64,000 nucleotides of DNA, taken from positions 2,240 through 66,239 of the forward strand of contig JABIAY010000060.1 in assembly GCA_018653085.1 (NCBI GenBank), in the 5' to 3' direction. The notes beneath the pieces are model-generated. The model made no database searches. It saw only the letters and a list, made by a program, of their open reading frames with translations, and was not told the DNA's origin. The position numbers and the translations under genes were made by a program. This DNA comes from Nitrospina sp. (lineage in GTDB: Bacteria > Nitrospinota > Nitrospinia > Nitrospinales > VA-1). Numbering within the stretch: position 1 is the first letter of the stretch; each line of letters starts with the position of its first letter. Of this stretch, positions 1 to 64,000 are shown one piece after another.

Positions 1-253
1 TTGAGGGTTTGAATTAATTGATACTCTCAAACTTCCTCCACCACAACCTGACAAAATAAAAACTACCAAGAAAAAATATATTCGCCAGCGTTTTAAGTTG
101 TCCATCAATTCTAAGCGCATTAAGACCCCCTTAAACGAAAACAAAGCTGTTTTGGGATTATAGTATAATTGAGCAAAACAGGGGAGTTTGTTGGCTCTTG
201 CTATCCCTCCCAGATGCCTTGGAGACCCCCCATATTCAGCAAAAAAATGGAAA

Positions 254-332
254 TGGGGGCAAACAGTGGGCAAATATAGGTAGAAAAGAAAAAGGGCTTG
301 GAAGCGTGTTGCCTCCAAACCCTTGTCTTATT
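254..332. mobile_element. probable att junction of an integrative element at the tRNA 3' end
   Basis: Tandem GGGCAAA direct repeats (arm-site-like) and the hairpin AAGGGCTTGGA..TCCAAACCCTT directly abut the tRNA CCA end; no integrase in the window. Confidence 0.45.
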
Positions 333-409
333 TGGTAGCGGGGGCCAGATTTGAACTGACGACCTTTGGGTTATGAGCCCAACGAGCTATTAGGCTGCTC
401 CACCCCGCA
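333..409 (-). tRNA. tRNA-Met (initiator, CAT), atypical D-loop
   Basis: Reverse complement TGCGGGGTGGAGCAGCCTAATAGCTCGTTGGGCTCATAACCCAAAGGTCGTCAGTTCAAATCTGGCCCCCGCTACCA: CAT anticodon, three G:C pairs in the anticodon stem, 1:72 mismatch, TTCAAAT T-loop, encoded CCA. Confidence 0.93.
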
Positions 410-494
410 GTAATAACAAATGAATTTTAGACTATGACTGATGTCAGGCACGGTTGTCAAGGACCATAATTCCGCCCTTGTATTTCCGCAGGAG

Positions 495-531
495 AAAAAA
501 ACGGGCTCTGGGTATTAAAACCCGGAGCCCG
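495..531 (-). terminator. intrinsic terminator after the ferredoxin gene
   Basis: Stem CGGGCTC(T/C)GGG..CCCGGAGCCCG followed by a T-run on the minus strand, just after the stop. Confidence 0.75.
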
Positions 532-543
532 ATTATGGCAGAA

Positions 544-870
544 TTAAAGATTTGCGTTTTTCCGATCAGGGTTGCGGAAAAGAGAAGTCTCGTTGGTCAA
601 AGCCTCCAAGGCCGGAAAAGTATCATCAGGATGAATTTTGCCGGCTTTCTCCAGCAATTCTTCTTCCGACTCTCTTTTATCTTCATCAGGAATACAGCAG
701 TCAACCGGACAAACTTCCTGACAGGCTTCTTCGCCATGGAACCCTACACATTCGGTACACAGATCGGCTTCGATTTCATAGAAATCTTCACCTTCGGTGA
801 TTGCCGTGTTAGGACATTCCGGTTCGCATACACCACAGTTGATACATTCGTCAGTGATTAATGTTGCCAT
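544..870 (-). CDS. YfhL-type 2[4Fe-4S] ferredoxin
   Basis: [12 protein letters not shown] and CTECVG...CQEVCPVDC motifs. Confidence 0.92.
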
Positions 871-1175
871 CTTGTTTTTCCTTCTAAGTGGTTAATGATC
901 TATAAAAAAACGAACTATAAGGTTAACTATAATTTTTTTTGATTTTAAAGGTGCTCATCAATTGGAGCCTCTCAAAAGGTGACCCAAACTATAGTCAAAA
1001 CCAGACCAAGTCAAGATTTTTTTTAGGAAACAGGCCGATTTGGAAAACCCATTAAAAACCAACAGGCTTTGCGTTGATACACAAAGTGTTACAAGAAATT
1101 AATCTGCTCCTTTTATCGGCATATTTGGGGCGAAAATTAACCCTGTTTCCTTCATTGATTTGATATGATTTCATC

Positions 1176-3281
1176 ATGATTGTCAAAAAAATTCTTATCT
1201 ATTTTCCCATCGCGCTGAGTTTGTTTCTCCTGCAATCTTTTTTCTGGGTACCTACTTACGATAAACAGGCAGTGGGCAATCCGGCTCGTTTGGTTAAATA
1301 TGTTCAGGGCTCCAGTGGGGATGCGCAGATACTGAACCCTGTCTTAAGTGCCGACACATCGTCCAGCTCCATCAACGACCTGGTTTTCGATGGTCTCATC
1401 GACCTCGACCAGAACCTGAAGTACCGCCCCCGGCTGGCTGAATCCTGGACCCAGTTTGAAGAGGCCACCCTTGCAGTAAACACAGTCGCCTTTTTGCCCG
1501 GCGGTAGTATCGCACAAACTGTGCAGGACTGGCCCGACACGTTGCTCACTGCGCTTGAGGGCAATAAGGCATGGACTAAAAACCTGCGTTCCATAGAAGT
1601 CATCCCTGGAAAAACCGTGGAAGTCGAGCTTGCCCCTATGAACTCGGAGGACAAGCCCGAAAAAATCACCTACACCGTCCACCAGCCGCCGCGCCTGAAA
1701 TTCACCCTCGAAAAAATCGATCAGGATTTCTTTGTGCCCATCAAAAAATGGCTGGGGGAAGAATATTTTACAACCTTCCCCTATGAAAAATTCATCCGCG
1801 CAAAAGACCCGGCAAAACAGGCGGCGTTACAATCCCGTTATGAAGAAATACTGCCGATTACTGAGCATAATCCGGTGATCACTTTCGACCTGAGAAAAGA
1901 TGTGGTTTTTCACGATGGTCACCCGTTCGATTCCGGCGATGTGTTGTTCACCTATGAGTCGATCATGGACCCGAAGGGCACCTCACCACGAAAATCCGAT
2001 TACGAACCGGTGAAAAATGCCGAGGTGCTGGGACCCTATAAAATCCGTTTTACTTACAAACGTCTGTTCTCACCAGCTATCGGTTCCTGGGCCATGGGCA
2101 TTTTGCCCGAACACTTGCTCAACCGCGAAAGGCTCTTGGCCGAAGCGAGCGAAAGAGGGCGCGAGCCCGAGGCTTTCACCCTGCGAGATAGTAACTTCGG
2201 CCGACACCCCATCGGCACTGGACCGTTCACGTTCGCTGAGTGGAAAACCGATGAACTGATACGCCTGAAACGCAACAAAAACTATTGGGAAGGCGCACCC
2301 GAATACGAAGAATATGTCATGCGCATCATCCCCGACAGCCTGACTCAGGAGATGGAGTTCTATGCCGGAGCGGTCGATAACTATTCCGTACAACCACACC
2401 AGGTGGCACGGTTTTCCAAGGACGAAAAATACCAGAGTTTCTCCAACCTAGGATTATTTTATTCCTATATAGGGTACAACATGCGCAACCCGTTGTTTGC
2501 TGACCGCGATGTGCGCGTGGCCCTTGGCATGGCTATCGACATCGACCCCATTATTAAATACATCCTGTACGGGGAAGGGGAAAGAGTGACAGGGCCCTAC
2601 CCGAAAATCACCGACTGGTACGATCCCGATGTGAAACCACTGCCTTACGACCCGGATGCCGCACTGGAAATCCTGAACCGAATGGGGTGGAAGAAGAACG
2701 CCGATGGCTGGCTGGAGAAAAATGGAAAAATTTTTGAGTTCAACCTCATCACCAACAGTGGCAACCCGATCCGCAAAAACATCCTCACCATCGTGCAAGA
2801 AAGTTGGCGTAAGATCGGCATAAAATGCAACACCCAGCTTTTTGAATGGGCCGTATTCCTGAAAGATTTTGTCAACACGCTCAAATTCGATGCGCTGGTG
2901 TTGGGGTGGAGCATGGGCATTGACCCGGATATGTATCAGATATGGCATTCCAGCCAGGCGGGTCCGCGCCAGTTAAATTTTGTGGGATATAAGAACCCGC
3001 AAGCAGACCGGCTGATAACAAGAATCCGCCGGGAATATGACAGAGAAAAACAAGTTGCAATGGCGCGCGACCTACACCGCATGATAGCGCGTGACCAGCC
3101 CTATACTTTTTTGTATGTGGCGAAATCCACCCAGCTTTTGGATAAGAAAATCGTGATTGTCGAAAAGAAAGAGGGCGGGGAAGTGAAGTATGAAAAGATC
3201 TATCCCACCAAGTCGGGTAACATCCGTTACTACTTCAACAAATGGAAAAAGCTGGCAACAATCCCCACCTTTAACCCTTAG
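1176..3281 (+). CDS. peptide ABC transporter substrate-binding protein (family 5, AppA/OppA-like) with a large insertion
   Basis: LAESW, FDLRKDVVFHDG, PIGTGPF, NxNYWEG, DVRVAL and PYDPDAA motifs; hydrophobic N-terminus. Confidence 0.88.
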   Translation: MIVKKILIYFPIALSLFLLQSFFWVPTYDKQAVGNPARLVKYVQGSSGDAQILNPVLSADTSSSSINDLVFDGLIDLDQNLKYRPRLAESWTQFEEATLAVNTVAFLPGGSIAQTVQDWPDTLLTALEGNKAWTKNLRSIEVIPGKTVEVELAPMNSEDKPEKITYTVHQPPRLKFTLEKIDQDFFVPIKKWLGEEYFTTFPYEKFIRAKDPAKQAALQSRYEEILPITEHNPVITFDLRKDVVFHDGHPFDSGDVLFTYESIMDPKGTSPRKSDYEPVKNAEVLGPYKIRFTYKRLFSPAIGSWAMGILPEHLLNRERLLAEASERGREPEAFTLRDSNFGRHPIGTGPFTFAEWKTDELIRLKRNKNYWEGAPEYEEYVMRIIPDSLTQEMEFYAGAVDNYSVQPHQVARFSKDEKYQSFSNLGLFYSYIGYNMRNPLFADRDVRVALGMAIDIDPIIKYILYGEGERVTGPYPKITDWYDPDVKPLPYDPDAALEILNRMGWKKNADGWLEKNGKIFEFNLITNSGNPIRKNILTIVQESWRKIGIKCNTQLFEWAVFLKDFVNTLKFDALVLGWSMGIDPDMYQIWHSSQAGPRQLNFVGYKNPQADRLITRIRREYDREKQVAMARDLHRMIARDQPYTFLYVAKSTQLLDKKIVIVEKKEGGEVKYEKIYPTKSGNIRYYFNKWKKLATIPTFNP

Positions 3282-3323
3282 CAGGCTGACCGGTGAGCCG
3301 CCGGTGGCTAAGCTTTTGCGGGG

Positions 3324-4544
3324 TTACGGGCAGAGGACGGGCTCAATCCGTTCAAGGGCCCAGTCGAGCTCTTCTTTGGTGATGGTGAGCGGTGGGGCGA
3401 AACGGATCACGTGTTTATGCGTCTCTTTGCACAGGATGCCCTTTTCCATTAAAGCTTCACAAAACCTTCTGGCTCCGCCAGCTGATTTCTTCAATTCCAC
3501 CCCGACCAACAATCCTTTTCCTCGGACTTCTTTGATATACGGCGAGGAAAGTCTATTCAGGTTTTGAATGAGATAATTACCCATAACCATTGAATTTTCA
3601 ATGAGATTTTCATCTTTAATTATCTTCAATGCTTCCCTGGCCACCGCACAGGCCAGGGGATTGCCGCCGAAGGTGCTACCGTGGTCACCCGGATTGAAAA
3701 CGGACAGGGCCTCTTTGTTCGAGAGCACAGCGGAGATGGGGTAGAATCCGCCCGACAGGGCTTTGCCCACCAGGGTGAGGTCGGACTCGATACCCTCATG
3801 TTCTTCGGCGAAGAGTTTGCCGGTTCTGCCAAGTCCAGTTTGGATCTCATCGAGGATGAGCAGGACGTTGTGGCGATCGCAGATTTCGCGCACTTTTTTC
3901 AGGTAACCGGCAGGCGGGATAATAATACCTCCTTCACCCTGAATAGGTTCCACCAGAAAGGCAACCGTATTGGGGGTGATGGCCCACTCCAGGGCCTCGG
4001 CATCCCCAAAGGGGATGGTGACAAATCCAGGCGCGAAGGGACCGAATCCGTCTCGATATTGCGATTCAGTGCTGAACCCGACGATGGTGATGGTCCGCCC
4101 ATGAAAATTGTTGGCGCAGACGATGATCTCAGCCATGTTTTCGGGGATCTCTTTGACCTTATATCCCCATTTGCGCGCGGCTTTGAGGGCGGTTTCGACT
4201 GCTTCGGCACCGCTGTTCATGGGTAGGACGCTATGTGAGTGGGTCATTTCGCAGATTTCTTTATAGAAGGGACCCAGCTGGTCGGTACGAAAAGCCCGGG
4301 AAACCAGGGTAAGCTTTTTGGCTTGTTCGATCAGGGCAGTCAGGATGCGTGGATGGCAATGGCCCTGATTGAGGGCGGAATACGATGCCAGCATATCCAG
4401 ATATTTATTGTCTTCCACATCCCAGACCCAGACGCCCTGGCCCCGGGCCAATACGACATCAAGAGGTGCGTAGTTGCGAGCTCCAAACTCATTTTCGAGC
4501 TCAATAAAACTCTGTGCGTTCGAAAGGGTGACAGTAGAGTCCAT
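3324..4544 (-). CDS. rocD: ornithine--oxo-acid aminotransferase (class III PLP)
   Basis: [60 protein letters not shown]. Confidence 0.93.
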
Positions 4545-4612
4545 GACCGTTTCCTCATCAACCCTGATATTGTCCTCCCCAGTAATCTAGGCCCTGAGAT
4601 GCGCTTTTGCCA

Positions 4613-4817
4613 CCACTAGGCGTGGGGCCGACTGGCAATATGTTTGTCTGGCTAGCAAAGAGCTGTCTCGGCTTAAAAAGCAGTTGCTATATCCCCTCCC
4701 ACGGAAGTGGGCTAGGCGCCAGCGTGACGCTGGACCCAGTGAACAAGGGTTTTTTGGGCCGAGACAATATCCGACTAGCCAGCTAAAGCTATTGCATTTT
4801 GGCCCCACGCCTAGTGG
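4613..4817. repeat. inverted pair of ~60-bp dispersed repeat family A
   Basis: 4613-4672 (CCACTAGGCGTGGGGCC...TGTCTCGGC) is an imperfect reverse complement of 4758-4817 (GCCGAGACA...GGCCCCACGCCTAGTGG). Confidence 0.8.
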
Positions 4818-4903
4818 CCCCTTATCAGGGGGAGCTTTGCGTAACAAACAGAATAGCGAGATGCTTCGAGAGCCTCAGCATGACAAACCAGGCCTCACAG
4901 GGC

Positions 4904-5004
4904 CGTCTTCGCGAGCCGCAAAGCGGCGTGGCGATCCAGAGTTTCGCTGGGTTGCTTCACTTCGTTCGCAATGACGATTTATGCAAAGGTCTCCTTATCA
5001 GGGG
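4904..5004. repeat. CGTC-type REP/MITE-like repeat, copy 1
   Basis: CGTCTTCGCGAGCC...TTGCTTCACTTCGTTCGCAATGACGA..TTATGCAAAGGTCTCCTTATCAGGGG; highly similar to 10827-10927. Confidence 0.85.
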
Positions 5005-5033
5005 GAGGCGGTTTATTATGCCTCGAAGAGGGT

Positions 5034-5061
5034 TTGATTTTTAAACAGTTTTAGATATAAT
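5034..5061 (+). promoter_or_regulatory. sigma70-type promoter
   Basis: TTGATT-16 nt-TATAAT upstream of the ATG at 5102. Confidence 0.55.
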
Positions 5062-5101
5062 GACGGTTTCCAACAACCCATTTCATATTGAGAAGAAACT
5101 T

Positions 5102-6061
5102 ATGAGTATTGACGATAAAGAGCTAGAAGATTTTATGCCTGCTGTGGAGCTGGAATGGACCGATGAGGCCCGGACCCGCATGACGAACGTGCCGTTTTTT
5201 GTGCGCAAGAGTGTGGTGCGAGGCATTGAGCAATATGCCAAAGATAAAGGTCTTGCGGTGGTCGATGATGGTGTGGTTTCTCGTGCCCGGCAGGAACGTG
5301 AAGGCGAAGCCATGGAACTGGCCCGCAAAAAGAAGGCAGAAGAACAGCAAGCTAATGGGGGTGAACCGCCTGTCCAACGTCAATACGTCAGTTTTACTTT
5401 CTATAAACTCGATCCCGCGTTTCGCAGACTGCCCAAAGAAGAACGCGACAAGAGCATGAAAGAGTTCATTGATGTTCTCGAGGAATATGACAGCAGTCCG
5501 GATATGATTCTCCTGTGTTATTCCATGGTCGGGTTGCGTGGTGATGTCGATATCATGACATGGCGCATCTCCTACAGCATGGAAGAGTTCCAGAAAATGA
5601 CTACCCAGCTCATGCAGACTGGTTTGGGAGCCTATTTGCATACGCCATATAGCTACCTTTCCATGACCAAGCGGTCGATGTATATGGACTTCATCAACCC
5701 GGAACATGAGGAAGACCGAACGCACCTCATTCCCGGCAAGGCGAAATATCTATTTATTTACCCCTTCGTCAAGACGCGCGAATGGTACCTGCTGACCCAG
5801 TTCACCCGTCAGGGAATCATGGACGAGCATATTTTTGTCGGCAACAAATATCCTTCCGTCAAACTGAACACGACCTATAGTTTCGGTATTGACGACTACG
5901 AGTTTGTGGTGGCTTTCGAGTCCAATTCCCCGGATGACTTCCTCGACCTGGTTCAGGAGTTGAGAGAAACCGAAGGAAGCAAGTATGTAAAAGAAGACAC
6001 ACCCATCTTCACCTGCATCGCCATGTCGATCGAAGACACCGTCAAAAGCCTCGGCGCCTAG
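5102..6061 (+). CDS. chlorite dismutase/coproheme decarboxylase-family heme protein with an N-terminal PCP_red domain
   Basis: N-terminal WTDEARTRMTNVPFFVRKSV (PCP_red); C-terminal YPFVKTREWYLL, heme His in MDEH, YSFGIDDYEFVVAFE. Start 5102 preferred because the ATG at 5060 overlaps the -10 box. Confidence 0.85.
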   Translation: MSIDDKELEDFMPAVELEWTDEARTRMTNVPFFVRKSVVRGIEQYAKDKGLAVVDDGVVSRARQEREGEAMELARKKKAEEQQANGGEPPVQRQYVSFTFYKLDPAFRRLPKEERDKSMKEFIDVLEEYDSSPDMILLCYSMVGLRGDVDIMTWRISYSMEEFQKMTTQLMQTGLGAYLHTPYSYLSMTKRSMYMDFINPEHEEDRTHLIPGKAKYLFIYPFVKTREWYLLTQFTRQGIMDEHIFVGNKYPSVKLNTTYSFGIDDYEFVVAFESNSPDDFLDLVQELRETEGSKYVKEDTPIFTCIAMSIEDTVKSLGA

Positions 6062-6305
6062 GTCGAGTGCCTCGACACGCAATGAGCGGCAGCTTTATTA
6101 GGTGAGTAAAGAGTTTCTCGGCTTAAAGAGTTCTTGTTGTTTGCCTCCCCCCTGACAAGGGGGGACAGAGGGGGGTTGAGTTTTGGTTGCAAGCTTCCTC
6201 TAGTGGTACCTCCATCCATATATTAGTAAAGAGCGGTTTATCAAAGTATTTCCCCACCCCCTACTCAGGGCAGTCTATCCCTGCAAAATGCTGTTTTTTT
6301 TGAGC

Positions 6306-6336
6306 TTGCTCGTACCTAACTTAGGTGCTATATAAC
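6306..6336 (+). promoter_or_regulatory. putative promoter with a dyad operator in the spacer
   Basis: TTGCTC, then GTACCTAA-C-TTAGGTGC dyad, then TATATAAC. Confidence 0.4.
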
Positions 6337-6428
6337 TCGTATCTGCATAGGAATATCCTGTGCATCGCATACCACCCACGAAGCTACTTACTCCAAATTG
6401 AACGGTTTTCTTTTACAGGGGAAAAACC

Positions 6429-8045
6429 ATGCGACGCCTGCCAGCCTTAGTATCTTTCTTCACACTTTTATTTTTCATTTTCAGTCTTACCGGCAATATG
6501 TTGATTGCTGATCCGACTTTTTCCAGCTCGGCGTTTGCGCAGAAGAAGAAGGATAAAGATGACGATGATGACGATAAAAATGAATTGAAGGGCAATAAGA
6601 GATTGCGCGAAGCGGTGAAGGCTTTGCAGGAACAGGTCGATACAATTGAACTGACCCCCGGACCGCAAGGCGACACCGGACCCCAAGGCCCGGCAGGCCC
6701 AACAGGTGCTACCGGCGCAACGGGTGCAACAGGACCGACAGGTCCTCAAGGTGATACAGGAACTACTGGCGCAACAGGTGCTACCGGTTCAGCCGGTCCA
6801 ACAGGGGCGGAAATAGCTGGCAGACTGGACCCTTGTATTCCAACCGGAGGATTGGGGATGCTGGCCCATATTCCGGGTCGCTCTTTTTCAGTGCGCTTAC
6901 CTTTTAGTGGCGATTTCGTTTTCAGTCACGTCCCTGCCGGTACCCATGCCATCGTTTTCGAATTAAACGGTAATGTTATAGGAGCTCTACCCGGTGTGGT
7001 GGCGGTGGAAGGTCAGACCACAGATGTCGGCACCTTCATCACTCCATTTTGTTCCGGGGATGGGGATGGAGATGGCTTCACCGGCGCACAGGGGGATTGT
7101 GATAATGGTAACGCCAGCGTCAATCCGGGTGCATCGGAAGTCTGCGATAGCATCGACAACAACTGCGATGGCTCGGTGGATGAGGGCGGCGTGTGTAGTA
7201 CTTCTGCACCTGTAGATTGCCAGGTGTCTGACTGGAGCGCGTGGTCTGAATGTTCCCATTTCTGTGGCGGAGGGGTCCGAACCCGAACCCGTACGATTCT
7301 TGTTCAACCTTCAAATGGTGGGGCGGCCTGTCCAGTTGATCCTGGTACAGAATCCATTACAGAAAGTGTCGAACCCTGCAATCGTGATGAATGTTTTGAT
7401 AATGATGATGATGGATACCTGGAACCATCGTACCCAGGCGATTCCGGGGATTGCGACGATACTAATGCCAACGTGAACCCCGGTGCGATGGAGGCTTGTG
7501 GCGATGGCATTGACAACAATTGCGATGGCCAGGTGGATGAAGGTTGTGACACCGATTCAAACTGTGGTGGGGTGGACTGCACAGTCTCTGGACAGGTCTG
7601 CGTCAGCGGTGTATGTCAGTCGTCCTGCCTGAATAACTGTAGCAACAACGGCTCTTGTGATACGGGCTCGGGACTTTGTACCTGCGATGTTGGTTTTAGC
7701 GGGACAGATTGTTCTCTTCAACTATCTACCTGTAATTCGGCGATTTCCTGTAGCAGTAATGGCACCTGTGCGCCGGATGGTAGTTGTGTCTGCGCATTTG
7801 GTTTTACGGGAGCGGATTGCTCCGTTCCCGATATCGATATAGGAGGCGGTGCTGTAGAGGAAGTTCAATGCACTCCTTCTTGCCAAAATGGTGGCACCTG
7901 TGTAGAGGGCAACACATGCTCTTGTCCGACTGGCTTTACTGGCGATAGATGTGAAGCAGACATTAATGAATGTGCAGGGCCTGTCAGCCCGTGTGCTTCT
8001 GGCCAGACATGCATAAATACTGCAGGTAGTTTTATCTGCCAATAA
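6429..8045 (+). CDS. secreted collagen-like / MopE-related Cys repeat / TSP1 / EGF protein, paralog 1
   Basis: Signal peptide (..SSAFA), 17 Gly-X-Y triplets, CDxxDNNCDG repeats, TSP1 ([18 protein letters not shown]), several EGF-like modules including a DINEC calcium-binding-type start. Confidence 0.85.
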
Positions 8046-8148
8046 ATTTTAACCTTTTGCATCAAAATTTGAGGCGGGGCGTTTCCAGCGTCCCCACTTC
8101 TTCGCTATTTATTTCAACTGAACGATTTTCTTTTACGGGGAAAAAACT

Positions 8149-9960
8149 ATGCGACGCCTGCCAACCTTAGTATCTCTCTTTACACTTTTATTTTTCGTTT
8201 TCAGTCTTACCGGTAACGCATTGATTGCCGATCCGGCTTTTTCCAACGCGGCGTTTGCGCAGAAGAAGGATAAAGATGACGATGATGACGATAAAAATAA
8301 ATTGAAGGGCAATAAGAGATTGCGCGAAGCGGTGAAGGCTTTGCAGGAACAGGTCGATACGATTGAACTGACCCCCGGACCGCAAGGCGATACCGGACCG
8401 CAAGGCCCGGCAGGTCCCACAGGTGCTACGGGAGCAACCGGTCCGGCAGGTGCTACGGGCGCAACGGGTGGTCAAGGTCCAACGGGTGCTACCGGCGCAA
8501 CAGGACCGACTGGTGCAACAGGACCCAAGGGTGATACAGGTGCTACGGGTGCAACAGGACCACAAGGTGCTACCGGGCTACAAGGTGCTACCGGATCACA
8601 AGGCGCTATCGGACCACAGGGCGCAACAGGCCCCAAGGGGGATACAGGCGCAACCGGTCCCGCAGGTGCAACAGGTCCAGCGGGTCCGACAGGTGCTACA
8701 GGCGCAACCGGTTCAGCAGGCGCTGATGGCGCAGACGGGGCAACGGGTTCATCAGGTGCTGACGGCGCGGAAATAGCTGGAAGGTTGGACCCTTGTATTC
8801 CAACCGGAGGGTTGGGGATGCTGGCCCATATTCCGGGTCGGTCTTTTTCCGTTCGCTTACCTTTTAATGGTGACTTTACTTTTAGCCATGTTCCTGCTGG
8901 CACTCACACCATTGTCTTTGAGTTAAACGGAAATGTTATAGGAACTCTGCCCAATGTGGTGACTGTAGAGGGGCAAACCACAAATGTCGGCACCTTCATC
9001 ACTCCATTTTGTTTGTCGGATGCGGATGGCGATGGTTTCACTGGTGCTCAAGGGGATTGTGATAATAGAAACGCCGCCGTTTATCCAGGCGCGCAAGAAG
9101 TCTGTGACAGCCTCGACAATAACTGCGATGGCTCGGTGGATGAAGGCGGCGTGTGTACTTCCGCCCCTGTGGATTGCGTGGTTTCTGCCTGGAGTCCTTA
9201 TTCCGCCTGTTCCGCTAGCTGCGGTGGGGGCACGTCAACCCGAACCCGTTCGATTATTGTTCAGTCTGCATATGGTGGACAGGCTTGTCCTTCGTTAACA
9301 GAAACTCAAGCATGTAACATACAACCCTGTGCTGTGGATCTAGATTTAGATGGATGGGATTCAACCATTGATTGTAACGATAACGATCCATACATCTACC
9401 CAGGCGCGGTCGAGATTTGCGATGGTGTCGATAACGATTGTGACGATCAGGTGGATGAGTTAGCTCTCGGTAGCGGGGATGCTTGTGACGGCACTGACTC
9501 TGACTTCTGCTCCAACGGCATAACTTCCTGCGTGGGTGGTGCCATTGTCTGTGCAGGGGATATTGCAACCCCCGAGATTTGTGGTGATGGCATCGACAAC
9601 AACTGCGATGGCTCAGTGGATGAGAACGCCGTCACACCGACAGAATGTACTGATGCCTGTGGAATCCCCGTGTCTGTAGGGACTTCCTGCTCTGGTTACC
9701 CCGGGAGCTCTTGTAATAGCTCTGGCCTTTGTGTACCTGCTATAACTTGCCAACCGGGCTTGACTATTTGTAACGCTAGCGCGACCGAGTGTGCAGATTT
9801 GAACACTGATAATAATAACTGCGGGGCTTGCGGCAGTGTTTGTCTAGCGGGAAGCACTTGTACCAGTGGAGTGTGTGTGACATCAGACACCGACACAAAC
9901 TGCGGTGGGGTGGATTGCACAACCACATTACAGGTCTGTCAAAGCGGTGTGTGTCAGTAA
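8149..9960 (+). CDS. secreted collagen-like / MopE-related Cys repeat / TSP1 protein, paralog 2
   Basis: Near-identical N-terminus to paralog 1, 44 Gly-X-Y triplets, three CDxxDNxCD repeats, TSP1, [12 protein letters not shown] motif. Confidence 0.85.
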
Positions 9961-10030
9961 GACTGCCTGACTAACTGTAGTAGCAAAAGGCACTTGTGGT
10001 GCGGATTCGCACTTGGCATTAAACTTTAAG

Positions 10031-10057
10031 GGCGGGACTTAACGTCCCGCCTTTTTT
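10031..10057 (+). terminator. intrinsic terminator
   Basis: GGCGGGAC-TTAAC-GTCCCGCC-TTTTTT. Confidence 0.8.
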
Positions 10058-10068
10058 ATTGGAGGAAT

Positions 10069-10806
10069 ATGAATAAGATCATTTTGTGGGCTCTCATTAT
10101 CTGCCTTGTTCCATTCACGGCATTTGCCGAAGGCATCACGAAAGAGCAGGGCGATGCCATCCTGAAAGAATTGAAAGCCATCCGCCAGGAGTTGAACCAG
10201 ATCAAGAAGAGGGGATTGGCTCCCCAGGGCAGGGGAAGACCTGCAAGGCCCACCACGGCCAGTGTTGCTACTCTTGGCAATCCCATTCTCGGGGACTTGA
10301 AAGCTCCGGTCACGATTGTGGAGTTTACCGACTACCAATGTCCGTTCTGCAGAAAGTTTTATGTCGGGGCATACAAAGAGTTGAAGAAGCAATATATCGA
10401 TACGGGTAAACTGCGTTTTGTTTTACGCGACCTGCCACTCGGATTTCATAAAGACGCCAAACCCGCCGCCATCTCTGCCCACTGCGCTGGTGAGCAGGAT
10501 AAGTTCTGGCAGATGCACGATGCTCTGTTTGCTGAGAAAGGAAAGTTAGGGAAGAATGATATTCTCGGTCACGCAAAAACGATAGGACTGGAAAATAATG
10601 CCTTCAAATCCTGTTTGACCTCCGGTCGATACGATGAAGGAATCGCACAGGATATCAAAGATGCCAATAAAGCCGGTATCACCGGCACACCGGGGTTTGT
10701 GGTGGGTCGCACTACAGACAATATCGTGAAGGGAGCCCTCATCAGCGGTGCCCGACCGTTCAACGCTTTCAAAGCTGAAATAGATAAGCTGCTTCTTCAG
10801 AAATAG
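10069..10806 (+). CDS. DsbA-family thiol-disulfide oxidoreductase
   Basis: Signal peptide, EFTDYQCPFC, GITGTP cis-Pro loop; GGAGG RBS. Confidence 0.9.
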   Translation: MNKIILWALIICLVPFTAFAEGITKEQGDAILKELKAIRQELNQIKKRGLAPQGRGRPARPTTASVATLGNPILGDLKAPVTIVEFTDYQCPFCRKFYVGAYKELKKQYIDTGKLRFVLRDLPLGFHKDAKPAAISAHCAGEQDKFWQMHDALFAEKGKLGKNDILGHAKTIGLENNAFKSCLTSGRYDEGIAQDIKDANKAGITGTPGFVVGRTTDNIVKGALISGARPFNAFKAEIDKLLLQK

Positions 10807-10826
10807 TACCCTCAGTCCCCGCTGAT

Positions 10827-10927
10827 CGTCATCGCGAGCCACTGAAAGTGGCGTGGCGATCCAGTCTCTCTGGATTGCTTCACTTCGTTCGCAATGACGA
10901 CTTATACAAAGCTCTCCTTGTCAGGGG
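10827..10927. repeat. CGTC-type REP/MITE-like repeat, copy 2
   Basis: CGTCATCGCGA...TCGCAATGACG terminal inverted ends; matches 4904-5004. Confidence 0.85.
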
Positions 10928-10938
10928 AAAGCCCTTTA

Positions 10939-11002
10939 TTAAGCCGAGATGACTCTTCGCTTGCCAAATAAAGCGACGGCATACTGGCCCCAGGCCTAGT
11001 GG
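10939..11002. repeat. repeat family A copy
   Basis: TTAAGCCGAGATGACTC...ACTGGCCCCAGGCCTAGTGG abutting the accD stop. Confidence 0.75.
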
Positions 11003-11905
11003 TTAGGCTCCGAGGAGTTCGGGGGGTTTGGTGAGTGTGGGTTCTGCTGTTTCAGGTTCTCGGGAAGGACTGTTTTTCAGTATATGGAGTAGCTGGGCGA
11101 TGGCGGATTTCAAATCTTTTCGGTGAACTACGTTATCGATGAGTCCGTGGTCCAATAAAAATTCCGCTGTCTGGAATCCTTCAGGAAGTTTCTGTTTAAT
11201 GACTTGCTCGATAACACGTGGACCGGCAAACCCAATCAAGGCCCCTGGTTCGGCGAGGATGATATCCCCCAACATGGAAAAACTTGCAGAGACGCCGCCC
11301 ATGGTCGGGTCTGTCAAGACGGATACGTAAGGGACTTTCATTTCACTCAGTTTGCTGAGTGCCGACGATGTTTTAGCCATTTGCATGAGAGAAAAAATGC
11401 CCTCCTGCATACGTGCGCCGCCGGAACAGCTTATGATGACCAGGGCCGACTTGTTATCCATGGCGCGTTCGATAGCACGGGTGATTTTCTCTCCCACAAC
11501 CGAGCCCATGCTTCCACCCATAAAACTGAAATCGAAAACACAAAGCTCAACAGGCAGACCTTCTATCAACCCGGAACCGGTGACCACCGCATCGTTAGAA
11601 GTGCTTTTTTTGACAGAGGATTTGATCCGGTCTTTATACTTCTTTGTGTCCTTGAACTTTAAGGGATCTGAGGATGTCAGGTGCTGGTCGTACTCTTTAA
11701 AACTATCCTGATCCATGAGTTGATGGATCCTTTGCCGGGCCGCCAGACGGAAATGGTGATCGCAGTGGGGGCAGACCTTCAGGTTGGCTTCCAGTTCGGC
11801 AATATAAATCTGTTCGTTGCATTTTTTGCATCCGACCCAGAGATCTTCATCCTTGGCGGTTTTTTTTCCGCCGATACCGGCCTTAAGTTTATCTATCCAT
11901 GACAT
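11003..11905 (-). CDS. accD: acetyl-CoA carboxylase carboxyltransferase beta subunit
   Basis: CKKC/CPHC zinc finger, FMGGSMGSVVGEK, SGGARMQEG, GFAGPRVIEQ. Confidence 0.97.
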   Translation of the reverse strand: MSWIDKLKAGIGGKKTAKDEDLWVGCKKCNEQIYIAELEANLKVCPHCDHHFRLAARQRIHQLMDQDSFKEYDQHLTSSDPLKFKDTKKYKDRIKSSVKKSTSNDAVVTGSGLIEGLPVELCVFDFSFMGGSMGSVVGEKITRAIERAMDNKSALVIISCSGGARMQEGIFSLMQMAKTSSALSKLSEMKVPYVSVLTDPTMGGVSASFSMLGDIILAEPGALIGFAGPRVIEQVIKQKLPEGFQTAEFLLDHGLIDNVVHRKDLKSAIAQLLHILKNSPSREPETAEPTLTKPPELLGA

Positions 11906-11948
11906 CTATAAAACTCTCCAAGTCCTTGGTGGGGGATGTAAACCGTTA

Positions 11949-12695
11949 TTAGTCGGTCTTATGCTCAGTGGTTACAGGGGATGTTTCTTCGGCCTCCAGT
12001 TTTTTATTTTTCAACAACAAACTGATCGGTCCGATGACGGCATAGGTGGTGCCAAGAATAAACAACGCAACCCGCGGTATTGTTGCCAGAACATAAATGA
12101 ATAAAATCACAAACAGGAAACGGGAAAATACCACCCGTTTTTTAAAGTCAAACTGTTTGAAGGCCGGGTACTTGATATTGCTGACCATGAGGAAGGCCAG
12201 GGCATAAACCACCAGTACCATTATGAAAGGATTTATACGTGTGGCAAACAAGTCTTCAAAGGCGATCACGATGGATGCGATTACAGCCGCTGATGCGGGA
12301 CTCGGCAGACCGGTAAAATGTTTGCTACGAGTCTCTGGCTTACTCACATTGAACCGGGCCAGTCTGAGGGCGGCGCAAAGTAGAAACAGGAAAGCGGCCA
12401 TCCACCCCAACCGGCCAAATGGTTTTAATACCCATGAGTAAGCCAGGAAGGCAGGGGCCATGCCAAAGGTGATGATGTCTGCCAGCGAATCGTATTGTTC
12501 GCCAAATGCGCTGGTGGTTTTGGTCAACCTGGCTATGCGGCCATCGAGTCCATCAAAAACCATTCCTGCTACAATGGCCCAGGCGGCAAAATAAAATTGT
12601 TCATTCAGTACCGCGACAAACGCGTAGAAACCACAGAAAACATTTCCTGTGGTGAACAAACTGGGAAGGATGTGAATGCCTTTGCTACGTTGCAT
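11949..12695 (-). CDS. pssA: CDP-diacylglycerol--serine O-phosphatidyltransferase
   Basis: DGLDGRIARLT...FGEQYDSLAD, ALRLARFN; adjacent to psd. Confidence 0.93.
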   Translation of the reverse strand: MQRSKGIHILPSLFTTGNVFCGFYAFVAVLNEQFYFAAWAIVAGMVFDGLDGRIARLTKTTSAFGEQYDSLADIITFGMAPAFLAYSWVLKPFGRLGWMAAFLFLLCAALRLARFNVSKPETRSKHFTGLPSPASAAVIASIVIAFEDLFATRINPFIMVLVVYALAFLMVSNIKYPAFKQFDFKKRVVFSRFLFVILFIYVLATIPRVALFILGTTYAVIGPISLLLKNKKLEAEETSPVTTEHKTD

Positions 12696-12844
12696 GGATT
12701 TTTATGCGGCCTCTACTTATTCGTAAATTTTTCTAAGTCCGCCACTAGGTATGGGCCAACTGGAAATTGTTCCTCAAGCCGAGAGCACTGTTGCCAGCGG
12801 TAAAAGCTATTGCGAACTACCAGCGGAGGTTCTCCGCCGCCGGT

Positions 12845-13474
12845 TTACCTTAGATAGCCAATGATGGAGCTTCCTCCGTGGACAATATCGCCAATCGCGA
12901 CCTTTATGTCTGTCCCCTCAGGTAGAAAAACATCCATTCGTGAACCGAACCGGATCAAGCCATAGCGTTGTCCGCGTTGATACTCATCGCCTTCCTTTGC
13001 CCAACAAACGATTCTTCGGGCGATCAAACCGGCGATCTGCTTCACTAAAATTGTAACACGGCCATTATTCAGGAGGATAGCGCTTTGTTCGTTATCCAGT
13101 GAAGCTTTGTGGCTGGCCGCGTTGAGAAATTTTCCCGGATTATAACGGGTGGCCTGTATTCTTCCGGCGATGGGTACCCGGTTCACATGAACGTTGAAGA
13201 CATTAAGAAAAATACTGACCCGTGTATAGGCCTCATCCAGCAAGGGGTCTTTTTCCTGAATAATCTCTACGACCTTGCCATCCCCCGGGGAGACGATGGC
13301 GTTAGGGTCTTCGGGAATGTTTCTTTCCGGGTCCCGGAAAAACCAGGTGACAAAAAGAAACAGTCCACCAAAAAGGCCAACGGCCCATAACCAGGACAAA
13401 GTCCAAAAAATTCCCGTTAAAACAGCAAGGGGCAGGATGAAAATATACCCCTCTTTAGCAATTGGAATGCGCAT
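12845..13474 (-). CDS. psd: phosphatidylserine decarboxylase (short type)
   Basis: FFRDPER, HVNRVP, QIAGLIARRI, IRFGSR autocleavage motif. Confidence 0.93.
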   Translation of the reverse strand: MRIPIAKEGYIFILPLAVLTGIFWTLSWLWAVGLFGGLFLFVTWFFRDPERNIPEDPNAIVSPGDGKVVEIIQEKDPLLDEAYTRVSIFLNVFNVHVNRVPIAGRIQATRYNPGKFLNAASHKASLDNEQSAILLNNGRVTILVKQIAGLIARRIVCWAKEGDEYQRGQRYGLIRFGSRMDVFLPEGTDIKVAIGDIVHGGSSIIGYLR

Positions 13475-13480
13475 AGAATT

Positions 13481-14482
13481 TTACTGCACCTTCTTGCCAA
13501 CGAAGGGCATCATTTTCCTGAGCTTTTCTCCAACAATTTCGATAGGGTGTTCTTTATCCTGTGCCAGTCTGGCATTAAACATCGGGCGGTTGGCCATGTT
13601 TTCCAGAATAAATTCTTTGGCGAAACTTCCGCTTTGGATCTCGGCAAGAATCCGTTTCATTTCCGCACGGGTTTCCTGGGTGATGACGCGGGGTCCGCGA
13701 GTTACATCGCCGTAGGCCGCAGTGGTGCTTATGGAATAACGCATATTGCTGATGCCGCCTTCATAAATGAGGTCAACAATCAATTTGACTTCGTGAAGGC
13801 ACTCAAAATAAGCCAGATCCGGACTGTACCCTGCGTCTACCAGAGTATCGAATCCGGCACGGATTAATTCGCTGACTCCTCCGCACAATACAGCTTGTTC
13901 GCCAAACAGGTCGGTTTCGGTTTCTTCTCTGAAATCGGTTTCCAAAACACCTGCGCGGGTTCCGCCAATGCCCTTGGCATAGGCCAAGGCTATCTGCTTC
14001 GCCTTTTTTGTGACGTTCTGGTGTATTGCCATCAAACAAGGAACGCCTGCACCCTGCTCATAGGTTCTCCTGACCAGGTGCCCCGGACCTTTAGGGGCGA
14101 CCATGAAAACATCCACATCTTTCGGCGGGACAATTTGGCCGAAATGAATATTGAACCCATGCCCAAAGGCCAGGGCCATGCCTTTCGACAAATGAGGCTC
14201 GATATCTTTTTCATACATGGCCCTTTGTTTGTCATCGGGAACCAGGATCATCATGATGTCGGCTTTTTTTGTAGCTTCAGGAACGGTCATGACGTTCAGA
14301 CCATCCTTTTGAGCCCTTTTCCAGAAAGCACTCCCTTTTCTAAGGCCAACGATAACCTTTAATCCACTGTCGTGGAGGTTTCTGGCATGAGCGTGCCCCT
14401 GACTGCCGTAACCAACAATGGCAATAGTTTTTTTCTTTAAGATTTTGATATCCGCGTCTTTGTTATAATAAAGCTTCGACAA
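13481..14482 (-). CDS. ilvC: ketol-acid reductoisomerase
   Basis: [39 protein letters not shown]; TTG start with GGAG RBS. Confidence 0.97.
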
Positions 14483-14512
14483 AATGGTTCTCCTTATCTT
14501 CTTTGTGTGATT

Positions 14513-15001
14513 TTAGTGGATTGATTTATTTCCGCGACCGATAGCGATTCTTCCGGACCGGACGATTTCTTTTATTCCCAAAGGGCTCAACAGTTCTAAA
14601 AAGCCGGTTACTTTTCCCTCGTCACCGGTGATTTCAATTGTATAGGCACTGGAGCTCACATCGACAACCTTTGCTCGAAACAGGTCCACGATTCTTAGAA
14701 TTTCTTCTCGGACTCTGACCTCAGCGTTCATCTTGACTAGCAATAGTTCCCGATCGACAAATTTTTCTTCGGTCAGGTCAATGACTTTGATAACATCGAC
14801 CAGTTTGTTGAGTTGTTTGGTGATCTGCTCAATTTTAGCGTTGTCACCACGAGTGACTATGGTCATGTGAGAAACTTGCGGGTCGGATGTTTCGGCGACA
14901 TTCAGGCTTTCAATATTGAATCCACGACTACTGAAAAGACCTGATACGCGGGACAAAACACCGAACCGATTGTTCATCACTATAGAAATGGTATGCTGCA
15001 T
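14513..15001 (-). CDS. ilvH: acetolactate synthase small subunit
   Basis: NxxGVLSRVSGLFSSRGFNIESL ACT domain, EQITKQLNKL. Confidence 0.95.
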   Translation of the reverse strand: MQHTISIVMNNRFGVLSRVSGLFSSRGFNIESLNVAETSDPQVSHMTIVTRGDNAKIEQITKQLNKLVDVIKVIDLTEEKFVDRELLLVKMNAEVRVREEILRIVDLFRAKVVDVSSSAYTIEITGDEGKVTGFLELLSPLGIKEIVRSGRIAIGRGNKSIH

Positions 15002-15131
15002 TTTCCTGGAATCCAGTTTAAGGTTCACCCCAAACCTGTTTTGGGGGTAGTTTTTTTTAAACCTCTTATACTAGCAAAATCAAAGCTTTTTTACTAATAA
15101 GAATTGTTTTCCGCAGTATAAACAGAGAGAG

Positions 15132-15794
15132 ATGACCATGCGGGAGAAATTTCATATCAGTCAGGCTCTTGCCAGGGTGAAAAAGGCTATCCGTTCATTT
15201 CCGACTCCCAGCGTGACTGTCATCAGCCGACAGAACGATCCTTTTGCCGTCCTGGTCAGTTGCATCATCAGCCTTAGAACCCGGGATGAGGTCACACAAA
15301 CAGCCTCATCCCGATTATTTAAACTGGCAAAAAATCCGCAGGAACTGCTGAAACTTTCGCCAGCAAAAATAGAAAAAGCCATTTATCCTGCGGCATTTTT
15401 CCGCAACAAAACCAAGTCGCTGAAAGAATTATGTCAAAGTCTGGTAGATAATTATGACGGGCAGGTTCCTGATAAACTGGATGAGTTGCTTAAGTTGAAG
15501 GGGGTAGGGCGCAAAACCGCCAACCTGACTTTAATTCTGGGGCATGACAAGCCCGGAATCTGTGTGGATATCCATGTCCACCGTATTTCCAATCGCTGGG
15601 GATATGTGAAAACCAAGTCTCCTGATGAAACCGAAATGGTGCTGAGGGATAAACTGCCCAGGAGGTACTGGAAGGGATATAACGACTTGCTCGTTACGTT
15701 CGGGCAAAATATCTGTAAACCCGTCTCGCCGTTTTGCGGCTCCTGTACCCTCGCAGAAACCTGCCCCAAAACTGGAATAACGAAACACCGCTAG
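15132..15794 (+). CDS. nth: endonuclease III (HhH-GPD, Fe-S)
   Basis: LKGVGRKTANL, VDIHVHR, CKPVSPFCGSCTLAETC. Confidence 0.93.
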   Translation: MTMREKFHISQALARVKKAIRSFPTPSVTVISRQNDPFAVLVSCIISLRTRDEVTQTASSRLFKLAKNPQELLKLSPAKIEKAIYPAAFFRNKTKSLKELCQSLVDNYDGQVPDKLDELLKLKGVGRKTANLTLILGHDKPGICVDIHVHRISNRWGYVKTKSPDETEMVLRDKLPRRYWKGYNDLLVTFGQNICKPVSPFCGSCTLAETCPKTGITKHR

Positions 15795-15983
15795 CGTGGA
15801 TACTGCATGAAAAATTAAAGAGGAGATGGATTTCATCCATATCGATTCCCCCTCATCCTAGCCTTCTCCCTCCAGGGGAGAAGGAACTTTTTGCTTCCTC
15901 TCCCTTATCAGGGGGAAGAGTGTCACAGTATTGCGCTTGAGTGTTCAGCCTGCTTTATGGGTAATGCAGTACTGGCCCTACGC

Positions 15984-16700
15984 CTAGTAGACGGTTTTTT
16001 TCTGTAGGGCGATGAGTTCTTTGATGCCTTTGTCGGCGAGTTTGAGCAGGCCGGCTAATTGTTTATCATCGAAGGGTTCCTGTTCGGCGGTTCCCTGGAC
16101 TTCAACGTATCCGCCGGAACCGGTTTTGACAATATTGAGATCGACATCGGCTGTGGAGTCTTCGCTGTAATCCAGATCAAGCATCTTTTTCCCGCTGACA
16201 ATCCCTACGCTGATGGCGGCGACATAATCTTTGATCGGTAATTCGTCGATCAACTTTTCCTTTTTCAATTTCTTCAATGCCAGGACCGTTGCCATGAAGG
16301 CTCCTGTAATGGAAGCGCAACGGGTACCGCCATCTGCCTGAATGACGTCACAGTCGAGCCAGATAGTACGCTCTCCCAGTTTTTTCAGGTCAATAACCGT
16401 ACGCAGTGAACGACCGATGAGCCTTTGGATTTCCTGAGTTCTTCCCGAAAGCTTGCCCCGGGAAGCCTCGCGGGGACTTCGGGTGTTGGTGGATGAGGGG
16501 AGCATGGAATACTCTGCCGTTACCCATCCGCTACTTTTCCCCCGCAGGAAGGAAGGGACTTTTTCCTCTACTGTGGCCGCACAAATGACTTTGGTATTTC
16601 CCATCTGAATGAGAACAGAACCCGCCGGATGCATGGTGTAGTTTTTGGTAACTTTGATTTTTCGACATTCGTTTGAGGAGCGGCCTTGATCTCTGGACAT
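15984..16700 (-). CDS. rph: ribonuclease PH
   Basis: [38 protein letters not shown]. Confidence 0.97.
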
Positions 16701-16986
16701 GTTACCTCTAATAAAAAGGGACGTTGAAATTCGGAGAAATTCCGAAAATGGGAAAACGCAAAAACAAATAAACTAACAGTTATAAATCTAATTTTCAACT
16801 GCTGTAATGACAGCCGCTGTTGATCCGCAACCGCTTATAGACAAGCATCCAGCATAAATTGCGGGGAGGGATACAGGGTTTTCATCAAGCATTTCCTTCG
16901 GTACTGGGTTGTAACTTGTTCTATTATTTGATACTATTCAAATCATTCCAGACTTTTAAATTTATTCATTTTTTTTTCGTAATCCA

Positions 16987-18984
16987 ATGGACTCCTACTT
17001 TGAAAAAGGAATCAGGCTTAAAGGCACTCTGTGGGTGAAGGGTTCGGTTCACTTTGATGGGGAGTTTGAGGGAGAAATCTACTCATCCAACCACTTTATT
17101 GTTGGTGCATCGGGCAAGGTGCTGGGCAACATAAAAACTCATGATGTGACCAATATGGGTTTTGTTCAGGGGAACCTGTTTGCAGAGCGCAAGGTAGCCC
17201 TGACAAACGACAGCCGATTGGTGGGAGATATAGCCACCTATCATTTGGTCGTTGACGAGGGTTCCAACTTCGAGGGCCGCTGTAAGATGGTCGATGAGCC
17301 GCCCAAAAGTGTCAAGGAGGAAATGGAAACCCTTGAACGACCTGTTCCCAAAACAGCGAAAGTGTCCAAAGCTCCAGGATCATCCCCTGCTGAAGGTAAG
17401 CCTTCTTCACAATGGGGAAAAGTCGCGGGAATAGCGGCCATTGTTCTGATGATTGCCGGGGTGATCTGGTTTTATCCGAGTGAGGAGGATGAACTGGGAT
17501 CCTTGATCGAAAAGGGTTACAAGCTGGTTAATGAAAAACGTTATTCCGATGCGGAATCTATTTTCAAAAAAGCCCTGACCGTTTCCAGAGTCGAACCCAG
17601 GGTTTATGCGGGACTTGGGGATATTTATTTCGAGGACAAACGTTTTAATGATTCGCTGGCTCAGTTTCAGAGAGCCATTGATTTGAATCCTGCCAATGTG
17701 GAGTACCGGATCAAGCAGGCAAAATCCTATTCCTCCAAAGGGCAATTGAAGGAGGCGATAGCGTCCTACACGCAGGCACTGGAAATTGACCCAAAGAGGG
17801 GATCAACTTTCTATGACTTGGGCCTTTTGTATCTGGAGCAGGAGGAATTAGACAAAGCCCGTGAAGCACTCGAAATGAGTGTGAGTCTGGATATGGATTC
17901 TTTTGAATCTCATGAAGCATTAAGTCTTCTTTATTCACACGAAAAAAAATCTGATGAAGCCATTGCAGAAATCAACGAAGCGATAAAACTTGAAAATAAA
18001 GAACCTAGATTACACTTAACTTTAGGAAAACTTCTTCTGGAAAGTGGTAAGGAAGACGATGCGGTAGAGGCTTTCAAAAAGGCGACAAACCTGTTTCCAG
18101 AAAACTTCTCGGCCCAAATCCGTCTTGCCGACTGGTATTACATTAAAGGAATGCTTGAGAAGTCTCTAGAGACTTACAAGGTTGCGGAAACCCTTGACTC
18201 TGATAACCCCGTGGTTCAGGCACGGTTAGGAAAAATTTATGCAGGTAAAAAACAAAATAATAAAGCTCAGGTGGCACTGGAAAAAGCCATCCAGCTAAAT
18301 CCCAAAGACGCGGAAAGCCATTATCAATTGGGGAAACTGGTCTCTGGTGAAGGGAAATGGGAGCGTGCCCAATCTTTATTGTCCAATGCCATTGCCCTGG
18401 ATGCCAGGCATGGGGATTCCTATTATGAATTAGGTGTTGTGTTGCTGGGAAGAGGTAATGTGGACCTGGCCAGGGGTAACTTCAAAAAAGCTTTAGATTT
18501 GGAGCCCAAAAATTCGGATTATATTATGGGATTGGCGATGGTATTGGTTGAGAAAAAGGAGCTGGATAAGGCATTGGAAATGCTCCTTCCTGTTTCCAAA
18601 AAGGAGACAAATAATTCTAAGCTCTTTATTGCAATCTGCAAGGTTTATACGAAGAAGGGTTATTTTACAGCCGCCACAGGATATTGTGAAACAGCCTTAG
18701 GTTTGAACGCCGGTAACTATGAGGCCATGAATCGACTGGCTTGGTTATACGCGAAAAAAGGCGTTAAACTTCAGAAGGCACTCGAGCTTTCTGGCAAGAC
18801 CCTTAGAAGCTTTCCAAAGCAGCCCGAATACATTGATACACTTTCGGAAATTTTTTATGTTCAGGGGGAAACTGAAAAGGCGGCAGAAAAAATTCAAGAA
18901 GCCATTAAGCTGGTGCCCAACAACCCTTACTACAAACAACAATTGTGGAAGTTCAAGAATGTAAAGCCGAAACCCCCTGCCTGA
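16987..18984 (+). CDS. bactofilin domain-TM-multi-TPR protein
   Basis: N-terminal bactofilin signature (DGEFEGEI..GKVLGNI..VGDI..VDEGSNFEG), one TM helix, more than ten TPR motifs. Confidence 0.85.
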   Translation: MDSYFEKGIRLKGTLWVKGSVHFDGEFEGEIYSSNHFIVGASGKVLGNIKTHDVTNMGFVQGNLFAERKVALTNDSRLVGDIATYHLVVDEGSNFEGRCKMVDEPPKSVKEEMETLERPVPKTAKVSKAPGSSPAEGKPSSQWGKVAGIAAIVLMIAGVIWFYPSEEDELGSLIEKGYKLVNEKRYSDAESIFKKALTVSRVEPRVYAGLGDIYFEDKRFNDSLAQFQRAIDLNPANVEYRIKQAKSYSSKGQLKEAIASYTQALEIDPKRGSTFYDLGLLYLEQEELDKAREALEMSVSLDMDSFESHEALSLLYSHEKKSDEAIAEINEAIKLENKEPRLHLTLGKLLLESGKEDDAVEAFKKATNLFPENFSAQIRLADWYYIKGMLEKSLETYKVAETLDSDNPVVQARLGKIYAGKKQNNKAQVALEKAIQLNPKDAESHYQLGKLVSGEGKWERAQSLLSNAIALDARHGDSYYELGVVLLGRGNVDLARGNFKKALDLEPKNSDYIMGLAMVLVEKKELDKALEMLLPVSKKETNNSKLFIAICKVYTKKGYFTAATGYCETALGLNAGNYEAMNRLAWLYAKKGVKLQKALELSGKTLRSFPKQPEYIDTLSEIFYVQGETEKAAEKIQEAIKLVPNNPYYKQQLWKFKNVKPKPPA

Positions 18985-18992
18985 TATTTTAT

Positions 18993-19934
18993 TTACAGGC
19001 TCCCTGTTCCTTTCAACCCTATATAAACACAATAAGCCAAAAGCAATACTCCCCCCTTCAGTTTTCCCAGAGAATGATTCCCATATCTGATCATTCCCAA
19101 CAATAATCCTGTGATAGCGGTGGCAATAAGCAAGTCGGGGTGGATGGGTTCTTGAATCTGTAAAGGGTGAATGGTTGCGGTGAGGCCCAGAACCATCAGG
19201 ATGTTGAAGATATTGCTTCCAAAAATATTCCCGATTGCCATTTCTCCGTGACCCCGTTTTGCGGCGATGATGGAGGAAACGATTTCCGGTAGGCTGGTTC
19301 CCACAGCAACGATGCTAATGCCTATGAACCATTCACTAATTCCCAGGTAGCGGGCAATGCTCACGCCTCCTGCAACCAGAAGTTTGGCTCCTCCAATCAA
19401 TAGAGCAAGCCCTACGATGACCAGCAATATTTGAAGGGAGGAATTTTTCCCTGCAAAAAGAGGGACCTCATCTTCCAGTTCTTCGGCAAAATCCTCCTTA
19501 TGGCTGAATGACCGCCATATGTAGAGACCCAGGAGACAAACCATTAAAAATCCTTCATAACGATTGATCTCCAGGTCCCAGGCGATCACCACGATGAGAA
19601 AGGAAACAAATATCAGTGGAGGAGATTCCCGCTTGAGACGTTCGGGAGCAATGGATATGACTGCAATGCAACCGGTCAAACCAAGAACGAGTCCAATGTT
19701 GGCGATATTACTACCGATGACATTGCCCATAGCCAGCTCTGGACTACCCTTTAAGGCGGCGAGAAGGGCAACAGCCAGTTCCGGTGCGGAGGTGCCAAAT
19801 GCGATGACTGTGGCACCAATTACAAAGGGACTGATTTTCAGTGCACGGGCAAGGCGAACACTGCCGGTTACAAGAAAGTTTCCGCCGTAATATAAAAGTG
19901 CCAGTCCGGCAATGATTTGTACAAGATCGAGCAA
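18993..19934 (-). CDS. calcium/sodium antiporter (YrbG/CaCA family)
   Basis: Two alpha repeats: GTSAPE..GNVIGSN and GTSLPE..GNIFGSN. Confidence 0.92.
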   Translation of the reverse strand: MLDLVQIIAGLALLYYGGNFLVTGSVRLARALKISPFVIGATVIAFGTSAPELAVALLAALKGSPELAMGNVIGSNIANIGLVLGLTGCIAVISIAPERLKRESPPLIFVSFLIVVIAWDLEINRYEGFLMVCLLGLYIWRSFSHKEDFAEELEDEVPLFAGKNSSLQILLVIVGLALLIGGAKLLVAGGVSIARYLGISEWFIGISIVAVGTSLPEIVSSIIAAKRGHGEMAIGNIFGSNIFNILMVLGLTATIHPLQIQEPIHPDLLIATAITGLLLGMIRYGNHSLGKLKGGVLLLAYCVYIGLKGTGSL

Positions 19935-20120
19935 TTTAAACCTTAGCTAAAAACATGACCCACTACCGTGGGAGGCAATATGGCAAGAACTTCTCTAGCT
20001 GTCAATATTTCTTGCTAGCCCCTTAGCAGGGGAGGGAACTGGGCAAGTGCTTGATTGCGCCGAGACAACTCCTGGCTTGCCAGAAAAAGCGATGGCACAC
20101 TGGCCCCACGCCCGGTGGGG

Positions 20121-21104
20121 TTAGCGTAGGAAGGTTTTAGGGTATCCCTTACGGGCCAGTTTTTCCTGGGTAAGGAGTGCTTTTTCACGGCTGGGAAAAA
20201 CTCCCAACTGTACGATATAAGTTTTGGCAGGCGCATCAGCCATGCGCGACTCGGACAAGAAGCCTTTTAAACTCAAGCGGTCCTGCAGTTTCTGTGCGTC
20301 TTTAAGGCTTTTGGATTGGCCGACTTTAAGGCTGAAGGAATTATTGGGATTTTTATAAAAGGAGGCACGGAATCCTTTACGGGTCAGTTCTTTTAGCACA
20401 CTGTTTCCAGATTTTTTATTGGTAAAGCTCCCAACCGTTACGAGATGCTGTTTTATTTTTTGCGACCGTGTTTGTATAGAGGGTGCAAAGCCTTTGGCCT
20501 TAAGTTGTTTCAAAAACGATTCCGCATTTTTCTTGACGCCAAATGCACCAACCTGAATAAAGAACCTGACGCTTTCTTTTTTTGCTGGTGATGGTATTTT
20601 TTTCGGGCTTGATTTAGGACTAGAAGATACTTTTTTAATTGTTGGTGATTTTTTTACTTCCTTTTTTACTTCCTTGATTTTAGCCGGCGGTACTGTGCTT
20701 TTGGCCTTTGGTGGTGTGACGAATGGATTGACAAGCGGCGCACTCGCTGATGGTGGAACCGGAATACTGGAGGCGAGTGAACCATCTTCCACCACTGGAA
20801 CCTGTTTAGCCAGGCTTTCTTCTGCGGTCTCAGGTTTTTTTACCTGGGCTTCTTTCGTAGATTCAATCGGAGCGGTCTGGTGGTTTATCTGAAAATAAAC
20901 CAGCGCTAAAAGCCCGATGCCGATCATGGAAATGGAAAACATGCGCGAATTTTTTGACCGGATATTTTTTTCCGCTTCGATTTCCGCTTCGATTTCTGCA
21001 TCCTCGATAAGGTCGTCGATTCGTTTGTGATATTTTGTAACTTCTTCCGGCACTTCTGTGTCTTCGGGGAAAGGCAGTGTTTCCTGTTCCTTGATTTCCA
21101 ACAT
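20121..21104 (-). CDS. SPOR-domain cell division/envelope protein
   Basis: TM helix, Pro/Lys-rich linker, IQVGAF..NA and VQLGVF.SREKA SPOR motifs. Confidence 0.85.
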   Translation of the reverse strand: MLEIKEQETLPFPEDTEVPEEVTKYHKRIDDLIEDAEIEAEIEAEKNIRSKNSRMFSISMIGIGLLALVYFQINHQTAPIESTKEAQVKKPETAEESLAKQVPVVEDGSLASSIPVPPSASAPLVNPFVTPPKAKSTVPPAKIKEVKKEVKKSPTIKKVSSSPKSSPKKIPSPAKKESVRFFIQVGAFGVKKNAESFLKQLKAKGFAPSIQTRSQKIKQHLVTVGSFTNKKSGNSVLKELTRKGFRASFYKNPNNSFSLKVGQSKSLKDAQKLQDRLSLKGFLSESRMADAPAKTYIVQLGVFPSREKALLTQEKLARKGYPKTFLR

Positions 21105-21283
21105 AATCGGGAGCCCTGAGTTTATGGATTAAAATTGGTTGTCGTTTTAATTAGTAGGGACAACTTTGATTGCGAATGTTAGGATATAAAAGCATAGGGG
21201 GCACTTAACCCTGTCCACCCTGTACCTTTAGAAAAGGTATCCGATAACCCCTTAATTGTCAATAGGATAAGGAAGACCCTGCT

Positions 21284-22189
21284 ATGGACCTTTCGGTCGA
21301 ATTAGGCGGTTTAGGTTTGAATAATCCGGTCATAGCGGCTTCCGGAACTTTTGGCTATGGTCTGGAGTACAGTTCACTTGTGGATTTGAATGCTCTTGGC
21401 GGGTTTTCCACTAAAGGGCTTTCTTTAAAACCAAAAACCGGAAACCCTGTGCCCAGGGTCATCGAAACATCTTCTGGCATGCTCAATGCCATTGGGCTGG
21501 AAAACATCGGACTGGAAGCTTTTCTATCTGAGAAGTTACCGCAATTGAAAAATTTCAATACCCGGATCATCGTCAACTTTTTTGGAGACACTACCCAGGA
21601 ATATGTGGAGATGGCCCGGGCTTTGTCTGATGTGGAACGATTAGACGCTCTGGAGATGAATGTTTCCTGTCCCAATGTGGAAAAGGGCGGCTTGCAATTC
21701 AGTTCCGATGCTGGCGTTTTGACAGAAGTGGTTTCTGCGGTGCGCAAGGCAACCGGAAAATTTCTTATTGTCAAGTTGTCTCCCAATGTTACGGATATTA
21801 CCGTGCTTGCCAAAGCGGCAGAAAATGCCGGAGCCGATGCCTTGTCCGTGTGCAATACTTTTGTGGGCATGTCGATTGACTTGAAAACCCGAAAACCTCA
21901 TCTGGCCAATAGGACAGGCGGGCTTTCGGGGCCTGCCATCAAACCGCTTGCCTTGAACCTGGTGTATCAGTCGGCGCGGGCCGTGCAAATTCCGGTTATT
22001 GGAATTGGGGGAATATCAAGCGGCGAAGATGCGGTGGAGTTTTTACTGGCAGGGGCAAAAGCGGTACAAATAGGAACGGCCAATTTTATAGACCCGGCTT
22101 CCACCCTTCACGTGATTGAAGGAATTCGTCAATACTGCCTGGCAAATGGAGTGAACAATCTTTCCGAATTAAAAATGCGGGAAGAGTGA
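21284..22189 (+). CDS. pyrD: dihydroorotate dehydrogenase (family 1B catalytic subunit)
   Basis: ASGTFGYG, GMLNAIGLEN, NVSCPNV, KLSPNV, GGLSGPAIKP. Confidence 0.95.
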   Translation: MDLSVELGGLGLNNPVIAASGTFGYGLEYSSLVDLNALGGFSTKGLSLKPKTGNPVPRVIETSSGMLNAIGLENIGLEAFLSEKLPQLKNFNTRIIVNFFGDTTQEYVEMARALSDVERLDALEMNVSCPNVEKGGLQFSSDAGVLTEVVSAVRKATGKFLIVKLSPNVTDITVLAKAAENAGADALSVCNTFVGMSIDLKTRKPHLANRTGGLSGPAIKPLALNLVYQSARAVQIPVIGIGGISSGEDAVEFLLAGAKAVQIGTANFIDPASTLHVIEGIRQYCLANGVNNLSELKMREE

Positions 22190-23326
22190 CTACCCATTTT
22201 TATAGATTCTGGGTACTCGTTTGCTGACACTGCAAAGAATTTCGTAAGGAATAGTTTTTCCTGCCACAGCAAGTTCCTCGACCGATATCACCTGGTCGCC
22301 CTGCCTGCCGAAGATGACTACCTCATCTCCTTCTTCTACACCCGGAATATCGGTGACATCGATGAGAATCATATCCATGCATATATTTCCGACTTGAGGC
22401 GCACGCTGTCCGCGGACCAGAACATCCATTTTGTTAGACAGCGTGTGGTGGAGTCCATCTGCATAACCGATGGGAAGGGTGGCGAGAATACTGTCACGCT
22501 GGGTTGTGAAACTTCCTGAATAGCTCACGGGCTGTCCCCTGGCAATAGATTTAAGCAGAATGATCTGGCTTTTCCATTGCATGACAGGCTGGAACGGATT
22601 TCCTTCCCGCTCGAAAACAGATTGTAAAGAAGGGGAGGGGAGAACTCCATACAGAATGAGGCCGGGCCGGACCATATTGAAATGGCTTTCGGGAAATTTG
22701 AACAGGGCAGAGGTGTTTGCTGAGTGGATCATTGGCATGGGAACACCTTGCTTTTGTAAGTGGGTCAGAGCAGTTTGAAATTTTTCGAGCTGTGTCCGGG
22801 TGATGGAAAGGTCTTCGTCATCGGCGGAGGAAAAATGGGTGGAGACAGCTTCGATTTTCAAGTTCTTTAAACTGCGAACCTGATCCAGAAGCGCAGGCAA
22901 ATTTTCAGGAGATACCCCAAGCCGGTTCATCCCTGTATCTACCTTGATATGCACCGATACCGTTTTATTCTGTTTTTCAGCTTCTCTGGAAAGAGCCTGG
23001 GCAACGGGCAGGGTGGAAACTATGGTTGCAAGGTTGTGCCGGACTAAATCTTCTGCTTCATCGGGGAAGATGCCGCCCAGTAACAGAATGGGAGTGCTCA
23101 AACCATTTTCCCTGAGTTCGATGCCTTCTTCAATCACCGCAACTCCCAGATAGTTTGCAACGCCGCCCGCTATGCGGGCACAAGGTACAGCTCCATGCCC
23201 GTAGGCATCGGCTTTGACGACTGCCATGACCTGGGTTTGAGGCTCGAGATATTTTTTCAGCGTTTGAAGGTTGTGCCGGAAAGCCGATAAGTCAATTTCA
23301 GCGCGAGTCGCGCGATGGTGTGCCAT
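22190..23326 (-). CDS. alr: alanine racemase
   Basis: AVVKADAYGHG, KVDTGMNRLG, GYADG, ICMD. Confidence 0.97.
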   Translation of the reverse strand: MAHHRATRAEIDLSAFRHNLQTLKKYLEPQTQVMAVVKADAYGHGAVPCARIAGGVANYLGVAVIEEGIELRENGLSTPILLLGGIFPDEAEDLVRHNLATIVSTLPVAQALSREAEKQNKTVSVHIKVDTGMNRLGVSPENLPALLDQVRSLKNLKIEAVSTHFSSADDEDLSITRTQLEKFQTALTHLQKQGVPMPMIHSANTSALFKFPESHFNMVRPGLILYGVLPSPSLQSVFEREGNPFQPVMQWKSQIILLKSIARGQPVSYSGSFTTQRDSILATLPIGYADGLHHTLSNKMDVLVRGQRAPQVGNICMDMILIDVTDIPGVEEGDEVVIFGRQGDQVISVEELAVAGKTIPYEILCSVSKRVPRIYKNG

Positions 23327-23371
23327 AAAATTGTTGGGATAAAATGTTTCTAATCGGTTGAGAGTGCCCGG

Positions 23372-23854
23372 TTACTCTCTTCGTGACCTGCCTGTGGTGG
23401 ATAAGCGTCCGCTTTTTTTAACCGGCGGACCGGAAGTGCGGACAGCCCGGCAACACATGTTTTCTTCATCTCTGGCTTTTTTTCTCACCTGGTAGGCCCG
23501 GTCGCTGTAAAAATTATAGGCCATGGCGTTGATGCCTTGTTCTTCCTGGCACCAGTAAGTGGACCCGCAACCCTCAGGGAATTTATAGTCGAGATGAACG
23601 ATGTCGCCATCGAAATCGGTGTTCTTGCAGTCGTGGTCATACAGGTTTCTGCATTCCTGGCTTTTAGGCAGTCTCCAGTCGTCGAACCCGGCGAATTTTT
23701 GTTCATTGAGCCAGTCTATGTAATTATGGGCACCTTTCCAGGAGCACCATTTATTGCGCATTTGGTAGCTGTCTTCCCGGGTCCAGGTCAAGTTGTACTT
23801 GGTGTCGGTCAGGGTCTCGTTTTCGTTATCTTTAAACCGGTCTTCGTCTGCCAT
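23372..23854 (-). CDS. DUF1566 (Lcl C-terminal) domain protein
   Basis: TLTDTKYNLTW, FAGFDDWRLP, C-terminal RAVR. Confidence 0.8.
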   Translation of the reverse strand: MADEDRFKDNENETLTDTKYNLTWTREDSYQMRNKWCSWKGAHNYIDWLNEQKFAGFDDWRLPKSQECRNLYDHDCKNTDFDGDIVHLDYKFPEGCGSTYWCQEEQGINAMAYNFYSDRAYQVRKKARDEENMCCRAVRTSGPPVKKSGRLSTTGRSRRE

Positions 23855-23973
23855 GAATCTCTAAAAAATGGTTTGGAAATAATGATGGATAGTATATTTT
23901 AAAGGGTGTCCTCATGGCAAATATTGATTTTTAGTTATGCCTCTCAGTTTAATTTTTCATATATAGGAATGTT

Positions 23974-24258
23974 ATGCCGAAAATAGAAATTCAAAGTTTT
24001 TTTTATGACTTGCTTCATTGTAAGAATAAGATCCTCAGTGTTTTTGATAAATGGGATCAGAAATATGAAGAGGATGAACGCGGTTCTCTTGTCGCCGGAA
24101 TGCGCGACTGCCCGGATGCAGAATTGATCAATTTATTGATGAATATCCAGAAGCTGGCAACGGGATATGAACAAATCAAGGACCTGATGGATAAGGCCGA
24201 GCAGGATCAGGTTGATGAAGCGATGGATGAAGACGACCCTGATGACGAAGAGTTTTAA
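23974..24258 (+). CDS. hypothetical small acidic protein
   Basis: AGGA RBS, helical ORF with an acidic tail. Confidence 0.75.
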   Translation: MPKIEIQSFFYDLLHCKNKILSVFDKWDQKYEEDERGSLVAGMRDCPDAELINLLMNIQKLATGYEQIKDLMDKAEQDQVDEAMDEDDPDDEEF

Positions 24259-24402
24259 CCCGCGCTCCTCGGCGGAGGGCCAGCGTGCCATGGTTTTTTG
24301 CCCCATATTGCAAAACCGAGCCGGGGGACTACATTCTAACAGGTGTTTGTCGCTGATAACTGCGGACCGTTAATTTTTTTCTGATTAAGAGGGGTTGATG
24401 CT

Positions 24403-25281
24403 ATGGAAGAAACCGTCAAACAAAACTTTCAAACCTTGACCAGGTTTGTCGATGAAGCGATTGAATTCGCCGTGGTTTATGGGTTCCAGGTCCTCGGTGC
24501 GTTGGCGGGACTATTTATCGGGCTAAAAATTGCAGGGTGGGCGGGGAGGAAAACAACTCAATTTTCTTTGGCGAAACAAGTCGAAACTACCCTGGCGGGT
24601 TTCTTTGGGAAAATCGTCAAAATAATATTTATCTGTATTGTCGTGATTATTACGCTTGGTAACTTTGGGCTCACGATTACTCCGTTGGTGGCACTGGCAG
24701 GTGCCGCAACATTTGGAATTACAATGGCACTCCAAGGTCCTGTTTCCAATTATGGGTCGGGAATAAGCATCATTATCGGCAGGCCGTTCTTGATAGGCGA
24801 TACCATCTCGGTCGCAGGTTCCGGTGTCAGTGGTGTTGTTGAGGAAATTAAGCTGGCTTATACCCTTCTCGTTGGCGAAGATGGCGAACAAATCATTGTT
24901 CCCAATAAAGAGATTATTGGCCGGGTTATCGTAAACTCGAAAGATCGTCGGGTTGTGCAAACCAAGATCGCCCTTGCCGGCAAGGCTAATATTGAGGCTA
25001 CTATTTCAGCCTTAAAAGATGCGCTCTCAAAGTTCCCGGAATTGCAGGATGACCCCCGACCGCTAGTAGGGGTTCATGACTTCACCTATGGCGGTGTTGT
25101 GCTGGGTGTGCGGTTCTGGGTGTCCAGTCAGAAATATTTCCGTACCCGTTATGCCGTTAATGAAGCACTGTTGAAGGCTGTAGAGGGGATCGGCGAGAAG
25201 TTATTGTCAGTCGATAGTGTTGCGCTAACACCAGAAAGATTGTCCGCAGATGAAAACACAAATACATTTAGCTCAGAATAA
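24403..25281 (+). CDS. mscS: small-conductance mechanosensitive channel family protein
   Basis: Three TM helices, ALQGPVSNYGSG, RPFLIGD, VPN. Confidence 0.88.
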   Translation: MEETVKQNFQTLTRFVDEAIEFAVVYGFQVLGALAGLFIGLKIAGWAGRKTTQFSLAKQVETTLAGFFGKIVKIIFICIVVIITLGNFGLTITPLVALAGAATFGITMALQGPVSNYGSGISIIIGRPFLIGDTISVAGSGVSGVVEEIKLAYTLLVGEDGEQIIVPNKEIIGRVIVNSKDRRVVQTKIALAGKANIEATISALKDALSKFPELQDDPRPLVGVHDFTYGGVVLGVRFWVSSQKYFRTRYAVNEALLKAVEGIGEKLLSVDSVALTPERLSADENTNTFSSE

Positions 25282-25358
25282 TTTTTGCCTCCCTCCCTTT
25301 TAAATCGGAGTGGGACTGAGGGGGCGGAGCCCCCTCTCATTGTATAAATTGCGCTTTT

Positions 25359-25520
25359 CTATTTTCCTAGCAATTCATTGGCCTTCTTTGCTGCATCTTC
25401 CATGGTTTTATCCAGTTGCTCTCCAGCCTTTTCCGCCGAACCTTTTTCCTCGCATCCGATTACGCCAACCATCGATATCATTAAAATTGAGACGATAATT
25501 AATTTTTTAATATTGTTCAT
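25359..25520 (-). CDS. small 53-aa lipoprotein (absent from the ORF track)
   Basis: MNNIKKLIIVSILMISMVGVIGCEEKGSAEKAGEQLDKTMEDAAKKANELLGK; lipobox VIGC; AAGGAGG RBS. Confidence 0.8.
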   Translation of the reverse strand: MNNIKKLIIVSILMISMVGVIGCEEKGSAEKAGEQLDKTMEDAAKKANELLGK

Positions 25521-25568
25521 AGGCCTCCTTAATTTAAAAGAATGATTTAATCAAGCGGTTATGTTTGA

Positions 25569-26363
25569 TCAGTTTCCAAATATTCCTTTAACGGCATCTC
25601 CCATCGGGTTGTTTTCTACCAGATCCTTGGTTCCTGAGGTGCCTTTCTCCAACATATCTTTTGCTCCAGAAACAACCGAACCTACAACCTCTTTAACTTG
25701 ATCTAGATTCAGATGCTTGACAGCTCCATTTATATTCTTTTGCAAGGAATCTATTACTTTACTGGCCACTTCTCCTGGTGTAGCACCGCCTTTGCTTTTG
25801 CCGATGTCTTTCAATACGATATTCGGAAGATCCACGGACATGGTTTTACCCTGCAAGATTGACGCGCTGACATTAGCCTTGCCGTTAAGAATAGATAGTT
25901 TTTCTACGATTAGCTTTTTGCCGCCTTCACCACCAGATTTTTTCTCTGATGAACCTTTCCCTGTTCCCAGGTATGAATCTACATTTTTCTTGATCGCGTC
26001 AATATTGCTCCCATTTGTACTATGTTCGTAAGTGATTCTGGGGCCGGAAATGGTTATATCCTTAACGACTATAGTATCTTCGGTAATAGTTTTAATGTCC
26101 AAAGCAATGCTGATTTCATCAAACTCTACGGAGTTTTCAGTTTTAAAGTTTTCCGGATTTGTCATTCTGAATCCGCGCAGAGCCCCCTTGCCATCGGTGG
26201 CTGAAATTTTGGTTTCCTTCAGCGTGACCTGCGTTTGCGTGATTTCTGAACCAAATTTTTCAATGGCACTTGTAATAATGGTGTCGAGCGATGAATATAA
26301 GAAAAATACCGCGATCGCTGCTAAAACCAGTACTCCACCGCCAATGCCAATCAGGCGTTTCAT
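25569..26363 (-). CDS. AsmA-like membrane-anchored protein
   Basis: N-terminal TM, NPENF, ITISGPRITYE...SNID beta-rich AsmA-like N-terminus; GGAGG RBS. Confidence 0.7.
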   Translation of the reverse strand: MKRLIGIGGGVLVLAAIAVFFLYSSLDTIITSAIEKFGSEITQTQVTLKETKISATDGKGALRGFRMTNPENFKTENSVEFDEISIALDIKTITEDTIVVKDITISGPRITYEHSTNGSNIDAIKKNVDSYLGTGKGSSEKKSGGEGGKKLIVEKLSILNGKANVSASILQGKTMSVDLPNIVLKDIGKSKGGATPGEVASKVIDSLQKNINGAVKHLNLDQVKEVVGSVVSGAKDMLEKGTSGTKDLVENNPMGDAVKGIFGN

Positions 26364-26706
26364 ATAAATAACCTCCATTTAACTTTGAGCGAGATTTATT
26401 GTTTGACCATTTGACCGGTCTCTCTTAGCTGTCTCAATTATAAGCCAAAGAATTTTAAAAGTAACCCACACTCAAAAAAAGAGTCTAACGTGAATTACCC
26501 CTGACCAGACCCCGTTATTCCTGCCAGATATAGGATTTAACCATAAGTTTCTCATTTTTGATTTTTTTGTCAATTGGTTCGGCCTTCGAATATCCGTCCA
26601 AGTATTAAGCTGGAATACCTACAATGTAAGCCACTCTGGACGATCGAGGGGCCTCTTGAATGCTATTCAGGTGGGCATCTTGGTTTTCTAGTGCGTATTT
26701 GTCGAG

Positions 26707-27879
26707 TCAATTAATATTAAGCGGAGTTCCGGTTTCGGGGTCGAGAAGTATGCGTGTGAGGGAGCGATTGCCGCCCAGCCACAGGGAGTGGTCGGAGGCT
26801 GATTCAATACTGAAAATAAATTTTGATTTCAAGCCGTTGATGGCTGAAAAGTTCTGAAATATTTTCCCATCGAAACGGCTCAATCCGTTATTGGTGCCGA
26901 TCCACAACCTGCCTGATCGGTCCAGTTCCAAAGCAAGTATAAAATTCCCCGGCAGTCCATCCTTCATGGTGAAGTTGCGAAACTTCAAGGTGCGGGTATC
27001 GAGCATACTCAGTCCACCTCCCCAGGTTCCTATCCACAAACGGTTTTCATTGTCCAGTAACATGGAAACCACATAGTTGGGCCGGTAGTCCGAAGTCTGT
27101 AAATTGGGAATGGATGGAGAAGCTGAGTGATGCTGGCCTTGAAAGAGCGACATGATGCTCCGGTTATCCTGTTGTACCTGCTCGTAGGGGGCTCCGAGTC
27201 CGTTCGCATGATTGAAGGCCTGCCATTTTCCGTTATGATAAACGGAGATGCCGGATTCGGTGCCAAACCATATTCTCCCGGAAGGTTCAATTTCGATGGC
27301 ATAAACCCAATCATCGATCAATCCGCCTTCTGTGTTTTCGACGGTAAAACTTTGCCAGTTTTTTCTCAATCCGGGATCCCCCGTTACCCGGTTGACTCCA
27401 CTCCAGGTTGCGAGCCAGAGAGTTTTTTTGTCGAATTCGATATCGTATACAAAGGCGTCGTTCAGTCCTTGCGGGGTATTGTAATGTTGCCATTGTTTGC
27501 CGTTAAAATGGCTGAGTCCGCCTCCATAGGTTCCAATCCAGGGCCGGTTTTCAGGGTCCATGCCAATCGCGAAAATTCCATTGCTGAGTAAATGGTTTTG
27601 ATTGTCGTAGACTTCATAATCCTCGTTGGTATGAGTGTCGTAGCGGATGATTCCCTGTCCGGTTCCCATCCACAGATGCCTGCCTTGAGAGGTCAATACT
27701 TTAATGTTTCGGGTGTTGAGATCAAAGGTTTGGGTTTTTAGAATATGGGGGTAGGGTTCCGCTGAAGTTTTTTCGGGTATAGAGAAAGCATTGCTGGTAT
27801 CCACAGGGATAAAACTCGCCACTGCGATAAAAATGAATATAATGGCCCTTGCTTTATTTATAAAATTGAAAGGTTGCAT
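26707..27879 (-). CDS. secreted two-component-regulator propeller (Reg_prop) repeat protein
   Basis: Repeated GL..D/N.V..I..D..G.LWIGT.GG motifs; signal peptide; no kinase domain. Confidence 0.85.
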   Translation of the reverse strand: MQPFNFINKARAIIFIFIAVASFIPVDTSNAFSIPEKTSAEPYPHILKTQTFDLNTRNIKVLTSQGRHLWMGTGQGIIRYDTHTNEDYEVYDNQNHLLSNGIFAIGMDPENRPWIGTYGGGLSHFNGKQWQHYNTPQGLNDAFVYDIEFDKKTLWLATWSGVNRVTGDPGLRKNWQSFTVENTEGGLIDDWVYAIEIEPSGRIWFGTESGISVYHNGKWQAFNHANGLGAPYEQVQQDNRSIMSLFQGQHHSASPSIPNLQTSDYRPNYVVSMLLDNENRLWIGTWGGGLSMLDTRTLKFRNFTMKDGLPGNFILALELDRSGRLWIGTNNGLSRFDGKIFQNFSAINGLKSKFIFSIESASDHSLWLGGNRSLTRILLDPETGTPLNIN

Positions 27880-28768
27880 GGTGAATTTTTTATTTGTCAA
27901 TTCTAGAAACTATAGCGCAGTTATTTTCATATTGCCTTTGTTTTTTCTTTTCGGATGTGGAGATTGTGATTGTGAAAAGGAAGAAGATCTTTTGCCTGCT
28001 ATAAAGGTTTCCCAGCGGGACCAGAAAGAAATGGTTCTGGTTCCGTCCGGTGAGTTTATTATGGGTACGAACAAGGTGGACACCGAGGGCACGCATAAAA
28101 AAATTGGCGCGATTAAACCTCTTTATCTCGACCAGCATCCTGAAAGAAAATTACTTCTTGGGTCGTTTTATATGGATCGGTATGAAGTGACCAATGAAGA
28201 GTATCAAGGGTTTTTGCATGCGACCCAGTTTACTGACTTGCCTGCCCACTGGGTGGATGGAGTTTATCCTGAGGAGCAGGCTTCACATCCCGTCACCCAG
28301 GTCACATGGTGGGAGGGTTGGTCGTATTGCATGTGGGCGGGCAAACAGCTACCTACCGAAGCGCAATGGGAAAAATCCGCACGGGGTCCAGACGGTCTTC
28401 CGTATCCATGGGGGAAGGAGTTTGTTAAAGGAAAGGCGAACCTGGGGATTGATGGAGATCGTAAAACAGCGGCTGTCACTGCGTACCCTGAGGATGTGAG
28501 CCCGTATAAAATATATGGCTTGTCAGGGAATGTTATGGAGTGGACTCGGGATTGGTACCTTCCTTACCCGGGAAACTCGAAGCCGGACCGCCGGTTTGGC
28601 AGGGAACTAAAGGTCCTGAGGGGAAATGGATTCCAGAAAGCCGGACATTATTTTTTACCCGCCTACCGATACGCGTTTACTCGCACCGAGGCCAATCCTA
28701 ATGATTTTTTTGAGAATGTGGGGTTCCGTTGCGCATCAGAAATCATCCCGGGAAAAGGTGATCTCTGA
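27878..28768 (+). CDS. FGE-sulfatase (SUMF1)-domain lipoprotein
   Basis: MVLVPSGEFIMG, DRYEVTN, LPTEAQWEK.ARG, GNVMEW, VGFRCA; lipobox LFGC; exact start uncertain. Confidence 0.85.
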   Translation: MVNFLFVNSRNYSAVIFILPLFFLFGCGDCDCEKEEDLLPAIKVSQRDQKEMVLVPSGEFIMGTNKVDTEGTHKKIGAIKPLYLDQHPERKLLLGSFYMDRYEVTNEEYQGFLHATQFTDLPAHWVDGVYPEEQASHPVTQVTWWEGWSYCMWAGKQLPTEAQWEKSARGPDGLPYPWGKEFVKGKANLGIDGDRKTAAVTAYPEDVSPYKIYGLSGNVMEWTRDWYLPYPGNSKPDRRFGRELKVLRGNGFQKAGHYFLPAYRYAFTRTEANPNDFFENVGFRCASEIIPGKGDL

Positions 28769-28793
28769 AAATTTAGGGGTCAATGTCCGGGTG

Positions 28794-29648
28794 TTACCCG
28801 GCCAGGATGGTGTTTTCCAGGTTGGCGCCCTTGGTAATCGCTTTTGCAATGTTGGCATCTACCAGATACGCATCTGAAAGGTTGGCGTTGGTAAAGCTTG
28901 TGCCATGCAAATTGGCTTCCAGGAGAAAGGCGTTTTGAAGGTTGGCTCCTTCCATGTTGGCGTAGGTCAGATCAGATCCCTCCATGTTGGCTTCTTCCAA
29001 AACGATTCCTGCGCATTGAGCGTCTTTCAAATCCACACCAATCAGGTTTGCGTTGGTCAAATTGACTTCTTTAAAGGTGCAGGAGTTAAGGTCTGCGTAT
29101 TTCAGTATGGAACCCTTTAAGTCTACTTCAGTCAATTTAGAAAAGCTCAAGTCGCATCCCCTCGCATTGGCTCCTCCCAGTCGGGATTTATTTATGATGG
29201 CCTGTTTCATGAAGGTGTACATCATCCGGGCGAATCCCATATTGCTGTTTTCTATAGTGGCGGAATAAAAACTGGCGTGGCCCAGGTTTGCACCCTGGAA
29301 GTCACATTCGTTTATGTTGGCTCGTGAAAAATCACAGTTGGTCAGGGTAGCATTTTTGAAATTACAGCCCACCATATTTGCGCCTTCAAAGTTGACCCCT
29401 TCAAGGTTAGCTCCTGTAAAATTCAGGTCCTTGATCTTTGCATTTTTCATGGATGACTTTTCCAGAGAAGCTTGGGAAAAATCAACTTCGCACAGTTCGG
29501 AGTCGTCTATAACCGTCTCAACCAGAGTTGCGTAAACAAAGCTGGCGCCATTGAGGCTTACCCCTTTCAGGTCAAAGCCACTGAAATCGCCCCCATCCTG
29601 CTTGGGCTCTTTCATGATTAATGAAATCATCTCATCAACGTTTGACAT
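28794..29648 (-). CDS. pentapeptide repeat protein
   Basis: Nearly the whole protein is A(N/D)(L/F)xx repeats. Confidence 0.92.
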   Translation of the reverse strand: MSNVDEMISLIMKEPKQDGGDFSGFDLKGVSLNGASFVYATLVETVIDDSELCEVDFSQASLEKSSMKNAKIKDLNFTGANLEGVNFEGANMVGCNFKNATLTNCDFSRANINECDFQGANLGHASFYSATIENSNMGFARMMYTFMKQAIINKSRLGGANARGCDLSFSKLTEVDLKGSILKYADLNSCTFKEVNLTNANLIGVDLKDAQCAGIVLEEANMEGSDLTYANMEGANLQNAFLLEANLHGTSFTNANLSDAYLVDANIAKAITKGANLENTILAG

Positions 29649-29654
29649 TTACTT

Positions 29655-30482
29655 TTATTCCCTCTGTTGAGATGGTGGCAGAAGTGCGTTCATGCTCCGC
29701 TGAATTTTTTGCGGATTTACCCTGTCATGAATTCCAATGATGCCAACCCGTATGGCCTTGAATAAAACGCCTTCCATATCCGTTCTGCTGGCCAACTTCG
29801 CCGCGACGGGAGTCAAAATGAGGTTGGCCAGCATGAGACCGTAAAATGTAGTGATCAACGCAGTGGCCAGGGCAGGGCCAATGGTTGCCGGATCGTCAAG
29901 ATGCATCAGCATTTGTACCAGACCAATTAATGTGCCGGCCATTCCAAATACAGGGGCCTGCACGGACATGAAGCGTAAAACCTTTACCCCGGAATTATGC
30001 CGGTCGAGCATGGAGTTTAGTTCTCTTTCCATAAGTTCGTGAATCTCTTTTGCGTTGTAACCATCCACAATCATGGCGATTCCATTTTTAAGGAACCGGT
30101 TGTCCACTTTGCTTTCTTCATTTTCCAGTTGTTTCATGCCACCGGAACGATATTTGGAAGCCAGCCTCATGATGTCATCGACATAATCTTCCGGCTCATA
30201 AATGCCAGGCTTGAAGGCGTTGTTAATAATCGGCACCATCCCGGATACTTTTTTGGAGGGAAATGCGATAAAAGATGTGGAAAGGGCTCCTCCAAGAACG
30301 ATCAAGGCACTGTTGATATTGATAAAAATCCCGGCGTCTCCACCGCGAATAATTGCTACGGTAATGAGAAATATACCTCCCAGAGCACCCAGCAGGGTAC
30401 CGGTATCCATTCCGGTATCCGCACGCTCCTCCTGAGCCAGGTCTGCGGCGGTACCTCGTATTTCTTGAGTTGCTGTGGCCAT
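29655..30482 (-). CDS. motA: MotA/PomA-family stator A subunit
   Basis: APVFGMAGTLIGLVQML, IGPALATALITTFYG, YRSGG...LE cytoplasmic loop. Confidence 0.9.
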   Translation of the reverse strand: MATATQEIRGTAADLAQEERADTGMDTGTLLGALGGIFLITVAIIRGGDAGIFININSALIVLGGALSTSFIAFPSKKVSGMVPIINNAFKPGIYEPEDYVDDIMRLASKYRSGGMKQLENEESKVDNRFLKNGIAMIVDGYNAKEIHELMERELNSMLDRHNSGVKVLRFMSVQAPVFGMAGTLIGLVQMLMHLDDPATIGPALATALITTFYGLMLANLILTPVAAKLASRTDMEGVLFKAIRVGIIGIHDRVNPQKIQRSMNALLPPSQQRE

Positions 30483-30514
30483 GAACCTTTAGGCAGTGAT
30501 GTTAAAATCTAATT

Positions 30515-32692
30515 TCAACTGGCGGCTTTTTCCGCATTAGTCGTGGCCCGTATCAATAATGAGCGCACGATATAATTATTCAGCCAAGGTACCTGTAACA
30601 CTTCTTTTCGGCCGCTGGGGATGTAAACCTTAAGAAAATCGGGCTTTTCAACCTTTTCAGGGCTCAGTTGGGGGCTCAGGTCGCTGATGCACCGGGTCAT
30701 ACAATTTAACCCTGCATAGGATTTGCAGAACAGCTCACCCCAGGAGGTCAAATAAATGGTTGTGATGCTCCGCGCTCGCTCAATTCGTTTATTGATAAAT
30801 TTTGTCAATTCATCGTTATTTTTGCAGTCCCTGATGTTCCCCATACTTATTTCGGGTGGCGGCGGATTGCCAAAGTCCACCAACATGAACAATTGAGTGA
30901 TTTTAGCCTCGTTCAACAGATCCTCATTAGACAATGCGGCGATGTTGACGGACTCGATGAAGCTTTTGAGTATTTGTAGCAATGTAGCCAGATCATTTTC
31001 CTTGATGGCTTGCCCCTCGGCTCTCAGCAAAACTTCGGTGTTTTCACTGTAGAGATGGTTGAAAACAGTAAACGCCAGGAGAAATGGAAGGGTTGCTGAT
31101 TTCCTGATGATATCGTCCTTGTCAATTTGCTCCAGGTAAGCTTGCGTCCTGCCTCGAATCAGGTACCACTCCGGTTTAGCATTTCTATCCTTTTGTTCCA
31201 AAAGGAAGGTCAATTCATTTTCAGCCGTTTTACCATCTACCAAAGCACCCAGGTTATCGACTTTATTGGGGGCGGCTCTGTAAAAACTGAAAAGTTTCCG
31301 ACCTAAAAGATGGGTGTCTTTCTCGGTGATCAAACTTTCACTGGGATCAAGGGTCTTGTTTTTTTCAGAAATATTTTTGTAGGAGGCCATCAAAATTTTA
31401 TTGATACGGTTTCCCAAATCCACCTTATGCATCATTTGCCAGCCGGAATACTGGTTCAGTTTTTCAATTTTATCCGAGCTCCAACCCCACTCCTTCAGCA
31501 TTTTGATCAGGGTGCTCTTTCTCCAGTTATCCGAGCCCTTTTCATACTCCTCGCCAGTAACCTGGGTACCCACCTTTAAATAGAATGCGTGTCTCAGTGC
31601 ATCGACTTCATCCTCAGATTTTGTTTCAGTAAAAAACTTCTGTACTCGCTCGAACATTCCCAGGTAGGGGTCAATATCCAGGTAGGGGACATCATTATAA
31701 TATTTATCTTTAATTTGATGGCATAGCAGGTTCGATTTGGTGTCTCCAAACATATATTCTTCAAGCACCCCCATTTTCATGAGTGTTTTAAAGGGGGATT
31801 TGAAGGATTTGATCAGAGCCCATATCGACCCACCAAAAAATTCTCCATCGGAGATATCATCTACATTGCCCATGTCGATGAATTCTTCTTTTTTGAGGAG
31901 AGTTTTCCCTGATTGGAGCTTTTCATATAGCTCGTAGTACCGGTCATCATCACAGTCCACCGGAGAAACCAGCCAGAAAGGAATTTTCCCAGTGACAATG
32001 ATCATGGTTCGATACATTTCTTCCTTCAGGAGTTTTGCCAAGGCGGACCCTGTGCTTTCACTGTCACTTTCACCAAAGATATTATTTTTGACTTCCTGGT
32101 AATCATTGATGAAAAAATGGGTTTCCAGAGTAAAATTGTCCCAGGTCCACGTCTCTATCAGGTTCAGTTTTTTCTGGAACAGCTTCATGCTTTCTTCAGT
32201 GAAATCCCTTTTGTCTATTAACAAAGTGTAGTCAAGATCGGACTTTTTGGTCTGGGCAATGGAACCCACACTGCCCATAAGCAGAGCAGTATGAATGACG
32301 GGTTTCAGTTCCGGGTTCCTGCGGAGGATTACGTCCGGGAATAGTTTTTCGGCGGCGACCTGGGCTTCTTTATCCAGAGTAAAATTATGGATGCCGCAGG
32401 GGGGATTGCCTTCAAAATAGCCCGGCAAGCCCTCCTGATGCACATGAAGCAGGCGCGGAATAACCAGGAAAATCAGGCGATCAATCTCAGAAAGTGTGAT
32501 CAGGTTTCGATCTATTTTAAACCGGTTGAACTGTAAATAATCCTGCCGGTTTGACAGGAGCATTTCTGCATCCGACTTGATGAGTGTCTGTTGGGCCTTC
32601 TCAATATTTTCTTGCGGGGGTTTTTGGGCAAGCTCTTCCGCGGCAAGAGATTTTTCCATTTGTTCGGTGATAGATTTTTCTACTGATCCCAT
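30515..32692 (-). CDS. cyaA: class I adenylate cyclase
   Basis: MGSVGSIAQ..KSDLD, ETHFF, GSA..KLLKEEMYRT, KS.KSPFK..MK, DPY and FYLK match class I AC catalytic motifs. Confidence 0.85.
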   Translation of the reverse strand: MGSVEKSITEQMEKSLAAEELAQKPPQENIEKAQQTLIKSDAEMLLSNRQDYLQFNRFKIDRNLITLSEIDRLIFLVIPRLLHVHQEGLPGYFEGNPPCGIHNFTLDKEAQVAAEKLFPDVILRRNPELKPVIHTALLMGSVGSIAQTKKSDLDYTLLIDKRDFTEESMKLFQKKLNLIETWTWDNFTLETHFFINDYQEVKNNIFGESDSESTGSALAKLLKEEMYRTMIIVTGKIPFWLVSPVDCDDDRYYELYEKLQSGKTLLKKEEFIDMGNVDDISDGEFFGGSIWALIKSFKSPFKTLMKMGVLEEYMFGDTKSNLLCHQIKDKYYNDVPYLDIDPYLGMFERVQKFFTETKSEDEVDALRHAFYLKVGTQVTGEEYEKGSDNWRKSTLIKMLKEWGWSSDKIEKLNQYSGWQMMHKVDLGNRINKILMASYKNISEKNKTLDPSESLITEKDTHLLGRKLFSFYRAAPNKVDNLGALVDGKTAENELTFLLEQKDRNAKPEWYLIRGRTQAYLEQIDKDDIIRKSATLPFLLAFTVFNHLYSENTEVLLRAEGQAIKENDLATLLQILKSFIESVNIAALSNEDLLNEAKITQLFMLVDFGNPPPPEISMGNIRDCKNNDELTKFINKRIERARSITTIYLTSWGELFCKSYAGLNCMTRCISDLSPQLSPEKVEKPDFLKVYIPSGRKEVLQVPWLNNYIVRSLLIRATTNAEKAAS

Positions 32693-32797
32693 AATAATGA
32701 TGTTATCGCTAGGTTTATGGCTTATTGGTAATTTTACCCTAAAACCAGTTAAAAAACTTTCTCAATAGTATAGGAGCCTTCCAGTAGCTTACGAGGC

Positions 32798-34381
32798 CTA
32801 TTTTTCCGGTTGTTTTGAGCTCGGGCCAGGAGTATCTGGGGCTCCAGGTTTTTTCTCGCCTTCGGTTTTTCCCTTTGTCTTTTGGGCTTCATCTTTAGCG
32901 ACTTCAATCGCTTTCAATATTTTAATTTCCACCCGTCGGTTAGCGGCGCGGTTGTCATCATTGGTGTTGGCTTTAAGCGGACGGAACTCCCCATAACCTG
33001 TTACGACCATTCGTTCAGGCGGAAACCGCATTTTTTCTATAATAAACCGGGCCACCTTTGAAGCTCTGGCGGCTGAAAGTTCCCAGTTGGAAGGAAACTT
33101 GGTGCTCTTCATCGGAACGTTATCGGTGTGACCATCAATAAGCACCTGCTTGACACCTTCTTTCATATCTTCCTGGATGGTGGAAATAATCAGGTCTTCC
33201 GCACCCTCACTGAAGAAAGCATCCCCAGGAGCGAAAAGGTCTGAGGTTGGCAGGAGATGCAGGATCGTTCTCGTATCACTGCGGGAAAGGCTTTCCGCGT
33301 CAACATTGTCTTTAACCAATAGCCGTACCCGTTCCAGCATTTTCATTTCGGCTTTGCTCAAGCGAACATTGACGCTTTCAATACGCATTCTTTTTGACTG
33401 GAACGAGGAAAGGGCCTCGGCAAACTTATTTTCGTCCAGTTTGGAAACGCTGTACATCAAAACGAATACCACCAAAATAAGTGTGATCATATCGGAATAA
33501 GTGATGAGAAAGCCTTCCAGGCCACCAGAGAACTCCGATGCCGCCGCCGCACGGCCTTCAACCATCTGTTGACCGCCTTCACCACCACCACCCTTGGAGC
33601 CACGCCCTTTTTCCTCTTCAAGCAGGACGATTTTCATATCCATTTCGGCATTGTCTTCTTTGAGCATTTCCAAATCAACCATCATCCTGCGGCGCTCTTT
33701 TTCCAGATCTTCCACGTCCTCTTTCAATTCCTGGATGATTTCAGAGGGGAGCATGCCGTCTTCCCCTGCATCCATGCCACCGTAAAGCATATCTTCGTAT
33801 TTTTTTATGAGTTCGTCCTTTTCCTTGACAATATCCTCTGTTACGGCTCCCGATGACATGGAGGTCTTTTTAGCCTTTGACAAATCCGCCTTAAGATCCT
33901 CAATTTTATTCTTTAAGTTGTCAGTAGTTCCGGTGTCCTGGCGGAGGCGCTTCAACTCTCTCATCAGCACACCCCGTTCCCGCTCGAATTTTTTATTAGC
34001 CCCTTTTTCTCTCTCAATCCGTTCCCGAAGAGCATCGACCTTGGTGGCAAGCTTGGCCATTTTCTCCTTCATTTTTTCGTCCATCTGAGCCTCAATGCGC
34101 TTGTTTATCTCGGCCTCTTCTTCCTCTTTCTCTTTTTTGCCCGCTTCAACTCCAGCATGTTTTGAAAGACGGGCCGCCTCGACCAGGCTTTTTTGTTCGG
34201 CAACCTCCTCTTCTGCAGTCTTGATGCCCGCTTTAAGCTTTTTGACCTCAGTTTGGTTAAAGCTGATCAGGTCTTTGATTTTTTTTGTTACCTTCCCCTT
34301 TTCTTCGTTGGATTTGCGCAACTCGACTGTCTTTATTTTGAGTTGCTCCTTAACTAATTGTAGGGATTCCATATTTTTCAT
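32798..34381 (-). CDS. motB: MotB/PomB-family stator B subunit with a long N-terminal coiled coil
   Basis: FLITYSDMITL TM with the conserved Asp; OmpA-like domain GHTDNVP, NWELSAARA, NRRVEI; ~290 aa K/E-rich N-terminus. Confidence 0.88.
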   Translation of the reverse strand: MKNMESLQLVKEQLKIKTVELRKSNEEKGKVTKKIKDLISFNQTEVKKLKAGIKTAEEEVAEQKSLVEAARLSKHAGVEAGKKEKEEEEAEINKRIEAQMDEKMKEKMAKLATKVDALRERIEREKGANKKFERERGVLMRELKRLRQDTGTTDNLKNKIEDLKADLSKAKKTSMSSGAVTEDIVKEKDELIKKYEDMLYGGMDAGEDGMLPSEIIQELKEDVEDLEKERRRMMVDLEMLKEDNAEMDMKIVLLEEEKGRGSKGGGGEGGQQMVEGRAAAASEFSGGLEGFLITYSDMITLILVVFVLMYSVSKLDENKFAEALSSFQSKRMRIESVNVRLSKAEMKMLERVRLLVKDNVDAESLSRSDTRTILHLLPTSDLFAPGDAFFSEGAEDLIISTIQEDMKEGVKQVLIDGHTDNVPMKSTKFPSNWELSAARASKVARFIIEKMRFPPERMVVTGYGEFRPLKANTNDDNRAANRRVEIKILKAIEVAKDEAQKTKGKTEGEKKPGAPDTPGPSSKQPEK

Positions 34382-34529
34382 AAACTAGCCTCTTGGTTCT
34401 CCTGCATATCGGCAAAAAAGATGGAAAAGGTTATATAATAACAAGAATTTAAGGGCACTACGCCGGGTTAAGGTTGTGCTCCTACAAGTCAATTTTATTG
34501 AATGATATCACGCCTTGTCAATTGCCCAT

Positions 34530-34543
34530 ACTGACCGGTCAGT
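34530..34543. promoter_or_regulatory. perfect 14-bp palindrome, operator-like
   Basis: ACTGACCGGTCAGT in the divergent motB/ampG intergenic region. Confidence 0.45.
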
Positions 34544-34680
34544 TTCGCGTTCCAGGTGAAATGCCTGAAACTCCCTTACTTTAATGATATAAGGGGTTTG
34601 GTTCACGCAGAGCGAGCTAGATTTCAACGTAATGTATTTTATAGGTAAATGCATATAAATTGTTATATATATAGGTAATT

Positions 34681-35898
34681 ATGGATTTATTTTTCAATCG
34701 CAGGGTGGTGGCGGTTTTGTTTCTGGGGTTTTCCTCAGGACTGCCCCTGGCGTTATCGGGAGGAACTTTACAGGCCTGGCTGACGGTGGAGGGGGTCGAT
34801 ATCAAAACTATCGGCCTGTTCACTTTGGTGGGCTTGCCGTATACCTTGAAGTTTCTCTGGTCCCCCTTGCTGGACCGGTTTGTTGTTCCTTTGTTTGGGC
34901 GAAGACGGGGCTGGATTTGGGTGTTTCAAATCATACTGCTTGCCTTGATTTTTGCGATGAGTGTTGTGTCTCCCGTAAAAGCTCCCTGGGTTCTTGCTTT
35001 TCTCGCCTTCTGTTTGGCCTTTGCCTCATCTTCTCAGGATATTGTTGTTGATGCTTACCGCACAGAAGTGCTGAGAGAAAAAGAACGAGGATTGGGGGCG
35101 GCGGTTTCAGTAACGGGGTACCGGATCGCCATGCTGGTTTCCGGGGCTCTGGCTTTGATTCTGTCAGAATTTTTGGGGTGGCGTTCAACGTATATGCTTA
35201 TGGCGGGACTGATGCTTGTGGGTATGACGGCTGTCTGGCTGGGTCCCGAACCCGAGGACCCAGGGATTCCACCCAAGACATTGGGGGAGGCCATTGGCGG
35301 GCCTTTGGTCGAGTTCTTTTCTCGCGATGGTGCCTGGATGTTGTTGGCCCTGATTGTCCTCTACAAACTGGGGGACGCTTTTGCCGGAAGCCTGACCACA
35401 AGCTTCCTGATCCGTGGTGTTGGTTTTTCTGTAGGTGAAGTGGGGGCGATCAACAAAGGGATGGGGCTGGCGGCAACAATTGTGGGGGCTCTGTTTGGCG
35501 GTGTCCTCATGGCTCGGTTGGGACTTTTTCGCTCACTTTTGCTTTTCGGAGTTTTGCAGGCTGTCTCAAATCTTTCATTTATGGTTTTGGCCTGGGTTGG
35601 CAAGAGTTATCCCATGTTGGTTTTCACCATTGGTTTTGAAAATTTGGCGGGAGGGATGGGGACAGCGGCTTTCGTGGCTTTCCTGATGGCGTTGTGTAAC
35701 CACAATTTTACGGCAACACAATTTGCCCTGTTCTCGGCTTTGGCTTCTCTGGGGCGGGTGTTTGTCGGGCCTGCATCGGGTATTTTGGTGGATGAGTTTG
35801 GCTGGCTTCTGTTTTTCCTGGTAACATTTTTAGCCGCGATACCGGGGCTGATACTCTTATGGAAAATGCGCCCCAGGCTTCAAGCCCTCGACCACTAG
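34681..35898 (+). CDS. ampG: AmpG muropeptide MFS permease
   Basis: LGFSSGLP, KFLWSP, SSQDIVVDAYR, YKLGDAF, TATQFAL. Confidence 0.95.
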   Translation: MDLFFNRRVVAVLFLGFSSGLPLALSGGTLQAWLTVEGVDIKTIGLFTLVGLPYTLKFLWSPLLDRFVVPLFGRRRGWIWVFQIILLALIFAMSVVSPVKAPWVLAFLAFCLAFASSSQDIVVDAYRTEVLREKERGLGAAVSVTGYRIAMLVSGALALILSEFLGWRSTYMLMAGLMLVGMTAVWLGPEPEDPGIPPKTLGEAIGGPLVEFFSRDGAWMLLALIVLYKLGDAFAGSLTTSFLIRGVGFSVGEVGAINKGMGLAATIVGALFGGVLMARLGLFRSLLLFGVLQAVSNLSFMVLAWVGKSYPMLVFTIGFENLAGGMGTAAFVAFLMALCNHNFTATQFALFSALASLGRVFVGPASGILVDEFGWLLFFLVTFLAAIPGLILLWKMRPRLQALDH

Positions 35899-35925
35899 AC
35901 ACCGGTGGTTCGCCGGTAGTTTATT

Positions 35926-36567
35926 ATGACAGAATTCATTTATCTTCACGGGTTCGCATCAGGGCCAGGTTCGCAAAAGGCTCGTGTGTTCAAAGATCGT
36001 TTTGAGAAAGCTAACCTCTCCCTCACGATTCCGGATCTGCAACAGGGCGATTTTGAAAACCTGACACTGACGAAGCAGGTTTCGCTGGTTCAAAGTATTA
36101 TTGATGCGAAATCCGGCGCACAGTTTGCCTTGATAGGCAGTAGCATGGGGGGCTATGTCGCGGCATTGACCGCCGAAACCCGAAAAGAAATACAGGCCCT
36201 TTACCTGATGGCACCCGGCTTCAATTTCCTCAGTCGCTGGATGGAAAATATGGGCTGGAATGAAAAATTCGCCATTCCAGACTTGATCCGGGTATTCCAT
36301 TACCGCTACAATAGGGAAGTAACTCTTAACACGCGTCTATTCCGTGATGCAATGAACTGGGACTCATTATCGTTAACCCGAGATATCCCAACCCGTGTGG
36401 TCCACGGGCTTCATGATGAAACGGTCCCTGTTCAGGAGTCCCGAGACTTCGCCGGGTCACGTCCCTGGTGCCAATTAAGAGAACTGGATTCTGATCACGG
36501 GCTTTTTTCATGCATTGATTGGATTGTCGATGATTGTATGAAATTTTTTCGCACGGTAGGTTGCTGA
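35926..36567 (+). CDS. YqiA/YcfP-family alpha/beta hydrolase
   Basis: YLHGFASGP, GSSMGG, HG..DE.V, SDH. Confidence 0.88.
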   Translation: MTEFIYLHGFASGPGSQKARVFKDRFEKANLSLTIPDLQQGDFENLTLTKQVSLVQSIIDAKSGAQFALIGSSMGGYVAALTAETRKEIQALYLMAPGFNFLSRWMENMGWNEKFAIPDLIRVFHYRYNREVTLNTRLFRDAMNWDSLSLTRDIPTRVVHGLHDETVPVQESRDFAGSRPWCQLRELDSDHGLFSCIDWIVDDCMKFFRTVGC

Positions 36568-36588
36568 AATTTTGAAAATCAGGAAAAA

Positions 36589-37284
36589 ATGAATCACAAA
36601 ATTCTTTTAGTTGATGATGATAAAGAGCTGTTAGCCGCCCTGGAAGTGAAGCTCCAAAAGGAAGGCTACCAGATTGATACGGCACCGGATGGTGAAGTAG
36701 CCCTTGAGAAAATACGGGCCAATTTGCCGGATCTGGTCATTTTGGATGTGAATATGCCTCGCATGAATGGAATGGAGGTTTGCCGGGCTCTGCGGTCTGA
36801 CGATAAGACCCGGGATCTTGCCGTTATCATGCTGACTGCCAGGGATGATGAAGTGGACCGGATTCTGGGATTGGAGTTTGGTGCTGACGATTATGTAACC
36901 AAACCCTATAACCCAAGAGAGCTGATCCTGCGGGTCAAGGGGTTGCTAAAACGAATATTTCACTTTCAGGATAACCCTGGGGCTCAGGAGGACATTCAGG
37001 TTGGTCCGTTGTCCATTGACTTAGGCAAACATGAAGTTCAGGTAGATGGAGAAGTGGTGGAGTTGACACTGACTGAGTTTAAGCTTCTCGCTCACCTGAT
37101 TGAAAACCCCGGGAAAATAAAAACCCGTGATTTTCTTCTGGAAGAAATTTGGGAATATAGCGATGGAGTATTTTCAAGAACCATTGACACTCATATCCAG
37201 AGACTGCGTTCCAAGTTAAAAGAAGCTGGAAAATATATCAAAACCGTTCGTGGTGTAGGTTATCGCTTTGAGAGGAGTGAGTAA
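36589..37284 (+). CDS. OmpR/PhoB-family response regulator
   Basis: VDDD, LDVNMP, GADDYVTKP, RTIDTHIQRLRSKL, TVRGVGY. Confidence 0.95.
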   Translation: MNHKILLVDDDKELLAALEVKLQKEGYQIDTAPDGEVALEKIRANLPDLVILDVNMPRMNGMEVCRALRSDDKTRDLAVIMLTARDDEVDRILGLEFGADDYVTKPYNPRELILRVKGLLKRIFHFQDNPGAQEDIQVGPLSIDLGKHEVQVDGEVVELTLTEFKLLAHLIENPGKIKTRDFLLEEIWEYSDGVFSRTIDTHIQRLRSKLKEAGKYIKTVRGVGYRFERSE

Positions 37285-37531
37285 CTGTCGGTAAGCTATT
37301 TTTAACAGGTACTTGATTTTTTCGTTTCAAATCCTGCCCTGAATCACATCCGTCTTTTCTAAAAAAGTGACACGACTGTGACGTCTTCTTGATTTTTCTT
37401 TAACAAAATATCCCTATGATGATGCCTAAGCTAATTGCGGATAGACTTTGTGCTTTCCGTAGTTTTGGTCGTAGGTTTATCCCCTAAATATGGGGGTGGG
37501 CAGAATTTTTCTAACGGGAGGGTTGCTAGTA

Positions 37532-37942
37532 ATGAATGGACAAGTCGAGAATCAGAAAACTACCGGAAAACGATTGCGGGCATGGCGGAAGTCTGTTCCA
37601 TTAAAGCTAATGCAGTTGTCTCGCTTGATCAAGGTTTCACAAGGTTCGCTTTCGGATTTGGAGAATGATAAGTCTTTGCCCTCGGCGACCACTTTGGCAA
37701 ATTTATCAACCCATACTGATTTGAATATTTATTGGCTGTTAACCGGTAAAGGCCCGGTATACCGGAAGCTGTCTCCTGATATGGAAAAGTCTACAGAACA
37801 GTCCTGCCTATATGAGGACTTTATGTTTATGATGCAGGACAGGAAGTTAAAAGGAGTTGTGGAGAAGGTGATTGCGGTTTACAGGGAAGGGGATATCAAA
37901 CAAAAAGCCCAGATGCAGGGCTTTCTTTCTGCGTTAAGTTAA
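37532..37942 (+). CDS. XRE-family HTH transcriptional regulator
   Basis: VSQGSLSDLENDKSLPS...YWLLTGKG; GGGAGG RBS. Confidence 0.85.
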   Translation: MNGQVENQKTTGKRLRAWRKSVPLKLMQLSRLIKVSQGSLSDLENDKSLPSATTLANLSTHTDLNIYWLLTGKGPVYRKLSPDMEKSTEQSCLYEDFMFMMQDRKLKGVVEKVIAVYREGDIKQKAQMQGFLSALS

Positions 37943-37945
37943 AGG

Positions 37946-38716
37946 CTAAAGTCCGGGGTTCAGAGTTTCTTCAAACATTGCGTTATCTAAAAATATATCC
38001 AGGTCGCTGTATTCGTCTGCAATCAATTGTGGGCTTTCTGGCATCGAATCATCCATCTTTTTAATCCCGGCGGATTGCACCCGACTCCTCATTTCCGCAA
38101 CTCTTCTGGTTTCCTGCTCTTCCAGGTTTTGCTTTATCATTTGAAACTCTCTGACCTTGTCAAAAACCTGTTCCCGTAAAGCTGTTATCCTTTGGGAATT
38201 GATTTCCTCCATGAGTTTTCTTTGCTTTTTTACAAGGAATTCAGCCACGACCTCTTCAATAGTCCTTTGCTTCTGGTAGCCCTTTAGCAGGGATTCAATG
38301 ATTTCCTGTTTCTTGTAATCCTTGAGTGTTATGCCATGCAGAAAAGCCTGTTTTAGCACTGCTCTTTCGGCACGGGGTCTGCCCCAGTGGTATTCATCTT
38401 TTTCATCGACCTTTATTGTCATGACGCCGTTTTTAACTTTAAGAGTCGGGTAGGCATCAACAAAGGTATAACCGTGATAATTATAGTTGGCTCTTAATTC
38501 GCTTGCGACCAGGTCCATAATTTCCGGGGTCATGTTTAATCCATTCCCCAAATCAAGATACCCATCCATAAAATAAGGGTCGATGAGGGTATTGCCTGCA
38601 ACCCGGATTTTTTTTACGAAGGGTTTTCCAGCCAGAGATATTGTCGGCATCAAAAGAAAAAGGGTCGACAAAATAAGCGATACTAAATGGCAATGGGGAG
38701 CGCGATTTGATTTCAT
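37946..38716 (-). CDS. secreted ShlB-type POTRA-domain protein without a beta-barrel
   Basis: Signal peptide; VKKIRVAGNTLI...Y..HGY...GVMTIKVDE; helical C-terminus. Confidence 0.6.
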   Translation of the reverse strand: MKSNRAPHCHLVSLILSTLFLLMPTISLAGKPFVKKIRVAGNTLIDPYFMDGYLDLGNGLNMTPEIMDLVASELRANYNYHGYTFVDAYPTLKVKNGVMTIKVDEKDEYHWGRPRAERAVLKQAFLHGITLKDYKKQEIIESLLKGYQKQRTIEEVVAEFLVKKQRKLMEEINSQRITALREQVFDKVREFQMIKQNLEEQETRRVAEMRSRVQSAGIKKMDDSMPESPQLIADEYSDLDIFLDNAMFEETLNPGL

Positions 38717-40902
38717 AACTGTTTTTCCAAAAATACTTCGATAGATTTGAAAGAGGGGGTTTTCGATTTAGGATCAAACTGGCGCGGTACCAAAACGTTA
38801 CTTTCCGGATAATACATCATGATATTTCCCTGTTTAATGGGGTAAGCTTGTAATTTTTGTCCGGTCATAATCCCTGTATCATTTTTGATCGTTGCCAGGT
38901 CGCCCTCTTTAGCGCCTATTTTTTTAATATCTTCTTCGTTTATTAAAATGACATTGCGGCAAGAGACACCGCGATATCGGTCGTCCGGTTCATAAACTAC
39001 GGTGTTGAATTGACCTTCCGAGCGAACTGTCATTAAAATAAAGCTATTTTCCTTGTTCCTCCTAACGGCAGGAATGGGGCAGACTTTAAAACTGGCTTTG
39101 CCGTCAGGCAGGGGGAATTTGGGGGTATGGAGAATTCTTCCATCAATATGGAACTCTTTTCCTGTCTGATCAATATTTTTCAACTGCTCGAATCCTGGGA
39201 TGATCGTACCGATGATTTCCCGTATGTTCCCTGTTTCGCTTAAAGATTTCCAGGGTAACGGGGAGTCTTCCAGAACACGTTGGGCAATTTCCGCGATTAT
39301 TTTCACCTCGCTTCTGGGTCCGGAATAGCGTTGCAGGCCTCCGTTACTGAGTCTTATAAAGCTGAACATACTTTCCTGCGTGGTGGGTTCCGGTTCTTCA
39401 TCCCTGGCCGACACGGGAAGTATGAGGCTGGTTTGGCCCCGCCCGAGAAAATGCCCCTGGTTCAATGTGGTATTGAGAAAAAGACTAAAGCCAACTTTGG
39501 CAAGGGCCGTCTGGGCGAACCGGGAATCCGGATTGGAGCCATACAAATTACCTCCAAGGTTCCAGGCAAACTCAAATTCCCCTTTATTGGCGGCTTCCAT
39601 GCACCCCAAGGTGTCGAGACCCGGTTGTGTAGGCAGGGTTACCGGGAATTTAGACTCCAGATTGTCCATCACCGCCTGCTTCAATTGCGGGGTGAAACCT
39701 ACCGAGCCAATTCCCTGTACGTTGCTATGCCCTCTCAAGGGTAAGAGGCCGGCGTATTTTTTCCCCACCATTCCTCGCATGAGTGCCAGGTTGACGATGG
39801 CTTGAACATTATCCACACCAAAAGTATGGTGGGTGATTCCCATAGCCCAGGCAAACACGGTATGTTTACTCTTTGAATAAATTTGTGCGGTTTTTTCTAT
39901 TTCCTCCCGGGATATGCCGGAAGCAGACTCTAAGGTTTCCCATGATTCGGATTTCACATCCTCTTCGACTTCGGTAAAGTTCAGAGTGTGGTTAGCGATA
40001 AAGTTCTGGTCCAGACAATCTTGATTCGACAGGAGGGATTTTGCGATGCCTTTAAACAGGGGGATGTCTCCTCCTATATTGGGTTGCAGGTAAAGGCTGG
40101 CGATTTCTGAACCGAATAACAGACTCCGCATATCAGAAGGGACACTGAAATTTTCCAGGCCACGCTCCCTTGCAGGGTTTATGACGATTATCTGCCCACC
40201 ACGCCGGCGAACATCCATGAGAATGCGCATGAAACGGGGGTGATTGGAGGCGGGGTTTGCTCCAATTAGAAAAACCAGATCGGTGTGATCAAGATCTTCA
40301 AGGTCAACGGTGGCGGTACCGGTTCCCAGGCTCTGGTTCAGTCCAACTCCGGAAGCCTGGTGACAGTAGTATGAGCAGTTATTAATATTGTTAGTGCCAT
40401 AAAGTCTCGCAAACAATTGCAGAAGGAAACCCGCTTCATTGGAAGAACGCCCACTGGCATAAAAGAAGGACTTGTCTGCGGAAGTTGCTTTGAGTTTTTC
40501 GACCACCCGGTTCATGGCCTCCAGCCAGGAAATAGGGCGGTAGTGGGTGTCACTGGGTTCACACAGAACAGGCCGGGTCAAACGTCCGCTCAGTTCCAGG
40601 TCACGAGGAGACCATTTGGAAAGGGTGGGAATATCGAATTGGCTAAAAAAATCTTCGGCAAGAGCCCCTTGCATGTCTGAGGCCTGAGCCATGAAGGACT
40701 TGTTGCAAACTGCGGGGAAATTGCCACCCTCATCGCGCATTCCGCCTTTTTGTCCACCCATTCCCAATGCGCAACTTTTGCAGTTGTTTTTGGAAGCCAG
40801 TGCCTTCAGCATGGGCCACAAGCCTCCGGCCCGATTCGCCATCTTCAGCGAATAGCGTATGGCACCCCATCCTCCTGCGCTTTGGGGTAATTTGACGCTC
40901 AT
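38713..40902 (-). CDS. FdhF/YdeP-family molybdopterin oxidoreductase
   Basis: SAGGWGA, CKSCA, YASGRSSNE, GANPASNHPR, PLRGHSNVQG, TVRSEGQFNTVVY. Confidence 0.92.
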   Translation of the reverse strand: MSVKLPQSAGGWGAIRYSLKMANRAGGLWPMLKALASKNNCKSCALGMGGQKGGMRDEGGNFPAVCNKSFMAQASDMQGALAEDFFSQFDIPTLSKWSPRDLELSGRLTRPVLCEPSDTHYRPISWLEAMNRVVEKLKATSADKSFFYASGRSSNEAGFLLQLFARLYGTNNINNCSYYCHQASGVGLNQSLGTGTATVDLEDLDHTDLVFLIGANPASNHPRFMRILMDVRRRGGQIIVINPARERGLENFSVPSDMRSLLFGSEIASLYLQPNIGGDIPLFKGIAKSLLSNQDCLDQNFIANHTLNFTEVEEDVKSESWETLESASGISREEIEKTAQIYSKSKHTVFAWAMGITHHTFGVDNVQAIVNLALMRGMVGKKYAGLLPLRGHSNVQGIGSVGFTPQLKQAVMDNLESKFPVTLPTQPGLDTLGCMEAANKGEFEFAWNLGGNLYGSNPDSRFAQTALAKVGFSLFLNTTLNQGHFLGRGQTSLILPVSARDEEPEPTTQESMFSFIRLSNGGLQRYSGPRSEVKIIAEIAQRVLEDSPLPWKSLSETGNIREIIGTIIPGFEQLKNIDQTGKEFHIDGRILHTPKFPLPDGKASFKVCPIPAVRRNKENSFILMTVRSEGQFNTVVYEPDDRYRGVSCRNVILINEEDIKKIGAKEGDLATIKNDTGIMTGQKLQAYPIKQGNIMMYYPESNVLVPRQFDPKSKTPSFKSIEVFLEKQL

Positions 40903-40954
40903 GGCTTTTGCTCCGTTTACTATTAATATACTGCAAGTCGAAGGTAAGGTGGAT

Positions 40955-41629
40955 TCAAAAATCACCTTCCTTGATAGTGAGGATGTCCGGGGAGTCTGGT
41001 TGTAATATATAGGATAGTCTCAGAGTAATATCTCGAAAGAATTCCTTATTTTTTTTCGGATCGGTCAAAATCATCAGAATCATTCTTCCCTTTTGGTCTT
41101 TGCCGCGGAAAACAATTATCCTTGATTCATCCATCTTGGCATTGGTGGCATATCCATCTTTCTGATACTTTTTCTTGATGAAGTGACTGCGAAGACGGTT
41201 GGCGTTGTTAACGATGTTGCGGGCATCGGGTTTAGCGTCTACAGGTGTTCCCCAAACCACATTGACCTGTATCAGTTTTTTAGATTTATAACCGAAGACA
41301 TAACCCACCACTGCTTTTCCGCCTTCTGAAAGTACCTCTGGTACTTCGACCTCAAGGCTTACCGTTTTTTCTTCAGGGTGGACGTTACGCTTGACCTTGT
41401 TTCTGGGGATTTTGAAATCCTTGGCAATGGTTTTCAAAACGCTCTTTTCATTCATACCGAAACGGGCAGAGCGGAATCCTTTTACATCAGCCCATTTATT
41501 TGCAGAAGCGGTGGATTTTGTGGAGGAGGATTTTTGGGTTATCTGGGTTTTAGCCAATACTCCAGTTGCCAGTATTGTTGTAACAAGAACAACAGCACCA
41601 CTTAGCCATCCTGTGTTTCTGAAAAACAT
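40955..41629 (-). CDS. hypothetical secreted protein
   Basis: Signal peptide, GFRSARFGM motif; GGGAGG RBS. Confidence 0.75.
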   Translation of the reverse strand: MFFRNTGWLSGAVVLVTTILATGVLAKTQITQKSSSTKSTASANKWADVKGFRSARFGMNEKSVLKTIAKDFKIPRNKVKRNVHPEEKTVSLEVEVPEVLSEGGKAVVGYVFGYKSKKLIQVNVVWGTPVDAKPDARNIVNNANRLRSHFIKKKYQKDGYATNAKMDESRIIVFRGKDQKGRMILMILTDPKKNKEFFRDITLRLSYILQPDSPDILTIKEGDF

Positions 41630-41932
41630 CAATCGACCTCCCAGAGTTGTCACCCATATCATCTGAACCAGAAAGGATAATATCTTAATTGGGCACTTCA
41701 ATGTTTAAAATACGCGAAGGCAAATCATTAGTTTAGAACACTTACTAACTTATTCATTTATTTAGTGTTATAATTTTATCAATTATCCGATAATAGGTTT
41801 ATGTGATTGTTGCCCTGATAATTGATATTCCATTTCTGCTTCACCTCTCTTTCATGCTCCCGCAGATTACGAAGATAAAATCAGTGCTCGGCATAAATAA
41901 AACAGCCAATAGTGTTTGCGAAAATATAATCA

Positions 41933-44900
41933 ATGCCTGGTATAAAAAAAACAGCCTGCATTTATCGTAGTTTCTTCTCCTCTATTGTCGCACTGTTTTT
42001 TCTTTTCCTATTGAGCCCAAGTGTTTTTGCCGCTGACCTGACGGTTTCTACTGCATTGACCGCAACGCAAAACTTCTCTACTTTGGGTGATGACCTGACC
42101 GTAACAGCTGCGGGTTCGATCATTCCTTCCACGCCTGCCACACCTGGGGCCGCTACCAATCCTGCGACCGGTACCGCCAACAACGGAGACGCCGTCGATT
42201 TTAGCGGTGCGGCAACCAACGGAACGATAACTTCAGCCGGAACTATTACTGGGGGTGCCGGGGGTGCCGGTGGCGATGACTCCGATACCGGAGGCGTTAC
42301 TTCAAACGCTACGACAGGTGGTGCCGGTGCCGCAGGTGCCTTGGGAATCGATTTTAATGTGGGGAATACCATAACCATAACCGCTGGTACCGTGACAGGG
42401 GGTGCCGGTGGCGCAGGGGGAACAGGTGAGGGGCCTACCAATGCGGCTGGAGGAACGGGTGGTGCAGGGGCATCAGGTGGAACTGGAATAGATACAACGG
42501 GGGCGGGCGGGGTGACAATTGATATAAACGGCGGCGCAGTTGCCGGTGGCGCAGGTGGCAATGGCGGTACCGGTGGCACGACTACAAGTGCTACTGCCAA
42601 TGGAGGTACAGGCGGTGCGGGGAGTACAGGTGCCACGGGTCTTTTAACGGCTTCCGGTGATACCGTGACAGTTTCCAGTGGAGCAAATATTACCGGTGGC
42701 GCCGGGGGCTCGGGAGGTACTGGTGGTGGTGGTTCTACAACCGGTAACGGCGGTGCCGGGGGAAACGGGGCCACTGCGGGTACAGGTGCGCAATTAATTG
42801 GTAGTACAACCATGACGGTATCGGGAACGATAACAGGCGGAGCAGGTGGAAGCGGAGGAACGGGGGGAGTGAGTAATAACAACAACGCTTCCGTAGGGGG
42901 TGCGGGTGGGAGCGGTGGAACCGGCAATATTGGTATACAAGCTTTGACCACAACGGGAGGAACGATCACGGTCAAATCGGGGGGAGAAGTCAAAGGTGGC
43001 GCTGGGGGCGCGGGAGGTGCAGGGGGCGCGGCCAATGCCACGGATGGGGACGGTGGAGCTGGCGGTAATGGAGGCGAAGGTGGTAGGGGTATTGTAGCCT
43101 CTGTGGCGACAACGATCAATGTTGAGGCCGGCGGCAAGGTTACAGGGGGCGCTGGCGGGGCGAATGGTGCCGATGGAGCAGAAGGCGCCAGCTCAAATGC
43201 CGATACCAGCCAGGCCAGCGCTGCTTCTGGTGCATCTGGAATTCAGGAAAGCTCCTCGAGTGGCACAACTACAATAACCAATGCTGGGACGATCACTGGT
43301 GGCGCGGGCGGCTCAGGACTTGATGCAAACCAGACCGACCAACTTGGTGGACAGGGCAATTCAAGTGGCAACGGTCTAGGTATTGTTATTACTGGATCAG
43401 CTAATAGAACTGTTACCAATACCGGTTCTATTATAGGCGGTGCTGGCGGCAATGATGGGGCCGCCAATGGCACCGCTGATGCGTCTTCTCAAGTAGCGGG
43501 GCAAGGATCTACGGGTGTCAACTTTGCTAGTACTCTTACATTAAATAATAATACGAGTGGTTCTATAACTGGTGGTGCGGGTGGCACGGGTATGACCGGT
43601 GGCACAGGCAATGCTTCCGGAAAAGGAGGAATTGGTGGAGCGGGTGTTTCTGGAACAAATAATGGCACTTTTAACAACACGGGTGGAACCATCACGGGTG
43701 GCGTGGGAGGCACAGGTGGTTTGGGGAATGCTACGGCAAGTACTGATACTGGTGGTGCCGGGGGGGGCGGGCGGTATAGGAGCAAGTTTTAGCTTCGGTA
43801 CAGTTAGCATTGATAATACCGGTGGAACGATCACGGGTGGCACTGGGGGTACGGGGGGGGCGGCGCAAAACGCATCTGCCAATGGTGGCGCAGGAGGTAC
43901 AGGAGGTGTTGGTTTAGAATACGATAATACCACGACATTGACCAATGCCAATGTAATAGAAGGTGGCGCAGGAGGCACAGGTGGGGCCGGGGGTGCAAGT
44001 GGTACGGGTGGGAATGGGGGTGCCGGAGGGGTGGCGGTGAACATCACTGCCGCCACGACTTTCACCAACAACGGCACTGTCACCGCCGGTTCCGGTGGTT
44101 CAGCAGGCAGTGGTGGTACGTCAGGTTCTGCAGGTTCTTCGGGCAATGCCATCACCGGTGATAACAACGCTATCACTATTACCAATACCGGCAGCATCAC
44201 CGGAAATATCTCAATGGGGACGGCTGTTGATACCTTTAATATGAACGGCGGTACCATCACCGGAAATATTGACCTGGGTACCGGCGCTAATGTTGCTTCC
44301 GCAACCAAAGGAACCATCAACGGAATATTCGATATTGGTGCCGCGACAGCAGACGCTACCATTAATCCTTCGTCAGGAAATACAGTCAGCTTTCTAAACT
44401 CGGGTGCGACCGCTTTGGAGTCGACCGGCCTGGACTTTGCCTTGAGTGGTGCAGGCACCGTTGTCATCAACGGCAACGTTGTGGATACTTCAGCTTCCGC
44501 CACTGACCTGGATCAAACAGCCGGAACATTGGAGTTTTCCGGCAACTCGGCGATCGATGGTGCCCTCTTATCATCGGGAGCTTCAACCATTGTGGATCTT
44601 TCCACTAATGATGTCACCGTTGCCGCCGCATCGACACTTGGAACCTCCGGTTCAACACTCAAGGTAACTATCGATAATACGGCAGGCAGCAGTGGCTCCC
44701 TGGCTACCTCAGCGGCGGTGGCGATCACGGTTAATGATTCACTGATAATATCCCCGACAGTAGGAAATGTGATCGCGGGTGAAGCGATAACTATCATCGA
44801 TGGGGCTGCCGGTGGCGGCACGCTCAGTATCACGACCCTGGCCACCTTGCAGAGCAACCTGTCTGTTTCGGGTGCAAGCATCCGTCATGACAACTTCACT

Positions 44901-46055
44901 CTGGCAAACACCGGTCAGACTTTAACAATCACTGCGGGCCTGGCGTCATTGAGTCTTTCCGGTTCTGCGGGTGGGGTCAATGACGTGGCCGATACAGCCT
45001 TTGCCAGTGACAGCACTCTTTTAAATGCATTGAACGCCGTTTCATCATCGGACGGACTCAACGATGCACTGGAATCTCTGGCCCCCGTGGTTAACGGTGG
45101 CGCGATAGTGGGCTCTGTGTCTGCTGGAACTGCTTCCAGGAAAGTGGTTCAAACACGTATGGCAAATCTTCGCATCGGGATCTCTGCCGGGCAGGGACTT
45201 GCCAGTGGTGATGAGTATGAGGGAGAAAGAAATTTCTGGACGCAGGGTTTCGGCACCTTTGCCGATCAGAGGGGTCGTGATGGCTTTGATGGTTTTGATG
45301 CCGTCACCGGTGGTTTCGCGTTGGGTGCGGACAAACCTGTTTCTAAAAACCTGACGGGAGGTCTGGCCTTCAGCTATGCTTTCACCAATGTAAACTCAGA
45401 CCGTTCTGCCAATCGAACATTGATCAACAGTTTTCAGACAACAGGATATGGCAGCTACGAGTTCGGTTCCTATTTTCTGGAAAGCATGGTTTCACTGAGC
45501 TACACCACTTATGAGGGATTGCGAAGCATCAGTGTGGGTAGCGTTGAACGACGAGCCAGAGCCGACTATGACGGTGCACAAGGTTCCATCAAGGCAGGCC
45601 TTGGTCGCGAATTCAGATTTGATGACGGTGTAGAGATAACACCCAGCATATCGTTGCAGTACAACCACGTTTATATAGACAGCTACACGGAAAGCGGAGC
45701 CGATGCATCGAATCTGGATGTTGGCAGTCAGAACTACGACAGTCTTTATTTAACCTTGAATAGCGAATTCAGCCGTACTTACGAAATAGACGCGGGAACT
45801 TTGGCTCCTGAGATCCATATTGGATATATGTACGAGGCTTTGGATGAAAAGGTTTCCACAACATCTACCTTTACTGGCGGTGGCGGGTCTTTCAAGACCA
45901 GCGGGTTTGACCCGGCCAACCACAGTTTGCTTGCCGGAGCCGGTTTAACTTTTGCCAGCCTGGACAATTTCGATCTGAAAGCCACGTATGATATGGAGAT
46001 GAAAGACGATTATACCAGCCACTCGGCTCTGCTTCGCGGAGAATGGAAGTTTTAA
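41933..46055 (+). pseudogene. Gly-rich autotransporter frameshifted at a G8 tract (43760-43767)
   Basis: ORF 41933-43792 (signal peptide plus GGXGG passenger) and ORF ending at 46055 (autotransporter barrel, ..GEWKF) join into 1373 aa if one G is removed. Confidence 0.85.
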
Positions 46056-46080
46056 GGACCAATCGGGTTGTAGTAGAATT

Positions 46081-46113
46081 AATGCCTCAGTGACCAACTG
46101 GGGCATTTTTTAT
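46081..46113 (+). terminator. intrinsic terminator
   Basis: AATGCCTCAGT-GACCA-ACTGGGGCATT-TTTT. Confidence 0.75.
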
Positions 46114-46129
46114 TGGAACAGGAAAGAGG

Positions 46130-46984
46130 ATGCCGGAAGCTAATCTAAAACAATGTTTCATGCAGTTGGGTTTTGTATTGCTATGCCTGTTGTCACAGGG
46201 TTGTGCAAGCAACACTCCCCAGACCATTGCATCCGATATTGCCGACAAATGGTTTAAGTCCACAGAGCTTAAAGGAGGGGAGTTTGTTCTCCAAGTCTAT
46301 TATAGATTTGATCAGTTGGAAGCGCCATTGAGTGTCTACATTGAAGGGGATGGGAAGGCATGGCTCAACAAAAATAGAGCATCGAGGAACCCGTCCCCGC
46401 GTAATCCTATCGGGCTTTCCCTGGCAGTGCGTGATCCAGGTAAAAACGTTATGTATATTGCACGTCCTTGCCAATACGTATCGTTTGAGAAAAACCCGCA
46501 ATGCGACTACACCTATTGGACAAACAGGCGCTTTGCTCCGGAGGTTATAGCTAGTGTTTCTGCAGTGATTGATTTGGGAAAAAAGAAGGCCAAAGCCTCA
46601 AAGGTGAATCTCATAGGGTATTCAGGGGGTGGGGCGGTTGCTCTTCTGGCTGCGGCTCGACGTTCTGATGTCACTAGTATCCGAACCGTAGCAGGAAACA
46701 TTGACCACAGAGTCTGGACAAAACAGCATAAAGTTGATTCATTGAATGGTTCACTCAATGCGGCAGACGTTGCAGATAAAGTCTCTGCGATTTCTCAGAT
46801 TCATTATGTTGGAGAACGGGACAAGGTCATAGGCCGTTATGTGACCGAGAGTTTTATTTTCAAAGCTGGTTCCGAGAACTGTATCCAATTAAAGATGGTT
46901 TCTGGAGCAACACATACAAAGGGGTGGGAAACCTTGTGGCCGAAGTTAATTAGAGAAAAGTTGCCTATCTGTGGTGAGAAGTGA
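46130..46984 (+). CDS. alpha/beta hydrolase lipoprotein
   Basis: Lipobox SQGC, VYIEGDG, ARPCQY, GYSGGG nucleophile elbow. Confidence 0.85.
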   Translation: MPEANLKQCFMQLGFVLLCLLSQGCASNTPQTIASDIADKWFKSTELKGGEFVLQVYYRFDQLEAPLSVYIEGDGKAWLNKNRASRNPSPRNPIGLSLAVRDPGKNVMYIARPCQYVSFEKNPQCDYTYWTNRRFAPEVIASVSAVIDLGKKKAKASKVNLIGYSGGGAVALLAAARRSDVTSIRTVAGNIDHRVWTKQHKVDSLNGSLNAADVADKVSAISQIHYVGERDKVIGRYVTESFIFKAGSENCIQLKMVSGATHTKGWETLWPKLIREKLPICGEK

Positions 46985-47160
46985 AAATGATCCTCGACTA
47001 ACTCCCTAAACTCAAAAACTGTGAGGTGGAGGCAGTTGAGCAAAAGCTCCTCAAGCCGAGATAAGTCGTTGCTAGCCAACGAAAGCTATTGCTCGTTTAC
47101 CCGTACCGGGCATGAAGGCTAATGAAGAGGTCATCACAGCCACCGGCGGCTCGCCGGCGC

Positions 47161-47898
47161 CTAGTGGCCCATGGAATTTTTGGGAACCCAGCCTTTTTGT
47201 TCATCATTGAGACGAACTTCCAGCCAGTTTTCATGTTCATCGGTGACGGTAAGCAGAGCACCTTCGTGCAGTTGGAATAAAGTAACCGCATCTTCAGCCC
47301 GCCCGGATTTCACTTCAACTCTTTTAGTCAGAACCACTGCCGGTTTAAAACCGGATTCACGTTTAACTCCGATTGAAATAAATGAAACCAAAAGCAAACA
47401 AAGGAGGGCATTGCGGACGATTTTCAGGCCAGGAAAATACAGCCACAGGGATAGACTGATCCAGAAAACGAAATTCAAGCCTATGGCAAGATAAATAAGT
47501 TCGTTTAAGTTTAAGTCGTTGCTCCAGAAAAAAAGAGTGCTTAGGGTGCCAGGGGCCGGGAGTTCTATTTTGTCCTGGCTTTGTTGGATGGCAAATTTTA
47601 AATTGGCTTCCAGGTTTTCATCACGCGGAATCCATTTTCGGGCATGGACATAATTTAAAATGGCAGGCCCGATTTTTCCCATACGAATATAAGCATTGGC
47701 CAGGTTGTAATGCAAATATCCGTTACGTATGCCCTTATGGATTAAAGACTCATATGCTTCGGCGGACTGGGCATAATGTTTTTCAGCATACAAGTCATTG
47801 GCACGAACGATTTCCTGTAGATATTCAGAGCCCTCTGTGGGGAGGCTGGTAAAGAGTGTCAGCGCAAAAAATAAAAATACTGAAAAAGCATTTTTCAT
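47161..47898 (-). CDS. batE: BatE-like TPR/SH3 protein
   Basis: TPR (YNLANAY), two TM helices, LHEG..GWV SH3-like domain; Bat operon context. Confidence 0.82.
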   Translation of the reverse strand: MKNAFSVFLFFALTLFTSLPTEGSEYLQEIVRANDLYAEKHYAQSAEAYESLIHKGIRNGYLHYNLANAYIRMGKIGPAILNYVHARKWIPRDENLEANLKFAIQQSQDKIELPAPGTLSTLFFWSNDLNLNELIYLAIGLNFVFWISLSLWLYFPGLKIVRNALLCLLLVSFISIGVKRESGFKPAVVLTKRVEVKSGRAEDAVTLFQLHEGALLTVTDEHENWLEVRLNDEQKGWVPKNSMGH

Positions 47899-49667
47899 GA
47901 TTGCTTCTCCAACAACTTGATCAGGTCTTCAGCTCGGCTGAGTAGTTCCTTTGTGTTGCCACGGGTTGTCGGAGCAAACTGAAGGGTCTCGCATTTTTCG
48001 AGAAGTTCTCGGGTTGCTTCGGCGGATTCATAGTTCGCTTCTTTTAACCGGGTCTCCACTTCCTCTGCGGTGATGGCCTTTCCCTGCCGGTTCAGCTTGT
48101 TGCCAACATATTCCCGCAGAATTTCTGATAACTCCCGGCCAAACTCCTTGGGGTCGGAAGAGTCGGAAGGCCCAGACATTTTTTTCAGACGCTGGTTTGC
48201 GTTTTTATAGGCATTTCGGTGGCGATAAAAAGCTACATCATATTTCATGCGTTTTTGTCGTTTTATCAAAAAAGCCGAAATGATGAAAAGAAACACGGGC
48301 GATCCAAAGCCAGTTGCCAGGAATGCCGGTGAATGAGAACGAACATTTTGGAACTTGTCCAGTTCGGTGTAGATGGGGAAAATATCTCTGCCAAGAATTT
48401 CAATTTCAGGTTTGGATGCCGGGGCGTTCTGTTGTCTGGACTGCACCAGATTGAGCTCTTCTTTTGTCGTAGAGGGTTTTATGTTTAAAGAAAGAGGTTG
48501 GGTTTGAGCGACACTATACTGAGATTTTCCCGGATCAAAAAAGGGCAGTGAAAATTTGGGCAGGGTTCTATTCCCTGCTTCCAGAGGCACCAGGGCAAAT
48601 TTGAAAACCTTTTTTCCTTCAATCTGGTTGTTACGAACGGTTTGGTGAAACTCGGGCTTATCCGGGTAGATTTTAAAATAGCCCTTTAAATCCGGTTCAT
48701 CAAAGGTGATATCCCGAACATTACCTTTTCCCGCAACGGTCACTGTCAGGGTGGTGGTGCCTCCGACTTCAAGGTTCTTTTTCCCCAGTTCTGCGGAAAT
48801 AGTAACGTGTCCGATTATGTTTGCAAACCCCTCGGGTGCTCCATCAGGCAGTGGTAAAACTTCAATGGAAAGAGGCTCTGAGCGCAGAATCTTGTGCTCG
48901 GCCCGAGCGCGTTGACCAAAAAACTGGCCGAAGGGATCCCGGCTGGAGCGGGTTCGCATCGGGTGGAGAAGATCCAGTTCAATCGCACTGGCGGGAATTT
49001 CATGTAGTCCTTTTTCCAGTGGGAAAAGTGCCAGTGATAACTCCTGCACGTGGTACTGAATTCCATTAACGACTTTAATAAATGATTTGGGCTCTCCAAG
49101 CTCTTCTTTATGAAACCGGGTCTTGTCGAAGGGCAGGCTTAAATTCAGGTTTTTGGCATCAATGCGATGGAACAAAAGGAAGGTATAAACCAGTTGCTCT
49201 CCAATATATGCCTTTTTGCTGGATAGGGTGGTAACAACAAACGCGTTTTTATTTCCGGTTGTTTTCTGGCCTGAAGGTTTTTGTACCGCGATTGTTATGG
49301 GCTGGGTGGAAAAAGTTTTTCCGTTTGCCCGTACCCGTGCCGGGCCGATGACAAATGTCCCCGTGTTCATGGGGGCCAACTGGTAATTATGAGTGATGGA
49401 GACACTGCGTTGGGTATTGATGTACTGGGTAGATGAGGAAGTGCCTGCGGAAACAACCCTGAAGTCTGGCAAAGAAGGCAGTTCGGGCGGAGGCGTGTTC
49501 TGGGTTCCCTTGATAACGATGGAAAGTTGCAGGACATCTTCCAGAGTCAAACTGTTTTTGTCTACCGTTGCCGTGACGCTGATATTCTGCGCAAAAATTT
49601 GGGAAACGGGATTGAGCACGAGAAACAGGAAAACCAGTGCTTTAATTTTTCCTGAAAATATTTTCAT
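47895..49667 (-). CDS. batD: BatD family protein
   Basis: VTATVDKN, YIGEQ, IYPD, FFDP motifs; C-terminal TM. Confidence 0.88.
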   Translation of the reverse strand: MKIFSGKIKALVFLFLVLNPVSQIFAQNISVTATVDKNSLTLEDVLQLSIVIKGTQNTPPPELPSLPDFRVVSAGTSSSTQYINTQRSVSITHNYQLAPMNTGTFVIGPARVRANGKTFSTQPITIAVQKPSGQKTTGNKNAFVVTTLSSKKAYIGEQLVYTFLLFHRIDAKNLNLSLPFDKTRFHKEELGEPKSFIKVVNGIQYHVQELSLALFPLEKGLHEIPASAIELDLLHPMRTRSSRDPFGQFFGQRARAEHKILRSEPLSIEVLPLPDGAPEGFANIIGHVTISAELGKKNLEVGGTTTLTVTVAGKGNVRDITFDEPDLKGYFKIYPDKPEFHQTVRNNQIEGKKVFKFALVPLEAGNRTLPKFSLPFFDPGKSQYSVAQTQPLSLNIKPSTTKEELNLVQSRQQNAPASKPEIEILGRDIFPIYTELDKFQNVRSHSPAFLATGFGSPVFLFIISAFLIKRQKRMKYDVAFYRHRNAYKNANQRLKKMSGPSDSSDPKEFGRELSEILREYVGNKLNRQGKAITAEEVETRLKEANYESAEATRELLEKCETLQFAPTTRGNTKELLSRAEDLIKLLEKQS

Positions 49668-49669
49668 TT

Positions 49670-50497
49670 TTACCAGTCGTTCCCCTGATAGGCGGATTTT
49701 GTTTTCCCGGCCTGCATGCGGCTGATGCTTTTTAAATCTTCGGTGAGTCTTTCCAGCATCCGTTCGGCTTCTTTCTCGGAGATTTCAACTTCTTCGGTTC
49801 CCGACTCTCCAGCTTGCTCTGAATTTTCGGAACCGTCTTCTTCAGAGTCCGAATTTTCGGGTGGGGGTGGCTGGTTCTCAGATTGTTGGCCTTTGTCTTG
49901 CTCCTGATCTTCTCCCGGTTCTTTTTTGGAATCAGAATCCTTGTCTTCGTTTTTCTGTTTGCCCTGATCGGAATCCTGTTTTTGATCTTCTTTCTTTTTT
50001 AATTGCTCGCGGACATACTCCAGGTTGAATTTGGCATCCATATCTTCAGGGTCGAGCCGCAGGACTTCTTTATAGGCGGACTCGGCTTCTTTCAGTTTTC
50101 CAAGTTTTACCAGGGTGTTGCCGGTGTTGTAGATCGCATTTTTCCTGATGTTCGGATTCTTTTCGTCCGATGACGGCTGGGTAAAGGCTTGAAGTGCTTC
50201 CGGAAAACGCCCTTCCTTATAGTGGGCATTTCCCTGATTATAGGTTATGCGTGAATCGTCAGGGCGATCTGTGCGAGCTGAGGAGAAACTCTGTCCGGCA
50301 TCCTTGAATTTTCCTTCATGATACTGGGTGATGCCTTCTTGAATTTTGGAATCCACCGATTCCGCAAACCCGGTCAAGGGCAGGGCGATCAGCCAAACAA
50401 GGAGGGTTGTAGCTTGAAGAGCCCAAGCTGAAATTTTAGAAACTGGAGTGTTCCCGGCTCCAGGGAGCCGGGAACGTTCCAAATTGAAAGGCTTCAA
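49670..50497 (-). CDS. batC: BatC-like TPR protein
   Basis: YNQGNAHY, YNTGN, DAKFNLE, Q/E/D-rich tail ending in DW; start uncertain. Confidence 0.8.
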   Translation of the reverse strand: MKPFNLERSRLPGAGNTPVSKISAWALQATTLLVWLIALPLTGFAESVDSKIQEGITQYHEGKFKDAGQSFSSARTDRPDDSRITYNQGNAHYKEGRFPEALQAFTQPSSDEKNPNIRKNAIYNTGNTLVKLGKLKEAESAYKEVLRLDPEDMDAKFNLEYVREQLKKKEDQKQDSDQGKQKNEDKDSDSKKEPGEDQEQDKGQQSENQPPPPENSDSEEDGSENSEQAGESGTEEVEISEKEAERMLERLTEDLKSISRMQAGKTKSAYQGNDW

Positions 50498-50498
50498 C

Positions 50499-51200
50499 TT
50501 ATCTTCTGTCTCCCATCAGCCTCAGAAGCATGAGGAATAGGTTGATGAAGTCCAGATACAGGGTTAGAGCTCCACGGATGGCTTCTTTGGTATCTTCATC
50601 GGTGCCTTCATTGCCAATAATATTCATCTCTTTGATCTTTTGCGTATCGTAGGCGGTCAGGCCCACAAAGATGAGTACCCCGGCATAGGTGATGATCGTA
50701 TGCATCATGCTACTTTGCATGAACATATTCACCACGGAAGCAATGATGATTCCGATAAGCCCCATGAACAGAAAACTGCCCCAGGAAGTCAGGTCTTTTT
50801 TCGTTGTATAACCGTACAGGCTCATAGCACCAAAAGTACCTGCCGTGACCATGAACGTGGAGGTAATGGATGATGCGGTATACACCACAAAAATAGCAGA
50901 GAAAGTGATGCCGGTGAGACCTGCATAAAGCATGAAAACACCGGTCGCCTGACTCACGCTCATTTGCATGACTCTTGACGCCAGCCAGAAAACCAGCCCG
51001 ATCTGAACAACGATAAGAACAATTGGCATGATGGGATTGCCAAAAATGATGTTCATAATCGTTGGGTTGTTGGAAATATAAAAGGCCATGAAACCGGTTA
51101 TTGCCAGTCCGGCAGTCATCCAGTTATAGACACGCACCATGAACCGCTGTTGCTCTGCGGCATGGGCATCCACGCTCATGGTTCTAGATGATTCTTGCAT
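50499..51200 (-). CDS. Bax inhibitor-1/YccA family membrane protein
   Basis: VYNWM, YGYTTKKDL, AYDTQKIK, ALTLYLDFINLF. Confidence 0.93.
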   Translation of the reverse strand: MQESSRTMSVDAHAAEQQRFMVRVYNWMTAGLAITGFMAFYISNNPTIMNIIFGNPIMPIVLIVVQIGLVFWLASRVMQMSVSQATGVFMLYAGLTGITFSAIFVVYTASSITSTFMVTAGTFGAMSLYGYTTKKDLTSWGSFLFMGLIGIIIASVVNMFMQSSMMHTIITYAGVLIFVGLTAYDTQKIKEMNIIGNEGTDEDTKEAIRGALTLYLDFINLFLMLLRLMGDRR

Positions 51201-51357
51201 TATTTTTTCCTTTCGTAATGATTGAAACGGGTGCCGTTTATGCCGGCTACTAATTGAAATAAGATTGCGAACACAGGTTGTCAAGTTGAGAGCAACCAGA
51301 AACCGTATTGAATCTATTGGTATTTTACCAAAATTGGAGAGGGGAGTGCAGGTTAAA

Positions 51358-52365
51358 TTATGGGTCGGGCAAGGGCTTTTTTTCAGCCAAACAGGCCTCT
51401 ATGGTCAGGCAGAGCAATGCCGCAAAAATGAACCATTGGAAACGCTCTTGCCAGATTTTACGACGCTCTGATTTCAGCTCCCTTTTTTCGATATGTTTTT
51501 TAATTTGATCCCTATAAATGGTCTTCAGGTCGATATCTCCGGTGACGGAGCGGACGTAACTGCCTCCAGTTGCCAGGGCTATCTTTTGCAATGTTGTCTC
51601 GTCCAGTTTTGAGAGGATGACCTCTCCTTGCTGGTTTTTCCTGAATCCGCCAGCTGTAGATGGATTAGGCAAGGGGGCACCCATTTCTCCCCCGATTCCG
51701 ATGGTATATATTTTTACGCCCTTGTCTTTTGCCGCTTTTGCGGCTGAGAGGGCTTTTCCTGTTTGATCTTCCCCGTCCGTTATCAAAATCAGGGCTTTGG
51801 ATTTTTTATCCTGAGTGCGAAACGCTTTAACGGCGGTATTGATGGCGTTGCCGATGGCGGTTCCCTGTACGGGAATCAATTCTGTGTCAATGGCGGAAAG
51901 AAATATTCTGGCGGCACTATAATCAAGAGTCAGAGGACACTGGACGAAGGAGGTTCCGGCAAAGGCGATGAGTCCGATTCGGTCCCCGTCCATCATATTA
52001 AGAAGATCGGAGATTTTTCGTTTGGCCCTCTCAAGCCGATTGGGTTTGATGTCTTCTGCCAGCATGCTGTTGGAAACATCCAACGCAACGATGACATCGA
52101 CCCCACGCTGATGCAGGTCTTCCCAATGGTAGCCCCAGCGTGGGCGAGTGACTGCCAGCAAGAGGAACAAGATGGCTAGGAAAATGAAAATGGTTTGGGT
52201 GCGATGCCGCTCTTTCAATCCCGGATTCACCAGCCTGGAAAGCAAAGGGGTACTGCAAAATTTGATGGTGAGTTGCTGTTTCTTTTTCATGCCCCATAGC
52301 ATGAAAATGATTAAGGGGATCAGACTCCATAATAAATGAAAGTAAGTGGGCTCACCAAATCGCAT
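51358..52365 (-). CDS. batB: VWA protein BatB
   Basis: RPRWG, DVSNSM MIDAS, PNRLERAK, PLTLDY, TDGED. Confidence 0.88.
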   Translation of the reverse strand: MRFGEPTYFHLLWSLIPLIIFMLWGMKKKQQLTIKFCSTPLLSRLVNPGLKERHRTQTIFIFLAILFLLLAVTRPRWGYHWEDLHQRGVDVIVALDVSNSMLAEDIKPNRLERAKRKISDLLNMMDGDRIGLIAFAGTSFVQCPLTLDYSAARIFLSAIDTELIPVQGTAIGNAINTAVKAFRTQDKKSKALILITDGEDQTGKALSAAKAAKDKGVKIYTIGIGGEMGAPLPNPSTAGGFRKNQQGEVILSKLDETTLQKIALATGGSYVRSVTGDIDLKTIYRDQIKKHIEKRELKSERRKIWQERFQWFIFAALLCLTIEACLAEKKPLPDP

Positions 52366-52368
52366 GAT

Positions 52369-53361
52369 TTAAGGAATCCTCCGTAAAATGGAATTGGAAA
52401 GGCCGATTTCCAGTAAAAGAAGCAGGAGTCCCGGTATCAGAAAATAATAAAAAAGCTCCTTGTATTCCGAATGGTCGATCACTTTGACTTCCGATTTTTC
52501 CATTTCATCTATCTGATTGTAAATATTTTTTAAGGACTCCAGATCAGTAGCGCGGAAATATTCGCCGCCGGTAACCTGAGCTATTTTTTTAAGCGTAGTC
52601 TCATCGATATCTACTGCCTGATAGACGTAGCGTTGGCCGAAAACAGAGTTGACCAAAAAAGGCGCTTTGCCTTTGGTGCCTACACCAATGGTGTAGATTT
52701 TTATGCCAAAGGTTTTGGCCGTCTGGGCGGCTTGCAGGGGGGGCAGGGACCCCGCGTTGCTCCTGCCATCGGTCAACAGAATGATGACTTTGGATTCTGA
52801 CTTCAGATCTTTGAGCCGTTTTACCGCGATACCTATTGCGGAACCAATGGCTGTGGAGTCGCCTGCCATGCCAATCTCCAGCTTGCTGAGAAAGGATTGC
52901 AGGATGCCCTGGTCGAGAGTCAATGGACACTGGGTGTAGGCATGTTCCCCAAATACCACCATGCCAAGCCGGTCGTTGGGCCGATTATCGATAAATTTGG
53001 AGACGACTCCTTTTACTACAGCGAGCCGGGTGATGCGTTTTTCATCTTCAATAAAGTCCAGCGCCCGCATACTTCCCGAGGTATCCAATGCCAGCATGAT
53101 GTCGACCCCGACAGAAAGGATTTCTGTGCTCTTGTGTCCTTCCTGCGGACGAGCCAGGGCAAGGATTAAAAGAGCCAGTGCCAGAAAGCGAATCATAAGG
53201 GGAAGTCCGGCATAAAGATCGACCCTGGATGGGCGCAAGGCTTTCAGGGCAACGATAGATGAAAAATGCACGGTTGCTCTCTTCCTGTTTTGCAGGGTGA
53301 GCAGGGGCAGACCTAATAGGAATAACAATAGCCAGGGATCTTGAAATTGAAAAAAACTCAT
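52369..53361 (-). CDS. batA: VWA protein BatA
   Basis: LARPQ, DTSGSM MIDAS, TAIGSA, LTDG, IDEMEKS. Confidence 0.9.
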   Translation of the reverse strand: MSFFQFQDPWLLLFLLGLPLLTLQNRKRATVHFSSIVALKALRPSRVDLYAGLPLMIRFLALALLILALARPQEGHKSTEILSVGVDIMLALDTSGSMRALDFIEDEKRITRLAVVKGVVSKFIDNRPNDRLGMVVFGEHAYTQCPLTLDQGILQSFLSKLEIGMAGDSTAIGSAIGIAVKRLKDLKSESKVIILLTDGRSNAGSLPPLQAAQTAKTFGIKIYTIGVGTKGKAPFLVNSVFGQRYVYQAVDIDETTLKKIAQVTGGEYFRATDLESLKNIYNQIDEMEKSEVKVIDHSEYKELFYYFLIPGLLLLLLEIGLSNSILRRIP

Positions 53362-54344
53362 GATTGGTTTGGGGCCTGGGAGACGGGCTCGGTTGCCGTC
53401 TGAATAAAGCTAATGATAGATTGCATTTCGTCCCGTCCTTCTGTCTGTTCGGCTTTGGCAAACTTGATACGGTCGGTTTGAGTCAGGATGGTCCGGGCCT
53501 GCTGTTTTAAGTTTTCACTGAGCTTGGGAAAATGTTTGAAATGGGCCGTGATTTCTTCTGTGGTCCATTCCTGTGCCGGAAACAGGTATCGGTTTTCCAG
53601 GTACCGGCGAAAGATTTCCGACAACTCAAAAAAATGATCCTGAATGCGTCCGATTTCCAGCCATCCTTTAGTTTTGAGTGCCGCAAGCTCTTTGTACGCC
53701 AACTCCTCTGGAGTTAAGGCAGGACGCGCGGCGGAGCTAACTTGCTCGGTGGGCCGGGATTTCCACCTGCGCCAAAGAAAATAGAACAATCCTAAAAGCG
53801 CGAGCACTGCCAGGGCCATCCACAAGTAATGAATCCAGGGAGGAGAAATTTCTTCTAGCGGTTTGATATCGTGAATTCCTTCCGGATTTCCAGCTACGGC
53901 TAGAAGAGACTGCACTTCCAGGGTTGTCTCCGGGGCCAGAATGGTTCCCTGAATGATTTTGCCGGATTCTTTTGGATCGGGTGCGTCAAAGGAAACAGCG
54001 GTGGCAGGAAGTATCAACGCGCCAATGTCGTCTACCCGAAATTTATACCAGTACTCATGCACGGTTTGCCCGTTGATTGCCTGAGGCGGATTCCCCCCCT
54101 TTTCGACAAACTCCAAACCTTTTGGCGGCATGACCTCAGGGGCGGCAGGGTGGATATCGGCATCATGCTGAACGGTAATGGTGTAGGTTGCTATATCTCC
54201 AAGAGTGAAAGTGTCGGGAGTGACGCGGGGGGTGACGGAAACCGGGGCTTCGCCAGCACTAGCAAACAGAGTAGAAAAAAGTAAAAGGACGAAAAGCGGA
54301 AAAACTCCTATCGAGAACTTTGCCCGAAATTTTACATTTTTCAT
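53358..54344 (-). CDS. Bat-operon membrane protein (BatD-like/DUF4381-like)
   Basis: HDIKP, TM helix, RRYLE.RY, TTEE, D.IKFA; ATGA overlaps with both neighbours. Confidence 0.78.
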   Translation of the reverse strand: MKNVKFRAKFSIGVFPLFVLLLFSTLFASAGEAPVSVTPRVTPDTFTLGDIATYTITVQHDADIHPAAPEVMPPKGLEFVEKGGNPPQAINGQTVHEYWYKFRVDDIGALILPATAVSFDAPDPKESGKIIQGTILAPETTLEVQSLLAVAGNPEGIHDIKPLEEISPPWIHYLWMALAVLALLGLFYFLWRRWKSRPTEQVSSAARPALTPEELAYKELAALKTKGWLEIGRIQDHFFELSEIFRRYLENRYLFPAQEWTTEEITAHFKHFPKLSENLKQQARTILTQTDRIKFAKAEQTEGRDEMQSIISFIQTATEPVSQAPNQS

Positions 54345-54805
54345 TGGCCGGAAATTGTGTTTTTTGCCAGGCATGCATCGATGAGTGGGGTCAGGGCTTT
54401 TCCTGCCCCTGAAATTTCTGCCCCTGCCGCTTCTGCCCGAAACAACCAGACCAGGGCTTCCTGGCAGTTGCCGAGGTCGGCATATAAATGCCCCACAGTT
54501 TGCGCCGCTTTTGCCCTTTCTGCTGTGCCTGTTTTTTGCATCTGCCATACCTGGATAAACTGGTCGATAGCCTGCTCTTTTAAGCCGGCATTCATCAGGC
54601 GTGTTCCCACCTCTTCATATTCACTGCTCAGTTCATTTGACAGGGATTTCTGAACAGCCGACACTTTTTTGGGAGCTTGTTTGTTTATGAACTTGTTGAA
54701 CAAGGCCATAAAAGCAAAAAAGATCAATGCTGTAAGGATAATGACAGCGGCTTTCAGCTTTTTGCTGACCCCATCGGTTGGGATTAACTTTGGATCTTCG
54801 CTCAT
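54341..54805 (-). CDS. membrane-anchored TPR-like protein
   Basis: N-terminal TM plus TPR-like helices; tightly packed in the operon. Confidence 0.7.
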   Translation of the reverse strand: MSEDPKLIPTDGVSKKLKAAVIILTALIFFAFMALFNKFINKQAPKKVSAVQKSLSNELSSEYEEVGTRLMNAGLKEQAIDQFIQVWQMQKTGTAERAKAAQTVGHLYADLGNCQEALVWLFRAEAAGAEISGAGKALTPLIDACLAKNTISGQ

Positions 54806-54806
54806 A

Positions 54807-55757
54807 TTAATGTTTTTTCTCCCGCATTTTAAAATAACGGATGATGGGTTCTGTTAAGGACCGGTTTGTGTGAATTTCGATGGTATCAATACCTATGGAA
54901 TGGAAATAAGTTTTTCGTTTTTCTCTTTTTTCCTGAAACTGTCTGGCGTATTGCCGGGTCATCGCACTATCGCTGGTGTCCACCACCAGGGTTTCTCCTG
55001 ATTCCGCATCTTCAAGTTGAATCAAGCCGACATTGGGCAGGGTTTCCTCTCGCTGATCGGTAATGCTGATAGCGACAAGATCATGTTTTTGTTTTGCCAG
55101 TCTCAGTTTTGTTTCATAATTGTCATCTTTGTTGTTTTGAAAATCGGAAATTAAAAAGGTGGTGGCCTTTCGTTTCTGAATATTTAAAAGATATTCGAGT
55201 GGCAGGGAAAGGTTGGTGCCTTTTCCTTCTGGTTTGAAATTAAGAATCGTACGGATGATATTCCAGATATGAGCTTTGCCTTTTTTAGGCGGTATGGTGT
55301 GCTCGATTTTGTCCGAGAACACGATCAACCCGATCTTGTCGTTGTTTTTGATGGCAACGAAAGCGAGGATAGATGCGATCTCGGCAGAAACTTCGTTTTT
55401 AAGTTTCCCGGCGGAACCGAATTCGCCAGAAGAGCTCACGTCCACCAGAAGCATGAGAGTTAATTCCCGTTCTTCCTTGAACTCTTTAATGAAGGGTTGG
55501 TCCATCCTGGCGGTTACGTTCCAGTCAATCAACCGGACATCGTCTCCGGGTTGGTATTCTCTCACCTCGCTGAACTCCATTCCCCGTCCCTTAAATGCAG
55601 AGACGTATTCCCCTGCCATAATGTCGTTGACCAGATAATTGGTCTTTACCTGAATGGCCTTGATACGGTGCAATAGTTCAGGGGACAGGTTTTTATCCTG
55701 CTCAGGCGTTGGAACCGGCTCCTGAAACCAATCCTTAATTGTTTGAGTGATTGTCAT
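54807..55757 (-). CDS. DUF58 domain protein
   Basis: GRGMEFSEVREYQPGDDVRLIDWNVTAR, EEREL, DVSSS. Confidence 0.93.
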   Translation of the reverse strand: MTITQTIKDWFQEPVPTPEQDKNLSPELLHRIKAIQVKTNYLVNDIMAGEYVSAFKGRGMEFSEVREYQPGDDVRLIDWNVTARMDQPFIKEFKEERELTLMLLVDVSSSGEFGSAGKLKNEVSAEIASILAFVAIKNNDKIGLIVFSDKIEHTIPPKKGKAHIWNIIRTILNFKPEGKGTNLSLPLEYLLNIQKRKATTFLISDFQNNKDDNYETKLRLAKQKHDLVAISITDQREETLPNVGLIQLEDAESGETLVVDTSDSAMTRQYARQFQEKREKRKTYFHSIGIDTIEIHTNRSLTEPIIRYFKMREKKH

Positions 55758-55765
55758 AGCTATAT

Positions 55766-56758
55766 TTAAGGGACCTCAAGCGTGTCGAAAATTTTCTTGA
55801 GAATATCATCCGCCGTGACATTCTCAGCCTCGGCCTCATAGGTAAGGATGATCCGGTGTCTCAGCACGTCGAGGCCAATACTTTTAATATCATGTGGGAC
55901 GACATAACCCCGGCCTTGCAAAAAGGCATAGGCCTTTGCGCACCGATTCAAAAATATGGATGCCCGTGGGGACGCGCCGTACTGGATCATTCCTTTCAGG
56001 GTAGATATCTGCTGGCCTGCCGGGTCGCGTGTTGCCTGAACCAGGTTGATGATATAGTCTTGCAGGTTTTCATCGATATATATTTCATCGAATACTTTCC
56101 TCGCCTGCAAAATTTCTGTCGGGGAAACCACCTGCTTGACCTGATAAGCAGTATTGGTGGTAGACATTCTTTGCATGATAGTTTTTTCTTCTTCCCGGGT
56201 CGGGTAATCGATATGAAGTTTAAACATGAACCTATCCACCTGAGCTTCCGGTAAGGGGTAGGTGCCCTCCTGTTCAATTGGGTTTTGAGTGGCAATCACC
56301 ATGAACGGTTCTTCGAGTTTGAAGGTTGTGCCGGCAATGGTGATCTGTCTTTCCTGCATGGCCTCAAGCAGAGCACTTTGAACTTTGGCAGGCGCCCGGT
56401 TGATTTCATCTGCAAGGATGATGTTGGCAAAAAGAGGCCCTTTTTTAATAGTAAACTCACCGGATTTGGGTTGATATATCTGGGTTCCCAATAGATCGGC
56501 GGGTAACAGGGCGGGGGGAAACTGAATACGCTTGAAATCAGCTTTTACGGATTGGGCCAGGGTTTTTACCGCAGTAGTTTTGGCAAGCCCCGGCACTCCC
56601 TCCAAAAGAATATGTTCCCCGGTCAACAGTCCCAGTATCAAGCGCTCGGTCAGATATTTTTGCCCTACAATAACTTGCTCCAACTCATGAAAAAGAGGGG
56701 GGATAAATCCATTGGCCTGCTTGATGCGTTCTGTAATTTCATCGATCTTTTGTGGCAT
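55766..56758 (-). CDS. moxR: MoxR-family AAA+ ATPase
   Basis: GVPGLAKT, ADEINRAPAKVQSALLEAMQE, ATQNPIEQEGTYPLPEAQ.DRF. Confidence 0.95.
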   Translation of the reverse strand: MPQKIDEITERIKQANGFIPPLFHELEQVIVGQKYLTERLILGLLTGEHILLEGVPGLAKTTAVKTLAQSVKADFKRIQFPPALLPADLLGTQIYQPKSGEFTIKKGPLFANIILADEINRAPAKVQSALLEAMQERQITIAGTTFKLEEPFMVIATQNPIEQEGTYPLPEAQVDRFMFKLHIDYPTREEEKTIMQRMSTTNTAYQVKQVVSPTEILQARKVFDEIYIDENLQDYIINLVQATRDPAGQQISTLKGMIQYGASPRASIFLNRCAKAYAFLQGRGYVVPHDIKSIGLDVLRHRIILTYEAEAENVTADDILKKIFDTLEVP

Positions 56759-57065
56759 TTTGAAAAACCTTTGGGTGAAGTTGACGTGATTATAATGGGG
56801 GACAGTGTTCTCTCATGCAGCTTTGAAAATATAATTTAATTTCCTAAATAATGATATTAATAATTTTTAATTTTTCAAAGAGCCCCCTGTTTACTCAGGC
56901 ATTTCCCCCACATCAATAGCTCGATGTTTTCCCGGACTTTGAAGAAATACTGTAAATTTGGGCCAATGGAGGGGGAAATTGGATTTTAAGCTTTACAAGT
57001 ATGGATACTGCCTTAAAATAGCGGATTACTCTTAATATACCGATTTTTGTGTGGAGCGTGTGAGA

Positions 57066-57974
57066 ATGGCTGAAAAGGAAGTCAAAGATATCGACAGCCT
57101 CATTGACCAGGGACTGAATGATGAGAACAACGAACTGGATCTGAGGGAAAAGGAACTGGATGATGAGGACTTGATAAAAGTTCTGGAGTCCGACAAGGTT
57201 AAAGGCGTTACCGCCATGTTTTTGGAGTTTAACGATATTGGCGATGAGGGCCTCAAGGCTTTGGTGGAAAGCGATAAAATGAAGTTTTTGACAGCTTTGA
57301 ACCTGTTTAAAAACAAAGTGACCGATGAAGGTGTTCAGGCTTTAGCCAAGTCCAAAAACATGCTCAATCTTTCCGAGTTGATATTGAGCGATAATGAAAT
57401 CACCCATGAAGGTGCCAAAATGGTGGCGACATCCAATATTTTGGGGAGCCTGGTATCCCTGTGGATGGGAGACAAAATTGGGGATGAAGGCGTGAAGGCA
57501 CTGGCGACTTCTGAAACGCTCACCCGGATTACACAACTTTCTTTATATAGAAACAATATTGGCAATGAAGGCGCACTTGCGATTGCTCAATCCAAAAACC
57601 TGAGCAACTTGACGGAATTGAACTTGAACTGGAACTACATTGAAGGGGAAGGGGTGGAGGCGTTGGCTGGATCAGCGACTTTGAGCAACCTGGAGCAATT
57701 GACCCTGACTTTTAATCCAGTAGGACTTCGAGGTGCTGAAGCCATTGCAGGTTCTGAGAATTTTAGAAACCTCACCTTGATTGATTTGTATGAGACGGAT
57801 CTGGGTAATAGGGGTGCCAGGGCCTTGGCCGAATCAACGAGCCTTCCTAATCTTGAAACACTGGTTTTAATCCATAATGACGTAGGCGATGAGGTGCAGG
57901 CCTTGTTCAAGGATAATAAAAATTTCCCCAAAATGAAGGATGTTTATTTTTTCACGGCCAAAGCCGAAGTTTGA
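57066..57974 (+). CDS. RNI-like leucine-rich repeat protein
   Basis: About nine 28-aa repeats LxxLxLxxNxIGDEGxxALA. Confidence 0.9.
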   Translation: MAEKEVKDIDSLIDQGLNDENNELDLREKELDDEDLIKVLESDKVKGVTAMFLEFNDIGDEGLKALVESDKMKFLTALNLFKNKVTDEGVQALAKSKNMLNLSELILSDNEITHEGAKMVATSNILGSLVSLWMGDKIGDEGVKALATSETLTRITQLSLYRNNIGNEGALAIAQSKNLSNLTELNLNWNYIEGEGVEALAGSATLSNLEQLTLTFNPVGLRGAEAIAGSENFRNLTLIDLYETDLGNRGARALAESTSLPNLETLVLIHNDVGDEVQALFKDNKNFPKMKDVYFFTAKAEV

Positions 57975-57996
57975 TTTGGCAAAGGCTTGACGGATC

Positions 57997-58034
57997 AGGG
58001 TTCCCGGTTTAGACCGGGAACCCTTTCTTTTTTT
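57997..58034 (+). terminator. intrinsic terminator
   Basis: AGGGTTCCCGGT-TTAG-ACCGGGAACCCT-TTCTTTTTT. Confidence 0.85.
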
Positions 58035-58069
58035 GTAGAATTTTCCCTCATAACAGGTAGGCTTGCAAT

Positions 58070-58906
58070 ATGTTTACAGGTGAAAAACCAGATCTGCTGG
58101 ATATCATGCCTTTCAGGCAGGACAGCGTTTACGTGGTGGGCAAGGATGGCATTCCCCAGCACTGGGATGGGCAGGAGTGGTTGCCGGTTAGAACTGAGAA
58201 TACCAACCCGCTGATGGGTATTTGGGGGCCGCATGAACAATGCATTTATGCTGTGGGTATTGGCGGTGTCGTCCTTTTTTACAATGGTCAGGAATGGAAC
58301 CGGTTGGATACGGGTAGTTACGATTCGCTCAACTCCGCATATGGCTTTGATGAAAATAGCGTGTTTCTTTATGGTGTCGGCGGCCGCATGCTTTACTGGA
58401 ATGGTGAGAAATGGGACTACCGGGAACCCAACACCATTCATGATTTGTTCGGCATGTGGGGCGAGGACGTCGAGCATATTCACACAGTAGGCGGTGAAGG
58501 GGTTTATCGGTTTTATGATGGCAAAGAATTCCAGCGTCGTGATGAGTTGACCGATGAAGAAATTTCTCTGTTCGGCGTTTGGGGTACCGGCAATGACAAT
58601 ATTTATATTTGCGGTTCCCACGGTACGATTTTGCACTATGACGGAACGGACTGGAAACCCATGCAGTCGGGGACCGAAGAATATCTCTTGAGCATATGGG
58701 GAACCTCAGATGAAAATATTTTTGTGGTCGGAGACAATTCCGCCATGCTTCACTATGACGGTAACAAATGGTCTCCCATTCAGTCCCCTAAGGAAGAGTA
58801 TTTGACAAAAGTCAAAGGACTTGGGCCGGATCAGGTATACGCAGTCGGTGAAAACGGCACGGTGCTTAAATATGACGGCAAAGAGTGGAGCGATATGTCG
58901 ATATGA
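58070..58906 (+). CDS. beta-propeller repeat protein 1
   Basis: About seven 40-aa repeats L.GIWG....IYAVG..G.ILHYDG..W. Confidence 0.85.
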   Translation: MFTGEKPDLLDIMPFRQDSVYVVGKDGIPQHWDGQEWLPVRTENTNPLMGIWGPHEQCIYAVGIGGVVLFYNGQEWNRLDTGSYDSLNSAYGFDENSVFLYGVGGRMLYWNGEKWDYREPNTIHDLFGMWGEDVEHIHTVGGEGVYRFYDGKEFQRRDELTDEEISLFGVWGTGNDNIYICGSHGTILHYDGTDWKPMQSGTEEYLLSIWGTSDENIFVVGDNSAMLHYDGNKWSPIQSPKEEYLTKVKGLGPDQVYAVGENGTVLKYDGKEWSDMSI

Positions 58907-58931
58907 TTTTTAAATACCCTGGAGAACGATT

Positions 58932-59762
58932 ATGTCTGCTTTGACCGACAGCCACCTCTTGTCTATTTTTGGATTTAACGAAAACGATATTTTTGTCGGA
59001 GGTGCCGAGGGAACCCTGTTGCATTACGATGGCAGTCAATGGTCTCCCATGGAAACAGGAGGACGTTGGACCTTCAAGGATATCTGGGGCAGTGCGCCGG
59101 ATAACGTTTATGCGGTGGTGACTGACGGAAGAATCTTGCATTACGATGGCAAAACCTGGACGCCGGAAGATACGGAAAAACTTCCGCCCATGACGGGTAT
59201 CTTTGGACTTGGTCCCGATGAAATCTATGCCTGTTCCAGGCTGGGTAAAATCCTTCGCTACGATGGCAGTTCCTGGAAATTCACTCAGACGGGAACCGAT
59301 ACGGATGTAACCCGGTTATGGGGCTGTAAAGAAGGTGGCATTATTGCCGTCGGTTACGATGGTCTTGTTCTCAAGCAGGATGGAGAACGCTGGACTCGTA
59401 TGACTTTTAACTCCAACGCGGAGTTTTACGGTATATATGGGTTTGGTCCGGATCAGATATATATAGTAGGGTCTGATGGTGCCATATTCAAATTCAATGG
59501 GGTCGAGTTGACTGAAATGCCTTCTCAGACCATGGAGTTTTTCCTTGATGTCTGGGGGCCTTCCTCAGAAATGGTTTTTGCCATAGGCGATGAAGGTATG
59601 ATTCTTTATCTCGATGGCGATCAATGGACCCGGATAGAATCCAACACGAAAGAATATCTCACCGGCATCTGGGGTACCAGCGATGAAAATATTTATGTCG
59701 TCGGCGACAACGGACTGATCCTGCGCTGGAACGGTGAAGACTGGAAAGCCGTAGAAGGTTGA
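58932..59762 (+). CDS. beta-propeller repeat protein 2 (paralog)
   Basis: Same repeat as the upstream gene, about seven copies. Confidence 0.85.
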   Translation: MSALTDSHLLSIFGFNENDIFVGGAEGTLLHYDGSQWSPMETGGRWTFKDIWGSAPDNVYAVVTDGRILHYDGKTWTPEDTEKLPPMTGIFGLGPDEIYACSRLGKILRYDGSSWKFTQTGTDTDVTRLWGCKEGGIIAVGYDGLVLKQDGERWTRMTFNSNAEFYGIYGFGPDQIYIVGSDGAIFKFNGVELTEMPSQTMEFFLDVWGPSSEMVFAIGDEGMILYLDGDQWTRIESNTKEYLTGIWGTSDENIYVVGDNGLILRWNGEDWKAVEG

Positions 59763-59790
59763 CCCACCCTTAAAGCCCTTACCTAAAGGC

Positions 59791-59820
59791 TTGACACCGG
59801 CTTTGGCGTGATGTTAAGGT
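59791..59820 (+). promoter_or_regulatory. sigma70 promoter for the trp operon
   Basis: TTGACA-18 nt-TAAGGT with an extended TG; an IHF-consensus match (reverse complement TATCAAGCACTTA) lies at 59829-59841. Confidence 0.55.
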
Positions 59821-59891
59821 CTGGTTTCTAAGTGCTTGATATTAAATCCTATAATCGTTTTCTTTGTAAAAATTAGCTCGACAAACTAGTT

Positions 59892-61382
59892 ATGTTCCGT
59901 CCCTCATTAGAAGAATTCAAACAGAAGGCCCAATCGGGAAACCTGATTCCTGTTTATAAGGAAATTCTGGCCGATCTCGATACGCCAGTGTCCGCTTATA
60001 TGAAAATCAGTGGAGGGGAATATTCTTTTCTGCTGGAGAGCGTTGAAGGTGGAGAAAAATGGGCGCGTTATTGTTTCCTGGGTTGCGATCCATCGATTGT
60101 GGTCAGCACCAAGGGCCGGACTTTGACAATAATCGAAAACGGAAAACGCGAGCAAAGAGAAATTAAATCGGGTAGTCCTCTCTCGGCGGTAAAGGAAGTG
60201 CTGGCCCGGTACCAGCCGGTGCCGTCTGCCGGGTTGCCCCGATTTTCAGGTGGTGCGGTGGGGTTTATCAGTTACGACATGGTGCGCTTTTTTGAAGAGC
60301 TTCCTGAACAAACGATTGATGATCTCGATGTTCCGGACTCGCAGTTTGTCATCACCGATACCATGCTGGTATTTGATAATGTTTCACAGACCATTAAAAT
60401 TATTTCCAATGCGTTTGTCGGTGGCGATGACGACTTGTCCGCCGTGTATGAAAAGACATTACAAAAAATTTCTGCCCTGGAAGAAAAGTTGCGAACACCC
60501 CTTCCTAAAATAGAGCCATCTGAAGCAAAAGAGGGTTCGGCATTGAGCTTTGACTCCAATATCGAAGAGGAAACGTTCAAGCAGGCGGTGACTCGCATCA
60601 AAGAATATATTTATGAGGGAGATGCCATTCAGGTGGTGCTTTCCCAGCGCTTAAAGTTTTCCATTAATAAAGATCCTTTTGATATATACCGGGCTTTGAG
60701 AACCATCAATCCTTCGCCTTATATGTATTACCTGAAATTCGGTGAACTGCAGGTGGTGGGTTCCTCTCCGGAAGTTCTTGTGCGGTTGGAGGATGAAAAG
60801 GTTGAAGTCCGACCCATAGCCGGAACCCGCAAACGGGGAAAAAACGAGGAAGAAGACCTGGTACTGGAAAAGGACTTGTTAAGCGATGAAAAAGAACTGG
60901 CCGAGCACATCATGCTGGTGGATCTTGGAAGAAATGATCTCGGGCGGGTCGCAGAAATCAGCACGGTGGAAGTGGATGAAAGTTTTAGTATCGAGCGATA
61001 CTCCCACGTCATGCATATTGTTTCCAATGTGCGCGGAGTCTTGAAAAAAGGTTTGGATTGTTTTGATGTTCTGGAAGCCGCTTTCCCTGCCGGAACCCTT
61101 TCCGGCGCACCGAAAATAAGAGCCATGGAAATTATTGATGAGTTGGAACCGACCCGGCGCGGACTTTATGGCGGGACCGTTGGTTACATCAGTTTTAATG
61201 GCAATATGGATACCGCCATAGCCATCCGCACTTTGCTGATTAAAGGGAATACCGCTTATCTTGGAGTGGGGGCGGGGATAGTTGCCGACTCGATGCCGGA
61301 AAATGAATTTGAAGAGACTATGAACAAGGGACGGGCTTTGCTCAAAGCCATAGAAGTGGCCGAAAAGGGGTTGGTTCTATGA
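59892..61382 (+). CDS. trpE: anthranilate synthase component I
   Basis: [40 protein letters not shown]. Confidence 0.96.
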
Positions 61383-61951
61383 TTCTGATGATCGACAATT
61401 ACGATTCGTTTACCTATAACCTGGTGCAATACATGGGTGAGATGGGTGCTGAAATACGTGTGGATCGAAACGATAAAATAAGTATCAAGGAAATCGAAGC
61501 ACTGAACCCAGAAAAGATCGTTGTTTCTCCCGGTCCCTGCACTCCTGCCGAGGCTGGCATATCGGTGGAGGTGGTTAAACATTTTGCCGGAAAAATTCCG
61601 ATTCTGGGAGTTTGTCTGGGGCACCAGTCAGTTGGTGTGGCGTTCGGGGGTGAAATTGTCAAGGCCGGTCGCCTGATGCATGGCAAGACTTCCATGATCC
61701 GGCACGATGGCAAAACTCTGTTTAAAGACCTTGCTAATCCGTTTGAAGCAACCCGCTACCACTCTCTGGTTTTGAACCGGAAAAATCTGCCAGACTGTTT
61801 TGAAATTTCCGCAGAGAGCGATGACAACGAAATCATGGGCATCCGCCATAAAGAAATTGCTGTAGAAGGTGTGCAGTTTCATCCGGAATCTATTTTGACT
61901 GCCTGCGGAAAAGAGTTGTTGGGGAATTTTATTAAAGGCAACCACGCATGA
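61379..61951 (+). CDS. trpG: anthranilate synthase component II
   Basis: [28 protein letters not shown]. Confidence 0.95.
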
Positions 61952-62961
61952 CGTTTCAGACGACCCTTGATACTCTTGCTGACGGAAACGACCTGACCGA
62001 AGATGAAATGGTTGCCTCCATGACTGCGATCATGCAGGGAGAAGTTGCGGATTCTCAATTGGCCACGTTTTTGACAGCCTTGCAGGCAAAAGGCGAAACC
62101 GTTGCCGAAATTGTCGGCGCGGCGCGTGTGATGCGGGCCAAAGCGGAAAAACTCGATATCAAATCGACTTCTCTGGTGGACACTTGCGGCACAGGCGGGG
62201 ATGGAGCCGATACTTTCAATATATCCACTGCCAGCGCCCTGGTCACAGCAGGGGCGGGGGTTACGGTAGCCAAGCATGGCAACCGGGCTGTATCCAGCCG
62301 GTCCGGTAGCGCGGATGTCTTAAAATGCCTGGGGGTGAATCTGGATGCCAACCTCGCAACCGTGGAACGTTGTGTTGATGAGGCGGGCCTGGGGTTTCTG
62401 TTTGCTCCTTTAATGCATAAAGCTATGAAGCACGCCGCCGGAGTACGAAAAAAACTGGGTGTTCGCACTATTTTTAATCTGTTGGGACCCTTGACCAATC
62501 CAGCCAACGCGCAGGCTCAAGTGCTGGGTGTTTTTGATGTTAAATGGGTCCAGCCTTTGGCTGAAGTTCTTTGCGGCCTGGGTTGCAGTCGTGCGCTGGT
62601 CGTTCATGGCTCTGATGGTTTGGATGAAATCACCTTGACCGGTGTCAGCCAGGTTGCCGAATTAAAAAACGGCGAAGTGACGAGCTACAACCTTGACCCG
62701 GCTGAACTTGGATTTGATTACTGCACTTCCGCTGACCTCAAAGGAGGAACCCCGGAAGAAAATGCCGCAATCATCCAGGGAATACTGAATGGAGAAAAAG
62801 GAGCGAAACGAGATATCGTTGTCTTGAACTCCGCCGCGGCTATTTATGTGGGCGGGAAAGCGGACTCTCTGGAGCAGGGTGCTCGACTGGCTGTGAATTC
62901 CATTGAATCGGGCAAGGCGCGGGATAAACTGAAAGATTTGTGTAGAATTACGAATTCTTGA
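61948..62961 (+). CDS. trpD: anthranilate phosphoribosyltransferase
   Basis: [22 protein letters not shown]. Confidence 0.96.
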
Positions 62962-62962
62962 A

Positions 62963-63760
62963 ATGTCGAACATACTTGATAAAATTTTCACCGATAAACA
63001 GAAGGAACTGGCAGGTACAAAAAATTCTCTGCCTTTGCCTGCACTCAAACAGCGTATAGGCGACCAAGCCCCTGTGCGTGATGTTTTCAAGGCTCTTAAT
63101 GAGGGCAAGCAGTCCAAAATTATTGCGGAGATCAAACGGCGGACACCGTTTAAGGGAGAACTGCGGGAAAATTTTAACGCCTCTGAAATCGCTAGGGATT
63201 ATGCCAAACATGGAGCCGCCACACTTTCTATCCTGACGGAAAGTAATTATTTCGGCAGTCATATTGGAATCCTTGAAGAAGTGAGGCCCATCGCGCCGAT
63301 TCCATTATTGCGCAAGGATTTTATCAGTGATGAATACCAGGTGTATGAGTCCAGAGCGTACGGAGCGGACCTGTTTCTGTTAATCGCTACCTGGCTGGAT
63401 CAGAATCAATTGACCGATCTGCTTCTACTGGGAAAAGAGCTGGGCCTGCCGGCGTTGGTGGAAACTCATAACGAATGGGATATGGAAAAAGCCTTTGAAG
63501 CCAAAGCGAGCTTGATAGGCATCAACAACCGCGATCTCACTAATGGCAAAACCGATTTGAATATTGCCAGGCGTTTGATACCGATGGCATTGCAGGAACC
63601 GGGTAACACCCTGGTTTGCGAAAGTGGCATCAGTGGCAGGGAAGAGATAGAAGAATTTGAAAAGTTAGGGGCGCATGCATTTTTAATCGGGGAAAGTTTA
63701 ATGACCTCGGATGATATTCCTGAAAAACTAAAAGTATTACTAGGCAATGTTGATTCCTGA
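62963..63760 (+). CDS. trpC: indole-3-glycerol phosphate synthase
   Basis: IAEIKR, LSILTE, LRKDF, GINNRDL, ESGI, LIGESLM. Confidence 0.95.
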   Translation: MSNILDKIFTDKQKELAGTKNSLPLPALKQRIGDQAPVRDVFKALNEGKQSKIIAEIKRRTPFKGELRENFNASEIARDYAKHGAATLSILTESNYFGSHIGILEEVRPIAPIPLLRKDFISDEYQVYESRAYGADLFLLIATWLDQNQLTDLLLLGKELGLPALVETHNEWDMEKAFEAKASLIGINNRDLTNGKTDLNIARRLIPMALQEPGNTLVCESGISGREEIEEFEKLGAHAFLIGESLMTSDDIPEKLKVLLGNVDS

Positions 63761-64000
63761 TCCACAAGTTAAAGTTAAAATCTGCGGTATGACGCAATTG
63801 AAGGACGCGTTGTTTGCTGTTGATCAGGGTGCGACAGCGGTCGGTTTTATTTTCTATAATAAGAGTCCGCGCTCGGTTACCATGAAGGCGGCTCGGGAAA
63901 TAATAGCGAAACTGCCGCCGTTTGTGGACACGGTGGGTGTTTTTGTCAACGAAACCGCTGAGCGGGTGAACAAGGTCGCCGATTATTGCGGTCTGGACCT
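63747..64000 (+). CDS. trpF: phosphoribosylanthranilate isomerase (partial, runs off the window)
   Basis: MLIPDPQVKVKICGMT...GFIFYNKSPRSV...VGVFVN. Confidence 0.92.
   Translation, partial: MLIPDPQVKVKICGMTQLKDALFAVDQGATAVGFIFYNKSPRSVTMKAAREIIAKLPPFVDTVGVFVNETAERVNKVADYCGLD

Follow-up and report, generated by a model that had tools for sequence, protein, structure and literature searches.

A class I adenylate cyclase gene (cya) was found between the motB and motA genes of a flagellar-type stator in Nitrospinales, with a gene for a pentapeptide-repeat protein (PRP) completing the cluster motB-cya-motA-PRP. What was seen directly is the order of the genes, their conservation, the intact residues, the promoter pattern, loss of the cluster jointly with flagellar genes and the large number of cNMP-binding proteins encoded. 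Our preferred reading, held at slightly less than an even chance, is that of a late-flagellar operon in which the stator would be co-expressed with a likely active cyclase and the PRP and would tune cAMP by the state of the motor.

Gene layout and conservation

The window (the whole 64,000-nucleotide stretch of DNA that was analysed) carries four minus-strand ORFs in the order motB-cya-motA-PRP, with intergenic gaps of 105, 32 and 6 bp. The motB gene (32798-34381, 527 aa) encodes a cytoplasmic helical tail, a transmembrane Asp297, a plug and an OmpA-type peptidoglycan-binding domain; cya (30515-32692, 725 aa) encodes a short-form class I adenylate cyclase, motA (29655-30482, 275 aa) a PomA/MotP-like protein and the last gene (28794-29648, 284 aa) the PRP. 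Pfam matches above cut-off were MotB_plug (residues 289-329) and OmpA (398-482) in MotB, MotA_ExbB in the motA product and Pentapeptide in the PRP. ORFs and Pfam thus confirmed the same-strand module of the preliminary description. No further flagellar gene was named in the window (15 ORFs by Pfam; 38 by NCBIfam at 1e-40), several of the 38 having stayed without a name. The divergent neighbour of the cluster is ampG.

All four genes were present in order in 45 of 73 loci from Nitrospinales, a group of marine nitrite oxidisers, and 10 further loci fit the order as far as the contig extends. Synteny in relatives, which the preliminary description had proposed as a check, is therefore conserved, and the clustering exceeds chance because the order is kept in 45/73 loci. 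In four families the cluster sits at one and the same place in the core genome, with ampG on one side and an FGE-family gene on the other, and in these families the cyclase is inserted between a normally adjacent motA/motB pair. This location is a fixed core-genome site and not a defence island. Of 80 PomA-like motA loci taken from metagenomes as a control, only 3 had a cyclase and PRP, each being a copy of this cluster, and in 76 neither a cyclase nor a long-tailed MotB was seen. No published description of the cluster was found in literature searches, which left most subscription journals outside their reach; the main text of PMC12505986 contains neither 'Nitrospin' nor 'cyclase', and its supplements may list these stators.

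The cya and PRP genes occur together, in an identical set of 54 genomes out of 64, in line with the earlier proposal of the PRP as a partner gene. Flagellin was matched in 53 of the 54 cya-bearing genomes; G023 has both cya and PRP and gave no match to flagellin. Nine genomes without cya and PRP had no MotB match and at most one weak flagellin match each, and in 8 of the 9 the flanking genes were joined at the empty cluster site. Class III cyclases were absent from 8 of the 9 cya-less genomes and most cNMP domains were gone too, so general streamlining confounds the link to the flagellum.

Predicted promoters and transcription

A sigma28 (FliA)-like promoter (TAAC-N17-CCGATA) was predicted on the minus strand at 34407..34433, and the start of motB lies 25 nt downstream of it. 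This genome has the same pattern ahead of flagellins, fliD and flgM, and 34 intergenic sites were counted in it against 3-10 in 20 shuffles. Among 44 motB-first loci the site was present in 33, compared with 1 of 44 on the reverse strand, the pattern for this count having been relaxed after the data had been seen; the other 11 loci were without it. A sigma70-like promoter (TTGACA-18-TAAAAT) was predicted at 34492..34521 on the minus strand, the best site in the region with 11/12 matches, and 20 of the 44 loci carry a comparable element. Sigma70-like sites in the region were at chance level (8 against 8.2 expected), and a generic sigma70 and terminator scan of the region gave counts no higher than chance.

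In RNA assemblies, three runs had contigs across the motB-cya junction and one run had them across cya-motA. The motA-PRP junction was not spanned by at least 31 nt in any RNA piece among the matches listed, beyond which there were 85 more pieces; these runs are assembled contigs and uninformative on single transcript, start or strand. The cluster is likely a late-flagellar (sigma28-type) operon.

Stator proteins

MotB has one hydrophobic segment (about residues 287-317), preceded by a charged tail of 283 aa with 3.5-residue periodicity. The tail forms long helices in the AlphaFold model and appears coiled-coil-like. The transmembrane D297 was invariant (35/35). The best solved relative of MotA is PomA (E 2e-49); torque-interface residues R112 (20/20) and E120 (19/20), by position PomA R88 and E96, are kept, as are ion-path residues T184 and T212 (both 20/20). 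These two threonines suggest sodium as the coupling ion; the same residues are also present in a proton stator (PMC11725901).

An A subunit with Arg and Glu, a B subunit with transmembrane Asp, plug and OmpA-like domain, co-occurrence with the flagellum and a place within its regulon behind a sigma28-like site were all found, while the usual but not obligatory adjacent A-then-B order and short cytoplasmic B end were not. The stator is of flagellar type and retains the rotor-contact and ion-path residues. This genome has two stator pairs besides that of the cluster, which answers the earlier question of a separate stator: the cluster pair is not the only one. In a flagellated relative, G026 (97% complete), both other stator sites were cleanly empty, one MotB plug was present, and fliF, fliG, flhA and three flagellins were intact; the cluster pair is the only stator found there.

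A cyclase-free, PilZ-linked paralogue (motA-motB-PilZ) has a tail homologous to that of the cluster MotB, with E of 1e-28 to 1e-42 in five; the script found no transmembrane motif for 2 of 12 tails, which were left out of this comparison. The idea of a cyclase-specific tail was rejected on this ground. A sister stator clade has a receiver domain fused to the cytoplasmic end of MotB.

The long tail, the divergent ampG, the receiver-MotB fusions and the two other stator pairs, which could drive the flagellum, would suit a sensor motor outside the flagellum, anchored to the wall and driven by ions, that informs the cyclase of ion-motive force or envelope state, resembling ZorAB and serving physiology. 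We consider such a motor improbable: rotor-contact residues are better kept in the cluster MotA than in the PilZ-linked paralogue, the pair is the sole stator of flagellated G026, and the cluster has a sigma28-like promoter and was lost together with the flagellum. The repurposed motor of the preliminary description, whether non-flagellar, Zorya-like or defensive, is not supported, the stator being of flagellar type, placed behind a sigma28-like site and lost with the flagellum.

Class I adenylate cyclase and pentapeptide-repeat protein

The cyclase matched Adenyl_cycl_N and Adenylate_cycl in Pfam (158 and 260 bits, cut-off 27) and is 26% identical to E. coli CyaA over about 640 aa. Ten CyaA catalytic-motif positions were invariant in 65/65 sequences (S103, S113, D114, D116, E185, W200, K260, K264, D300 and K332), residues whose roles we take to be catalytic. 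The T189 equivalent was kept in 62/65 and those of W118 and H609 were not kept. The cyclase is likely active. It scored below the NCBIfam equivalog cut-off (best 443 bits against 802) and is shorter than the full enterobacterial length, with no counterpart to E. coli residues about 676-848. Other orders have equally short class I cyclases (657-722 aa) outside such a cluster, and because of this the short C-terminus is not cluster-specific and was rejected as a hallmark.

The cyclase model (mean pLDDT 74) has a nucleotidyltransferase fold. Foldseek with this model returned general nucleotidyltransferases alone and no match for the C-terminal domain, and no solved class I cyclase structure was matched by sequence. 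The E. coli class I cyclase is controlled by EIIA-Glc of the PTS; EIIA-Glc (PF00358) was found in none of 5 genomes tested, this one included. To our knowledge, regulation of class I cyclases outside enterobacteria is poorly known.

This genome encodes 32 cNMP-binding domains; the median per cya-bearing Nitrospinales genome, counted by hand, is 13. A class III cyclase is encoded by 47 of the 64 genomes, this one having 2, and the cluster cyclase was accordingly rejected as always the sole cAMP source.

The PRP gene follows cya in 66/66 loci with downstream DNA and is the constant companion gene of the cyclase. In the C-terminal half of the PRP, outward residues of two faces have conservation of 0.90 and 0.88, compared with 0.51-0.69 elsewhere. 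The PRP likely binds the cyclase as a partner. Its Qnr/MfpA family profile scores (58-68 bits) are below the cut-offs of 240-490.

Phage defence was also considered: infection would be sensed by the motor and answered by the cyclase with an immune nucleotide, or the enzyme would make something other than cAMP. Grounds for this were weak MotB matches to ZorB profiles and the resemblance of the cyclase model to nucleotidyltransferases in general. Such a system is very improbable given the invariant CyaA motif positions, a genome rich in canonical cNMP receptors and presence in 54 of 64 genomes. The core site shared by four families, unlike the patchy defence-island distribution of Zorya, and the lack of any ZorA, ZorC or ZorD match led us to reject a defence role. 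PADLOC likewise gave no match for MotA, cyclase or PRP to Zorya components (ZorA with a long C-terminal tail; effectors ZorC, ZorD or ZorE). A Zorya-like or defence role is unlikely.

Stator loss and possible coupling to the cyclase

The stator pair disappeared on at least five independent occasions, cya and PRP remaining intact; in G075 motB was lost and motA kept. In three recent losses the C-terminal/N-terminal branch ratio of the cyclase was 6.3, 5.1 and 3.4. The median is 1.2, and for two of these losses neighbouring genes stood close to parity. Two old stator-less lineages showed no C-terminal acceleration (ratios 0.7-1.45), and a tree-wide test for such acceleration after stator loss was not significant (p=0.13). 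The extra changes were mostly off conserved sites with no clear common patch, and no convincing cyclase or PRP residues shared a change upon stator loss. The sigma28 site was retained in the recent stator-loss loci that were checked (L031).

Persistence of cya and PRP without the stator in at least five lineages, together with a tail common to a cyclase-free paralogue, makes any stator-cyclase coupling at most modulatory. The stator-to-cAMP link of the preliminary description is weakened by both points and is still plausible.

Shared transcription alone is a serious contender, if short of probable: cya and PRP would lie in a sigma28 stator operon, cAMP would rise with flagella, stator and cyclase would make no contact and the stator would be one of three torque generators. 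The sigma28-like site by itself accounts for the grouping of the genes, and recurrent loss of the stator from clusters that retained cya and PRP, the tail of the cyclase-free paralogue, the lack of a tree-wide rate effect and the motB-less G075 all agree with it. Against this, the C-terminal domain and not the catalytic part is faster in the three recent losses, with the sigma28 site kept where checked; the placing of cya between the two stator genes in four families would be an odd result of co-regulation alone; and EIIA-Glc, the canonical cyclase regulator, was not found in 5 genomes.

In the preferred late-flagellar reading, the pair would be an extra flagellar-type stator whose MotA5B2 unit docks on the flagellar rotor. 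Cyclase and PRP would form a complex, and stator engagement, load or release would alter cyclase activity via the cyclase C-terminal domain, residues 441-712, the signal passing through the MotA cytoplasmic face or the MotB tail. The cAMP would be read by many small cNMP-binding proteins. Direct control of the class I cyclase by the stator, with cyclase-PRP docked on its cytoplasmic side and motor engagement or load setting cAMP, is possible, the balance leaning against it.

Direct control, if true, would let mechanosensing act on cAMP and give class I cyclases a regulator outside the PTS. It would also place the cluster among long-tailed signalling stators that would form a family in Nitrospinales (PilZ-linked, receiver-fused and cyclase-linked). 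Since no solved class I structure was matched and regulation of these enzymes is poorly known, a PRP partner with stator control would be new regulation. A sigma28-type operon would link a cell-wide cAMP signal to the swimming machinery. The cluster would offer a first way into the motility decisions of Nitrospinales, a major group of nitrite oxidisers in the sea, and a stator with an adenylate cyclase in one operon is a compact system, testable in E. coli or Vibrio.

Comparison with known systems

With PomAB/MotPS (FIT, TGI4 group of PMC12505986) the cluster shares rotor-contact Arg and Glu, ion-path Thr and Asp, the plug and the OmpA domain; it differs in having motB ahead of motA, the cyclase between them and a 283-aa cytoplasmic MotB tail. 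E. coli motAB/cheAW is sigma28-dependent (PMC2859248), as predicted for the cluster. The likeness to E. coli CyaA lies in the 26% identity over about 640 aa and the ten catalytic-motif positions, whereas the cluster cyclase is without residues about 676-848, has a constant PRP partner gene and occurs where no EIIA-Glc was found.

Zorya ZorAB is likewise a 5:2-type motor with a long cytoplasmic tail and soluble partner genes alongside. The Zorya tail sits on the rotating A subunit and ZorB is without a plug (PMC11946911), whereas the cluster has its tail on the anchored B subunit, possesses a plug and gave no match to ZorA, ZorC or ZorD.

FlhF-FimV-cAMP surface sensing in Pseudomonas aeruginosa also joins flagellum and cAMP. 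Flagellar tethering in this species involves cAMP and MotAB, the stator being proposed as the target of cAMP and not its controller (PMC6855561). The means by which a flagellar motor informs second-messenger enzymes of load or surface contact have long been in question, and one direct case is known: P. aeruginosa MotC, which binds and stimulates the diguanylate cyclase SadC (10.1101/483339). MotC-SadC is a precedent for a stator contacting a second-messenger cyclase; SadC makes c-di-GMP and binds via membrane helices, whereas the cluster enzyme is a soluble class I adenylate cyclase inside the stator operon.

Gene arrangement and conservation

The four genes were arranged as claimed in the preliminary description, in the order motB (32798-34381), cya (30515-32692), motA (29655-30482) and PRP (28794-29648) on the minus strand, with intergenic gaps of 105, 32 and 6 bp. 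In Pfam the first product was a MotB with plug and OmpA domain, the second a class I adenylate cyclase, the third MotA and the last a pentapeptide-repeat protein (PRP). MotB contained a single hydrophobic segment, which makes the 283-residue tail preceding the plug and OmpA domain cytoplasmic. Charged or Gln residues made up 48% of this tail, with a periodicity of 3.5 residues, and long helices were predicted for it. A sequence scan located no membrane segment in either the cyclase or the PRP.

Synteny around the cyclase homologues, on which the proposal of a single module depended, was kept in Nitrospinales, the order to which the source organism was assigned by the names that its close homologues bear. 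Among 73 loci of representative genomes, with classes counted by hand, the full motB-cya-motA-PRP order was present at 45 and the portion fitting on the contig at a further 10. At 16 loci cya was followed directly by PRP (13 without trace of a stator, 1 with a motB remnant, 2 with a different stator type upstream); the remainder were one locus with an internally deleted motB and one 610-bp fragment. PRP followed cya at all 66 loci having downstream DNA, and in four families the cluster occupied one constant position, flanked by ampG and an FGE-family gene. Class I cyclases of other orders shared ∼30% identity with the cluster cyclase, and no stator or PRP gene adjoined them in the 12 stretches examined. 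Of 80 metagenome loci with a PomA-like motA, 3 had cyclase and PRP alongside and were copies of the present cluster, and 1 contained two long MotBs; in the remaining 76 no cyclase and no long MotB was seen.

Elsewhere in the window, a repeat protein rich in Gly and Thr, with a C terminus resembling that of an autotransporter (41933-46055, plus strand), was apparently encoded in two overlapping frames near 43600-43790. The split appears to be a frameshift, phase variation or an assembly error.

Stator type

The flagellar genes of the source genome included FliG, FlhA and seven flagellin-domain matches. Separate stators, which the preliminary description had left to be checked, were present as two more pairs. 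The solved structure nearest to the cluster MotA was PomA. R112 (kept in 20/20 sequences) and E120 (19/20) occupied the positions of PomA R88 and E96, whose E. coli counterparts, R90 and E98, touch FliG (PMC12505986, main text). T184 and T212 were retained in MotA and D297 was identical in 35/35 MotB sequences; their counterparts line the PomAB ion path in the available text of PMC11725901, which does not by itself prove sodium use. Judged from these residues, the cluster stator is flagellar-type. In another genome, G026 (97% complete), both other stator sites were cleanly empty, leaving one MotA match and one MotB-plug match, and fliF, fliG, flhA and three flagellins were intact; the cluster pair, its operon halved between two contig ends, is therefore the sole candidate torque generator. 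Beside this evidence, a non-flagellar sensor motor is unlikely. The G026 fliG sat within a fliF-fliG-fliH-fliI cluster, unlike the only fliG match of the source genome, which was isolated outside any flagellar operon (G000:C25:4259-5266).

Other stators were recorded. A second long-tailed type, motA-motB-PilZ, was widespread in the order (G000:C55:243203-245886; L184-L189, L192, L204, L213). The rotor-contact Glu was absent from all 10 aligned PilZ-linked MotAs, so this type may act as a brake under c-di-GMP control or as a stator of low torque. A fourth type, two tandem long-tailed motB genes then motA (L032:9995-14253 in G018, L173:10534-12526 in G002, and L272), took the place of the cluster stator ahead of cya in G018 and adjoined fliG in G002; its MotB is possibly a heterodimer. 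Locus L307:4352-7438 (G018:C63) encoded a 635-residue MotB with a long charged tail alongside an E. coli-type motA. Tail comparison detected no relation to the cluster MotB tail, and long MotB tails may have more than one origin.

Loss together with the flagellum

Distribution was analyzed in 64 Nitrospinales genomes of ≥85% completeness. That of cya and the PRP orthologue was identical (54/64 genomes). One of the 10 cya-less genomes, G063, reflected an assembly gap. The other nine, from four genera, lacked any MotB match; flagellin gave no match in seven of them and a single weak one in two. These counts include related, non-independent genomes. The flanks were joined on a single contig in eight of these nine. 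flhA was broken in G020 and absent from G014 and G067. Flagellin was matched in 53/54 cya-bearing genomes; G023 had no match and retained FlhA and FliG. The nine cya-less genomes carried 0-5 cNMP-binding domains each, versus 3-41 (median 13) in cya-bearing genomes, and eight of them were missing class III cyclase; general streamlining therefore confounds the link to the flagellum.

Predicted promoter and expression

A sigma28-like site, TAAC-N17-CCGATA (34433-34407, minus strand), was located immediately upstream of motB and was conserved in relatives. It departs in -35 box and spacing from the E. coli consensus, TAAAGTTT-n11-GCCGATAA, of which motAB/cheAW is one promoter (PMC2859248, available text). 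TAAN-N16/17-CCGATA was found upstream of fliD, flgM and 3/7 flagellin-like genes of the source genome. Its intergenic sites numbered 34, versus 3-10 in 20 shuffles, and the flhA cluster contained a FliA-like sigma factor. A pattern relaxed post hoc, after the data were seen, matched 33/44 motB-first loci (8 of the 33 through the relaxed letters), with 32 lying 24-39 nt ahead of the aligned start, against 1/44 on the reverse strand and 2/12 cya-first loci. The site was retained at three recent stator-loss or remnant loci (L031, L069, L303) and absent from almost all members of two old stator-less lineages. By its predicted promoter, the cluster looks like a late flagellar operon. Seawater RNA contigs covered the genes and spanned the motB-cya and cya-motA junctions, which is not proof of a single transcript. 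The predicted FliA regulon also included two receiver proteins, an Lcl-domain protein, a SprA-related protein and a radical SAM enzyme.

Cyclase and pentapeptide-repeat protein

Ten E. coli CyaA motif positions were unchanged in 65/65 cyclase sequences; we take these to be catalytic. A literature search found no paper on those roles. The C-terminal ∼170 residues of E. coli CyaA were missing, likewise in unlinked relatives. The E. coli enzyme is regulated by EIIA-Glc, which was found in 0/5 genomes searched. cNMP-binding domains numbered 32 in the source genome, and many formed small proteins of their own that bore a canonical binding motif. No class III cyclase was found in nine cya-bearing genomes. 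Small cNMP-binding proteins (120-145 residues) without output domain formed tandem arrays at G000:C11:63057-64744, C15:52106-53766 and C26:3044-5493, and relatives reached 41 domains. In another order of the same class, PilZ-domain genes directly adjoined class I cyclases (L155:6023-6943, L157:3685-5350), a further hint that this enzyme class is linked to motility.

PRP length was nearly constant (∼283 residues). On two faces of its C-terminal half the outward residues formed a conserved patch (0.90 and 0.88 versus 0.51-0.69), which was retained in most stator-less lineages. We infer that the PRP is a binding partner of the cyclase.

Coupling of stator and cyclase

Several observations counted against coupling: on the cyclase tree, both stator genes had disappeared or given way to another type on five or more occasions (16/65 rows), motB alone was lost in G075, and the MotB tail was homologous to that of the cyclase-free motA-motB-PilZ stator. 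These fit the main rival, co-transcription without contact between stator and cyclase, which we regard as a serious possibility. After three recent stator losses, lineage-specific changes in the cyclase C-terminal domain (441 onward) were far above those in sister lineages (34:5, 37:7 and 58:10; neighbouring genes 34:31, 38:50 and 113:43), with the catalytic part near parity in the first two. The C-terminal to N-terminal ratios of these branches were 6.3, 5.1 and 3.4; the 74 branches that bear a stator had a median of 1.2 and did not exceed 4.3. Two old stator-less lineages gave 0.7-1.45, and the test for acceleration over all branches gave p = 0.13. The extra changes largely spared conserved sites. 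This rate signal is only suggestive of coupling. A sister clade of the cluster MotA was accompanied by MotB with a receiver domain at its cytoplasmic end (14 sequences), so MotB tails are able to bear signalling modules.

At L190:1961-3745 (G072:C188) such a receiver domain was N-terminal to the MotB coiled coil; the gene was convergent with one for a MotA of the sister clade, and L191:1162-2918 contained a broken copy (related proteins, n = 14). This stator is possibly controlled by phosphorylation.

FliA probably turns the operon on upon flagellum completion, and the stator probably enters the flagellar motor. The cyclase-PRP pair probably produces cAMP for the large receptor set. We tentatively favour, at somewhat less than an even chance, a reading in which stator state would tune that output via the cyclase C-terminal domain.

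Comparison with known systems

No description of the cluster was found in the literature searched, including the main text of PMC12505986. The Zorya-like motor of the preliminary description was rejected: PADLOC gave only a weak match, to MotB, and in the available text of PMC11946911 the Zorya tail is borne by the A subunit and ZorB lacks a plug, whereas here tail and plug are both on MotB. A defence function is considered very improbable. The proposed mechanism resembles MotC-SadC, where a stator stimulates a cyclase (10.1101/483339, in the part available), and shares a theme with the P. aeruginosa link between flagellum and cAMP (PMC6855561, likewise in part). The cluster differs in enzyme class and in having all components in one operon.

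Follow-up and report, generated by a model that had tools for sequence, protein, structure and literature searches.

A flagellar-type stator of Nitrospinales with a long-armed MotB, encoded in an operon with a class I adenylate cyclase homologue

Introduction

The closest described systems to the locus presented here are the PomAB and MotPS stators (TGI4, 'flagellar ion transporters', PMC12505986; PDB 8brd, 6ysf, 9ljk). In the accessible part of that paper the plug, the OmpA-like domain and an expanded cytoplasmic domain are given as traits of the flagellar clade, and the available text of PMC11725899 describes MotA as turning around a wall-anchored MotB dimer. Zorya ZorA5B2 belongs to the same 5:2 ion-motor family and also has a wall-binding B subunit; its A pentamer has a long coiled-coil tail in the cytoplasm, through which a signal is proposed to reach soluble effectors (PMC11946911, available portion). 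Within the accessible parts of the sources, flagellar load in Pseudomonas aeruginosa is connected with cAMP through FlhF and FimV, and cAMP acts back on motor or stators (PMC6855561); in Vibrio a class I cyclase is reported to be tied to sodium-driven motility (PMC13079933); and in Campylobacter jejuni FlgX, associated with the PilZ family, forms a tetramer of its own on MotA without binding c-di-GMP and provides a cytoplasmic element under each stator (PMC11725899).

Here we describe a four-gene operon in a window of 64,000 nucleotides (the whole stretch of DNA analysed) from a Nitrospina sp. contig, encoding a stator pair, MotAB1, whose MotB carries a long N-terminal arm. It shares with PomAB/MotPS the transmembrane (TM) Asp, the plug and the OmpA domain of MotB and, in MotA1, the Na+-site threonines and the equivalents of R88, D114 and E96. 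It differs from them in gene order, B usually following directly after A whereas motB lies here upstream of motA with a cyclase gene in between, as well as in a Trp-to-Phe change before the Asp motif, the loss of K89 and an N-terminal extension of MotA1. The arm has a likeness to the Zorya coiled coil but sits on the B dimer, and in contrast to the P. aeruginosa link the stator operon itself contains a class I cyclase gene and the arm belongs to MotB. Unlike with FlgX, the cytoplasmic element is formed by the N-terminus of MotB, and the c-di-GMP motifs are intact in the PilZ protein encoded next to a second long-armed stator, paralogue 2. No armed MotB–cyclase stator was found in a literature search that had most subscription journals outside its coverage, and the accessible main text of PMC12505986 does not contain 'Nitrospin', 'coiled' or 'cyclase'. 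The locus represents a real, order-wide and apparently undescribed flagellar stator variant.

Features of the locus

The operon and its parts are all located on the reverse strand of the window.

34406..34433, minus strand: sigma-28 (FliA)-type promoter-like site, with the -35 element at 34433-34426 and the -10 element at 34413-34406
32798..34381, minus strand: motB paralogue 1, 527 aa, consisting of arm, TM helix with plug, and OmpA-like wall-binding domain
33596..34381, minus strand: segmented coiled-coil arm, residues 1-262
33512..33595, minus strand: linker, residues 263-290, disordered and then with a conserved juxtamembrane motif
33395..33517, minus strand: MotB TM helix with Asp297, and plug (Pfam MotB_plug, residues 289-329)
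32936..33190, minus strand: OmpA-family peptidoglycan-binding domain (Pfam, residues 398-482)
30515..32692, minus strand: class I adenylate cyclase homologue, 725 aa
29655..30482, minus strand: motA paralogue 1, 275 aa, PomA/MotP-like, with a 24-aa N-terminal extension
28794..29648, minus strand: pentapeptide-repeat protein, 284 aa, co-distributed with the cyclase

The gene order motB–class I cyclase–motA–pentapeptide protein was present in 20/20 loci, which were picked across genera from strong matches; four genes missed by clustering were placed from other results. Throughout the order the locus is found at the same place in the chromosome, next to ampG. A cyclase search of the genome contigs returned 29 loci, all from Nitrospinota (close relatives only), and no mot genes were found at 17 cyclase loci from other orders of the class, some of which are on short contigs. 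Contigs from metatranscriptomes (4 runs, 3 studies) span the greater part of 28711-34407, the arm being covered in part, and none of them reaches into 34408-34618; DNA carry-over is possible in these data, which we therefore do not count as evidence.

Several observations concern the surroundings of the operon and its copies. The AmpG-like MFS gene (34681-35898) and the operon are divergently oriented at nearly every locus, even where motB and motA have been lost. Diverged copies (L079:7995-12253; L081:6534-8526) include tandem duplicated long MotBs with eroded motifs in the order motB-motB-motA-cyaA, and another copy adjoins a fliG gene. Elsewhere in the window, a Gly/Thr-rich low-complexity passenger and an autotransporter-like barrel lie in different frames at 41933-43792 and 43599-46055; the split within 41933-46055 is possibly a frameshift.

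MotB1 matches PF13677 (MotB_plug) over the cut-off at residues 289-329 and PF00691 (OmpA) at residues 398-482. The preliminary description had placed the TM with the essential Asp near residue 290, and D297 within the plug match is where that Asp lies; it is present in 22/22 MotB1 orthologue rows, all 22 of which also have Phe instead of the usual Trp at residue 291. Hydrophobicity upstream of the TM reaches a maximum of only 0.25, against 2.3 at residue 291 (19-residue Kyte-Doolittle window). With no hydrophobic stretch ahead of it there is, as had been noted before, no signal peptide, nor an additional TM, and the N-terminus is therefore predicted to be cytoplasmic.

The K/E-rich, heptad-like character first ascribed to this N-terminus is borne out by a K+E content of 33% in residues 1-285 and by a 3.5-residue periodicity of the alignment-averaged hydrophobicity in four arm segments (residues 5-70, p=0.0006; 100-175, p<0.0002; 180-200, p=0.025; 212-258, p=0.028). 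AlphaFold2 modelled the monomer (pLDDT 72.5, pTM 0.32) with helices at 2-99, 102-176, 178-200 and 212-262, followed by a disordered linker at 263-278; the pTM of 0.32 means that the packing of the arm helices is left undefined by the model. The coiled coil of about 290 aa originally proposed is hence a long arm indeed, although shorter (about 260 aa) and segmented instead of one continuous rod, and of the Gly-rich linker a similar length is kept while the Gly run itself does not extend beyond close relatives. Topology, conservation and the monomer model agree with the earlier suggestion of a helical structure projecting into the cytoplasm from the non-rotating subunit; its dimeric state would follow from membership of the MotA5B2 family. 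Fully extended, the approximately 247 helical residues would span some 37 nm, past the C-ring. The top Foldseek matches were the periplasmic domains of MotS and PomB, and among the matches listed only the wall-binding domain was aligned. The ESM Atlas gave no usable match for the arm, which implies neither absence nor novelty.

Conservation of the long N-terminus

Such an extension could be an artefact of a misplaced start codon or of a chimeric assembly, and the preliminary description had named both. Full-length, unbroken MotB1 matches with 42-100% identity were obtained from 36/61 genomes in all four Nitrospinales families, so the gene is not a chimera; contig ends or a frameshift divide MotB1 in three further genomes. 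The orthologues share an aligned start Met, with an in-frame stop a few codons upstream in most, and compared with ten congeners the dN/dS of residues 1-285 is 0.084 (with pS at 0.67, near saturation), indicating purifying selection on the tail and a start that does not lie near the TM. The most constrained part of the arm comprises residues 181-258 (dN/dS 0.041), and its conserved motifs are KEQL near the start, K188, YEKMLYG and LPSEII. As to the length distribution of homologues, the TM Asp is found at positions 284-315 in 21/22 orthologues, the exception being frameshifted, and at 284-300 in 20/22. An artefact, in favour of which nothing was found and for which we see practically no chance, is already refuted by this conservation.

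The long-armed MotB family is compact. The N-terminus before the TM has about 290 residues here versus 20-42 in most MotBs from other orders of the class, where 45 MotB_plug matches (10 genomes) lie in open frames of at most 349 aa. When a profile of tail and TM was run against 1.84 billion representatives, 44 of the 150 matches listed extended into the arm, one of them being an unrelated DnaJ fusion, and the remaining 106 covered the TM/plug region alone. The named relatives are Nitrospinota, mostly Nitrospina/Nitrospinaceae.

Stator identity and promoter

MotA1 has PomA as its best match (E 1.8e-49) and is colinear with it. The equivalents of PomA T158, T185 and T186 are kept in 24/24, 23/24 and 24/24 MotA rows, and those of the rotor-contact residues R88, D114 and E96 in 24/24, 24/24 and 20/24 rows, respectively; the K89 position is non-basic in 23/24 rows and His in one. 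According to the available portion of PMC10374538, sodium-driven units conserve these threonines, and rotor contact cannot do without R88, D114 and E96. The curated NCBIfam cut-offs were missed (best scores 206.8 vs 341 for PomA and 132 vs 264 for MotS); because the PomA, MotP, MotB and MotS models are lineage-specific, no equivalog name is given to MotA1 or MotB1. Judging from its residues, MotAB1 is a stator paralogue of the PomAB/MotPS type and likely sodium-driven. Besides paralogues 1 and 2 this genome encodes a canonical short MotAB pair, three pairs in all, so MotAB1 need not drive the rotor.

The locus is lost along with flagella. In 8 of the 44 good genomes MotA and a full flagellar set are missing, and none of these eight carries the cyclase or the pentapeptide gene; 35 of the other 36 have both, the exception having a motB contig that ends just downstream. 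The flagella-less genomes are mostly kin, with 6/8 from one genus, and may stand for perhaps three losses. FliA was over the cut-off in this genome and not in two FliG-less congeners. The fliG gene itself stands alone at G000 C25:4259-5266, apart from the other flagellar genes, and several relatives have two FliG_C matches.

The promoter-like site lies approximately 30 nt ahead of the motB1 start. Its core CCGATA occurs 15-50 nt upstream of the gene in 25/33 orthologues, many of them from congeners, as compared with 0, 0, 0, 1 and 0 of 33 in five control windows; it is absent at that position in 8/33, including the five from family f3. Scoring of 2784 upstream regions of the genome with the sigma-28 consensus gave 21 sites versus 2-8 in shuffles, and the nine best include those of fliD, flgM, a flagellin, a GGDEF-PilZ gene and motB1. 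The consensus was validated within this genome on fliD, flgM and the flagellin genes, the motif preceding all three main flagellins. The site is thus predicted from the DNA to be the motB1 promoter, of a kind common to fliC, fliD and flgM, and MotAB1 is likely made together with the late flagellar genes. Other strong sites of this type precede an SprA-related gene, a GGDEF-PilZ gene and genes for two Pfam-less proteins (L192:198-986; L195:185-1399; L193; L194). A sigma-70 scan was at chance overall (8 sites vs 8.6 expected), with one 11/12 sigma-70-like site at 34521-34492. Just upstream of the latter, between the operon and the AmpG-like gene, is a perfect 14-bp palindrome (34530-34543), which resembles a repressor operator.

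These findings bear on the possibility that MotAB1 is not flagellar at all and serves as a Zorya-like envelope or ion-gradient sensor signalling through its tail. Membership of the 5:2-motor family, the long cytoplasmic tail and an adjacent nucleotide-signalling enzyme speak for such a sensor, and ZorB profiles do match the TM/OmpA part of MotB (E 4e-17). These ZorB matches are, however, generic and weaker than those to MotD/MotS (E 1e-38), and PADLOC found no ZorA, ZorC or ZorD among the four operon proteins, MotA1 included, and no ZorC, ZorD or ZorE match for the cyclase or the pentapeptide protein. The fixed position beside ampG throughout the order, the sigma-28-type site and the loss along with flagella also argue against this explanation, to which we assign a very low probability. 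With its Na+-site threonines and most of the rotor-contact charges, MotA1 points to a late-class flagellar stator and not to Zorya. The resemblance to the ZorA tail drawn in the preliminary description consequently holds as an analogy only, not as kinship, MotA1 being PomA/MotP-like with a flagellar promoter-like site ahead of its operon and the PADLOC matches being generic ZorB hits on TM and OmpA alone.

Related long-armed stators

The same genome encodes a second long-armed pair.

G000 C55:243203-245886 (L033): paralogue 2, motA2-motB2, long-armed, with a MotB2 of 496 aa

The arms of MotB1 and MotB2 are homologous (hhalign 99.9%, E 2.4e-37), and the tail profiles had no other match among the 7050 ORFs of the genome. 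The MotA proteins of the two paralogues are not sisters in the MotA tree, paralogue 2 grouping with the canonical MotA at 93/84, a moderate support. The E96 rotor-contact position is Ser in 19/20 paralogue-2 rows. Paralogue 2 has no cyclase neighbour and no conserved sigma-28-type site close upstream. Instead, motB2 is followed by a PilZ-like gene which overlaps its end and was labelled in 12/20 loci; PF07238 was found on the one copy scanned, and the c-di-GMP motifs RxxxR and DxSxxG are present in 12/12 copies read. Known PilZ brakes act on MotA, and by analogy the PilZ protein of paralogue 2 could act on MotA.

A further subfamily (L200:1961-3742; L084:1162-2918; P0162, P0165, P0286-P0295) has the architecture receiver-arm-TM-OmpA, with a Pfam-confirmed receiver domain at the N-terminal tip of the arm in 11 clusters. 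The subfamily groups as sister of paralogue 1 (SH-aLRT 98), and matches of its arm to the paralogue-1 tail profile have E-values from 7e-12 to 3e-3. The one intact genome locus adjoins an HD-GYP-like gene, and the genome concerned carries the standard operon as well; one further copy is broken. A search of metagenomes yielded no full-length match among 56 loci, and a search of the phylum found the subfamily in at least 1/120, which is an undercount since at most 11 candidates per genome were scored.

Apart from these, other MotBs with an N-terminal zinc ribbon, DnaJ domain or coiled coil of about 100 aa were seen (L186:2844-3890; P0213; L185:1092-2039), the last type pairing with a MotA sister to paralogue 1. 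The cytoplasmic end of MotB therefore tolerates add-ons.

Cyclase and pentapeptide-repeat protein

The cyclase is over the Pfam cut-off and below that of NCBIfam, and no solved structure matched it. Positions S103, S113, D114, D116, W200, E185, K260, K264, D300 and K332 are kept in 34/34 Nitrospinales cyclase rows; together with W118 we take these to be the catalytic-type residues of E. coli CyaA. The position of W118 (residue 156 here) is Thr in 34/34 Nitrospinales rows and Trp in 13/15 rows from other orders. On this pattern the class I cyclase is likely active, though the invariant W118-to-Thr change may bear on both its activity and its product. The pentapeptide-repeat protein is the obligate companion of the cyclase.

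Matches to cNMP-binding domains number 33 in this genome; three cyclase-positive congeners have 20-29 and five cyclase-negative ones 0-6. In two further cyclase-positive genomes, from another family, there are just 7 and 10. This genome also encodes two class III cyclases. The 33 matches lie in a genome of 3.2 Mb, and few are found in the FliG-less congeners; some form tandem arrays of stand-alone cNMP-binding proteins of about 120-140 aa (G000 C11:63057-64735, C15:52106-53760 and C26:3044-5493).

Where MotAB1 has been lost, cyclase and pentapeptide protein are retained together (genus g20, 5/5; g2, 2/2; G002; G036). The promoter-like site is kept in the four g20 loci read and in G002, and none was seen in g2. 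Among 157 invariant cyclase positions 1, 8, 1 and 0 are changed in g20, g2, G002 and G036, compared with 0-11 in controls, so that no relaxation beyond the controls was detected at these positions after stator loss. In those lineages that keep paralogue 2, its arm could substitute.

The retention weighs against one role for the arm, that of a dedicated scaffold and load sensor, an extension of the cyclase scaffold first suggested. The arm would hold the cyclase, together with the pentapeptide protein, beside the rotating MotA, and engagement or stalling of the stator would directly switch cAMP synthesis, so that the stator would act as a mechanosensor in its own right. Nitrospinales would then have three masted stators wired to cAMP, c-di-GMP and a phosphorelay, respectively, and the W118-to-Thr cyclase may even make a different product. 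Such a sensor would fit the cyclase gene between motB and motA in 20/20 loci, the strong constraint on residues 181-258, the extension that MotA1 has of its own and, from the accessible part of PMC6855561, the rise of cAMP under flagellar load in Pseudomonas. Against it stand the survival of the cyclase after MotAB1 loss with changes within the range of the controls, and the sharing of the arm motifs with paralogue 2, which has no cyclase beside it. We regard this role as decidedly unlikely.

Proposed function of the arm

The arm may be a stationary signalling mast on a flagellar stator, docking signalling proteins at the motor, a reading to which we give about an even chance. The wall-fixed MotB dimer would stay still while the MotA ring turns, and the linker (residues 263-290) would leave through the rotating ring, as expected from the 5:2 stator geometry. 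With MotB fixed to peptidoglycan and MotA turning, the arm would be the stator's only non-rotating cytoplasmic handle, and its partners might regulate stator engagement or report it. For paralogue 1 the likely client would be the co-encoded pair of cyclase and pentapeptide protein, the cyclic nucleotide of which could be read by the many cNMP-binding proteins of the genome; for paralogue 2 it would be the PilZ protein, and for the receiver-MotB subfamily the fused receiver domain. The cyclase is a plausible candidate for an arm client; gene neighbourhood is indirect evidence.

A purely structural arm would account for part of the same evidence. Here the arms, whether of adjacent stators or of the two paralogues, would bundle or bind a polar or cytoplasmic scaffold and so hold the stator ring, a part played by FlgX in Campylobacter, with the cyclase in the operon solely for sigma-28 co-expression. 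The near-constant arm length (Asp at 284-300 in 20/22 orthologues), the presence of the same arm on two stator lineages with non-sister MotA proteins, and a cyclase that keeps both its promoter-like site and its full constraint after the loss of motB and motA are consistent with this, and the available text of PMC11725899 provides a precedent for a cytoplasmic stabiliser of the stator ring. It would leave unexplained, however, the receiver fused at the arm tip in 11 clusters and the cyclase gene that splits motB from motA in 20/20 loci, and we hold it to be rather unlikely. The signalling mast is ranked first because the same arm recurs in three settings, next to a cyclase gene, next to a PilZ gene and fused to a receiver; it is followed by the structural scaffold, the cyclase load sensor and the non-flagellar sensor, in that order.

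Conclusions

By what route load or surface contact at the flagellar motor gives rise to second-messenger signals is an open question of long standing, and the other links from motor to messenger considered here go through MotA or separate proteins. The non-rotating subunit described here offers a built-in cytoplasmic handle, which evolution has paired with three different signalling modules, including a receiver fused to its tip. Since its four genes can be expressed together in a laboratory strain, the locus makes the coupling of a stator to cAMP directly testable, and it bears on the control of motility in a major group of marine nitrite oxidisers.
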